This document shows positions 1 through 64,000 of a DNA stretch of 64,000 nucleotides, piece by piece. This DNA comes from Mobula hypostoma. Its lineage: Eukaryota. The first letter of the stretch is position 1; each line of letters opens with the position of its first letter. The translations under genes and the position numbers were made by a program. The stretch is from contig NC_086097.1 of NCBI RefSeq assembly GCF_963921235.1, positions 143,036,001 to 143,100,000 of the forward strand. The letters run 5' to 3'. Below the pieces are notes generated by a model. The model saw only the letters and a program-made list of their open reading frames with translations. It was not told the DNA's origin and searched no databases.

Positions 1-3000
1 CCCAGTGACTTGGCCTCCACAGCTGCTCATGGCAACAAATTCCACAGATTTTCCACTCTGACTAAAGCAACTTCTCCGCATCTCTGTTCTAAATGGACAT
101 CCTTCAATCCTGAAGTCATGCCCTCTTGTCCTAGAATCCCCTATTATGGGAAATAACTTTGCCATATCTAATCTGTTCAGGCCTTTTAACATTCGGAATG
201 TTTCTATGAGATTCCCCTTCATTCTCCTGAACTCCAGGAAATACAGCCCAAGAGCTGCCATACGTTCCTCATATGATAAACCTTTCATTTCTGAAATCAT
301 TCCCATGAATCTTCTTTGACCCCTCTCCAGTGTCAGTATATCCTTTCTAAAATAAGGAGCCCAAAACTGCACACAATACTCCAAATGTGGTCTCATGAGT
401 GCCTTATAGAGCCTCAACATCACATCCCGGCTCTTATATTCTATACCTCTAGAAATGAATGCCAACATTGCATTAGCCTTCTTCACAACCAACTGAACCT
501 GGAGATTAACCTTTAGGGTATTTTGCACAAGGACTCCCAAGTCCCTTTGCATCTCTGCATTTTGAATTCTCTCCCCATCTAAATAATAGTCTGCCCGTTT
601 ACTTCTTCCACTGAAGTGCATGACCATACCCTTTCCAACATTGTATTTCATTTACCACTTCTTTGCCTATTTCCCTAGACTATCTAAGTCTCTCTTCAGG
701 CTCTCTGTTTCCTCAACACTACCCGCTACTCCTCCACCTATCTTTGTATCATCGGCAAATTTAGTCATATATCCATTAACATACATAATCATTGGCATAC
801 ATCGTAAAAAGCAGCAGTCCCAATGCCGACCCCTGTAGAACTCCACTGGTAACTAGCAGCCAGCCAGAATAGGATCCCTTCATTCCCACTCTGTTTTCTG
901 TCGATCAGCCAATGCTCCACCCATGTTAATAACTTCCCTGTAATTCCATGGGCTCTTATCTTGCTAAACAGCCTCATGTGCGGCACCTTGTCAAAAGCCT
1001 TCTGAAAATCCAAATGCACCACGTCTACTGCATCTCCTTTGTCTACCCTGCTTGTAATTTCCTCAAAGAATTGCAGGAGGTTTATCAGGCAGGATTTTCC
1101 TTTCAGGAAACCATGGCCTATCTTGTCATGTGCCTCCAGGTACTCCACAATCTTATCCCTAACAATCCATTCCAACAACCTCCCAACCACTAATATCAGG
1201 CTAACAGGTCTATAGTTTCCTTTCTGATGCCTCCCACCCTTCTTAAATAGTGGAGTAACATTTGCAATTTTCCAGTCATCCAGTACAAAGCCAGAATCTA
1301 TCGATTCTTGAAAGATCATCATTAATGCCTCTGCAATCTCTCCAGCTACTTCCTTCAGAACCCAAGGGCGCATTCCATCAGGTCCTGGAGATTTATCCAC
1401 CCTCAGACCATTAAGCTTCCTGAGCACCTTCTCAGTTATAATTTTCATTACACAAACTTCACTTCCCTGACACTCTTGAATGTCCGGTATACTGCAGACG
1501 TCTTTCACTGTGAAGACTGATGCAAAATACGCATTCAGTTCCTCTGCCATCTCTGCATCTCTCATTACAATACCTCCAGCGAATTGGTCCTATATTTACC
1601 CTCGACTCTCTTATACCCTTTATATACTTAAAAAAGCTTTCAGTATCTTCTTTGATATTAGTCACCAGCTTCCTTTCATAATTCATCTTTTCCTTCCTAA
1701 TGACCTTCTTAGTTTCCTTCTGCAAGTTTTTAAAAGCTTCCCAATCCTCTATCTTCCCACCAGCTCTGACTTCCTTGTATGCCCTCTCTTTTGCTTTTAC
1801 TTTGGCTCTGACTTCACTTGTCAGCCACAGTAGTGTCCTTCCTTTGAACATTATTTGGAATATATTCGTCTTGCACTTCCCTCATTTTTCGCAGAAGCTC
1901 CACCCACTGCTGCTCTGCTGTCCTTCCTGCAAATGTCCCTTTCCAGTCAACTTCAGTCAGTTCCCCTCTCATGCCATTGTAATTTCCTTTATTCCAATTA
2001 AATACCAACACATTGGATTTTATTTTTTCCCTCTCAAGTTTCAATGTGAACTCGATCATATTGTGATCACTGTTGCCTCAGGGTTCCTTAACCTTAAGCT
2101 CTCTTATCACCTCTGGATCATTGCACAACACCCAGTCCAGCACAGCCGATCACCTAGTGGGCTCAACAACAAGCTGTTCTAAAAAGCCATCCCTTAGACA
2201 TTCTACAAATTCTCTCTCTTGAAGTCCAGTACAGGCCTGGTTTTCCCAATCCAGTTTCATGTTAAAATCTCCAACGATTATCATGACATTACCTTTCTGA
2301 CACGCCTTTTCTATCTCCTGCTGTAATTTGTAATCCACATCCTGGCTGATGTTTGGAGGCCTGTATACAACTGCCATTAGGGTCATTCTACCCTTGTCAT
2401 TTCTTAACTCAACCCATAGAGACTCTACACCTTCCAATCCTATGTCATCTCTTTTTAATGATTAATATTATTTCTTATACACAGAGCCACATCACCCCTC
2501 TGCCTACTAACCTATCTTTCTGTTACACCATATATCCTTGGACGTTCAGCTCCCAATGGCAGCCATCCTTTAGCCAAGTTTGAGAGATGGCCACAATGTC
2601 ATATTTGCTAATCTGCAGCTGAATTTCAAGCTCGTTCACTTTATTCCTTATGCTGCATGCATTCAAATATAACATTTTCAGTCCAGTATTTGTTGCTTTC
2701 TGTTTTAACTGCACCACGCCTCTATTGCCCTGTAACTCATGCCATTGGCTGTGATTAAGCTTCATCTCCTGCCTGTTCTTTCTATAATCTCTGTTGCACA
2801 CTATTTTTGATTTATTTCTGTTTTTCCTTTCCTCAGCCCTATCACTCTGGTTCCCATCCCCTTGCCAAATTAGTTTAAACCCTCCCTGACAGCTCTATTA
2901 AATGTGCCCGCTAGGATATTGGACGCCTTTGGGTTCAGGTGTAACCCGTCCTTTTTGTACAGGTTGTACCTCCCCCAGAAGATGCCCCAATGATCCAGGA

Positions 3001-3870
3001 ATCTGAAGCCCTGCCCCCTACACCAGTCTCTCAGTCACACATTAATACACTTAATCATGTTATTCTTGCACTCACTAGCACATGGCACAGGCAGCAATCC
3101 TGAGACTACTACCCTAGAGGTCCTGCTTTTCAGCTTCCTACCTAACTCCCTCAATTCTCTCTTAAGGACCTCCTCCTTTTTTCTACCTATGTCATTGGTA
3201 CCAACGTGTACCAAGACTTCTGGCTGTTCACCCTCTCCCTTCAGAATACTCTGCACCCGATCCGAGACATCCCGTACCCTGGCACCTGGGAGGCAACGCA
3301 CCTTGCGGGTATCTCTATCAGGCTGACAGAACCTCCTGTCTGTTCCCCTCACTATGGAATCCCATATGACTACCGCATTCCTCATCTTCCTCTTTCCCTT
3401 CTGCACCACAGAACCAGGCTCAGTGCCAGAGACCCATTCGCCGTGGTCATCCTCTGTCAGGTCACCGCCCCCCCACAACTACATCCAAAATGAGATAACG
3501 ATTACTGAGTGGGATGGCCACAGGGTGCTCTCTACTATCTGAGCTCATCCCTTCATTTCCCTGACCATCACCCACTTATCTAACTCCTGCAGCTTCGGGT
3601 GACTAACTTCCTGTAGCTCCTCTCTATCTCCTGTTCACTCTCCCTAATAAGCTGTAGGTCATCGAGCTGCAGCTCCAGATCCCTAACACAGTCTCCCAGG
3701 AGCTGCATCTCGGTGCACCTGGCACAGATGCGGCCATCTGGGAGACTGAAAGATTCCCAGGATTCCCACTTCTGACATCCAGAGCAAAACACAAACCCTA
3801 CCGACATGCTCTCTATTCCTCAAAAAAATGCAAAGAAAAACCAAAAACGAAGTCCGCCTATCCATTTACC
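1..3870 (-). mobile_element. CR1-clade LINE, near full length, frameshifted (ORF1 zinc-finger/coiled-coil plus esterase; ORF2 APE endonuclease plus RT)
   Basis: ORF1: CSGC...CARC (3580-3807) and VIWDSIVR/HVGTNDI (3035-3478). EN: YLNACSIRNK, VYRPP, GDFN. RT: KSPGPDG, NYRPVSL, LDFQKAFDKVPH (789-1565). The 3' end runs off the window. Confidence 0.93.
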
Positions 3871-4797
3871 TCGCCGAAGCATTCACAGCCGCTGCCTGAC
3901 CTCCCGCACACTGTGTGTAATGCTCTAGATTTCCAGCATCTGCAATACCTCTTGTGTCTAAAATAATCCACTGCTTCCCCTCAATCTCTTGGTAGCTTTT
4001 GACACGACAGCTATGCCATTCTCCTCTAATGCCTCCACACTGTTGTCTACATGGGCAGATTGCACTTACCTAGCTAAATCCATTCTTTTCTAAATTATCT
4101 TTGTCACAGAGTTAGTTCAATGGCTTTTCTTCAACAGTTCCTGCCCCTGCTTATCTAAATGCTGTCCTTCAACAATATCATCCATTAAGTCAGCATCTGC
4201 AAAGTTGGCAGGTGTACCAATGTGCACGTAATTTGTGGCTGTTTATGTAGTTGTGATGGTTATCATGGTAGCAAGTTCCATGTTCTCCTCACTCTTGGGT
4301 CAAAAATAAATTTTTGTACCAAATTTACCATTTTATTTAGCCAGGGACATGGATTGGAAGGGTTCAGACGATGTAGAACAATCGCAGGCAAATAGTGTGG
4401 GCCCAGTTAGGCAATTTGGTTGGCATGGACAAGTTGGGCTGTTACTGTGATGTATAATTCTCTGAGTCTTCTGTTTCTTTCGATTTACTTCCTATGCTCT
4501 CGTATTTTTATCTGCAGTGTGGCGAGTTTCCATGAGGTATGCGGCAGAAAACCTGAGGAATTCAGCAGGCCAGGCAGCATCCGGGCAGAGTTTTTTTTTT
4601 GTTGCTGCTGAGAGTTTCGCCAAGGAAAAAAATGAAGACTTACTTGTTTTGTTTTTAAGAATTCAGCTGATTTAAAAGGTGGCCTGAAACTGTGTAAAAC
4701 TTTTTAATTCACGTAAACTAACCACTGGTACATAAAATTTGTAGATATATGTAAGAGAAAGAACATGAATTGCAATTAGCTGGGAGAAAGATCTTCT

Positions 4798-5635
4798 CTT
4801 TCAATATTTTTATTAATTTATATATAAGAATACAGAGCACAGGGAAAAAAATCTAATATTTATAATATGCTGTTGGGAATGAGAAGTGTTCCTTTAGATA
4901 AAATTAAAAATCTTTGGGAACAAGATTTACAGACTTCAGTTTCTGAGGAAACTTGGAATCAAATTTTTAAATTGGTCAACACTTCATCATTATGTCACTC
5001 TCTCCTTCAATCTAAAGTGGTCCATAGGGCCCATATGACTAAGGATAAGTTGTCTCATTTTTATTTAGCTATATCTCCGTATTGTGATAAATGTAATAAT
5101 GGAGAAGTTTCACTCATTCATATGTTTTGGACATGTCCGAGTCTTGGAAAGTATTGGAAAGAAGTATTTCAAACCTTTTCGATACTTTTTAAAGTAAATT
5201 TCAAGCCTAATCCTTTGACTGCTTTATTTGGTATTGTTGGAGGAAAGGATATTATTTTGGAGCCATCTGATTTGCACAGTTTGGGTTTTATGTCTCTTAT
5301 GGCCAGAAGTACGCTTTTGCTTAAACGGAAAGATGTGGCCCCTCCTATTTACACCCAATGGTTACACGATGTGATGTCATGTTTAAATTTAGAGAAGATT
5401 CGATGTTCAATTTTTGAATCTAATCAAGACTTTCAAACATTGTGGGGACCCTTTCTGAATTATTTTCAAAACCTTTGAATTGCTGTTAAAGCACAGATGA
5501 TGACTAAGAATCTTTTTTCTTTTTTTTTCTATTAATCAGCTTCTGTCTTGGTAGTGGGTTAGATTTTTTTTAATATAAAAAAATTATTATTTTTCAATGT
5601 TACGAACTAATTGATTTGTACGAAAATAGGGTAAG
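4798..5635. mobile_element. L1-clade LINE fragment with 5' inversion and 12-bp TSD
   Basis: ORF2 C-terminal zinc knuckle (CDKC...HMFWTC) on + at 4867-5478. The AATAAA-containing tail is on - at about 4798-4845. GAAAGATCTTCT occurs at 4786-4797 and 5636-5647. Confidence 0.85.
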
Positions 5636-6050
5636 GAAAGATCTTCTAATGTAGATCTGATTGCAGGGAAGGTTGTCTTGTCACAGAGACCACATGCTGA
5701 TGGAACCGTAAGAAATGGAATGGACCATTGAGCTGTCTGAACTTTTTCTACTTTTGAATACGCTGACATTACTCCTCTAACTCCGTTTCAATTTCCTGCA
5801 CAATCCCCACGTCCCTTTATTTTCTTGGTATAACAACCTCAATCCTGACCACACAATGATGAAGTTTCTACAACTCACTGGGAACAGAATCCCAAATAAT
5901 TGTGATCTTTTGAGTGAAGAAATTCTCTCTTTTAGTCCTTAGTGGATAGCCCTTCATTTTCCAAACAGGAGGAGTCTACCCATCAGTGTCTAGCCTGTCA
6001 AATGACAGTAAACACTGGATGCATTCAGAGTACAAGCCTCTCCACCTTAC

Positions 6051-6201
6051 CTGATCTTCATCATTCACCGCTGCCATGTAAGAAATGATGCTGTGCAGCT
6101 CCTCCGCTGAAATTGCTTTATAAATGAAATCCTTAAGCAGGCTGAAAATTGATAGCTGGACCGTTTTAACATCGGCTGTGGCCTGGTTATCCTTCTGTGC
6201 G
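6051..6201 (-). CDS. NBEAL2: NBEAL2 exon U (151 nt): AQKDNQATADVKTVQLS...AAVNDEDQ
   Basis: ttttag|C ... CAG|gtaagg. Confidence 0.93.
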
Positions 6202-6654
6202 CTAAAATAAAGGGGCCACATATTAAAGAGATTGCCAAACTGCTCCATCCTTCACTTATGGTCATTCCCCCGTCACAATTTTTATTCAGTAGTTTGAATC
6301 GCTAGCAACTAATCCGCTTTTGATAAGCAAATTTTCTACTCTTATTCGGTCTGGCCCAGGCAACCAACATAGCTAACACTAATCTACTTTCTGAGGTAGC
6401 CTTGCAAGTTAATTGTATCAAAGCATTAACAGTTACAAAGGAATGAGCATCAAACAATTAAAGAGAAATCACAGATGCCAAGGATAATCACAGGGATAAA
6501 TCTCCATACTCTCCTGTACACTGCTGAGTGAAAAGCTGTGTAGTGAGCAACTCTGAATTACTCACAATTAGAATCAGTACCCTATATAACCCAAAACTGA
6601 AGTTTATTCACCACCTTCAACCCAGAAGCCTCAAAAGAGGAACATTTCCACTCA

Positions 6655-6840
<186 letters not shown>

Positions 6841-7463
6841 TTAGACTTGTCATGAACTAACAGAAAGTCTTGCTCTCAGGGCATTGCAAATGATAACAAA
6901 CACATTCCAATGATGAGTTTTCAAAAAGAGGGAAAGTAAAACATTAACAAAAGCCCATAAGAGTGATGGACAGCACCAATCTAAAATGCAGCACACAATT
7001 AGCAACAAGAATGCTGAAGTCAGGCAAAGCAGAAAGAATGAAGCTTGCTGGATTCTTCCCAAATAACATCAAATATGTCAGGACTAATAGTGATTTGTGA
7101 CAATAGTCCTGATAACACAAAGCAAACTCCCCATTCAACTATTTTTGTGATAGCCTAAGAGGTTTAAGATATTCAAGATTTCCCAATTTGGATGCATCCG
7201 GCAATTTTAACTTAAACACACTGCAAGCGGAGATAAATTAAACTAGATCTGGTGGCCAGATCTGGCAGTTCAGTATGCAACACAAAGATCAGAAGAACAG
7301 CCCAAATTTCAATTATGTGACAGCTGGTGACTTTGAGAGAACATTATTTTAGGAAGGAGGAGGGCACTGGGCAGACTATTTTCACTTAATGATGTGACCT
7401 GTGTTCAACCCCTACCCCTAAGGAATTAAAACATTTTTTCATAAGTGAAACGTGAAGCACTAC

Positions 7464-7623
7464 CTATTCGAACAGCAAAGTCACTGTGGCTCCAGATGCG
7501 GAAGTCGAAGAGCAGATACTGGTACAGATAGTGGAGTAGAAGGTTATTGCCTTCACTTGCTGCTTGCTCCATTAGAAACTGACAGGCCATGAGCACGTTC
7601 ATATCCACTCTGTGACTTGGAAC
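7464..7623 (-). CDS. NBEAL2: NBEAL2 exon S (160 nt): VPSHRVDMNVLM...LLFDFRIWSHSDFAVRI
   Basis: atgcag|GTT ... G|gtagtg. Confidence 0.94.
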
Positions 7624-7654
7624 CTGCATCAAAGAGAAGCATGTATTAACATGG

Positions 7655-7870
7655 TTGTCTTCAATCCCAAAGAGCTTTACAGCATATAAGGAGCTCTTCA
7701 AATGTGGCCACTTTTACATTTTAAGAAATATTAGGGACAATTAGTGTCAGATAGATCCAACTAACAATGTTTTTATTTTGAAGAGGTTGGTTGAAGGTGA
7801 TAAAAGCACCTGGAAATTTGTCCCAGTTGTTAATACCACATGTGACATGCTTTTCTGTCAGCAACTTCTA
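7655..7870 (-). mobile_element. Degenerate Deu-domain (AmnSINE/SacSINE-like) SINE
   Basis: tcccaaagagctttacagc...ttcaaatgtggccact resembles the copy at 27640-28000; family assignment is from recall. Confidence 0.5.
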
Positions 7871-8224
7871 CCCTGAAATCTATTCAACTTAAAATTACTG
7901 GAGTAGCAGATGTAGCACTAATTTGTACTACATTAAGAAGTGGAACTATACTTTGTTTCTGTTAAGGCAGGTATGGCCTCAGCTTAACTGTTATAATAAA
8001 AGAAAACACCTCTCACAGAGCATACTTGCTCAGTACAGCTCTAAGGTGCCAGCCTAGTCGGTAGGGTGGTTACTAATGTTTGACATTGCATGTCCATATC
8101 AAAGAAACCAAGTGGTATACCAGAAATATGAAGTTTGCAACACTATATTACAAGAAATGATATTGAAAGATTTTTCCAAATAAAATAATGAAAATTAAAG
8201 TTGCTTTACTTCAAATAAATAATG

Positions 8225-8775
8225 AGCAAAGTCTGTGTTTGAAGAATGAAGACTTTGGCATGGCAATTCTGCACTGGGGGTTGGAGGAAATTTGGAATGT
8301 CACCAAGGAGTCGAGCAAATTTCTATAGCTGTACCATGGAGAACGTTCTGATTGATTGCATCATCGGGTATTCGGGTATCGAGGCACCAATGCACAACAG
8401 AGGGTTATATACTCAGCCAGATCCATCATGGGCACAGGCTCTCCCCCCCCCCTCCATTGAGGACATGCCTCAACAAAGTGGCATCCATTGGAAAGACCCT
8501 CACCATTTAGGATTCATTATCCCATGTATGCCCTCTTCTCATAACTACCCTTGGGGGGAATACATGAGCCTGGAGATGCACACTTAATGTTTTAGGACCA
8601 GTTTCCTTCCTCCACCATCAGATTTTAGAACTGTCCATGAACTCTACCTGACTAACTTTCTCTCCTTTTGTACTACTTATTGATTTTTACATACTCTTAT
8701 TGTAACTTTTAATATTTTTACTTATTAAAAGCAAATTTCATGACATATGTCAGTGTAATAAACTTGATCATGGTT
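8225..8775 (+). mobile_element. Rex1/Babar-like LINE 3' fragment, degenerate
   Basis: KFGMSP..NFYSCTMENVLIDCI resembles the Rex RT C-terminus; 3' tail gtaataaacttgat. Confidence 0.7.
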
Positions 8776-9619
8776 TCCAATAAATGCTTTAAATTCACAA
8801 GAGAGTGTGGTAAAAGAGATAGGAACAGAGGAATATAGGTAAGTGTATTGGTATAGGAATGATTAAAGGAACAACAGAGGGAAGAAACCTATCTCTAGTT
8901 ACCAGTGTACTGCTGGGTTACTGAAAACCTAATACCATTGTTTAAAGAGGGTGAGATAAACCAAGTACTTACAGACTCAGTAGTGGACAAATTACTGGGG
9001 TAAAAATCTGGGAGATGCTTTGAATTGTTATTGAGAAAGTCTTGATTAAGAAAGAATAGTCAGCAACGATTTATTAAAGGAAGATCAAGTCCCATGAATG
9101 ATGATACTGCTTTAAGGACTGCTGAGGACAATAGAATGTTTGGTGTAGTCTGTATGGATTTGGGAAGGCCCCATTTGGTAGACACACAAGTAAGGTAAAA
9201 GCCCAACAGATCTGAGACAAAGTGGAAAACAGGGCCCAAAATTAGTTCAGTGACAAGAAGCAGGATTAATGTTTGACAAGTCTCTTGTAGTTTATAACAA
9301 GAAGATGTAGATGGCAGTAAGATATTACTGGGTAGCTCGATAGGCATAAATATAGCAAATGAAATTTAGTTCAAAGAAAGGTGCGGTAATCTTTGGGCAG
9401 GGCACAATAAACAAATGAAGTTTAGTCCAAATAAGGGTGCGGTAATGCTTTGGGAAGAGCATAACAAACAAGTGAAATGCAGCAGATGTATAAAAATGCC
9501 CTTTCCTGTGGTTTTCCTTCTAGAGGATACTAAGGAGACCGACATTTTAGCGTAAGTGCAAGGAAAGTTTGACAAGTTTGTCTTTGCCGATCAAGGTGAA
9601 CTCTACTGAGTGTTGGAGG

Positions 9620-10400
9620 AAAGCAATCACCAAAACAACTCTTATAAAAAGTCTCATGAAATTCTCCATCTCTCATTATCTTTCTCAACCCAGCATCAAC
9701 CTTTCACTGGTGATCATTTCACACTGTACAGGCCCAGTACCTCATTGCTGTCACCCAGCAGGCAGTCTTGTCTGGTCCTGTTCTTCCCTAATCTACAATT
9801 CCTTCTCGTCTTTTCACATTTGTGTGCCCAAGGATCTATTATTGGCCCTCTTACTTTTTAATTTATTAGCTACATCGTCCAGATAAAATTATATTAGCTT
9901 CTACTTGTAAGCCAACTCCACCACCAGTCTGATGGTAGGTCATTGTTCCAAAACATTAACTCATATCTCTCTCCACTGATCTTGTCTGACTTGAGTATCT
10001 TCTGTTTTCTATTTTAATAATATTTAATTAAAATCAACAATTTTTGCTTCTATTTCAGATTTCCAGCATCTTCAGTTTTCTTTTGCTTTCATACAAATTG
10101 CTTTTTTGACCCCTCAATTCTCTATAACTTGTTTGTTGAATAAGACTGAGCTGAAATTTCTTCTGCTAGCCATTGGAAAGACAGAAGTATTTTTCAGATC
10201 CCCTATTATCCATCTTTTTGTCACCTACTTGTGATTACCACATTTCACAATGTTGGTATCTGACCAAGACGTAACTTCCATATCACCTCTAAAATTACCT
10301 ACTTCCATTCATAACTCTCCCTTGGCCCAAGCACATCTGCTGCTTAAACACTGCAGTACCACTCCTAAGCAGGTTTATTTCCTTTTTTAACATGCGAAAA
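9620..10400 (+). mobile_element. Old L2-like RT fragment interrupted by Penelope-tail remnants (about 9925-10090)
   Basis: gtgcccaaggatctattattggccctctt encodes a VPQGSI-GPL-type RT motif. Confidence 0.55.
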
Positions 10401-11112
10401 ATGCAGCCCAACTTTGGGATAAGTTCCAGTTTGTGCCCATTCCTCAAGGCTGTGCTTCTCTGATGTAAGAACCATTACTCCAACTCCAGTCAAACAGGTC
10501 TTGCTGTTTACCAAGTGCCTGCAAATTCAGGGTTTTCTTTTGGGTAAAGTCAACAAGTTTATGAATAATGTTCATTCAAAAACAACAGTGTCTGGCAGAA
10601 TCTCCTCATTAAGTTTAATGAGGCCTTTTTACTGTAATAAGACCTCATTAAGTTAATAAAACAGCAAAGGAAGTTACACCCCTGGCAATCCTCTACTGAA
10701 ATTTCACTTTTCTGTGAGTTACTTCTCATGAGGATATCCACTTCAGTTCCAGCTCCTGCAAAGGGAAGATTGCTTATTTTTTGTGTACTAAGACAAGGAT
10801 CCATAATGGTTTGCAATTTGAAATAATAAACAGAGTATCACTTTTTAAAGAAAAGTTTATTTTCTGTACTTCTGAAAGTGAGGGGCATTTCCCTCTACAA
10901 TGTTCCAAGCATTCTCAGATCAGGTACAACATAGGTTATATACTAAATAAATTTTATGTTTCAATGTCAGGATTTGACAATGAGTAACTGGAAGAGAAGT
11001 GGATGTCTCATGGTGAAGATTCTCAGAAATATAAAATTGCAATAATTTTCAGTTACACTTCCCCACTGAGCACTTCAGCTTCTCTTTGTCTCTTTCTGTC
11101 TCTCTTCTTCAC

Positions 11113-11695
11113 CTCCCTGCAAATGTCTCAATCTCCTTCCCTGCAAATGTCTCACTCTCCCTCCCCGCAAACGTCTCACTCTCCCTCCCCGCAAACGTCT
11201 CACTCTCCCTCCCCGCAAACGTCTCACTCTCCCTCCCCGCAAACGTCTCACTCTTCCTCCCCGTAAACGTCTCACTCTCCCTCCCCGCAAACGTCTCACT
11301 CTCCCTCCCTGTAAACGTCTCAGTCTCCCTCCCTGCAAATGTCTCTCTCTCCCTCCCTGCAAATGTCTCTCTCTCCCTCCCTGCAAATGTCTCTCTCTCC
11401 TTCCCTGCAAACGTCTCTCTCTCCCTCCCTGCAAACGTCTCGCTCTCCCTCCCTGCAAACGTCTCACTCTCCTTCCCTGCAAACGTCTCACTCTCCTTCC
11501 CTGCAAACGTCTCACTCTCCCTCCCTGCAAACGTCTCGCTCTCCTTCCCTGCAAACGTCTCACTCTCCCTCCCTGCAAACGTCTCGCTCTCCTTCCCTGC
11601 AAACGTCTCACTCTCCCTCCCTGCAAACGTCTCACTCTCCTTCCCTGCAAACGTCTCACTCTCCCTCCCTGCAAATGTCTCACTCTCCTTCCCTG
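11113..11695. repeat. Minisatellite, about 24 copies of a 24-bp unit (CCCTGCAAACGTCTCACTCTCCCT)
   Basis: Direct inspection; 24 PANVSLSx units in ORF 11086..11778. Confidence 0.97.
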
Positions 11696-11999
11696 TTAGT
11701 GCCTCGGGTTCAGCCAAAGCTTGCAGACTCATCAGAATGATTCCAGCTTTGAAAAAGCTGGAAGTAAATTTCCTTTAAATTTAAAATGTTAAACTAATTT
11801 ACAGGATTAAAGTACAGAGGAAACTAAATCCTCTGAATGAGGATCAAGAGGTCACAATTTAAATTGACAAGTTAGGCTCTAGAATCAAGTAACACGATTT
11901 TTAAATTCATCACTGATGACATGTAGAAAGTGATGACGAGGCAGTTGCTAATAGTCAATAGTGACAATAGCACTTATAATATTAGTTGTGAAAAATATT

Positions 12000-12083
12000 T
12001 GTTGATTTAATGTTGTTACATATTAATGTTGATTTAATATTGTTACATATTAATGTTGATTTAATGTTGTTACATATTAATGT
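12000..12083. repeat. Tandem repeat, 3 x 27 bp (TGTTGATTTAATGTTGTTACATATTAA)
   Basis: Direct inspection; one mismatch in copy 2. Confidence 0.95.
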
Positions 12084-12299
12084 GGCTCGTGCCTGCTCTC
12101 TGCTGAGAACTTATCAATGAGGAAATTTTGCTTGGAACTGCTTGTGCCTCAAGGATTGATGTTAGGAATCTACGGAGAATACATATCCCAAGGACATTGC
12201 ATGAAGATATTAAAACAAAATGCAGAATGTGCAAATGGTTCATAAATTAATTTAAACATTGGCAAAAGAGCTATGGACTATTTTGAAAGGAAAAATAAG

Positions 12300-12990
12300 A
12301 ATCTAGTGGATTAGTACAAAAATATTAAGATACACACAGCATTAACATTTAATAAATCATAAACCAAGCCAACTATGCACTTTGGTGTATTTCTTGGGGA
12401 ATAGTATTAAAGTACAGGAGCTGTTCTAACATATGTATTAGATTGTATTTGAGGACACTTAAAGTTCTAGTCAATATAAACATATAGAGATGCTGGAGAG
12501 AATACAATTAATATTTACAAAGGAATTACCAGAAATATCCAGGATTATACCTATCAGATAAGGAAGCATAGCTCTTCTCTTGTAAAAGTGCTGATGGAGG
12601 GATGAGCTAATATGGATTTTGAAAATTAAGAAGGGTTTCAGTACATAAACATGCTGGGAAAACATTTGCAGAATGGTTGTAGGAAAGAACACAAGGGAGA
12701 AAATGGAGGCTATCAACATATGATAGTTTCTGGGAAAACAAGTAATGAATTCAGAACAGAATTTTGTTTTATCCTGAGAGTGACAAGAACATAAAACCTG
12801 ATACCATCAGAGGTTGAGGTGAGAAATATAGCTATGGCAAAGGGGAGACTAGATCATTCTTTGAAGGAAAAGTAATATGATTGAAAATAATTTAATTGAG
12901 GAAGGATGGAGAGGAGTTTTTACAGGAGCGCATGCGTCCACAAAGACTGCTGGGACTGAACGGCTTGTTTCTGTGCTCAATGTTCTGCGC
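12300..12990 (+). mobile_element. Highly degenerate CR1 3' fragment
   Basis: tagagatgctggagagaatacaa...tttacaaagga; 3' end gggactgaacggcttgtttctgtgct. Confidence 0.55.
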
Positions 12991-13641
12991 AGGTCATTAT
13001 CTCAAAATTAGTGCATATCCATTTATGATAGAAGTTCTATGATGCTGCAAATCACACACAGGAAAAAGAAGTTCAAAATTCTGAGTCTGAAAACGTGGCA
13101 AATGCAGGTGCAATTAAAGCTTTTTTTAAACTGAGTTTGACTGAAACAGAAGTGCTGGAATCGGAAACAAACAAACTGCTGGGGGATCTCCATGGATTGT
13201 GGGGGCAGAGGGATACAGACCTTTCAGGTCAGGTCCTGATGCAGGTTCTTGACCTGAAATGTGGACCATGAGTTTGATGGAGCTTTGTCGGGCAATTTTA
13301 TTAATGGCCATGAAGCAACTTTGGATAAATAGTGCTGAGGCCAAAATCTCACCACGCTTTCATGTTTCAAATTCCGAGATTGGCAACTCTTAGATCATTG
13401 TAACTATCCCTATTCAACGGGGAGCCATTATGTACTCACTGGGAATCTAATTTTGACCTTCACTTCAATTCCACTAAAGTGTTATGCAAGATTGTCTTCA
13501 GCCAACAATGGGATGGATGTAATACCCAGCCAGTCTGCCCTCCTCTATTATCAGTCCTTTTCCTTTTGTAAATGGAAACCATCACATGAGGTTCCAACTA
13601 CATGAAGCACACGATTTCCCATCACCGCTATTTGGAGGTCA

Positions 13642-13806
<165 letters not shown>

Positions 13807-14501
13807 TCACAAGAATGTTAGTATGAAGCCGGGTATTTGACAACTTCTAAAATAAATTAATTCTACCAACTGTTCATTACTAACCTTCATAGTAAAAAAA
13901 ACTCTATTTGCTTGAAGACTATATCATGAAATTAAGCAAAAATCATTAAGATTTTCCAGCCATTTATATAAAAAAAACATTTGGAAAAGGATTACTGTTG
14001 TGTCTATAATTCTCCTGAGGGTGAAAGAGCAAAAACCCAAGATTGGGAGTGGGGCTTATACTCAGAACACCTGATAGATCTGAGCCAATCTGGCAATTGC
14101 TGAGAGAGCTTTGGAATTTCTGAAAGCCTCTATATAAACATAAGTCTTCCTTTAAAGATCTCCATTATTTATTACTCTTTCTGCTCAGCAAAGATGCTTT
14201 GCAGCCATATCTTGTCATCAATATGGCAAAATGTCCAAGGGGACTTTATCAGACAACTGCCGTCTGATGTAAACCATTCCTGATTGTGCATACCTCTTGT
14301 CTCCTCTTAACCTTCTCTACAAGAAGGGGGGAATCATCTCCAGTCAGTAAGTGAACCCCATCATCCTGTTGAACAGCTCGCTTGTCATTTTCTGACCTAC
14401 ACAATTTTCATTTCCGCCAGTTTACCGCGAAATTGGAGAATGTGAGTTAATTCCAGCAACCTCTTCCCGATTTCTCCCTCTCATGGGTCCATGTAGTTTA
14501 C

Positions 14502-14673
14502 CTGAAGACTTCCCCAAGGGCAGGACCATGCTCTGGAAGTTCTGTGAGGACGTCAGTTCCGGTCCCACAAGGTCAGATGTCTCTTGGTTCTCCTCTGAAT
14601 CTTCACTCTTGGATGACACTTGTTCCAGCAAGAGGATGAGGGTCCCCATCCCTCCCATGCAGCTGATCACGTC
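14502..14673 (-). CDS. NBEAL2: NBEAL2 exon Q (172 nt): DVISCMGGMG...DLVGPELTS...LGKSS
   Basis: gatcaag|GAC (AAG acceptor) ... G|gtaaac. Confidence 0.92.
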
Positions 14674-15073
14674 CTTGATCACAAACAGGAAAAACATAAA
14701 AGCAAAATAGCTTTGCATGCCACCAGTATTATATTAAAGAATTATTTTTATATCGTTAAAGGAAATGAATCAGATAATTAAAGATTACTACCACTAACTG
14801 TTCAGGGGCTGCCTCTAAATTATAAACATGAAGAAGTCTGCAAATGTCTCCAGATTAAGACAGGCAATTGTTTATATACTGCCTGATTTTGACTGGAGGT
14901 ACAGGATTGACTGTGTGGATAGTTGCAATGATTGGCTCAACATAAATGAAATACATTATTATGGCATCTCAAGTATATTCATTTTTGGATAAACAACTCT
15001 TTCTGGTAGATGTTGATATTATGAACTGAATCACAGAAATGGGAGCAACCATGTTGGCTTACCTGCATATTTA

Positions 15074-15187
<114 letters not shown>

Positions 15188-15479
15188 CTAACAACAAAAT
15201 AATAATTATAGCAGATAAGTATCCTTATAGCCCCTTAAAGCACATTTCTGCACCCTGAGGCACAAACTATGACTATACTCTTGGAAGTAAATATTCTGAA
15301 TTCATTTCCATATGTAATGTCTTCGACCAGCTCCTGACCAGCACCACCATTGCTCTCAGTATGCACAACCTTCTCACTTCATCTGTTTTCCCAATTACAG
15401 ACTGTTACACTGCAGGTGGAGCACATTCAGTCCACCATCACAGCCCCTTCTATATGGTATTACAAGGACAACAAAAACC

Positions 15480-16860
15480 CTGTATGTTTATCCAGTTCTT
15501 GAAGGCCACAGCAGAACCTTCCTCCATCAAATCTGCGGAGAGTAGATCCCACATTCCAACATCAATACGTTTAAAATATTTTTCCTCCTGTCTCTATGAA
15601 CTCTCCTCCCCTTTAATTTATACTTGTGAACTTTAATTCTTGACCCACCACCAACACAAACAAGCAGTTTTTCCCACTCTCCACTCTGTTCAAGCGATTC
15701 ATTGTTTGATAAATTTCCATAAAAGTTCTTCTAAGTCTTCCCTTATTCACTAAACCAGTCCCAGTCTTTCTAATCTATCCTTGTAACTGTGGTTCCTCAT
15801 TCCAGAAATCAATTATTTTTCTGGATACTCTCTAATGGCTTTGCATCCTTCCTAAAATGAGGCAACCAGAGTTGTTCAGAATACTCCAAGTGAGGCTGAA
15901 TCAGTGTCCTAGGTCCAAACTTCTCCACCTGTGAGATTCAACTAAGTGGCCTATAAATGTCAGACTTATCCTTGGTCCCTTTTGTGAATGAGGGAGAAAC
16001 ATTTGCCACTCACCAGCTCTCTGAAACCATCACCACATTCATTGAATGTGGTCAGTGTCTCTATGATTTCCTCCTGTATTTCCCACAAAATCCCAGGATG
16101 CACTTCATCTGGTCCTGGTGACTTAGCCACTTTAAGTTCTGCAGGTTTTCTAATACCTTTATATTGTCAAATTTTTGCCACATCCAGTGTTTTACTATCT
16201 CCCTCACTACTACTTTGAAAATACCTTATTGCCTGATGAAGACATGAACATTTTTCTGTAAGCATTTTAATTAATGGTCTCAGCTTCTATCAGACTATTC
16301 CCAATTTTGTCCTTACTAAGATCGACTCATCCATCTACTACCATTTTCCTATTAACTATCCAGTGAAAACTTTTAGGTTCCAATTTATGTTGGCAGCCAA
16401 TCTTTCCTCTTACTTCCTCTTTACTGCTGTCATTTTATTTTCACTTCTCTTCTGATTCTTTTAAAATCAACTTGGCTCTTGCTGGGAGTAACAATTTGTC
16501 ACTTGCCGTATGCACCCTTTCTTGCTTTATCATTCTCCACATCTCTTATGTCATACGTGGACCTCTGAATAGTTCTTCCTGCTCTGCAGTAAAATATGCC
16601 TCACTCATAAGTGAAGTATATCTTTTTTAAAGCCAGTCCATTATCCTGCCACAGTTAAATTATGTTTCTAGTTTATCTGGGCCTGACTCAATGTCATCTT
16701 GTTGAATGTGGCCACCTTCCAATTAATTACTTTTGGTTTGGATTGCTCATCCTATTTTTTTGTAGCTAACCTAAATCTTATGATGATATGATCATTACAA
16801 ACTGAACTTTCCTCTACAAAAACTTGGTGGACTTGACTGACCTCAGTTGCTCATAAACAG
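15480..16860 (-). mobile_element. Degenerate CR1 fragments
   Basis: cccaggatgcacttcatctggtcctggtgac (antisense of SPGPDE-HP); atactccaagtgagg. Confidence 0.6.
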
Positions 16861-16995
16861 ATCTAATCTTAGCTTGGTCAACAGAACAATAGCTAGCTAT
16901 TGTTATGAATGACAGTTTTTCACAATTTTGATGTGTATTTTTTGTTCATTGTTTGGAATTCCCAAATTGAGATTAAACTTGATGAACATAATCAC

Positions 16996-17078
16996 CTTGG
17001 GAGAGTAGTAAAGGAGTAGTTTACTACTCAGATCTGATATTTCACTGTCAGGCTTGAAGGGCAACAGATTGTTCGGAC
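16996..17078 (-). CDS. NBEAL2: NBEAL2 exon O (83 nt): GPNNLLPFKPDSEISDLSSKLLLYYSPK
   Basis: ctttag|GT ... AAG|gtgatt. Confidence 0.94.
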
Positions 17079-17428
17079 CTAAAGAATAAAATACAAATGG
17101 AACACAAATTAGTTCTCTGTTTCTCCTGGTCTGTGGGTGATCCCAGCAATCCCAATTCCAACAAAGGGCCACCATACAGGGATTTTGTCTCTGCTTACCC
17201 TCATGTCCCACAGAGGCTACAGGAGAAAAATGTAGAGAGAGTCATATCACAAGAGTGAGGGAAACAGCAATGACTACAGAGACAGACTGAGACGTGCGCA
17301 ATGGATACTTCAATGAGGAGCAAGACAATGGTGAATATATGCTGGGAGCCAGGGAAGTGAGACGGGGAGAAAAGAGTGAGATGCAGAAAGATGTTAAAAC
17401 AGAACAGTGTTAGAATGAGATTGAGATA

Positions 17429-19102
17429 GTCATAGTCATAGTCATACTTGATTAATCCCGGGGGAAATTGGTTTTCGTTACAGTTGCACCATAAATAATA
17501 AATAGTAATAGAAATAGTAATAGAAAAATAGTAATAAATAGTTAAATGTAAATTATGCCAGTAAATTATGAAATAAGTCCAGGACCAGCCTATCGGCTCA
17601 GGGTGTCTGACCCTCCAAGAGAGGAGTTGTAAAGTTTGATGGCCACAGGCAGGAATGACTTCCTATGACGCTCTGTGCTGCATCTCGGTGGAATGAGTCT
17701 CTGGTTGAATGTACTCCTGTGCCCACCCAGTACATTATGTAGTGGATGGGAGACATTGACCAAGATGGCATGCAACTAAGACAGCATCCTCTTTTCAGAC
17801 ACCACCGTGAGACAGTCCAGTTCCATCCTCACAACATCATTGGCCTTACGGATGAGTTTGTTGATTCTGTTGGCGTCTGCTAACCTCAGCCTGCTGCCCC
17901 AGCACACAACAGCAAACATGATAGCACTGGCCACCACAGACTCGTAGAACATCCTCAGCATCGTCCGGCAGATGTTAAAGGACCCCAGTCTCCTCAGGAA
18001 ATAGAGACGGCTCTGACCCTTCTTGTAGACAGCCTCAGTGTTCTTAGACCAGTCCAGTTTATTGTCAATTTGTATCCCCACGTATTTGTAATCCTCCACC
18101 ATGTCCACACTGACCCCCTGGATGGAAACAGGGGTCACCGATACCTTAGCCCTCCTCAGGTCTACCACCAGCTCCTTAGTCTTTTTCACATTAAGCTGCA
18201 GATAATTCTGCTCATACCATGTGACAAAGTTTCCTACCGTAGCCCTGTACTCAACCTCATCTCCCTTGCTGATGCATCCAACTATGGCAGAGTTATCCGA
18301 AAACTTCTGAAGATGACAAGACTCTGTGCAGTAGTTGAAGTCCGAGGTATAAATGGTGAAGAGAAAGGAAGACAAGACAGCCCCCTGTGGAGCCCCAGCG
18401 CTGTTGATCACTCTGTCGGACACACAGTGTTGCAAGCACACGTACTGTGGTCTGCCAGTCAGGGAATAAAGAATCCATGACACCAGGGGAGCATCCACCT
18501 GCATCGCCGTCAGCTTCTCCCCCAGCAGAGCAGGGCAGATGGTGTTGAACACACTGGAGAAGTCAAAAAAACATGACCCTCACAGTGCTCGCTGGCTTGT
18601 CCAGGTGGGCATAGACACGGTTCAGCAGGTAGACAATGACATCCTCAACTCCTAGTCGGGACTGGTAGGCAAACTGGAGGGGATCTACGTGTGGCCTGAC
18701 CATAGGCCGGAGCAGCTCCAGAACAAGTCTCTCCAGGGTCTTCATGATGTGGGAGGTCAATGCCACCGGTCTGTAGTCATTGAGGCCGCTGGGGTGCGGC
18801 GTCTTCGGCACAGGGACGAGGCAGGACGTCTTCCACAATACAGGAACCCTCCGGAGCCTCAGGCTCATGTTGAATACATGGCGAAGTACTCCGCATAGCT
18901 GAGGGGCACAGGCTTTGAGCACCCTGGTACTGACATCATCTGGTCCTGCAGCCTTGCTTGGGTTGAGACGTTTCAGCTGTCTTCTCACCTGTTTAGCTGT
19001 GAAGCCCACCGTGGTGGTTTTGTGTGGGGGAGGGGTATAGTCATGAGAGTAGGGTGGGGGACTGTGAGGAGGGGTAGGAGGGGAGAGTGGAATATGTGTT
19101 GG
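17429..19102 (-). mobile_element. Rex1/Babar-clade LINE, 5'-truncated, relatively young, 8-bp TSD TTGAGATA
   Basis: RT motifs KAAGPD, DYRPVALTSHIMK, GAPQG, LQKFSDN; (GACTAT)n tail at 17427-17446; TTGAGATA at 17421-17428 and 19103-19110. Confidence 0.9.
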
Positions 19103-19943
19103 TTGAGATAAAGATTGAATGTAAAAAGACTCAAGTGTAGGAGAGAAAGATCAAGTCACATTGATACAGCACTCTCACATCCCCAAATACTCGAAAACTA
19201 TTTTTGTTTAGCTGTTTTTGTTTTATAAGTAAACACAAGGATAAGCAGTGCATGGTAAGGTTACATGATAACTAGTTTTTGGCAGTGATGACCAGATGAA
19301 CACTGTTGGCCAGGACAGGAAGAGAACTGGCTTGTGTTTCCTGATATAGGGCAACCAGATTAACTGTATTCACCTTGGCAACAAACAGAGAGGCATCTCC
19401 AACAGTTCAGCCAGTAGAAATGCACTGAAGTATTAGATAATGTTATGTGTCCACATTTATCAGAATCAGATAATCATAACAATAAACAGGAGTGAAGTAA
19501 AACATGATGTCTATGCTGGCACCAACATCATAAGCTGTCCACAAAAACAATTCCACTCCCATATGCCTGGTGGAAACAAGACCCAAGGCAAATATTGAGA
19601 GAGATACTGAATGAGATGGACGGAATAGGAGTTGAGGATGAAGTAAGTGGCACATTATTGTAACAAGAAGTGGTAAGACATTATACTAAGGACACCTTGT
19701 GGAAGATCAGGAGGGGTGTATCCTACACATTGGTAGAAGGAGATTTTTTTCTTTGGGTGTGGTACAAATACTGGATTACATGTGAGTAGTGCATTGCCAG
19801 GTGAAAGAGAGGCATTCATCTTTACTGCTGTGCACGAAAACAGCTTGATAATGAGATACAGTCATGTTAGAGGAAAAAAAAAGTAACTAAGTATGGTGCC
19901 TTGTACATTAGGGTTCTACAATAACAGAGACGAGATCACTCAC

Positions 19944-20253
19944 CTCCAGTAAAGAGGGCTTTGATGTGCACCGGCTGCAACGCCTCGTGAAACACAAAGA
20001 CAGATCCCAACTGGCCTTCCAGGGAGGTAGGTGTGCCCCACTCTGTATCCTGTGTGCCGGCTGCAATCGTGTGGACGACGGCTGGCAACAAGCTGGAGTC
20101 TCTGGTGTGAGGTGCAAAGCTGGCGGGGAAGGACTGAGAGCGATTCAGCGGGTGGTGTGAGGTGAAGGAGAGATCCGGGGACTGAGAAGGAGATGTATTA
20201 ACCGTTGTAGTCGTCCTGTGACCCGCTGAGCCAATGCAGCAATAGGTGAACGA
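19944..20253 (-). CDS. NBEAL2: NBEAL2 exon N (310 nt): SFTYCCIGSAGHRTTT...GTQDTEWGTPTSLEG...KALFTG
   Basis: cctcag|TCG ... G|gtgagt. Confidence 0.95.
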
Positions 20254-20409
20254 CTGAGGAGGATAAAATAAACACAAAATAAAAGTTCAACATTTTCATC
20301 AAAGAAATATTAAGAGAAATAAATAGGATGTGAGAGAAGTAGCTGCCAATATATGAATCAAACTCGTCAGGTAAATGTACAGGTCAGAAGCTAAACACAA
20401 TATCCATTT

Positions 20410-20590
20410 TAAAACAAAATTGCAGGAGGAACTCAGTAGGCCAAGCAGCATCTGTGGGGGGGGGGGGGGCAAGGAATTGTCAATGTTTCGGGGGCGAGGC
20501 ACCACACAGATTCTGCTTCAACTACTGAGTTCTTTCATTAGACTTCTTTGTTGCTCCACATATCAGCATCTGCATTCTCTCACGTCTCCA
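20410..20590. mobile_element. Inverted pair of degenerate Penelope-tail fragments with a poly-G run
   Basis: ggaggaactcagtaggccaagcagcatct on one side and ctgagttc...cagcatctgca on the other. Confidence 0.65.
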
Positions 20591-21628
20591 TTTTAAAAAC
20601 AAGATACATATTGGGATAGCCAGTCGCATCTTAAGAACAATTTACAAGGACATCCAAATCCCTCTGAATATCAACATAGCTGCTCTCTTTTTTAAAGCAT
20701 TCAAATTTTCTTGTTGTCTCACCTCATGTATGCCTACATGATACTCCACCTCCCAACTCCTGATTGCTTCACATAAACCACTCTCTATCTTACTTTCGAA
20801 CCTTCCTCACAAACTCCTTTCTACCTCACTTTGTAATACTAACAAACTTGGATAATTACATGTCGACCTTTCATTTAGATCATTAATATAGATTGTAAAT
20901 AGTTGAGGCCTAAGCTGGCTTGTCGTGGCAGTCTACAAGTTACTTGCCAAACTGAAAATAACCAATTTATCTCCTCTCTTAGTGTGCTATACTGTATGCT
21001 CTATCAATGTGATTATGCCCAACCCTGTGAATGCCTAGCATATGCAATAACCATCTGTGAGGCACCTTATCAAATGCCTCTTATATTCTAGCTACGTTAC
21101 CTCCACTGGTTCCATTTTGCTCCTTTTTACTATTCAATAAATGTATCAAGATAACTCAGATTAATCATTTTTTAATGCTCTGTTATAATTTCCCAAATAC
21201 TGGATGAACTGGCCTATAGTTCCTTGTTATATTTACAACATTGAGAGGACATGGAACAGGATCACCAGAACAAGAGAAGATCCTTCAGCTTCTCAAGGAG
21301 ATGTCTCCTCGTGTTCTATCAATAATCTCCTATCGAAGCAAAACCAAAGACAGATCTTGCAATGCGAAAACTGGCTTTTGAATTCCATTTCACATTTCAC
21401 AATACACAATACAACTTTTCTCATTTAAATGTAAAAGAACTTAAATTAAATTATTCAGCATGTTACTCAGCATTGCATTTGCTTAGTTAAGGTTATGCTG
21501 AAGTATAACATGAACTCCAAGTATAAAGAAAGTCATAGTAAGACTCCTACTATTTTTTGCCAAAACTTTTAATCATATTAGTGAAAAAAGGGAAACATTC
21601 AGAAGTTTAAGATCGAGATCACTCTTAC

Positions 21629-21748
21629 CTCATTAAGTGAAGGAAACCGTAACTGTGCAGTCTTCCTCAGGTACCCATCTGCGTAGATGTTTACCAAGTT
21701 CTGCCCGAAGGGTCGGCGTCCTGCGATGTGAACAATGTCAATGCAGTG
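21629..21748 (-). CDS. NBEAL2: NBEAL2 exon M (120 nt): HCIDIVHIAGRRPFGQNLV...RFPSLNE
   Basis: ttacag|CAC ... GAG|gtaaga. Confidence 0.95.
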
Positions 21749-22706
21749 CTGTAAACCAGAGACAGATAATTTTTGAGGGCATGACGCTGGGAGTGATGGG
21801 ACAAGCACATGCTTTACAGATTCAGATTTAGATTCATTTATCACATGTACATCAAACCAGATAGGGAAATGCGTCATTTGTATTTGAAACCAACGCAACG
21901 CAAGGATGTGCTGGGGACAGCCTGCAATTGTTGCCACACGTTCTGGCAGTGTAGCGATGAACCTAGTACCATAATAGACACAACAGTTATCTGGAAGTTT
22001 CTTTATCTATGCTGGAACACATGAAGACTTGACATATTACTCTCCAGCAGCATGTTGTGCAGAAGTTTAATATTGATGTAATCTTCTGTAAGGAAGGATA
22101 TAAAAATTGTTTTTACTGTAATATAGCCACTAACTGTTCCAAAGATGGGTGATTGGCCTGAAACATTAAATCAGTTTCTCTCACTTCAGATTCTTCCTGA
22201 CCTAATGAGCATTTTCAGCAAATTTTGGTTTTATTTTCCATTTTTATATGCGGATCTTTAAAACGGGTCTGACAGAATGTTATTTTGTAGGAGTTGCCCA
22301 TAAATCAATCTTCTCTAACGAAGCAGCGGTGTTGGCAGCAAAGGCAGAAGGCGGCTATGCTACTCTGAAGCACTGCGATTGACTATCTGAGCTACAGAAA
22401 CCCTCGTTTCCATCCCACATCCCAAGTGCAGCCATTGGCTTGTAACAAGGACAGCCCCAATTCCCTACAAACCAAAAACCCGACAACAGTTACGATCCAC
22501 AAAATTCAGCTGAACGAAATGAAACTTGAGAGAGATTTTCGTATGCTTGGCTTTTGTTCCCTGTGCGGTTGTCTTTTAACTGCTTTCTAAAGGAGCCCAG
22601 GGAAACCGTACTAGAATTTCAAGGAAGAATTCTCAGAGAATTCAGGCTTTGACGATAAATGAACCACGATGGATGGGGAGTGGCAGCAAGAGATGGCGAA
22701 GTGTCA

Positions 22707-22868
<162 letters not shown>

Positions 22869-22969
22869 TTAAATGGCCTCCCTAGTATTCTGTATTCTCC
22901 ACCTTCATTTTCAGTTTTAGGATCCACTTCCTTATCTCAGGAATGACTTGCAGTTAGAAAGCTTGGGTT

Positions 22970-23072
22970 CAAACAACACACACAAACTGCTGGAGGAACT
23001 CAGCAGGTCAGGCAGCATCTATGGAAAAGAGTACAGGCGATGTTTTGGGCCGAGAGCCTTCAGCAGGATAGG
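22970..23072 (-). mobile_element. Short Penelope-tail insertion with degenerate hammerhead motif; 11-bp TSD
   Basis: AAGCTTGGGTT at 22959-22969 and AAGCTTGTGTT at 23073-23083; homologous to 58123-58256. Confidence 0.85.
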
Positions 23073-23126
23073 AAGCTTGTGTTTGTTATTTTCCAATACT
23101 GAAGCTAGGAAACAATTTTCTGAATG

Positions 23127-23248
23127 AAGGTCTTGGCCCAAAACGTTGACTGTACTCTTTTCCATTGACGCTGCCTAACCTGCTGAGTTCCTCCAGCATT
23201 CTGTATGTGTTGCTTGGATTTCCAGCATCTGCAGATTTTCTCATTTGT
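23127..23248 (+). mobile_element. Short Penelope-tail insertion; 13-bp TSD
   Basis: AATTTTCTGAATG at 23114-23126 and 23249-23261; homologous to 58135-58256. Confidence 0.88.
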
Positions 23249-24334
23249 AATTTTCTGAATGTGCCAATTTGCTAACTTCATTTATCTGACTGGTGGCTCT
23301 CCCTGGCAAATATGGCTCTGCAAAGAAAGCCTCTTTCAGAAACTCAGTCCATTTGATTCTAAATCCACTCTCTACTCTTCCTATCCTGACAGTGTCTGAA
23401 GGAATAGTACAAACAGCTGAAGAACAGGTCTAGTAGAGGTTATATATAGGTTAATTTTGTTATACTTTCTCCAAGTGGCTCAGCCCCAGTTTCAGAGGAG
23501 CTGCAACAATCCAGCAGTTTTTCCAGACTCCAGCCCATCCAGTGTGATACCTCCTTCAAAGTCAGTGCTGTTGAATGTTGAACCTATGTCACTCCCTTGC
23601 TGTGGGAAAGTGATCAGAATCACGATGCCCAGAGGTGACAATTTGACCAATTCAATGTTTTTGGCAGCTCAATACCCTATTATATCACTGCAAAATTATT
23701 TCCCTGAACTGCCTGCCTAATTTCCTTTTGAAATCATTATTTGTTTCCACTTGAACGGCCATAGCCGGGAACATGTTCCAGATTGTTACCATTATTGCAG
23801 AATGAAATCCTTCCTCACATCTCTCCTCTTTTCCAACCTACCCACATCTCCTGCTGAAAAGCTTAAATCAGTGCCCCCTCTCCCTTGTTCCATCTGCTAG
23901 GAGGAGCGGCTATTTGTGCTCTATCTGTTACAATCATGTATACCTCCTGCACCTACGTATCTCCACAACCTCCTTACATTGCAGCTAACATGTCACATTC
24001 CAGAAAATACTCCTGTAAATCTCTGAATGTTCTAAAATGTGATCTATCTACAGCATCATAAGAATTCAATGTGATTAGACTGCTTTTAGTATGTCTATTT
24101 ATAAAGCCCAAGATCTCATAAACCTTGCTGACTGCTCTCCAATATGTCCTGCTATCTTGAAAATCTGGGTATTCCAACCACCAGACACACACTTCAGAAC
24201 TGTATCATTAGAACTATATTAACTCTTACATCCTTTCAGCTGACGTTCATCACTTTATGCTTCTCTGTCTTAAATTCCATCTACTGTTTGCCTGTTTATC
24301 CTGCTGGCATATCATGTGCCACCGAGTGATGCTG

Positions 24335-24860
24335 ATTGGATCCAGGACCTAAAGACTCTTCTGGGTGAGGCAAAGATTCATATGCATCTTCTCCAACCTT
24401 GTTTACCGCAGTCTGTGATCTCAATGTGTGTCCCTCTAGGACAAAGTAACTGTTCTGCAGAGGACATATGCTCTGTCTACAAGGGCCACTTTGACCTTCT
24501 GGATACATGTCATTTCAACTCCCACTCCCTTTCCCATATCGACCTGTTTGTTCTCAGCCTTCTCCATTGCCAGGATATGGCCAAATACAAACTATATCAC
24601 TTCCAGCCACTGTCACTCAATTCCACCTGTCCTTCTCCCCAATCAGACTCCATCTGCCCATCATCTCTTTCCCCAGTTGGTTCAACCTATCTCCTACCAG
24701 CCCCAGCTTCACCCCCACTCCCACCTCTTTATACTGGCCATTTCCCAATTTGCTCTCAGTCCTATCTCAGGGTTTTAACTAAAAACATTGTCAATGTTCC
24801 TGGATCCACATATGCTACCTGACTCACTAATTTTCTCCTCCTCTTTGTTATTTTTACTTC
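24335..24860 (+). mobile_element. Degenerate Penelope-like element (GIY-YIG region plus tail)
   Basis: Colinear with 57540-58256 (atccaggacctaaag...gtgaggcaaaga; catttcaactcccactccctttccc). Confidence 0.7.
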
Positions 24861-26341
24861 AATTAAATAGATTCTGCTGCTCACCCCCATCCCAATGACT
24901 TAGTCTCTTCCTAAGGCCACAATATTTTTCCTCATCAATACTGCCACCTGATTTTTTTCCCATTTCTCCATCTTTTTTGAAACATTTTGAATCCATGAAT
25001 ATTTAAGCTCTCAGTCCTCACCATTTTAACTACATTTCTAACATTGTCATATCATATTATTCCCACATAGTTACTTGCATTTATAGTTTGCCAACATTCT
25101 TCAACTCTGGGCATTTACAAACATACAGTACCTCTCCCTTTTGATTATCTGTAGCACTTTGTAGGCAATCCTTGGACTCAAAGATTGCTTGCTTGCACTC
25201 CAGTGTTCTGTGGGTTCTGATGAGGTTAATATTGAATCTATGTATTCTATTCCATGAAGGTAGGGCATGCTTGACTGTGTGGACTGGTGTTACTGAATTC
25301 TTTCTATTAGCACAATGGACCATCTCATGGATCTTAGTGCTTCTTCTCCCATTTAATCCTTCAGTGAGGATGATTTCCTTTTTTTTTCCCCAAAGTGATT
25401 TTGAGAACATCCTTGCAGCACCTGCTGGTAACCTCTTGGTCAGACAGAGCTCAGAGCAGAGTGTACTTTGAGGATTCTAGTGTCACACATACGAAAAATA
25501 TTCATCAGAGCTTGTTGCATGTGATCAGAACCTTGATGTTGGCTTGGGAAAGAATGCTAACATTGGTTTCCTTATTCTGCCAATGGACATTTGTAGAGAC
25601 ATTTATAGCATCTTTCTATTGCTCCTACAGATATTCCAGGTCTCAAGTTCATACAAGAATTAATGTAGACTGTGAAAATAGTAATAGGTTTGAATCTTCT
25701 TTTCCTCAGATGATCAAAGCCCGTGTCAATAGACTGAGGGCCAGTTTGAATATTAATAATGCCCATCCTCACTGAGAGGTCATTCCAGATACTGTATGAA
25801 AAGTGATCCATATTTTCCTTCTTTAATATCATGTAACTTCCTTCTCTGAATAAATCTAATACTCTTGTTTCTTTATACCCGTTTTTACAACATAAACCTA
25901 TATGAAATGGGAGTAGGAGCAGATCACACAGCCCCTAAAGCCTGCTTGGCCACTCAGTAAGATCACAGCAGAGCTGATTCTAATCAGCTCCTGCTTCCCA
26001 CTCACCACCTGTACAGCACAAGCTTTTACCTTCCACAATAATTCTTGTGTGTGGCACCTCATTAAGTGCCTTCTATAAATCGGAGTAGTACAGTCTATTT
26101 GCCTGTTACCCTTTATCCACAGTACATATTACTTCTTAAAAGAAGTAATAAATTGGACTAACATAATTTTGCTTTCCAGAAACATACTGATTTTGATAAT
26201 TAGCAATTAACACTTACAAGTGGTCGATTTTTGATATTTCCTGACAGTACAGGTCAATAACATTTGACCATTTGTATTTATACAGGTTGATAATATCTTA
26301 ACTGATAGTTCTCATTTGCAATTATCAATTACAATTCCTAC

Positions 26342-26916
26342 CTGTACAGTTGTTTCCTTTTTGGCCTCTTTCGTAATAAGTAGAAGTCCTCTCGTTCCTC
26401 ATTCAGACAGAGCCATGCATGAAATGCAAAGCCATTACCTGGCCACTTATGGATGGTGGGAACCATTATTCCTGCCATGCTGGGAGTCAGGTCAAAATAC
26501 TGCAGCACAGTTTCTGAGCTGTCTTTCTTTGCCATCGCTGACAAGGCCCGAATAACACGGGTGGTGTACGGGTGTGTTTTGCCATCATCAGTCCGAAGAA
26601 GTTTTATCAACTGCCGAAGCTCTGGAGGTTGAATGGAGAGACTGCCTAGTGACTGGAGAAGATCAATAAGGTTCTCGCTGCACTTCCTGTCGAGCTGTGG
26701 GTGGCAGCCCAAAGATGTCAGGACAGTGGGAAGCATTCCAGCTTTTACACAGGTGGCACGTGTCCACAGCGTGGCATTGCAGACTTTCTTCAGCCACTCA
26801 GAGACAAAGATCTGTAGATCACGGGACTTCAGATCAGGAATCCACTGCACCAAGATTAATAAGGGTTGCTCATTGTTGATCATTGTGAGGTTGGTCATGT
26901 TCTCATTTTCAATGGC
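26342..26916 (-). CDS. NBEAL2: NBEAL2 exon K (575 nt): AIENEN...FDLTPSMAGIMVP...RKQLY
   Basis: ctgcag|GCC ... AG|gtagga; lies within ORF 26338..26970. Confidence 0.95.
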
Positions 26917-27269
26917 CTGCAGACAGAAGGGAACCATCATGAGAGGTAAGTACTGACGTAACTGACCCATTCCTAAAAGCTGGAAGCAGAACAGTGACCA
27001 TCACTTTTATTCTTAAGATAACTGGTAATGAAAGATAAATTGTAGGTTTTCCAGTAATTTGAATAGTAAGGAATGAAGGGCTATGGGTTTCATACAGAGA
27101 AGCATCACTGGGGTAAATGAAAAACCTAGATTTTGATAGAATGATGAAGCAAGTGCAAGGGGGCGAATGGCTTACCACTGCTTCTATTTCTCACGCTTCT
27201 ATAAAACACCCAGAGCCCAAGAAGAAGATCAGTCCAAGTGAGAATCCCACTGTCTCCTCTTCCGCTTCA

Positions 27270-27551
<282 letters not shown>

Positions 27552-27639
27552 TCACTCTTTTCTATATACAAACACAGTAAGAGTCACAATGTAATCTGCT
27601 AATTCTACCAGAAAGCTGATAAAAGCGAGTGAAAAAGAC

Positions 27640-28000
27640 TTGCAGTGCCTTTCCCAGTCTCAGGACATCACATTGTGCTTTACCACCAATGAAGGACTTT
27701 TCAAGCACTGTTGCAATATGTGGAAATACAACAGCCAAAGGACTCCCTGGAAGCACAAAGAGTAAAGAAATATCCCCCAGAAATCCATTCTGGTGGTGGT
27801 AGTTGAGCAATAAATTTTGGCCAGGTGCTTGGAGAGCACTTCATTCTTTCTTCAAAATAATGCCCAGGGCTGCTTTGCCTCCGGCTATGAAGCTAATCAA
27901 AGCCTCGGCCTAACATCTCATCCAACAATGGCACTTTGCACAGTGCAAGACTGTGTAAGCTTAAAATGCCATCTTTAAAAAATGCTCAAAAGCTCTGCAG
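27640..28000 (-). mobile_element. Deu-domain (AmnSINE/SacSINE-like) SINE, degenerate
   Basis: caggacatcac..gctttaccaccaatgaaggacttttcaag...taacatctcatccaacaatggcac. Confidence 0.6.
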
Positions 28001-28660
28001 TGGAGCCAAATAAAAGATGCTGAACAGAAAGAACAATAAATAATTAGTAATTATACCTCAAGTGAAAGATTGTGAAATCAGGGCAGATCAAGTTTCCTTC
28101 GAAACTGAGGTAATGGTTTGTTTTGATTTTTGCCTTTATGGTAAATAAAATCCTCAGGAGAAGCAATAACGCTATTCTGACCCAATGGCAATTTCAGTAA
28201 AGGAACAAAAAACAGTGGCTGTTGTATCAATCTGCATTTTCATGAGTTTAAGTCATTCATTGAAGGGTTGGGAGTGATGATGAAATGAAGGACCAAAATT
28301 GGTTGGAAGAATTCTGTTAGAAATTTCCACTTGAAACTATTTCAGTGGAATTGTTGATCCACTTCTTCCTCCAAACAGGGACCTGCTCCAGGGAATAGCA
28401 AATTTCACAGGGAGGTGATTATAAGCAGACAGCGGCTAAGTAGAAGTTTTAGGCTAATGAGACCACATGTATTTTAACACAGATGTGATATGATTTAACA
28501 CATCCCCTGATATGAAGTGCCTGATTTCAATTCTTTGTCCTATGAGAATATGGCTGCATAACAAGAAATGCAGAGAAAGACAAAAATCTAAAACAGGCTG
28601 TTTGGTAATAGAGAGGTTTACGGTAAAATTGGGAGGACACTGGAACTCCAGATATCATAC

Positions 28661-28744
28661 CTTGGCAGAGGGTGAATTCTTCATGATTGCTGTCAGCACT
28701 CTGATGGCGTGCACTGTGATGGAATCCGATTCTTTCTCAAATAC
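28661..28744 (-). CDS. NBEAL2: NBEAL2 exon I (84 nt): VFEKESDSITVHAIRVLTAIMKNSPSAK
   Basis: tttgcag|GTA ... AAG|gtatga. Confidence 0.94.
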
Positions 28745-29189
28745 CTGCAAAAGGGGCAGATTATTACAACAACTTTGTAGGAAGCCAATAAAGTTGTGCT
28801 GCAGCTACCTACTTCAGAAGCAAGGCCAACTGTGAATGCGCTCATGAAGCCAGACTGCAGAAGGAGATGAGAAGACAAGACTGTAATTGGGTTGTCCCCA
28901 CTGAAAGTATCAATGTGATTGGCTCTGAATAGTCATCTGAATTTGCATTGCAACTGGCACCAGACTGGGCCGTTCAACAAGTTGTCTCTATTAAGGGCAA
29001 ATAATGATGATAAGCAAGTGCCAAATTGCAGTGACATGCAGGCACTGGCAGATGGGAAAACTGTGGAAAAAGTAAAAGGGAAGGAGAGAATAGAGGAGGT
29101 AACTGAATTCTCCAGAATAAAAAATGCAGAAAGTTTAGAAAGAACTAAGAATTTAACTTCAGGCAAGATGGAGACAAATTTGAGAAGAG

Positions 29190-31960
29190 AGATGATGAAT
29201 ACAGGATGGAAGGCATTATATCTGAATGTATGCAGTGTACGAAACAAGGTAGATAAGCTTATAGTGCAGTTAGAAATTGGCAGAAACATTGTTGGAGGCA
29301 TCTGACAGTCATGGATGAAAGAAGATCACAGCTGGGTCCTAAACCTCCAAGGATACACATTCTATCAAAATCACAAGCAGATGGGCAGAGGGGGTGAGAT
29401 GGCATTGTTGGTAAAAAATGAAATCAAATCCTTGGCAAGCAGTGCCATAGGATCAGCAGATATAGAATCCTTATGGATAGATTTAAGAAACTGCGAGGGT
29501 AAAAAGACCCAGTTGGGAGTTATATGGCTCTGAGCAACAGCCGGGTTATGGAGTACAAGTTACAGTGGGAGATAGAAAATGCATATAAAGGGGGCAATGT
29601 TATGATGGTCATGGGGGATTTCAATATGCAGGTAGATTAGGAAAATCAGGTTGGTATTGGATCCTAAGAGAAGGAATTTGTAAAATGCCTATCAGATGGC
29701 TTTTTGGAGCAGCTTGTGGTTGAGCCCACCAGGGAAAAGGCAATTCAGGACTGGATGTTGTGCAATGAACCAAATTTGGTTATGGAGCTTAAGGTAAAGG
29801 AACCCTTAGGAAGCAGTGAATAAAATATGATAGAATTGACCTTGCAGTTTTAGAGAAAGAAGCTAAAATCAGATGCATTGATATTACAATTGATTAAAGA
29901 TAACTACAGAGGCATGAGAAAGGAGTTGGTCAAAGTTAATTGGAAGGGACCCTAGCAGGGATGAAGGTAGAATAGCAACATTTGGAGTTCCTGGGAGTAA
30001 TTCAGAAGACATAGGATTAGTTCATCCCCAAGAAGAAGCATTCTAAAGGAGAATGAGACAACTGTGGCTGGCAAGGGAAGTAAAAAACAGCATAAAATCA
30101 AAAGAGAGGGCATACAATATATCAAAAATTGGTGAGATGCTAGAGGATTAGGAAGCTTTTTCAAGCCAACAGAAGGCGTAAGAAAAAGCAATGATGGAAA
30201 TGGCATAAGAACTGAGTTAAAGATTTTATGTCAGTCTTCACTGTGGAAGACACAAGCAGTTGCCAGAAATTCGAGAGTATCAAGGGACAGAAATGAGTGT
30301 GGTCACTATTACTAAAGAGAGGGTGCTTGGGAAGCTGAAAGGCCTGAAGGTACATAAGTCACTTGGACCAGATGGGCTATACACCAGGATTCTGAAAGAG
30401 GCAGATACATAAGAACATAAGGAATAGGAGCAGGAGTAGGCCATCTTTCCCGTCAAGTCTGCTCCACCATCTAATAAGATCATGGCTGATCCGAACATGG
30501 ACTCATCTCCACCTACCTGCCTTTCCCCCATAGTCCTTAATTCTCCTACTATGCAAAAATCTATCCAACCTTGTCTTAAATATACTTACTGAAGTAGCCT
30601 CTGCTGCTTCATTGAGGAGAGAATTCCACAGATTCACCACTCTTTAGGAAAAGCAGTTCCTCCATCCTAAATTTACTCCCCTGAATGCTGAGGGTACACC
30701 CCCTAGTTCTAGTCTCACCTACCAGTGGAAACAACTTTCCTGCCTCCATCTTATCTATTCCTTTCATAATTTTATATGTTTCTATAAGATCTCCTCCCAT
30801 CCTTCTGAATTCCAGCAAGTACAGTCCCAGGCGACTCAATCTCTCCTCATAGTCTAACCCTCTCATCCCTGAAATTAAACTAGTGAATCTCCTCTGCACT
30901 GCCTCCAAAGCCAGTATATCCTTCCTCAAGTAAGGAGAACTGCATGCAGTACTCCAGATGCAGTCTCACCAGTACCCTGTGAAGTTGCAGCATAACCTCC
31001 CTGCTCTTAAATTCAATCCCTCTAGCGATGACGCCAACATTCCATTTACCTTCTTGATAGCCTGCTGCACCTGCAAACCAACCTTTTGCAATTCATGCAC
31101 AAGCACTCCCAAGTCCCTCTGCACAGCAGTATACTGCAATCTTTTACCATTTAGATAATAATCTGATCTTCCATTGTTCCTTCCAAAGTGGATGACCTTG
31201 CATTTAGCAACATTGTACTCCAACTTCCAGACCCTTGCCACTCACTTAACCTATCTATATCCCTCTGCAGACTCTCTGTATCCCCTGCACAATTTGTTTT
31301 TCCTTTCAATTTAGTATCATCAGCAAACTTAGATACATTACACGCTGTCCTGTCTTCCAGATTGTTAATGTATATCGTGATCAGTTGCGGGCCCAGCACT
31401 GAGCCCTGTGGCACACTGCTCACCACTGATTGCCAACCAGAGAAACATCCATGTAGCCCAAGTTGAAGAGATTGTGGAGGCATTAGTAGTAATCTTTGAA
31501 GAATCACTAGATTCTAGAATAGTCCAGGATGACTGGAAAATTGAAAATGTCATTCCACTTTTAAAGAAGTGAGAGAGACAAAAGATGGAAAATTATAGGC
31601 CAGTTAGCTTGACTTCAGTGGTTGGCAAGATGTCAGGTTCTATTACACAGGATTAGGTTTCAGGTTACTTGGAAGAACATGACAAAAGAAGGCTGAAGTC
31701 AACATGGGTTCCTTAAGGGGATATCTTGTCTTACAAATCTGTCAGAATTCTTAAGAGGAGGTAGGAGGTAGGAAGCAGAATAGACAAAGGAGAGACAGTG
31801 GATGTTATTTTCTTGGGTTTTCAGGAGGCCTTTGACAAGGTGCCACGTGTGAGTTTGCTAAACAAGATAGGAGCCCATGGTATTATTGGAGGGTTCTAAC
31901 ACGGACAGAAGATTAGTTGACTTGCAGAAGGCAAAGAGTGGGAATAAAGAGGGCCTTTAA
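29190..31960 (+). mobile_element. CR1 ORF2 (EN-RT) fragment split by a nested antisense CR1
   Basis: LYLNVCSVRNK, GDFN and AFDKVP motifs. The reading resumes at about 31460 (gaagagattgtggaggca) directly after 30400 (ctgaaagag). Confidence 0.88.
30406..31452 (-). mobile_element. Nested CR1 3' portion (RT C-terminus plus 3' UTR)
   Basis: VPQGSVLGP, KFADDTK, LEAVQRRFT; tail acataagaacataag at the left end. Confidence 0.9.
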
Positions 31961-34163
31961 TAAAGAACAGGTAGGAAATATCCTTTGTCTTGGAGGAAAG
32001 ACAAAAGTTCCCAAGGTCATTTTGTGCTCAGGGGGCTGCCTATTCATTACCAGGGTTATTGATGAAGAGAATTTCACATGTTGCACAGGATGTACATCTG
32101 TGGATGGTGATCCATCCTATGAGACTCCTTATGCTTATTGGAATCTTATCCAAGGCACAGCAATTAAGGTCCTTGTGGCAAACATTTTGAACAAGTTTTA
32201 TGACTGCAACAGATGAGTATCTCCTTATCCTTCCCCTGTAGTTACAGACAATAGTACCCAATGGCTTCAATCAGATACAAATCACCAAGATGCTACATTG
32301 CACAATATATTCACAACCATAAAAGTCAGGAAATTGTTTTAGTGGCATTAGAAACATGAACATCACACCACAACAATGATCCATTTCATGTCCATTACTA
32401 TAATAGGAATCAGTTTCTCCTTCTGATTTGCAAAGGTCATTTCATTTGCAGTCTATAAATACTATTCTGAAATTCACAGTGACCTCATATGATTCCCTTT
32501 ATGAAGCTCGATTCTCTCTGTCTGTTTCTCTCTCTCTCCAACAAACTTCACCTTTGTGAAATTAATCAGTTTGTCCAGTCTTTATTTCCCCTGATAAGAA
32601 TAAACAAGGCCATTAATGTTCTCAAGCCTGCTTGACATTGAAATTTATTGGTGACTTCCATCCAAATCTCTTTGTTATTATCCCTAAAAGAAACTATCAA
32701 TCCCAGTTTTGAAATTTTCATCTAATCCAGCATGAACAGCATTTCAGAGAGAAAGTTTGAATCTCCTTTCCCTTGTTCTTAAAAAAAAAGTGCTTTCTGA
32801 CTTCACTCCCAAATGCTTAAGCTCCTAATTTAAGATTGTGCCATCTTGTTTTGAATTCGCCAATCAGTAGATATTGCTTCTCTGCATTTATTCTTTTCAA
32901 TCCCTTTTGTTACTTTCTGCATTGTGATGAACTTGGACCTTAATCTTCTATACTCAAGGGAACAAAAATACAGTTTCAGAAATTTGTGGTTTAATCTAAT
33001 GATCTGTAATCATTTTGTACGAAACTGTTCTTCACTCCTTCCAAAGTAGTTTCCAGATATGAGAATAATATTTCGTATGAGGTTAACCATCAACAGTGGA
33101 ATTATAACATCTTGACTTGTATACTCCAGCCTTCCTAAGATGTAGTCATCTTCCTTGTTATGCCTCATTACTAAAAGTTAATATGCTGAAAGGGAGTTAT
33201 TCTTGTTCTCTTGTTCTTGCATAACTCCTTGCTTGTCAAAGACTTCTGTTTGTTTTTTTTTACTGGGAATCAAGTGGAAACCCCACACATACTCAAGCTG
33301 ATCTCTATCTGCCCTGATTTCAACTCACTTAAATTGTCCATGGTCTTTGAAACATGCTGCTCATTCCTGCAGAATATCAACAGGCAACATTATAGCAGAT
33401 CACAGAGCAAATCATTAAACCTTTTACAAATCTGTATGACATTTTTATTGCCTTATGCTGGTAGTGTAATAAAATATTGTGATTATAATTACAAGAGTTT
33501 TGTATATTTTTGTCCAAGTTTGGCTATGTAAATCAAGTTTGCGTACGTTTGTTGTGGTATGACATTAATTATTTCACAACCATGAAATTCAATCAGCCTA
33601 GTAGAGATATACTAATGATTGACAGACAAGCATATACTAAGCAGGAAATAGGATCAGCACCCCAGCTGGTATCAGCAAGCTGCAGCTTTCCTTATATTTC
33701 ATACATTAAGTACCTGCTTTTGGGTTCGTTTTTCTTTTAAAATAATTTTTTGTTCCAATACTCAGGTTACAAAGTTTCTCTCTGCTACGGTAGAAGGAGG
33801 TTTGACATTAGGTGAAAGGGTAGGGGAAGAAGACTGTAGGTAGCAAACAGAACAAGGGTGGGCAGGAGCAGGAAGGGGAAACAGCAGCAGAACAAGAAGG
33901 GGAGGTAGCAGGCATGAGAGGGAATGAAGAGAACAAGAGTGGAAGGAGATGGGGAGTACAGGAAAGGGAAGGTGATGGAGAGTATGAGAGAGGGAGGGAG
34001 ACACAGAGAATGACATGGAGAGAATGATTGTGCAGTTGGAGGGAATGAGAAGCGCATGGACAAGAAGGGGAAGGGGAAAAGCTTTTCAATATGTGACTGC
34101 ACCGTGCTGACATCAAGCCTGGTCATTCCTTTTCATTCAGTTTATCAGCAGCTGCAGCAGTAC

Positions 34164-34250
34164 CTTACTGAGATTGATTTCAGTCAATAATTGAGTGGTA
34201 AGGTCAGTCCCACCCTTGCAGTCATCCTTAGATCTACTGCTTACATAGAG
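34164..34250 (-). CDS. NBEAL2: NBEAL2 exon H (87 nt, phase 0-0): LYVSSRSKDDCKGGTDLTTQLLTEINLSK
   Basis: Long polypyrimidine tract ending cgacag|CTC ... AAG|gtactg; resembles human LYLQSR...DLATRLLTE. Confidence 0.85.
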
Positions 34251-34669
34251 CTGTCGAAGAGAGGGAAAGGAGAGGCGAGGGAGGGTCAATGGGGAGGGAG
34301 GAAAGCAACAAAAAAACAGAATGTATAAAATACATGACATTGGAAACCACACAAAGCTCACAAAACACCACAGAGCAACACAAATTAACTTCTAAACTTT
34401 CAGACGGATAAAATGTTCCTACATCTTGTGCCCAATCATTTTTAATCATAAAAATATTTTTGGTGGAAGATACTTGAGAAAGAGCATAACAAGGTGTCCT
34501 CACTGCAGAAACTTGGGAAGACCTCCAAGGTCATCAGTCTTTCCATGTTTGCCCTCTCTGTTCTGAGGGATAGAAATGAAAAGTGGTGTAGGAGTTGATC
34601 AGAAGGTAGACAGTCATCAGGGAGCAATGTTACTGGCTGAGGGACCCTGGGCCCACTTGGTGCTGTAGG

Positions 34670-35345
34670 TTATCACAGTGGCAAATGGAGCTCAATGTGG
34701 GAAGCATAGGGTGATGCATATTCATTAAAATAATTAAGTAGCACATTAGCTTTTACTGCAAAGGAGTTGAAGTTACAAAAGGGGAATTTTAGTTACAGTT
34801 ATCCAGGATCTTGGTGAGCACCTACAGTACCGGTTCCAGTTTCGGTCTTCGTACCCAAGGAATGAAGCAATCCAAGCAGTCCAAGTGAAGTTCACCATGT
34901 AAATTCCTGCGATGTGAGGGCTGTCCTTATCAAGAGTGATTAAGTAGCTCGGGCCTGTATTCTTTAGAGTTTAGCAAAATGAGAGGTGATGTTACTGAAA
35001 CATTCAAAATTCTGTGGGAGCTTGACAGGGTGAGATAAAGAGATGTTTTCATTAGTGGCAGAGGATCGAATGACAGGACATAGTTAAAAGACAAGGGACC
35101 AGTCATTAAATACTGAGATTCACAGTATGTTCTTTACTCACAGGGTGATGAACCTGGAATTCTGTACCCTGAGAGCTATGGAGGCCAAATTATTTTGGAT
35201 GGAGTTAGTTAGGTATTTGAAAGATTAAGCAATTGAGGAGTGTAGGGAAGTGACATGGAGGAGGAGCTGAGGAGCAAAAGACATATTGAATGGAGGAGCA
35301 GGCTTGAGGGTTGTGGTGCTCTACTGCTGCTGCTGTGTTCTTGTG
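34670..35345 (+). mobile_element. Degenerate CR1 3' fragment
   Basis: gtggcaaatggagctcaatgtggg; tttagagtttagcaaaatgagaggtgat. Confidence 0.7.
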
Positions 35346-35842
35346 CATTTTCCTGGATCAGTTCTATAACTGGTTTGGATCCTGCACCATCTCATGGCTA
35401 TGTTAATAGAGTCAATGTCGAAACGTGCAGTGGGAACAAAAAGGTTTATTACATCTACTTTTTCTTTTTAAGTATGTCTTTTGACAGTGAAAATGTACTC
35501 AGCCTTGACCTTCTTCCTTATAAGAATGCACAAAGCATGCTGTTTGCACACTAACTGTGTCAGATGTCCTCACACTGACTCGTAATTGTACAGCTCATTG
35601 CAGTAGGTTAATTCACCTTTAGTCAGTTATGCACATTGAGTTGGATGATCTCAGGTTCACTCCCCAGAATTCACCTGCCTATTATTAAAGTTCTGGTAGG
35701 TTCTATAAAAGCAGATAATCCTTTCTGCTTGATAATCAACCATTCCATCTGCACTGAAAACTATTCTCCAAGAATTTAGGCATCAACTGAGAAAAGTAGG
35801 TTTGTACTCATTGACAGTTTGTACTCGAGAGAATTGCCAATG

Positions 35843-36272
35843 TACACTCAGTGCCCACTTCATTAGGTACCTCCTTTACATATTAAACTGGCCACTGAGT
35901 GTATTTTGTAGAAATCTACTGCTGTAGCTCATCCACTTCAAGATTCGACATGTTGTGCATTCAGAGATGCTCTTCTGTGAACCACTGTTGTGGTGCTTGG
36001 TTATTTGAGTTACTGTTCTTTTCCTGTCAGCTTGAACCAGTCTGGCTGTTATCCTTGATCTCCCTCATTAATAAGGCCACGGAACTGCTGCTCAGTGAAT
36101 AATTTTTGCTTTTCGCTCCATTGTCTGTAAACTCTAGAGACTGTTGTGTGTGAAAATCCCAAGAGATCAACAGTTTCTGAGACTCTGAATTGATGCCACA
36201 TGATTGGCTGACAGGTATTTGCATCAATGAGCAGGTGTACATGTCTACCTAGTAAAGCAGTCACTGAGTGCA
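35843..36272 (-). mobile_element. Non-autonomous Tc1/mariner element
   Basis: TA-CACTCAGTG..CACTT.ATTAGGTAC left TIR and imperfect inverse ending at 36272; HTH remnant VSETVDLLGFSHTTVSRVYRQW. Confidence 0.85.
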
Positions 36273-36660
36273 TCTTGTCCAACACATGAAGAACAGGCAC
36301 TTGAATCGGGTGATAAATCATAGGCAGGGCTGAGAATGGAGAGAGGAGTCATGGAATCTCGCAACCCTGAAAGTCATTCTGACCATTGTATCTGTACAGG
36401 CTCTTTGATAGAGCTATCCAATTGATCCCACTCCCCTTCTTACCCCAGGAGGGGCAAAGCTGGGGAAAGAAATGGTAAGGGACATTCATCCTAAGTTTCA
36501 ATCCCTCTTGAAACTTCAAGACTAATTTCAGAATTCAAGCATTTCTGGTTTCCCCTTTCATTCGTTCAATAAAATTTCCCGCAGCCTAACTTCACTTTTA
36601 AGAGTCTAGGAGAACAGAAGCACAGAAAGCCAACAGCAAGCGATGAGGCCGACCTGCTCA

Positions 36661-36798
<138 letters not shown>

Positions 36799-37288
36799 TC
36801 AGTTTGGTTTTCGCCGCCTCTGCATAGGGGAGAGATGAAAAGACAGCACGACATCCACAACAGCTGAGCTGGCAACCATTTTGCTTGGAATTAAAACATA
36901 GGAATTGACCATAAAAGAAAAAGGCCTATCTAATTCACCCACGTAATATCACGATTCTATAATGATATACCAAAAGTGCCACTGTAGAGTAATTAATGTA
37001 ATTATAGGCTCAAATTTAACACAAGTCATGAAGAGCTTTAGAAACCTTAAGTTAACCATTCCTCCCAAGCGTGTTACAACTATCATGTGTACTAACTGTA
37101 CGTATGTACTATACTCTCACCTTTTTTTTTCCCCTGGAAGAAATCTAATTTTTGCATTTAGCTCAATACCATTTGCTTCCACTGCTTTCCAAGAAGAATT
37201 AGCTTCTTGTCCATTGAAATAATGCTTCCAAACACTGGCTTTGATTTTTCCCTTTTAAATATGAAGACATGAAAGCATCTTCACTTAC

Positions 37289-37595
37289 TGAGCATGTTGA
37301 TCCGCAGTGTGATGAACCCATCCTCTAGCCGGGTCTTTATCCCCTCCTCCAGCACGGGCACTGGCCGGTCAGCATTCAACAACTTAAAGTAACCTTCCAG
37401 AATTGTCTTTATCTCCACTTGCCTCTGGTCTAGGCTACTGGCATGAAGAATGTGGATCATTGAAATGAGGCACTTTAAGGCAACATGCAGTGGTCTGGTG
37501 TCCTGCGGGTCCTGAGTTCCGGTGTCACACGAGGTTCTGAGAACCAGCATGAGAGCCTCAACTGAGGTGGAGGTGATGGCACCAAGTGCATTTTG
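37289..37595 (-). CDS. NBEAL2: NBEAL2 exon F (307 nt): QNALGAITS...FITLRINML
   Basis: ctacag|CAA ... A|gtaagt; lies within ORF 37281..37652. Confidence 0.93.
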
Positions 37596-38712
37596 CTGTA
37601 GCAGAAGAGTCAGATGCAGATTTAAGTTAAGTGTCAGGCAGGTTAAATTCAATTGAATACATTTCTTTAAGTGGAGTGATCCATTCAGTCATTCCACCAT
37701 GCATTTATACCAAAACTTGGTGTGTTTGGGTATCCACTCAGACAACATTCCCTGTGTGGCTGATTAGGCAGCACACTCTTAGTCACTGAGTTGACAGGAA
37801 AGGACATGACAATTGTCGGCAGCAAAGGAGCTCAGTGGGTTGAACAGTACCTGTGGGGTTGGGGTGGGATAGGAATTGTTGAAATTTCAGGTCAAAACGG
37901 CGCATTAGAAGTGAGAGTGGAGAGAGGAAATAGCTAATATAAAAAGATGGGGGAGTGGTGAGGCAGAGGTTTGAGGAAGCTAGTGGATAGAGGGGGGGGT
38001 GCGAGGAAGTGTTGAAGAATGACTGACCGATCGAGCCAAGTAGGGGTGGAATTCACCTCTGCTGAGAGGAAGACGAGGCCTGTTCTCTGGGGTTTTGTCG
38101 TGGGCAATGCAAAGCTTTGATTTTTGAATACACACATATGCAAGAGTGCCTGTGCTCAGTCACTGAGGTCAGAGTGACTTTGGTTCTGGAATGGAAGAGA
38201 AGGAGGTTGGACAGCTTCCCATTTTTATTGTAGAGTTGTTCTGCTTCAGTGTGAAGCTTGTTGGAGGTGATGAATATCACAATAAGAAAGATTGATGGGA
38301 CTGATGTGTGGAATTGTGAACCAGGAGGTGAATCTAGCAGCAGATTAGAACAATCAAGTGTAGTTTCTTATATTTTCCCATCACGTAGGAATTCATTTGG
38401 CCCACTGAATCTGTGTCAGTTCTCAAAGTAATTCCATTCCCTCACTTACAGTAATTTCCTGTAACCTATTTTCTCAGATAGTTATTGACTCTGCGGATTC
38501 TCCTACAACCACAATTCATAGTTGCCAACTAACCAACCAACCTGTGACTCTTTGGGCTGTGAGAGGAAGTCAGGGAACCAGAGGGAAAATGCAGAAGTGA
38601 AAGGTCTTGTCCCCTCTCTCTAGGAAGGAAGTGAGGAACAAAGCACTGACAAAAAATCTTTCTCCTTTATATTAGTTACGTTTTCAGTTTGCAATGACTG
38701 CTCAAATTTTAC

Positions 38713-38798
38713 CTTACTCCCACTGATAATGGCTCCATAAAGATATATCAGCCGCAGTTGAATCATCTTTGGCAAGCTCTGACTGTTCTGGAAACTTT
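38713..38798 (-). CDS. NBEAL2: NBEAL2 exon E (86 nt): ESFQNSQSLPKMIQLRLIYLYGAIISGSK
   Basis: cttgtag|AA ... AAG|gtaaaa; phase fits both neighbours. Confidence 0.92.
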
Positions 38799-39124
38799 CT
38801 ACAAGATCATGAAAACAAAGAAATCAAAAGTTAGAGCAGCACCAAATGGGAAAGTTGTATTTGTACAATATTTCCATATCATTCAGGGGCCTTAAAGTAC
38901 AACCATGAGAGAAATTACTTTCAATAATTATAGTTTGTTTCTATTGAACAAACAAGTCATCCATTAGGAAATGGATTCCACAGAATGTACAGAAGTTGAG
39001 GGTAATTTTGATACTGGTAGAAGTGTAAATTGCACAAACTCTTATATGTATCCCTCAATTGTCAGCTTTACTTAAGTCAATGGGAACTAAAACAAAAGGA
39101 CAGAAGAGATGTATAAAGGATGAT

Positions 39125-39650
39125 GCCCATAGAGTCATAGAAACAGGCCATTCAGCCCAACTGATCCATGTTGACCAAGATGCCCCCATTCAAGTTCGTC
39201 CCATTTGCAAGGTTTCTAAATCTTTCCAATCCATGTACCTATCCAACTGTTTTTGTACCTGCAGTACCTCAACCACTTCCTCTGGCAGCTCATTACACAG
39301 AGATACACCCTTTATGTAAAAGTGGTTTTTTTTCCACACATAGGGTGACCTATGCTTTTGAGTTCACAATTCCCCATTTCTGGGGAGAAGTCTGAGAGTG
39401 TATTCTATCTACACCCCTGGTGATTTTATTCACTTCTGTCACCACTCAGTCTCCTATGCTCCACAGAATAAAGTCTTCGCCTGGCCAGCCTCTTCCAGTC
39501 CCTCAAGCCCTGGCAGCAATTTTGTAAACCTTTTCTGCATTCTTTCCAATTTAATAACATCTTTCCTATAGTAGGGCAACCAAAACCGAACATAATGCTC
39601 CAAGTGCATCTCCACCAGCATCCTGTACATCCACACCATGACCTCCCGAT
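39125..39650 (-). mobile_element. CR1 3' fragment
   Basis: LEHYVRFWLPYYRKDVIKLERMQKRFT; tail catagagtcatagaa. Confidence 0.85.
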
Positions 39651-39769
39651 TTATGTAACCAATCTTCCAGTCTCTTTTCTCATGTCACACACTTCAGAAC
39701 AAGCATTTCAGGTAATTTCAAGTGAAAAATGTTAGAAAATCCAGAGTTTGTTTTATATCACTTCCGTGA

Positions 39770-39985
39770 TCTACGTAACGCTATTACAGTACCGGTGATA
39801 GAGGTTCAATTCTGCTGCTGTCTTTCAGGAGTTTGTACATCCTCCCCGTTACCGCGTGCATTTCCCCTGGGTGCTCCGGTTTCCTACCACATCCCAAAGA
39901 AGTCTGCGTGAGTATGTCAGTTGGCCATTCGTGTGTAATTGGATAGCATGGGCTCATTGGGCTGAAGGGCCTGCCTGGTTCAGGG
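39770..39985 (+). mobile_element. tRNA-derived V-SINE-like element
   Basis: B-box-like ggttcaattc followed by ggagtttgtacat..gggtgctccggtttcctaccacatcccaaaga. Confidence 0.7.
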
Positions 39986-40134
39986 TTATAAGGTCTGTCA
40001 AAATTTTGAAGCTGGTGAAGACACCTCCTTCTGTTTGTGCCAATGACTGCATATCACAGTCCCAGCACTCTTATTCTGACCAAACAATACCTTATCAGCT
40101 ATTTCCTTGGGTCAACACTACCTCTTCTACTTAC

Positions 40135-40217
40135 CATGGAAGAATGGATTGAATTCCTGAGGTAAAACAGCTGGCGCAAACTTGTATTTACTCCTTTCCA
40201 TCGAACTGATAATCTCC
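40135..40217 (-). CDS. NBEAL2: NBEAL2 exon D (83 nt): EIISSMERSKYKFAPAVLPQEFNPFFH
   Basis: tttcag|G ... G|gtaag; conserved SKYKF..LPQEF. Confidence 0.93.
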
Positions 40218-41267
40218 CTGAAACCAAACAGGAGTGCAGAGTTAGGGTTTTGGGTAAACAGCTGAACTACGCAGGCAGATCAATGATCCTGCTCACAGAC
40301 CGGCTGATGAAGGAAGGCTGTGGTTAAGATCCCACCTCCTCACCAACAGTCAAAGCCACCACATTCTTTTCCATCATCAACAGCATGGCAGTTAATCCTT
40401 TGTAGCACTGACTTTGTATCAAATCCTAGAGACAGGGCAACGACGTGGCACTCCCAGACCATTGGGGGATTTGATAGGTCACTGTTTTAGTGAGGGAAGA
40501 ACAAATATGTTTCAATGAGCCCTTCAATCTCCTGAATTTTCTTTCCCTTTTGCAAACAATTAGTCAGTAAGCATCTCTGAAAAGCAGAGGAGGCGAAGGA
40601 GAAGCAGTACTGCTGGAGTTGTGGGCTTTCACCCCGCCATTTACCCAGCCTTGGTACACGTCAGCCGATATCCTTACCAAACAAAAAATTAATCTCACTC
40701 CAAAGACCTCAGCCTTTCCAGCAAGAGGAACAGGATTTCAAGATTTCCACGCCTCGGGATAAAAGTGCTCGCTAAGTTCACGTTCATGTTTGCGAAGAAA
40801 AAGCATTTCAGGATGTATATTGTATACATTTCTCTGACTTTAAATTGTACCTTTGAACCTTTGAAATAGGCTCTCTATCTTAATAGTAACTCACTTATCA
40901 GCCCAGGAATGAGAGTCGATTGGAACTGGCATTAAAGAAGGTTTTTGTACCATTGTACATAAATAGTCATTCCAGTTGGTGTTGCTCGGTCAGAGGTCAG
41001 GCACAGTCTCCATCCCCTGCCCACAACGCGGTGGGGAGAAGCTGGGGCAAACCATGCAACCAGTCCACACTGCAAACTGGAATTCAAGATACAACTGGGC
41101 TGACAGTACTCTCCACGTACAGAAAGATCCTCTGATCTATCTCACCACTTTGCTGGATGTAATGCAACTGAGCATTCTTGAGCTGGTGATCAGAGTGGAG
41201 TCTCTGGACTTGGGAGAGCTATGCAAACATGCAAACGGACAGCAGCATCCATCACAGAGCTGATGAG

Positions 41268-41428
41268 AGAGTCTGCAGAATTTGCAGTAACACACACACA
41301 CACACACAAAATGCTGGAAGAACTCAGCAAGCAGGTCGGGTAGCATCTATGGAGGGGAATAAATAGTTGCATTTCGGGCCGAGACCTTTCATCAGGGCCC
41401 TTATCAGATCTCGATCTGAAATGTTGAA
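41268..41428 (-). mobile_element. Penelope-tail insertion with (CA)9, a hammerhead-like core and a short inverted remnant
   Basis: Minus strand CTGATGAAAGGTCTCGGCCCGAAA; homologous to 57175-57303. Confidence 0.85.
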
Positions 41429-42645
41429 GCCTGTGAGGTGGCAATGATCAGTGTCAGGCTCCTGGAGCAGCAACAGGGCCCCAGGCAGCATGCAGCTTGA
41501 GCTAATTTTTAACTATCGGACTGTACCTACACCTGAGAGTAGTCAGTCAAGAGGGCTGTATTGAATCAGAGCTTTATAGAACTAAGCAAGGTACCTTTCT
41601 CTGGATTGCACACTAGAGGAATTAGTTTTCCAACAACTAACCTGTCAAAGCTACTGGTTATTTTTAACATCTATGAAAGAACTTCAATTGCATGTATTTT
41701 CCCACTGAGCTCCGACTGAAAAAATCAATTTCTCCCCCAAATTGAAACACGATAACAACTATTTCTATGTCTGTACAGGTCACTTTGACCAGGATGAAAT
41801 GCCTTGCATCCTCACACAATTTCTCTATCATGGTGCATGCCACGAAGTTATTTCCCATGCATTTCAGAGGAACTTAGCCCATGATTTCTTGGGAAAACTT
41901 ATGTTTTTTTGTGAAGGCTCGGGTGGTCTGCCAGATGTCAATTACTTCTCTTTCATCCCTCAGCAGAACCACCACTCCCACTCTTTGAACACACATCTGG
42001 CATGACTCCAACCACTAGCTCTCCACTAATCCTGACCCTAACTGTTCCTCCTCACCAAACCGTAGATCCTCTTCACCCCAATCCTAGATGATGGATTGTG
42101 TGGCTGGTCACCCCAAGCCCCAAATCCATGCTTGGAACAGAATACTTGGCAATCTCAAAAACTTGAGTTGGACCTAATGTTTAACACTTGCAGTGAGGGT
42201 CCTGGATTTTGTGCCTCCTCAACCTTTCAAACTCAAGAAACAACAAGGTCGGGAACAATTACTGTTCAGTTCTTTATGTATTTGAATGATTGGTTACATG
42301 TGATTGTCTCAACTCTCAATTCAGGGTACCAAGAAAAACCAAAGGAAATAAAAGGATATGGGTGATAAATGGGCAAAACAAATGAATTAAATAAGGATTG
42401 CCCAGTGGACATGAGGGTGGCTTTTCAGAGCCAGGAATCAAAGGAAGGCGGAATTACAAAGCGAATTTCATTGGGTCACAGAGAGAGGTCTGAGAAAAAG
42501 AGGAAGCAAGCATTTATTTGGAAGGACTGAGGAGTTAGAGTTCTGAACTAACTTGGATTAACAGCATGAATGAAGATTGTCAAGCACAGCATGAGAGAAC
42601 ATCTGTTAATGAACAGAAAGTTGCATCCGCATTGCACCTACTTAC

Positions 42646-42773
42646 CCGCCCAATTGTCGCCTCCAGATTTGATATGGATCGAAGAGGCATTCACACAAGT
42701 GCAGTGCATACATAGTCAATTGTTCAACCTCTGAGGTGGCTGGTAAATGTCTCTCTTGTGTTTCATTCTTTAG
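42646..42773 (-). CDS. NBEAL2: NBEAL2 exon C (128 nt): LKNETQE...LCECLFDPYQIWRRQLG
   Basis: ttcctag|CTA ... GG|gtaag; conserved LFDPYQxWRR. Confidence 0.93.
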
Positions 42774-42829
42774 CTAGGAAGAGAGAAGAATGAAGAAAAA
42801 AAATAAACAACTGGTAGCAGAAGACAATT

Positions 42830-43170
42830 AGACCATAATACATTGGGGCAGAATTAGGCCATTTGGCCCATTGAGTCTGCTTCGCCATTTCATCATGGCA
42901 GATTTATTATCCCTCTTATTCTCCTGCCTTTGCCCCCTAACTTTTTATGCCCTAACTAATAAAGAACAAATCAACCTCTGCTTTAAATATACCCAATGAC
43001 TTGGCCTCGATAGCTGTCTGTGGTAATAAATTCCACAGATTCACCACCCTTTGGCTGAAGAAATTCCTCCTCATCTCCGTTTAAAAGGAACATCCCTCTA
43101 GTCTGAGGCTGTGCCCTCTTGTCCTAGCCTCTGCCACTATAGGAAACATCCACTCTATGCAGGCCTTTCT
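42830..43170 (-). mobile_element. CR1 3' end fragment
   Basis: Similar to positions 1-190 of the window (cccaatgacttggcctc...aaattccacagatt). Confidence 0.85.
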
Positions 43171-44744
43171 CAAAATTCTTTCTACAAAACATCTACATTG
43201 GTGTTTTTAGAATTAAATTCCTAAAATTGGAGTTTCAAGAGATGTAGATGTCTGCACTGGGTTATGGAACATGCAAATAGTCATGGTAAGTTTTTGCATT
43301 CTAGCAATAAGCATCACTTATCATTTATGAAGAAACATGTCATACAGCTCCCAATGTCTTTGCTGGTGTCTATAATCTAATGGGTGACATTTCACATTAA
43401 ACTTCATCAAAAATATTTCAATTTCTTTCTCATATTGTCTTATGACACAGGAGTCCATTCCATCCCTCATCTATGCCACTTCTTAGAACATTCCCATGTC
43501 ATATCCCCTCCGTCTCTCTCTCTCTCACACACACACACACAGAGCTCACTCCAATTTTCCCATTAACCCACCAACACCAGGGGGAAATCACAGCAGCTAA
43601 TTAAGCCACCAGAACATGTTTAGGATGCTGGGGAAAATAACAGAGTATCTCGAGGGAACTGCCCGCATACTGGGAGAATGCAGAAACTCCACATAGACTG
43701 ACCAGAGAACAGCATTGAACCTGGGTTACTGCACCTAAAGCATAAAGGCAATGCAGATACTGACACAGAAGGAAACCATCAACTCCTGAGGGAGCAATGT
43801 CATTAGTCCCATTACTTCTTTCCTTATTTTCCCCAGCCTTCCAAAAATCACTCTTTCTGACATATAACTATCAACATTCCACTATTTTTGCCATTAACCT
43901 ACACAAGGCCTAACACAAGGTAGCCAATTAACCCACCAGCATATCTTGAGGATGTGGAATAAAAGTAGAGCTCCCAATGGAAACTAACTGGATCTTAGGG
44001 AGAATCTGCACACTCTTCACAGACCTTCCAAATTCCTCTTAATGCTATCTTGCTTCAGATTGGCTGGAAAGTTGGAGGGAAAATCATTAGGGGAGCATCT
44101 ATGCATCTACCATGCCTGCCTGAGAGCTTGCGAGATTGAGGGGTGCTTTTGAAATAGCCTGGATGAGTAACTGCCATGCACACAATGACCATGATTTGGC
44201 AGTGGTAGAGGGAATAAATGACAGAGACTGAATATTGAATTCTAACCACTCTCTGGTAAAGATGTTCCTCTTGAATTCCCTACTGGATTTCTTGGTGACT
44301 ATCTTACATTTATGGATCCGAGCTCTGATCTTGCGTAAACCTTTCTATATTTATTTTTATCAAATATTATCATAATCTTAGCAGCACTATCATAGAAAGA
44401 TAAAGGGTTAACATGGATGAGTGGGGCTACAGGACATGTTTCTATACTGTAAAGCTCTGTGAATATTCTATCTAGTCACACTTCTGATTTTTCTTCTTTT
44501 CCCTGATGTTTTACCTGTTTTCCATCTACTTTTGAATTTTAGGAATCCAAGTTCAGAAATAAACCCTTGTATCTATGTAGCCTCAGTACCCTGCATTGGT
44601 ACTTAGGATCTGTGCATTGCCATCTCAAATCTTTTGACTCATGTCCTCTTAGATATATTTTTTCTAAGTACCATGTGGCCTTCAAATTCTTCATACCGGA
44701 TTGTTTCCTTTCACCAACACTGAAGTTTAGTGGTCACATAGACC

Positions 44745-46750
44745 AGAACCGGATTTACTGATGAATGTCATGAAACTTGTTTTTTGGCTGCAGTACAGTG
44801 CAATACATAATGAATAAATAACAGTGCAAAAGCAGAGCAAAAATAGTGAAGTGGTGTTCATGAGCTCAATGACTGTTCAGAAATATGGTGGGGAAGGGGA
44901 AGAAGCTGTTCCTAAGGATGCTCTTTATCAACTCTAGCTCTGCATTCAATGCTATTAACGCCCCCCCCCCAAAAAAACTAATCAATGCTTCAATACCTTG
45001 GCCTCAATACCCCCTTATGCAACTGTATCCTCAATTTTCTCACTTGCAAACTCCAGTCAGTTTGGATTGGCATCAATATCTCCTCCACAATCTCCATCAG
45101 CAAAGGTGTACCACAAGGCTGTGTGCTTACAGCCCTGCTCTATATGCTTTATACCTCAGGCTTAGCACAGCTCCAGTGCCGTATATGTTTGCTGACGACA
45201 CCACAGTCGTAGGCCAAATCAAATATGATGATGAATCCACATATGGAAGGAAGCTTGGAAATCTGGCTGAGTGGTGCCACAACAACAACCTCTCACTCAA
45301 GACCACGGAGATGATTATTGACTTCAGGAGGAGGAAGCCAGAGGTCCATCAACCAGTTCTCATCGGGGGAACAAAGAGGGTGAGTGTCATCAACTTTAAA
45401 TTCCTCGGTGTTATCATTTCAGTGGATCTGTCTTGGGTCCAGCATGCTAGTGCCATTATGAAGAAAGCACAGCATCGCCTCTACTTCCTCACACATTTGC
45501 AAAGATTTAGCATGACATCTATAACGTTGACAAACTTCAATAGATGTGTGGTGGAGAGTATATTGATTGGCTGCATTACAGCCTGGTATAGAATGCCCTT
45601 GAACAGAAAATCTTACAACAAGTAATGCATATGGCCTAGCCCATCACAGGTGAGAGCCTCCCTACCATTGAGCACATCTACATAGAGAGCTGTCACAGGA
45701 AAGCAGCATCCCATCGTCAAGGACCCCCACCGCCCAGCCCATACTCTTCTCACTGCTGCTTTGAGGAAGGTGGTACAGGAGCCTCAGGACCCACACCATC
45801 AGGTTCAGGAACAGTTATTACCCCTCAACCATCAGACTCTTGAACCAGTGTTGATAACTTCACTCACCACATCACTGAACTGTTTCCACAACCTATGGAC
45901 TCAATATTTATTTCTTATTTATGTATTACTTCTTTTTGTATTTTCACAGTTTGTTGTCTTTTGCGCTTTGTTTTTTTTTTGTCTGTCCAGTTGGGTGAGG
46001 TCTTTCATTGATTCTATTGTGTTTCTTGGATTCACTGTGTATAAACAAATCTCAGTGTTGTATATGGTGACGTATACTCTGTGTACTTTGATAATAAATT
46101 TACTTTGAACCTTGAACATCACAAATCTTCTCAAACTCCTAATGAAATATAGTCACTGGTATGTCTGCTACATAACTGCATCAATAGCCCAGGATAGATC
46201 TTCAGAGATGTTGACACCTAGGAACTGCTCACCCTTTCCACTGCTGATCCTTTGATGAGGAAAGAGGTGTGTTCTCCCAACTTCCCCTTCCTGAAATCCA
46301 CAATCAATTCCTAGACTTTACTGACATTGAGTGCAAGTTTGTTGTTGTGACATCGCTCAACCAGCTGATCTAACTCACTCCTGTAAGCCTCCTTGTCACC
46401 ATCTGAGATTCTGCCAACAGTTGAGTCATCGGCAAATCTAGAGATGGAGTTTGAGTAAGGAGAAAGTACAGCAGTGGGCTAAGCATACATCCTTGATGTG
46501 CAGCTGTGTTGATTGTCAGTGAGGAGATGTTATTTCCAACCTGCACTGATCGTAGCCCCCAATGAGGAAGTCAAGGATCCAGTTACAGAGAGAGGTACAG
46601 AGGCCCAGGTTTTGAAACTTATTGATTAGTACTAAGGGGGTGACAGTGTTGAATGCTGAGCTGTAATTAATGAACAGCAGTCCGATGTAGGCTTTGCTGT
46701 TGTCCGGGTGAGTGGAGAGCCAGTGACACTGTACCTGTTGTAGACCTGTT
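44745..46750 (-). mobile_element. Antisense Rex1/Babar-like element in two pieces (44745-44915 and 46117-46750) flanking the + copy
   Basis: 46117-46750 is the reverse complement of the same RT region (gagtcatcggcaaa = FADDS); 44745-44915 resembles an antisense 3' UTR. Confidence 0.7.
44917..46116 (+). mobile_element. Rex1/Babar-like LINE (RT plus 3' UTR)
   Basis: [42 protein letters not shown]; tail tttgaaccttgaac. Confidence 0.88.
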
Positions 46751-48168
46751 TTAGTAGTCTATCCTTATATCCTTTCTGCAATTTTATTAACAACTTCCTC
46801 GATTTTGAAGTTTTCCTTTCGTCATAGCCATAAACTGACCTCATCAATATATGTACAAATAGTGTTTCTTGTTTGCAAGATCAGATTATTCACCATGTCA
46901 ATACAGCACCATTCCTTTTACTTTCAACTTATCTAAACTCCTTCCCAAATTAACAACATTTCTGACACAGTCCTGTATTTATTGATGAATTTACAGTGGC
47001 CCTGGATCTAGCCTTGTAGTTCTTTTGTTGTTGAAGTGCATGTAGAATACTATTCCAAGCTGAAAATACGGCTTTAGTTTATCTGTCTCGTCTATTTCCT
47101 ACAACAGTTACCATGCACTCATCTAAGCTGACAATGCTAATTCAGGTCCAAAAGAGAAACAATTCACACGACAGCTGGGTACAAGTTGACCTCACGCTGA
47201 TCTTACTTGCAGATCAAGTAGACATAACATGGCAAATATTCAGATTGAGTACAACAATGGTTTCATTAAAGAAGTAAATGAAAATCACAAAATGCAATAT
47301 ATAGTAGAAAAATTATCTTGATAAAGGGGATTGTTACAATGGAGAATGGTCTGCTGCAAATGGGCGCTTCAACAGTCCACTTTTTGTTCAAAAGAAGTAA
47401 ACCGTTGCTCCATAAATATTAATGGTCAGAAGGAACAATGAGAATTATTATGTCTGCTCACACATAGAAGATTAGGGCAAATTAATTGGAAAGTTGGATC
47501 AGAGAAGGAGAGATAAAATATGAGCAGGGAATGAGCAGAAGTAATGATTTATGCGGAGACAAATAATGGCACAAAATCAATTGTTAATTTTCCTCTAACT
47601 GTCCTTGTTAATGTGCTGCGGATCACTGGTCGGAAAGCTGAGTAACTGATGCACATAATTGTAGAATCAAAATATCTACAAGATGAAACAAAACAAAGCT
47701 ATTTATGTGCGCTCTGATGCGAGATCTTTTCTTATTGGATCTATCATTTGAGGTATAATTTTAATGGGGGATAGTAACTGCAGACTTGTCTTTGTCCATT
47801 CTGATTCCTGGCTCATGGATTATACCTGATAAGCTCCAAATTAGGCTCCTGTTATGAAGAAAGGTATGAGAAAGGTAAAAGAAAGATGGTGTTAACTTCA
47901 GTTCTTTGGGATTTATTTGGAAAACTTCTCCTTTCATGCAGAACTGCCTGGGAAAATTAATCAACATCTTCCTGTGTCATATACTGCCTGAGAAAACTGA
48001 GGAAAGCACACTACTGTGTCTACTCAGATCTCAACACTACATATTCCAGCAGCCATTCACAGGGAGGAAATTCTGCACCTTTATCTTCACTCTACTGCCC
48101 TGAGCAGAAAAAAATAGAAATGATTGTGGTGATACGTGTTCAAGTCTGCCCAGACCCAATTGATCATT

Positions 48169-48206
48169 GACAAGAGAAGATCTGCAGATGCTGGAAATCC
48201 AAGCAT
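48169..48206 (-). mobile_element. 38-bp Penelope terminal micro-insertion; 9-bp TSD
   Basis: TTGATCATT at 48160-48168 and 48207-48215 around acaagagaagatctgcagatgctggaaatccaagca. Confidence 0.85.
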
Positions 48207-48293
48207 TTGATCATTTTTTAGATTCTAAAATAAAATTAATTACAAGTTTTCAAAATGAAGCAAAATTAAGCCAAAGAAAGAGAGAGGGCTCAC

Positions 48294-48375
48294 CTCAGAT
48301 GTGCAGCCAGCCAACAGGTTAATAACCTCCAGGATGAAGGTTGGAGTGATTTTTGCTTCAATATTTTCAAAATTT
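48294..48375 (-). CDS. NBEAL2: NBEAL2 exon B (82 nt): NFENIEAKITPTFILEVINLLAGCTSE
   Basis: aaacag|A ... GAG|gtgag; resembles the NLENIE motif; not in the ORF track. Confidence 0.9.
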
Positions 48376-48789
48376 CTGTTTAAAGGAAGAAACATATCTG
48401 GTTATTAGATGTCCTGGGCCAAGGTTCAGTCACACAGAAGTAGATTACAGAACTGAATCCAATCAAGAGTTTCCGATAATTTACAAGCAGAATGATGGAC
48501 AACCATGGAGCTACAGTAACCTGCAACACTAGAGCAAGGTATATGTTGTGTAGCTGAATGCAAGTACTCTTGGATGCAAACCAGTAATTTGTTCCTGTTA
48601 AAATTCTTTCATTGTTCACAAACATAAAATCATCCTTGATCCACTGCAACTGGGCATCTTAATATCAAAGGTAATTTTATTTTGAAAAACTTTCTTGATG
48701 CACGTTAGAATGCTAATCCTGCTCAGCTTTATTAATTCAGTTGAAATTGAGCATACAGATTGCGCAGTCAACTAAATACAACTGTTAAT

Positions 48790-49190
48790 AAGCATGTTCT
48801 TAGTGGTCTTTGGTCACTGACTCAGAAAGTACAGGGGTCAGGTTGTATTTCAGAGGCATGAACACAGAAAAATCTAAATTGAGATCTCACTGGAGTACTA
48901 AATACTGTGCATACTACAATGTCAGAGCAGCCATCTGTAAACTGAAATCACTTAGATGTATAAAGATGACACACCTTGCAGGCATTCCTTTTTGATATTC
49001 TGGTGAACACAAACCCATTCACAAACACAATGATAATAAATGGCCTTGTCATCATTATATTGTTATATCTGGGACCTTTGTGTGAACCAGTTATGTTGTG
49101 TGATTGCTGTTTTCTAGTGTGCTTCTAGAGTTCTAAAAGTTCAAGTATTTAAACGGGGTTTTCATTGGGAAATAGTTTGAGAAGTCCTGG
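48790..49190 (+). mobile_element. Degenerate Deu-domain SINE-like element
   Basis: tgactcagaaag...actggagtact...tcattatattgttatatctgggacctttgtgtg; inverse-similar to 27640-28000. Confidence 0.5.
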
Positions 49191-50331
49191 ATCCTGGAGC
49201 AGATTATTTTCTATTCAACTTTTGGTCTAGCTCAAAAAAATAGGAAAAATAACAAATCTCCTGAAAGAGGAATTTGAGTGCAAGGAAGGTTGTTGATAAG
49301 ACAGGACATATTTGACAAAAGCAACATTAGAGTCATCGAATACTACAGCAAAGAAACCAGCCCTTCAGCCTGTCTAATCTGTGCCAATCTGATTTTCTGC
49401 CTAGTCCCATCTACGTGCACCTGGACAATAGCCCTCCACACCCCTCTCATCAATGCATCTATCTAAACTTCTCTTAAAAATTGCAATTGACACGGCATTC
49501 ATCATCTCTGCTGGCAGCTTATTCCACACTCACATCATCAACCTTTGAATGAAGAAGTTCTGCCTCCGATTCCCCTGAAATAATTCTTAAATATTTCACC
49601 TTTCACCCTATAGTATGATTGCAGAATTCTGAGATAGGAATTGCAAATTAGTTTCTCCTCAGATCAAACTAAATAGGAAAATAGATCAGACACAGAGAAA
49701 GCCCGGATGGCAAATTGGATTTCAGAGAGCCTTTCCCAATGAAGCCAGAAAGCCTGAAGTTAAATGCCCCCTTGTGTGCTTCCATAATTTTGGAAGTACT
49801 CAGAAAACTGGTGTGGATCAGTGAAAAAGGCTAGATAGAGGAATTAAAAGGTTGGTGTTTCATAATTAAGGAAGGAATAGGACACTTTATTCAACAGGTA
49901 GTCATGAAGGATCTCAATAATCTTTGTCAACTGCACTGTCCCCAATCCACAGCTACATTCCAGGAAATAAATAGACAACTGTACGTGTGGGGGGAAGCAG
50001 CTGCGGGTTATTTTGTGAAGGAGTTACAACAAAATGGATAGGTAATCAGGCCCTTCAATATTACTCAATCTTCCCTCCTGCCAATATCTATAAGCTAATG
50101 TCAATGTGGTTTTCATATGAATCTGTGTTATTTTCCTCTCCGCAGAGCAGCAAACACTGCTTTTGTTACTTGAATGATGGATGGATCTGAAAATAGGTTG
50201 TTGATTCTCTAACGTAGAGATATGTCCTTTTAACAAGAGGCTGCCCAGGGGTGTGATGTCCAAATGTGAAGCAACATATCTTCCCTCCATGTTGCCAATG
50301 TCACCTCCAAATACCTCACCTTCCTGTTTTG

Positions 50332-51008
50332 ATAGAAACATAGAAAGCCTACATCATAATACAGGCCCTTCGGCCCACAAAGCTGTGCCGAACATGTCCT
50401 TACCTGAGAAATTACCTAGGGTTACCCATAGCCCTCTATCTTTCTGAGCTCCATATACTTGTCCAGGAGTATCTTAAAAGACCCTATCGTATCCGCCTCC
50501 ACCTCTGTCGTTGGCAGCCCATTCCATGCACTCACCACTCTACGTAAAAAAACTTACTCCTGATATCTCCTCTGTACCTACTTCCAAGCACCTTAAAACT
50601 GTGCCCTCTTGTGTTGACCATTTCAGCCCTGGGAAAAAGCCTCTGACTATCCACATGATCAATGCCTCTCGTCATCCTATACACCTCTATCAGGTCACCT
50701 CTCATCCTCCGTCGCTCCAAGGAGAAAAGGCCGAGTTCACTCAACCTATTCTCATAAGGCATGCTCCCCATTCCAGACAACATCCTTGTAAATCTCCTCT
50801 GCACCCTTTCTATGGTTTCCACATCCTTCCACTAGTGAGGCGACCAGAACTGAGCACGGTACTCCAAGTGGGGTCTGACCAGGGTCCTATATAGCTGCAA
50901 CATTACCTCTCGGCTCCTAAACTCAACCCTATGATTGGTGAAGGCCAATGCACCATAAGCTTTCTTAACCACAGAGTCAACCTGCACAGCAGCCTTGAGT
51001 GTCCTATG
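50332..51008 (-). mobile_element. CR1 3' portion, well preserved
   Basis: IERVQRRFTRM...LFSLERRRMRGDLIEVY; (ATAGAAAC)n tail. Confidence 0.92.
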
Positions 51009-51389
51009 TGTTGAAACTATCCTGAATCTGGTATACTATCTACACAAAACCAAGACTATCAGCAAAAGTCAGAGACTTTGTCATTCTAAGGCAAGTGACT
51101 CACTTCTGTCTCCCCATGGATCCTCCATCACTGAAAGGGCACAGGCAAAACACATGAGAGTAAACTTTCCACTTATATATTACTAAACAAAAACTTGACA
51201 TCAACCAAAACAAAACTGCTTGCTTGAACATTCCATTTCCTCCACCATCTCAGAAAACATCACCACAATTTAACAAAGTATTTTTGAAAGAATCTCCAAA
51301 CCGTTAACTTCCAACCTCTGAAAAGACAAAGGCATGAAACACAACGGCAACATTTTTTCCTCATCACACTGCTTTCCGCCTTTGAAAAA

Positions 51390-52530
51390 AAAAATGAGGG
51401 AATGGTGGTAGACATTATCTACATGCAGCTTAAAAAGTCTTTGACAAGGCCGCACATAGTAGACTGCTCTGAAAGATGAGCTGGTATATGATCCAGGGTG
51501 AGCTAACCAATTGGATACAGAAATCGGTGAGACAGAAAAGGTCAGAGGGTGATATTGGAGGGTTGATATTTAGGTTGGAGGCCTACCTCCAGAGGTGTGC
51601 TACAGAGATTGATACTGGGTCCTCTGTTGCTTTGTCATATTTCTTAACAATTTGGATGGAGATGTAAATGCACGATTAGCAAGTTTACAGATGGCACTGA
51701 AATTGGTGGTTTAGTGGACAGTGAAGAAGGTTGTCTAAGGTTACCACCGCATTTAGATCAAATGGGAAAATAGGGCAAGGAATGGCAAATGGTATTAACT
51801 CATACAGGTGTGAAGTCTTGCATTTTGGGAAATTAACCCTGGAAGGAGATACACAATTCATTACAGGACCATGGAGACTACTGTAGAACAGAGAGACAAG
51901 AGGCTATAGATCGGGGGTGGCCAATTTTCAGATGTGCCATACAACTCTTGTACCCCCACAATTCTTGTAAAAATATGTTAATATAGAACTCGTGCGTGAA
52001 AAAAATCGCATCTGAACTCATGCGTGAAAATATTGACGCATGGAATGTGAAAGGTTGGCCACCCCTGCTATAGATGAAAGTGGACAAAGTGGTGAAGAGG
52101 GTGTATGACACACTTTTATTCACTGGACAGGACAGTGAGTACAAGAGTTGGGACATCGCGTCACAACTGTACAAGACGTTGGTGAGAATACACCACTTCC
52201 CATCACCTGGGTGTAAAACGAATGGGATTAAACTGGAGAAGTGCAGAAAAAAAAACACAAGTATGTTGCTGGGACTTGAGTTACAAGGAGGGATTGGATA
52301 GGATAAGACTGATTTCCCAGGAGTGAAGGAGGCTGAGCAGTGCCCCTTATGGAAATTTATAAAATCATGAGAGGCAAAAATAATGTGGATATTCACAGTC
52401 TACTTACCAGGGTAGGGGAAAAGTTTATGGTAAGAGGGGAAAGATTTAAAAGGGACTTGAGAAGTAGTTCTTTTCCCCACAGAGTGTGGTGGATGTGTGT
52501 GTACATATATTTCTGTGCTGTGTAACTATT
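51390..52530 (+). mobile_element. Degenerate CR1 RT fragment hosting a hAT MITE
   Basis: tctttgacaaggccgcac, aagtttacagatggcactgaaattgg, LYKTLVR. Confidence 0.8.
51912..52067. mobile_element. 156-bp hAT (Charlie-like) MITE with 8-bp TSD CTATAGAT
   Basis: TIRs CGGGGGTGGCCAA and TTGGCCACCCCTG; CTATAGAT at 51904-51911 and 52068-52075. Confidence 0.9.
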
Positions 52531-52791
52531 ACATGCTAACATGTGACAAAGTTACAGGCAGTTATTTCAGTTTGCTGATTGGCTTCCTCTGTTGGTTTGA
52601 CTTCTGCAGCTGTATACTTGTCTCCGACACTGTGCTCACTTCAGGAAAGGAACAACTGACAATCATTTGACTTGTTCCTGTGACTCTTGGACAGCTGGCA
52701 ACTAGATTCATCAGGAACAGATTAATCAGATATTACTTCAGCTGTTTACCAGTATGTCACTTGCTGTGACCCTTCGAGTATGAGTATCTCT

Positions 52792-55529
52792 TTGTTTTTA
52801 TTAATTTTTTTATGAGTTTCTACAATACAACAAAAAAACCATGAGCAAAAAAAGATTTATACAGTGCAAGACAAACATGTCTAATATATAATTCATAACA
52901 GTAAAGAAAAAGCACCCAAAATAAAATCATATAAAGTTAGTATCGTCCCCACCCTCCCACTGCACAACTCCAAGCCAACCATTTCAATGTAAAGAAAAAT
53001 TAAACAGAGTTTTTGTCACCACAGAGCTGTAAATATATAAAAACGTATATTGCCTACAACCTAAACTGTAATATATTTCACATGAAAAAAACTGTAAAAC
53101 TTAACCAGAAAAAAAAAGCTGAAAGTAAGGGAATAAAACACAGGAAAAAAGGATAAACCTTTAATCTAAAGAGGAATTATGAAAATATTCAAGAAAAGGT
53201 CCCCACACCTTATGGAACTTTATGTCCGAATTAAGAAGTGAATAATGAATCTTTTCAAAGTCTAAATAGGACATAATGTCTCTAAGCCATTGAGTATTGA
53301 GTGGGTGGGGCAACATCTCTCCACCTAAGAAGAACTAAACGTCTAGCCAAAAGAGAGGCAAAAGATAATGTTCGACATTTAGTCGGACTCAAATACATGT
53401 CAACTTCACCCAAGGTGCCAAAAAGAACAATCAAAGGGTTAGGTTCAAAGTGGCAATTAAGAATATGGGATAAAGTTAAAAAGACTTCTCTCCAAAATTT
53501 CTCCAAACTAGGACAAGCCCAGTACATATGGATAAGAGAAGCCTCGCCCCCTTTACACTTGTCACAAAAAGGACTGATATCAGGATAAAACTGCAGTAAT
53601 TTAGTCATAGACATACGAGCCCTATGTACAACCATGAACTGCAAAAGACAGTGGTGAGCGCATAAAGAGGTTGAATTAACTGAATTAAGAATTGAATCCC
53701 AAACCTCGTTGGACAGAGAAATATTTAAATCATGCTCCCAGGCAGTTCTAATTTTATCAAAGGGGGCATGCCTCAAGGTCGCTAACTTATCACGAATAGT
53801 AGGTATTAAACCTTTACCCAATGGATTTATACAAAGAAACAAGTCCACAATGTTTTTTTCAGGCATCTCAGGAAAGTTTGGTATTAAAGGGTTAACAAAA
53901 TGTCTAATTTGAGGATATCTAAAAAAAAAATGAGTATTAGGTAGGTTAAACTTTGCAGACAGTTGTTGAAAAGTTGCAAAATGATCATCAATGAAAAGGT
54001 CTTCAAAGTGCCTAATGCTCTTTCTGTACCAGACATGAGCTGTTAAGTCTTGCATAGAAGGTCGGAAAAGATGGTTATGTAAAATAGGACTAGAGAGAGA
54101 GAGAGAAACCATGAAGACCATAATATTTTCTGAACTGAGCCCATATTCTCAGAGTATGTCTAAAGAGAGGATTAACAATTAGTTTAGGCAAATGACAAGG
54201 AAGTGCAGATCCAAGAAATGCAGAAATGGAGAAACCCTTATTAGAGTTGAACTCCATTGCCACCCATTTCGGGTAGTCAGACTGATTATAAAAGAAAGAC
54301 CAAAAATACGACGACGTATATTGGCTGCCCAGTAATACAAGTGAAAATTAGGCAAGGCCATGCCACCTTCCCTTTTAGGTTTTTGAAGGTGAACTTTATT
54401 AAGTCTGGAACATTTTCCCTTCCACAGATAGGACGAAATAATAGAATCTAACCAATCAAAAAAAGCTTTAGAAATAAAAATTGGTAAAGATTGGAATAAG
54501 TATAAAAATTTAGGAAGGATATACATTTTAACAACATGAATTCGACCTACCAGAGACATGGACAGGGGTGACCAGTGTGCCAAACTCTGCTTTGTATGAT
54601 TTAAAAGATTAGTGAAATTTTCTCGAAAAAGATGTTTGAAGTTCCTTGTTACTGTAATAGCGAGGTAAGTAAATTGATTATTTACTACTTTAAAAGGGAG
54701 GATATGAAATTCTAATATTTGTGCTTCTCTGTTAATCGGGAAAAGTTCACTCTTATGTAAATTAAGTTTGTATCTGGAAAGTTGGCTAAATTTATTTAGA
54801 AGTGAAAACATTGGGGGTAAGCAGGTAGTCGGATTTGATATAAAAAGTAAAAGATCATCAGCATAAAGAGAAACTTTATGCTCCACACCCCCCCTCTGAA
54901 TCCCTGTCAATCCAGCACAGCTACGAAATGCAATCGCCAGTGGCTCTATGGCCAGATCAAAAAGTAAGGGACTTAAAGCGCACCCTTGTCGGGTGCCACA
55001 TTTAAGGTTAAAGGGTTGGGATTGCTGAGAGTTGGTGAAAACAGAAGCAATGGGGTATGAATATAGCAATTTAATCCATGTAATAAAATTTTTTCCAAAA
55101 TCAAATTTTTCAAAATCAAAGATAGTTCCACTCCACACGATCAAATGTTTTCTCCGCGTCAAGAGAGATGACACATTCAGGAGTCCCAGTTGAAGGTGAA
55201 TACAAGATATTAAATAGACACTGTATATTAAAAAAAGGGAGGCGATTTTTAATAAAACCAGTTCGATCTTCAGAGATAATTGAGGATACAATGTTCTCCA
55301 ATCTACGAGCCAAAACTTTAGCCACAATTTTAACATCAGCATTTAACAAAGAAATCGGCCTATACGAAGAATACTCTATTGGGTCTTTACCTTTTTTCTC
55401 TAAAAGAATGATACGTGCCTCATTAAATGATGCTGGTAATTTACCATGTTTAAATGAATTGGATAAAACTAAGATTAACTGAGGCAAGAGCAGTGAGGAA
55501 AATGATTTATAAAATTCTGCAGAGATCCC
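52792..55529 (-). mobile_element. 5'-truncated L1-clade LINE (ORF2 RT plus zinc knuckle), 15-bp TSD
   Basis: YRPISLLNAD, GTRQGCALSP, SLYADDLL, CDKC...HMYWAC; AGTATGAGTATCTCT at 52777-52791 and AGTATGAGCATCTCT at 55530-55544. Confidence 0.93.
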
Positions 55530-55959
55530 AGTATGAGCATCTCTGAGGAGAACCATCACATTTACCAGTGGATTTGGGTGATTCCGAGATTCCATCGTAC
55601 AGTCTTATTTTCCCTCAGAGGTTTAGTGACACTAATGCTTTCAGTCAAAATGGACTTTTGTTACTGTGAAACATTCCCTTCTTCAGTTGCTGCCTCTCTA
55701 CTCTCTCCTCCAAGTGAAGTGGCAATGAGGTGGATCGTGCACGAAATTGAAGAAGCATCAAAGCCCTGCTGGTACAAAGCTAATTGCAGGGTGAGAAGAG
55801 AAATGGTACTGAACCATCAGGTAGCTAAAATAACCTTGGAACAGTTATTTCCTCAAGGGCTCTCTTCCCGCAGGGATCTCGGCAGACTCCTTGATAAGCT
55901 GGATGATTTTGTAGAATTGGTAGATCATAGAGTTGCTCAGCACAGCAACAGGTCACAAG

Positions 55960-56810
55960 GCCCATAGTCGCTGTGTCGACTAGTGGACATCCATCCATAT
56001 TAATTCCAGCCGTCAGCACCTTGTGTGGCCCAAGTGCTTCAAGCGCTGCTCTGCACGCTTTGTAAGGAATGAAAGTGACTCTGCTTCCACCTCTCTCTCA
56101 GGCAGTGTATTCCAGCTACTCATCACTCTCTGTGTGTAAAAGGTTCCCCTCAGATCCCCTCTTACCCCTTAGCTCAATCCTCCAGTTTTATCTATGTCAG
56201 GTACGATGACAACTTCCCCGCAGTCCACCCTATCTATACCCTTCATAATTTCCTCTACCTTAATCGCATCCCTTCTTAACCTCCTTGTCTCCAGGGAAAA
56301 CAGACCTAGCTACTTCAATTGCTTTATGTAATTAAAATGTCCCATCCCTGGCAAAATCCTGTTGAACATCCTCTGCACCTTCTTTAGCACCATCCCATCC
56401 TTCCTACAGTGCGGTTACCAGAACTGCACACAGCTCTGCAGCTGACACCTCATCCATGCTATATAATGTTTGAGAATTATCTCCCTTTTTTTAAAATTCA
56501 GAGTAATGAAAGCCGGTACTGCATTTACCTTCTGAACTACAGTACATTGTCTTCCTGCACTGCCACCTTGAAGGATCTTTGCCCTTGTTCTTTTGCTCCT
56601 CATAACTCATTTGGACCCATCTCATGGTGTATGTCCTAACCACATTACTATTCCCAAAATCAGTATACCTCATATTATTCAGGATTGAATTCCACCTGCC
56701 ATTTCTTAACCCATTTCACCAATAAGTTGTTATCATGATGTAGTCCAAGGCTATCCTCCACCACCATCAACATCTCCTCCAAGCTTTGTATCATCTGCAA
56801 AGTTATTAGA
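55960..56810 (-). mobile_element. Degenerate CR1-like fragment
   Basis: tttgtatcatctgcaaag (FADDT antisense); LQSCVQFW. Confidence 0.75.
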
Positions 56811-57152
56811 GGAAATGTTTGACGACATGACATTACAAAATCTCTCAATTAAAATAAAGTGAACGAGGGCATTTTATATGACAGTAACTCCTCTGGTGTT
56901 CCGTGCACAGCAGAGATTCATTAGAACACTTCAAATGGAGGCTGCTCAGGAGATTTAGTTTCCATACTGACGTGACCATGGCACGTTCACATCTGCATCA
57001 GCCAATCATAAGACAATGGGCTATGTCAATAGGCCTGCATCAGACCAGTCATCAGACACCAGCCAAGTTATTTTGTCACTTAGCGCATCAAGTGTGGTTT
57101 TAGGCATATTTGTTCTGTCTATGAATAGTTAGGAGTCAGTCCTCACAACACC

Positions 57153-57466
57153 TAACAAGAGAACATCTCTTGTTAGAGAAAATCTGCGGATACTGGAAAT
57201 CCAAGCAACACACACAAAATGCTGGAGGAACTCAGCAGGCCAGGCAGCAACTATGGAAAAAAGTGCAGTCAATGTTTCGGGCCGAGACCCTTCATCAGGA
57301 CTGGAGAAAAAAATACCAGGGGTAAAGTTAAGCCCTCAGCTTTTAACTCTACTCATTTTCTTTTTCTCCAGTCCTGCTGAAGGGTCTCAGCCTGAAACGT
57401 CAGCTGTTTACTCTTTTCCATAGATGCTGCCTGGTCTGCTGAGTTCCTCCAGCATTTTGTGTGCGT
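57153..57466. mobile_element. Fold-back Penelope-derived insertion with two inverted hammerhead-like motifs; 13-bp TSD
   Basis: TCCTCACAACACC at 57140-57152 and 57467-57479; arms 57207-57315 and 57357-57467 are reverse complementary. Confidence 0.9.
57266..57303 (-). ncRNA. Minimal type I hammerhead ribozyme-like motif (Penelope type)
   Basis: CAGUC-CUGAUGA-A-GGGU(CUCG)GCCC-GAAAC-AUU-GACUG: perfect stem I, intact core boxes, 4-bp stem II; stem III decayed from ACGU to ACAU. Confidence 0.7.
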
Positions 57467-57502
57467 TCCTCACAACACCAAGTTTGGTTCCTGTGACTGA
57501 AA

Positions 57503-58256
57503 TGCCTCACCTGCCCATTTACTTCATCCCTTACTTCTATTCAGGGCCACCAAAAGTCCTTCCAGGTGAGGCAATACTTCTTCCGTGAATCTGTTGGGAT
57601 CGTCTATTGTATCTGGTGCTCCCAATGCAGCCTTCTCTACATTGGTGAGACCCGACGTAAATCGGGGGACCGCTTTGTTGAGCACCTCCACTCCATCTGC
57701 TTAAAGCAGAATATTCTGGTGGCCAACCATTTTAATTCCTATCCCCCCCACCAATTCCTGTTCTGACATACCAGTCCATGGCCTCCTCTTTTGTCACGAT
57801 GAGGCCATTGCTTGGGTGGAGGAGCAACACCTCGTATTCCATCTGGGCAGCCTCCAACCCAATGGCATGAACATTGATTTCTCCTTCCAGTAATGATTTT
57901 CCACCTCTCCCTTCTCCCATTCCCCACTCTGGCCTCTTACCTCTTGTCCTCATTTACCTATCACCTCCCTCAGTGCCCCTCTTTCTTTCCTTTCACCCAT
58001 GGTCCTCTCTCCTTTCCTATCAGGTTCCCTTTTCTGCAGCCCTGGCTTCACCCTTCATTTCTAGCTAGTCCTCCATTCCCCTCCACCCACCTTTTTATTC
58101 TGGCATCTTCCCCCTTCCTTTCCAGTCCTGAAGAAGGGTCAGCCTGAAACATCAACTATATATTCATTTCAATAGATGCTGCCTGACCTGCTGAGTTCTT
58201 CCAGAATTGTGTGTGTGTATCGCTCTGGATTTCCAGCATCTGCAGAATCTCTTGTG
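57503..58256 (+). mobile_element. Penelope-like element 3' portion (GIY-YIG endonuclease remnant plus hammerhead-bearing tail)
   Basis: GIVYCIWCSQCSLLYIGETRR..DRFVEH...VANHFN; CAGTC-CTGAAGA-A-GGGTC..GAAAC at 58123-58150. Confidence 0.9.
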
Positions 58257-59221
58257 CTACTAATTTTGGTTACCTGTGTTTCCTTTCCTCAGAAGCTTTT
58301 AGAACCTGTATTACTTTATACCAGCAAAGGTGGAACATTCAGAAGAGATTTATCAGTTACAGTACAGCTGTCCCAAATACTGTATATAATTCAATGGAAC
58401 CATTGTCAGACTCAAAATAGCAAAATAAATTATCTTGAAGCTATTGAAATGGTATTGAATCATTCCCCGTTATGTCTGTTCTAAAGGGTGTACTTTTGAG
58501 TTCAGAGAGATTCTGCTGAGACTGTCTCCAGGAGAATGCCTGCCTGAATAAAGCCCTTTATGTCCACCAGGTGCAGTGTCTCCAATAACTCAGTTCCAAG
58601 TTATAACAGCATCACTGTGCTACCTTTGCACCACTTCAAGAAATTCATGTCATTTTTTGTCAAATGGTGATTGATAATTGGCTCATCAATGTGCACTAAA
58701 AATGGATTGAAATCAGATATTGATGTTGTCCCACAGCAGGAGGTTCCATCTGAAATATTGTGATGAATTCAGGCATTCTAGAGAATTACGTGCAGATAAA
58801 ATTCCATCTTTTTTTTTTACTGAGCGTTATGTTATTCAGTAAGTCGGGCAGAAGACATGAAGATTGATGGAGCTGTGGATAGTGTGGAGGATAGTTTTGG
58901 GCTGAAGGGTGATATCAGTGTCTTGCGGAAATAGGAAGAGTAAACGGACTTTAATCCTGTTTAATGTTTAACATTGGGAGCATTGATGAGGTTATGAATG
59001 ATAGGGTCAAAAGAGTATTGAGTAATGGAGGGATTTTGTGCACAAGTCCAGTTTCTCCAGCATTTCCTGTTTCAGATTCCAAAATCTACAGTGATGTTAG
59101 ATTTCCAAATAAAAGACATGGGATTTGGTAGGTGAATTTGCAATTGCAAGTTGCCCCTAGCATGCAGCTGAATAGTAGAATTTATTGGGTTGGGGTGGGG
59201 GGCGGTGGCGAGTTGATGGTA

Positions 59222-61160
59222 GTGTAGACTCAGCAGGTCATAAAAGGTCTAAGTTGGTTCTGTACAGCTCCAGCCATTTTCAGGGCTGCAGTATAAAGAT
59301 GTCTTAGATCATTTTGCTCTACGCTACTGGCAATCTACATACATGGACACCACTGCCTCAATTCTTCATCAATATTTGGCTAACACGCAGATTCCTTGGT
59401 GATTATGTTGCTGGTTCCAGTGTCTGGCATGTAGTGAGTCAATAATAATTTACTCAAGTGTACATGGAATGACTACTCCATGTTCCTATTTTAAACATCC
59501 TTAATTACTTGATAATTCAAGCCTACCATTACAGAAATTCTATAAAATCTCAAATGGATATTTGTCACTAGTTTATCCTTCCAAATGATATTCATAAACT
59601 TTCCTTAAATACATCTTTCTGAATTGCAAGCTCATTCACTTTTACTGAAAAACACGGTCAAGTGTGAAAACTTATTAATGTGGGAGAACATCAGCCTGTG
59701 GAGTAAAACCTTCTGTAAAATCAACTTCTGATCTTGTTCCCCTTCTTGTCTGTCATCACCAATCACCCACCAATGTAGTCCATCTAGGAGGAGCTCAAGA
59801 CAGCAAGTCATTGCAGCTTGCCATAGACTTTCAAACTTGTCAAGAGTCTAAAGACTGATGTTGTTTCACCCTAAGGGTAAATGACTGATCTGCATGTCAT
59901 ACTTATCCTTTTCCAGAATAGAACACTCTGCAACTACATAAATATGCATCTCTTCTAGGAATCATAACTTGGCTTAGAGGCCTGTTGGCTCACACTACCG
60001 TTTGTAATAGAGATGTTACTGAAGATAAAGTTTGTGTTATCAGTGGTTGTAGGACTGTACAGATTCACTTTCTGATAACTTGTAAGACACGTGTTTCCCT
60101 GTGCTGTTACCATGAGGAATCTTGGTGAGAAACATTAATATTTCCCCTCTCCCAATTAATGCAACTTGATTTGCCGAAGCCTCCAGCATTACAGTTTCGA
60201 TTTTCAGACCTGCATTTTTGACTCCTACTCTATATGATACGCACCTAAGACTACACTCTTGTTAATTATTTATTTATTAGAGATATAGCGCAACAATATT
60301 CCAGCCCAACAATCTGCCTTGCACAGCAACCCATCTATTTAAACACTAGCATAATAACAGGATTTACAATGACCAATCAGCCTATTAACTGGTATATCTT
60401 TTGGACTGTGTGAGGAAACTGGAGCACCTGGAGGAAACCCACGCAGTCACAGGGAGAATGTACAAACAATGCTGGAACTGAAATCTGAATTCTGTCGCCC
60501 AAGCTGTAATAGCACTGTGCTACCTGCTACAATATTGCGGCGCCCCTCCTGCCTATGTTGTGCTTACGAGCTATTGCTATTTATTCTTCTTTTGAAATAA
60601 ACATAAACTTTTTAAAGAATAGTTGGGTTACAAATGATTGCTGGTAAACTTTGTTTCTAGACTGAAGTTGTCTTTTGATTCAGGTCATGTTACATTTGCC
60701 ACAGCCAAAGAACGGAATTCCCTGGAAACCTTGATTTCAGGGAAGTTGTAATTCAGCATTCCATATCAGATGATAGGATTTTTTGTGCCTAATTGCTTCA
60801 TCTGGATCCTTTCATCTCAGAGCTCACATAAAATTGTTTCTAACTGCACAATCCAAGAAGTCTTCACAGTTACAGTACCTTGATAGGACTTTGTGTGTGA
60901 TGGTTTCTCTCAGCTTTTGATTGCATGTGGCAAACTTATAGCTCTTTGCTAGCTCAAATTGCTGTGGGTTGAAATCTGCTTTCAACTTCTGAATTACCTC
61001 TGCAAGTGAGATATCTACCACTTTCTGCAGAACTGCTAGGTTAGCAAGTGTGTGACACACTTCAGAGTCTATTTCATTAAGTTATGTTGCTTGTCTTCCT
61101 TTTCATCAAGGTCCCATTTAATGGCTACACATTTCAAGCACCATCTCAAGAACATTATTG
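59222..61160 (-). mobile_element. Heavily deleted Gypsy-type LTR retrotransposon remnant (gag plus integrase traces)
   Basis: gag-like SLAEVIQKLKADFNP..LAKSYKF..NQK..E...CNCEDFLD at 60824-61060; integrase-like PNIDEE near 59360-59380 and RTNLDLL near 59235-59262. Confidence 0.55.
60270..60546 (-). mobile_element. V-SINE-like element
   Basis: Reverse-complement similar to 39770-39985 (ggaaactggagcacctggaggaaacccacgc). Confidence 0.7.
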
Positions 61161-61759
61161 GCTTTGAAATCACAAGTCTTGAGTTTAATGGCAGAGTGCT
61201 AAATGAATTGATCTAATCCAGGAGACCTCAGCAATAAGAGTTTATGGTGGGGAGATTAATCCTTCAGGGCCAGTTTTCTAATGCAGAGTCCATGAAGCAA
61301 GATCACTTCTCCTAGGGGCTTGATATGGACTTTAAAAAAATAACTTATCCAATCTCACCACCAACTGTAACAAAACCCAAGACATATTTTGTGTACTTTT
61401 TTTATTCCTACTTACAATACCCATTACAGGATGCAGTATCTTCAAATAAGATTGCTTACTTCATTGAATGTTTACAAGGAAGCTTGAGATGAAAAACCTT
61501 TTTGAGCATAACTTCAATCATACTTGTGGGTTGTTCTTAATGGAAATGATGATAACCCAACTAGACCAATGGGAAATTGTGATCTGATCAAATACTTATT
61601 TTTAATTTGCATTGATCTTCATATTCAACTCCATTTTAAAAAAGTCTTCAGTAATTAAGCAACCAATGCCACCCTAAAGCAGGACCTGACAGCACTGAGG
61701 GCCAGGCGGACAAGTGCCAGCTCGACTTCCAAGTCAGAACTAATAAATATTATCTCTTG

Positions 61760-62220
61760 ACAGGCAAAGCACCTGAACCACCAACCCACTGATGTTAAAC
61801 CGACACCCCCAATATTTGACATTTACCATTTGGGAAAATATTCTGACTATCCACCCCATCTTACCTCTCATAATCTTATATATGCTGTAGTGATGTTGCT
61901 TCGCAGCCTCTGATGCTCCTGAGAAAACCATCTCAGTTTATTCCACCACTCCATATAATTAATGTTATCTAATCCAGACACCATCCTGATAAACCTCTCC
62001 TGTGCCTCTGCAAAGCTTCTATATCCTTCTGGTAATACTGCAACCAGAACTGGACACTTCTCCAAATGTGGCTGAAACAAAGTTTGTACACAGCTGCAAC
62101 CTGACTTGCCAAGTTTCACACTCAGTGTCCTTATCTATGAAGGCAGGCATGCCATATGACTTTTTTTTAAAAAACTACTTGGGTTGCAACTTTCAGGGAG
62201 CTATGGACCTGCATTTCATG
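61760..62220 (-). mobile_element. Degenerate CR1 3' fragment
   Basis: AQERFIRMVSGL...; YKIMRG. Confidence 0.7.
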
Positions 62221-62741
62221 TTGCTAATTAGACAACATACAGATCATGCAGATCATTTATTTAGATTAAGATCAGAGGCCCCTTTTAGCCCTCATGTTTC
62301 TCTGCTGAAGTTCTTTCCAGCTTCCTTTATACTCTTCAGGGACCTTATCTGATTTTAGCTCTCTAAACTTTACATATGGTTCCCTTTGTTTTTGACTAAA
62401 CTTACAGCAGTTCTTGTTATCCAAGGTCCTTGAACCTTGCCATTGTCAGCACAAGGACTGCAGTAGTAATCCTTACCACCTCCACTTAGGAACTAGGAAA
62501 GTTGGCAGTAAATTTCAGGCAGCGATTCTGAAACCAGACTTTAGATAGAACTGCAGATTAATTCCAGAGTTTTGCATCCAAGCTCAGAGTTCATTTTATT
62601 ATTCAGTGAATCTCAGTAATGGTAAACATGTGTGACTGTTGAGCTAGTCTCAATGCCTACCAAATCTAGTACAATTTCTGTGCCCCACAGCAGCAATTTC
62701 TGAGTTCTCTATAATTCAATAGTACTGTCCCAGCCTATATA

Positions 62742-63487
62742 TATAGGATTCTGGTTAAAATTGTCTTGGTCCCTCAGTTAATTTGGGACGACGCTTAAAG
62801 GAAACAAAAACCTGAACATAGCTGGGATTCCCTTTGTTTATTTGGAATACTATGCCACGTAATTGGGACTGGAGACTGCTGTTAAACCGTTTTTAAACAG
62901 GCATTACTGTGCTTAGAGTGATAAGTTTTTAAATAGCGTCAGTTGAATGTGTTTGTTTTCAAAAAGCAGTGACTTCTGTCACTGACAGCTGGTGTTAGAA
63001 GTAAGCAGTAAGAGAATTCAGGATTGTTTTGCTCATTGTAGTTTAAGCATTCAGGCTTTAGGAAGTTAGATAATGGCTGGGAGTGAAAATGAAACGATTT
63101 CACTACATCAAGTTAGAAGCTATGGAGAATTAAGGTATCAGCAGTCATCCTGAACATTACAATGAAAATGAAGATTTGGAGGATGAAATTGTCGACAACA
63201 TTATATCATGTACACTAGGCGTCTGCGATGATTTTGTTCATTTACAATCAAAAGAATGCGGCATAGTTGAATTCCTCCCTTTGTAAATATTAAGAGCTAA
63301 TAGCACTGTTTCATAGGGCTGAAATAGCATTGATTGTGTTCAAATTTGTTTTGTATTTCATTTAAATACATCATTTGTTACTTAGTTGGTCTTTTTTATA
63401 CCTTTTTAACTATTTTCATGAAACTTCAGCTAATTGGGGATAAATGTACGGCACCTGATGAGCCCCAATTAACTGGAATCCACTGTA
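62742..63487. mobile_element. Tigger/pogo-like non-autonomous DNA transposon
   Basis: Right end aattaactggaatccactg-TA and degenerate left end ggattctggttaa are inverse-related. Confidence 0.6.
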
Positions 63488-63759
63488 TTTACTAACCAAT
63501 ACTGAAAAAACAATTTAATCAGTCTTTTATCTGATCTGTATATGTAGGTCCATTCCTCTATTTAAGGGCAGTTTGAGGAGACACTTTGCTCAACTTCCAC
63601 CTTATTTCAATTCATGGAGAAGATTTTGATGCAGATTTTCATCTTTTCTTTTGCTTGGCTGCCAAAATATTTCATAGCTCAATCCTTGGCTGAAAAGCAA
63701 ATTAACCAAAATCCAAAAAAGCAAAGGATAATTTAGATAATGATGATAATAGCATGCAC

Positions 63760-63921
63760 CTGCAGATTATAATGAGGAACTTTATCAGGAGGAGTGCTTG
63801 TCCAAGGCCTGCCTCAGCCTCCTCAGTCGATAATCTCTGTACACATTGACTCAATTGATGGCTCAGAACTTGCAGCACATTGCCTGGCAACAGTGGAATC
63901 TCTGCAGTCATCTCTTCAGGC
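63760..63921 (-). CDS. NBEAL2: NBEAL2 exon A (162 nt): (R)PEEMTAEIPLLP...IKFLIIIC(R)
   Basis: Acceptor ttctag|G, donor AG|gtgcat; phase 2-2. Confidence 0.92.
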
Positions 63922-64000
63922 CTAGAAGTAACAAGAAAATACAGAGGATTGAAACCATAGCAACGAAACATAAATCAGATCAGGCCTTGAGCAAGAAACT

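Follow-up and report, generated by a model that had tools for sequence, protein, structure and literature searches.

Within an intron of NBEAL2, a 64,000-nucleotide stretch of the Mobula hypostoma genome (contig NC_086097.1, positions 143,036,001 to 143,100,000; hereafter the window) carries a short fold-back unit with hammerhead-ribozyme motifs on both strands. A first-pass annotation, made from the letters alone, proposed that this unit is a mobile non-coding ribozyme cassette moved by Penelope machinery, and that one arm could sequester the ribozyme of the other. The locus therefore raises the question of whether its two-armed layout marks such a mobile family or is what a single integration of an ordinary element leaves behind, and whether either ribozyme could still cut.

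Boundaries of the insertion and its host intron

The unit lies between two exact copies of a 13-bp direct repeat (57140-57152 and 57467-57479), whose spacing of 327 bp leaves an insert of 314 bp. Shared strings of at least 12 nt were found in none of the 19,357 control zone pairs (40-nt zones with a separation of 313 bp, taken from other parts of the window), and we infer from the sequence that the repeat is a TSD. Inside it, two inverted arms align over 57204-57311 and 57361-57470; they agree in 93 of 105 columns and differ by a single 2-nt indel as well. Weaker homology between the arms extends inward up to a 5-nt loop at 57334-57338, around which the inverted junction forms a short palindromic stem. 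The arms thus exceed 110 bp, and almost the whole unit folds back on itself. We delimited the left arm as 57207-57333 (minus strand, the sense of the NBEAL2 pre-mRNA) and the right arm as 57339-57467 (plus strand, antisense to NBEAL2); the head-to-head turning point is the loop itself, closed by the short inverted match. The predicted fold of the 314-bp unit has an energy of -196.6 kcal/mol (z = -19.9), and none of 100 shuffled sequences was equally stable.

The left end carries a further hairpin (57152-57176) with 11-bp arms at 57152-57162 and 57166-57176. Set against five tail ends from elsewhere in the window, the hairpin adds 17 nt within the tail end. These extra nucleotides repeat the last ~10 nt in inverted orientation, with a 5-nt microhomology (57158-57162 and 57175-57179), an arrangement for which a short template switch is the likely cause. 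The remainder of what appears to be the optional tail of a Penelope-like element (PLE), as the accessible parts of PMC3846280 and PMC8557442, and PMC11167929, define such a tail, occupies 57177-57206 on the minus strand. If the 17-nt duplication is discounted, the left arm reaches ~37 bp farther than the right, and this extension is the tail, which the right arm lacks.

Exons of the host gene were mapped on the minus strand by tblastn (8 of 23 homologues found) at ~63920-63755 and ~48392-48290. No exon lies between them, which makes the unit intronic (intron of ~15 kb), and its minus arm has the same orientation as the pre-mRNA; the nearest mapped exon is over 6 kb away. The best named homologues are NBEAL2, at 71% compared with 51-54% for NBEAL1. 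The exon map and the homologues thus bear out the placement of the unit in an NBEAL2 intron with the minus arm in sense, and the 314-bp length, the 13-bp repeats and the left-end hairpin of the first-pass annotation were confirmed as well. Its description of the arms as inverted Penelope 3′ tails of about 110 bp stood with respect to origin and inversion and failed with respect to length.

Assignment of the arms to a Penelope-like element

Judged by their similarity to a neighboring remnant, the two arms each derive from a PLE 3′ end. The remnant (57497-58256, plus strand) is a separate, more diverged, 5′-truncated PLE with a broken GIY-YIG piece, a 3′ end that includes a decayed hammerhead, and a tail. 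The arms are 80-82% identical to its tail (80% for the left arm). Its GIY-YIG piece matches Pfam PF01541 with E=0.003, which is below the curated cut-off, and a protein search with this piece returned one match, without a name. No PLE reverse transcriptase, by which the clade (Penelope/Poseidon, Neptune or Nematis) would be assigned, lies next to the insert. Since the remnant joins a GIY-YIG piece to the same 3′ end, it names the family of the arms. A single composite event comprising the unit and the remnant was rejected, as the two have separate direct repeats and their tails are only 80-82% alike. The older remnant is itself bounded by a degenerate direct repeat (57477-57495 and 58259-58278; 17 of 20 columns; null 57/19,497), the first 3 nt of which overlap the end of the 57467-57479 repeat, placing two PLE insertions at almost the same site.

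To look at other copies, a profile made from six copies in the window was run on the whole 64 kb with a cut of E<=1. It gave 19 matches, six of which were the copies used for training, whereas the reversed window gave 0. Two further head-to-head pairs were found. The pair at 20414-20586 has a one-sided tail and an 11-bp direct repeat (20403-20413 and 20587-20597), for which the null was 10/19,752 per test with five right ends tried; its right arm is a weak match (E=0.12). The pair at 22968-23242 has a tail on one arm, and the search for a direct repeat around it yielded none, with 5-6 nt at best. The junctions of these pairs align neither with the junction at 57334-57338 nor with each other. 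With several pairs and unrelated junctions, the two-armed layout is thus something that integration produces repeatedly and does not define one family.

Several other features of the window were recorded. The arms of the pair within 20403-20597 look like different, more diverged subfamilies. The pair at 22968-23242 lies ~125 nt from an NBEAL2 exon edge (~22844), which would place a long predicted duplex near a 3′ splice site. A fourth head-to-head pair may lie at 13154-13268, where the candidate is weak. A tail-only PLE piece of ~36 bp (48160-48215), with 9-bp direct repeats (null 100/19,752), lies near the NBEAL2 exon at ~48290-48392. A solo PLE end at 41265-41420, oriented like the gene, shows a small palindrome where its 5′ side meets the flank. 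Apart from PLEs, a tandem array of short units at 11098-11695 gives rise to long stop-free frames, and LINE-like RT remnants occur elsewhere in the introns (e.g. 789-2690, 17776-19150 and 53282-55604).

Decay of both hammerhead motifs

Both motifs had been read as minimal type I hammerheads, and these readings match the sequence. The motif of the sense arm (57266-57303, minus strand) retains the core boxes, the extra A, stems I and II and the G10.1-C11.1 pair. Two CpG transitions, G16.2>A (57273) and C17>U (57271), have converted stem III to ACAU, with loss of the palindrome, and the triplet from GUC to AUU, at a predicted cut site of 57271/57270. The family majority, represented by the loose-end consensus in all four runs, has the ACGU palindrome and the GUC triplet. 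The core of this copy, which had been called intact, is therefore intact in its CUGAUGA and GAAA boxes and changed at positions 16.2 and 17. The motif of the plus arm (57369-57406) carries A6>C (57377), C11.1>U (57393), which leaves a G-U pair at 10.1-11.1, and a broken stem I (57402-57403); the stem-III palindrome is kept only here. Of the 12 substitutions between the arms, five are CpG transitions, two of them at catalytic positions. The arms are 88.6% alike, compared with identities of 87.4% and 86.7% to an arm of the insertion at 23 kb. The A6C core change occurs in two separate insertions (at 57377 and at the matching place in the left arm 22968-23073) and may be a subfamily variant.

Both motifs are likely dead and are predicted not to cut. 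An AUU triplet fits the NUH rule but cuts more slowly than GUC; a literature search for the rate at AUU triplets found nothing. As far as the available text of PMC6908138 goes, UUU is a poorer triplet than UUC. In other hammerheads, A6C strongly lowers Mg2+-dependent cleavage and favors Mn2+ over Mg2+, according to the portion of PMC7151607 consulted. The accessible section of PMC4209133 gives the palindromic 15.2-16.2 as a family feature and reports, for one minimal motif, no cleavage as a monomer and low cleavage as a dimer. A same-sense partner for a dimer is absent from the unit, where the partner is antisense, and the nearest motif-bearing copy in the same sense, at 41.3 kb, is damaged.

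The Rfam search that had been proposed as a check, once run, gave no support from the hammerhead models: there was no match at gathering level in the window, and none among the 11 weak matches (E<=10) in 57100-58300. Such models are expected to overlook minimal motifs that lack helix III. Weak matches to miRNA precursors were discarded as generic hairpins that scored far below gathering level. A literature search, mostly of open-access papers, found nothing on a minimal PLE hammerhead in sharks or rays, and cartilaginous fish do not appear in the consulted portion of PMC4209133.

Abundance and age of the insertion

In public contigs, the depth of the tail family exceeds that of the flanks by a factor of at least 10^5. 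The summed contig depth in one run (X1; 311,167 contigs) was 1.1-13.9 million over the arm bins, compared with 22-23 on unique flank contigs; such a sum is not a copy number and is read only as very high copy. The same pattern of high arm-bin depth was repeated in three other organisms. The bin across the junction (57312-57361) had a summed depth of 10,898 in X1, ~500 times that of the flank. This depth can be explained by the edges of the arms, yet it would also accommodate additional copies that share the junction. In X1, a different head-to-head joint (from 57312 to 57373, with 10 other letters between) had a summed depth of 148, which is above single copy.

The left junction, comprising flank, TSD, hairpin and the start of the tail, was found in three organisms (A, B and C) with 0, 4 and 8 differences, respectively, over ~292 nt. 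The left-junction contigs of organisms B and C have no gaps, including across the end hairpin, and the right junction was found in organisms A and B. Because the left junction is common to three species, the insertion is old and predates those splits. No empty-site joint occurred among the 15 joints listed out of 7,074. For a further organism (D), the flank contig ends at 57152, with no continuation into the insert among those listed; its run (X10) is patchy. An exact 22-mer scan for more copies gave no hit in metagenomes. The corresponding 20-mer scan gave six loci in metagenomes, none in viruses and six in prokaryote genomes, and these were taken as chance matches because the similarity ends after 20-28 nt in all 12. 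One metagenome contig (L003:701-862) has the chance-matched 20-mer twice, 141 bp apart, and is unrelated to the insert.

Proposed mechanism of integration

We consider it very probable that the unit is an ordinary dead-on-arrival PLE insertion, in which two 3′ ends lie head to head in one 13-bp direct repeat after a single aborted integration and have since decayed. The GIY-YIG endonuclease of the element would have nicked both strands 13 nt apart. Each nicked end would then have primed reverse transcription on the element RNA, one at the end of the tail and the other at an internal start ~37 nt upstream. Both cDNAs would have stopped after ~130-165 nt, a short inverted match would have served to join them in head-to-head orientation, and fill-in would have made the duplication, with the likely template switch adding the end hairpin. 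The hammerheads would be passengers of the end of the element. Work on a PLE protein in vitro (PMC11167929) has shown that it nicks and extends both strands, that two RT start sites bound the tail and that hammerhead cleavage is dispensable for insertion. Some observations run counter to this reading: the pair at 23 kb lacks a direct repeat, and the sense motif keeps its core boxes and stems I and II. Selection could likewise account for the persistence of the insertion in three species.

Within this ordinary insertion, priming at two ends is somewhat favored as the source of the head-to-head join over self-priming, that is, the folding back of one cDNA or RNA. Self-priming seems the weaker variant of the two, and adopting it would not change the verdict. 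The palindrome at the junction speaks for it, and the available text of PMC3846280 interprets such junctions in this way and prefers self-priming. Against it, each state of the 2-nt indel that separates the arms is found in other copies (the short state in both arms at 23 kb, the long state at 58.1 kb and 41.3 kb), and the inner ~30 nt of the arms are more diverged. The indel states common to other copies, together with the diverged inner ~30 nt, suggest that two templates were used.

Predicted masking by the antisense arm

The proposal that the antisense arm pairs over the sense motif was supported by folding: in the fold of the pre-mRNA sense, the sense motif can form its stems I and II only at a predicted cost of 39.5 kcal/mol. 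In the NBEAL2 pre-mRNA, the antisense arm would be transcribed first and would pair over the sense motif. Such masking is predicted to follow from any head-to-head PLE pair, on either strand, and needs no selection. It is nevertheless conceivable, if rather improbable, that pairs muzzle their own ribozyme and are thus tolerated in introns from which an active solo sense copy would be purged, or that the junction marks a small re-mobilized family. If masking does act in this way, intact sense intronic hammerheads should be enriched in two-armed units genome-wide. A mostly open-access literature search returned nothing on antisense masking of intronic PLE hammerheads.

Less likely readings: a mobile cassette or a co-opted ribozyme

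We regard as improbable that the unit is a non-autonomous, MITE-like PLE derivative with a fixed junction, whose full length is transcribed and inserted anew. As far as the accessible parts of the sources go, pLTR-bounded units can be mobilized in trans (PMC3846280) and non-autonomous relatives of PLEs exist (PMC8557442; bioRxiv 2026.07.22.740005). The depth of the junction bin would allow up to a few hundred copies, and the other joint has its depth of 148. Against these points, the spacer matches only this locus and the junctions of the other pairs are unrelated; a second copy sharing the junction was not found within the 64-kb window. Asymmetric ends together with a TSD are what a primary integration leaves, and the copy is old and decayed. 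The mobile ribozyme cassette of the first-pass annotation is thus not upheld, given the other pairs with other junctions, the damaged motifs and an insertion common to three species; the one-off inverted 5′ truncation that the annotation had set against it fits best.

Co-option of the hairpin or of the masked ribozyme to regulate the NBEAL2 pre-mRNA (by conditional cleavage, A-to-I editing or back-splicing) would agree with the sense orientation in an intron, the very stable predicted duplex, the retention in three species and the domesticated intronic hammerheads of amniotes described in the available text of PMC6155905, and is very unlikely in view of the changes at positions 16.2 and 17, the drift of the arms apart in a CpG-rich pattern, the similar pairs every ~20 kb here and the distance of over 6 kb to an exon.

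Comparison with known systems

The ordinary PLE insertion favored here closely resembles published cases. In the insertions described in the accessible part of PMC3846280, the pLTRs are inverted, the TSDs measure 8-10 bp, a tail of 31 bp is present on one side and the junctions contain palindromes, and that of PMC8557442 presents the same inverted layout as a general rule for PLEs. Like such insertions (e.g. Pen2a_Av of Adineta vaga), the present unit has a head-to-head 5′-truncated copy, a tail of 30-40 bp at one end, a junction palindrome and a short putative TSD. Unlike the Pen2a_Av-type insertions described there, its arms are cut to ~130-165 nt and contain no ORF, its putative TSD is 13 bp rather than 8-10 bp, and it has an extra hairpin at one end.

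The motifs agree with the minimal type I hammerheads of metazoan PLEs, as the consulted portion of PMC4209133 defines them, in the CUGANGA and GAAA boxes, the extra nucleotide lying between position 9 and position 10.1, the 5-bp stem I and the lack of a real stem III. Dual minimal hammerheads on opposite strands, 100-700 bp apart, are reported for Schistosoma mansoni in the same text (Cervera and De la Pena 2014, PMC4209133). Stem II of the S. mansoni hammerheads is 7-8 bp, whereas here it is 4 bp and both copies are mutated. PAc, a Poseidon PLE of Anolis carolinensis (PMC11167929), likewise has its tail between two RT start sites and a hammerhead in the pLTR, and both strands are nicked and extended. 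It differs in being an in vitro system, in which the hammerhead needs protein to cut. Non-LTR retrozymes, to judge from the available text of bioRxiv 2026.07.22.740005, are also short, non-coding and PLE-derived and carry a type I hammerhead; in contrast to the inverted pair seen here, their units are arranged in tandem, head to tail, and every unit has its own hammerhead.

Both the insertion pattern and opposite-strand pairs of hammerheads are thus already known and published for PLEs, and the unit, as one more dead copy of that pattern in a genome where such ends are extremely numerous, matters little as it stands. It would matter more only if a genome-wide masking bias or a fixed-junction family proved true. 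For work on PLE integration, it offers a tidy, datable example, common to three species, that bears on the choice between two templates and self-priming.
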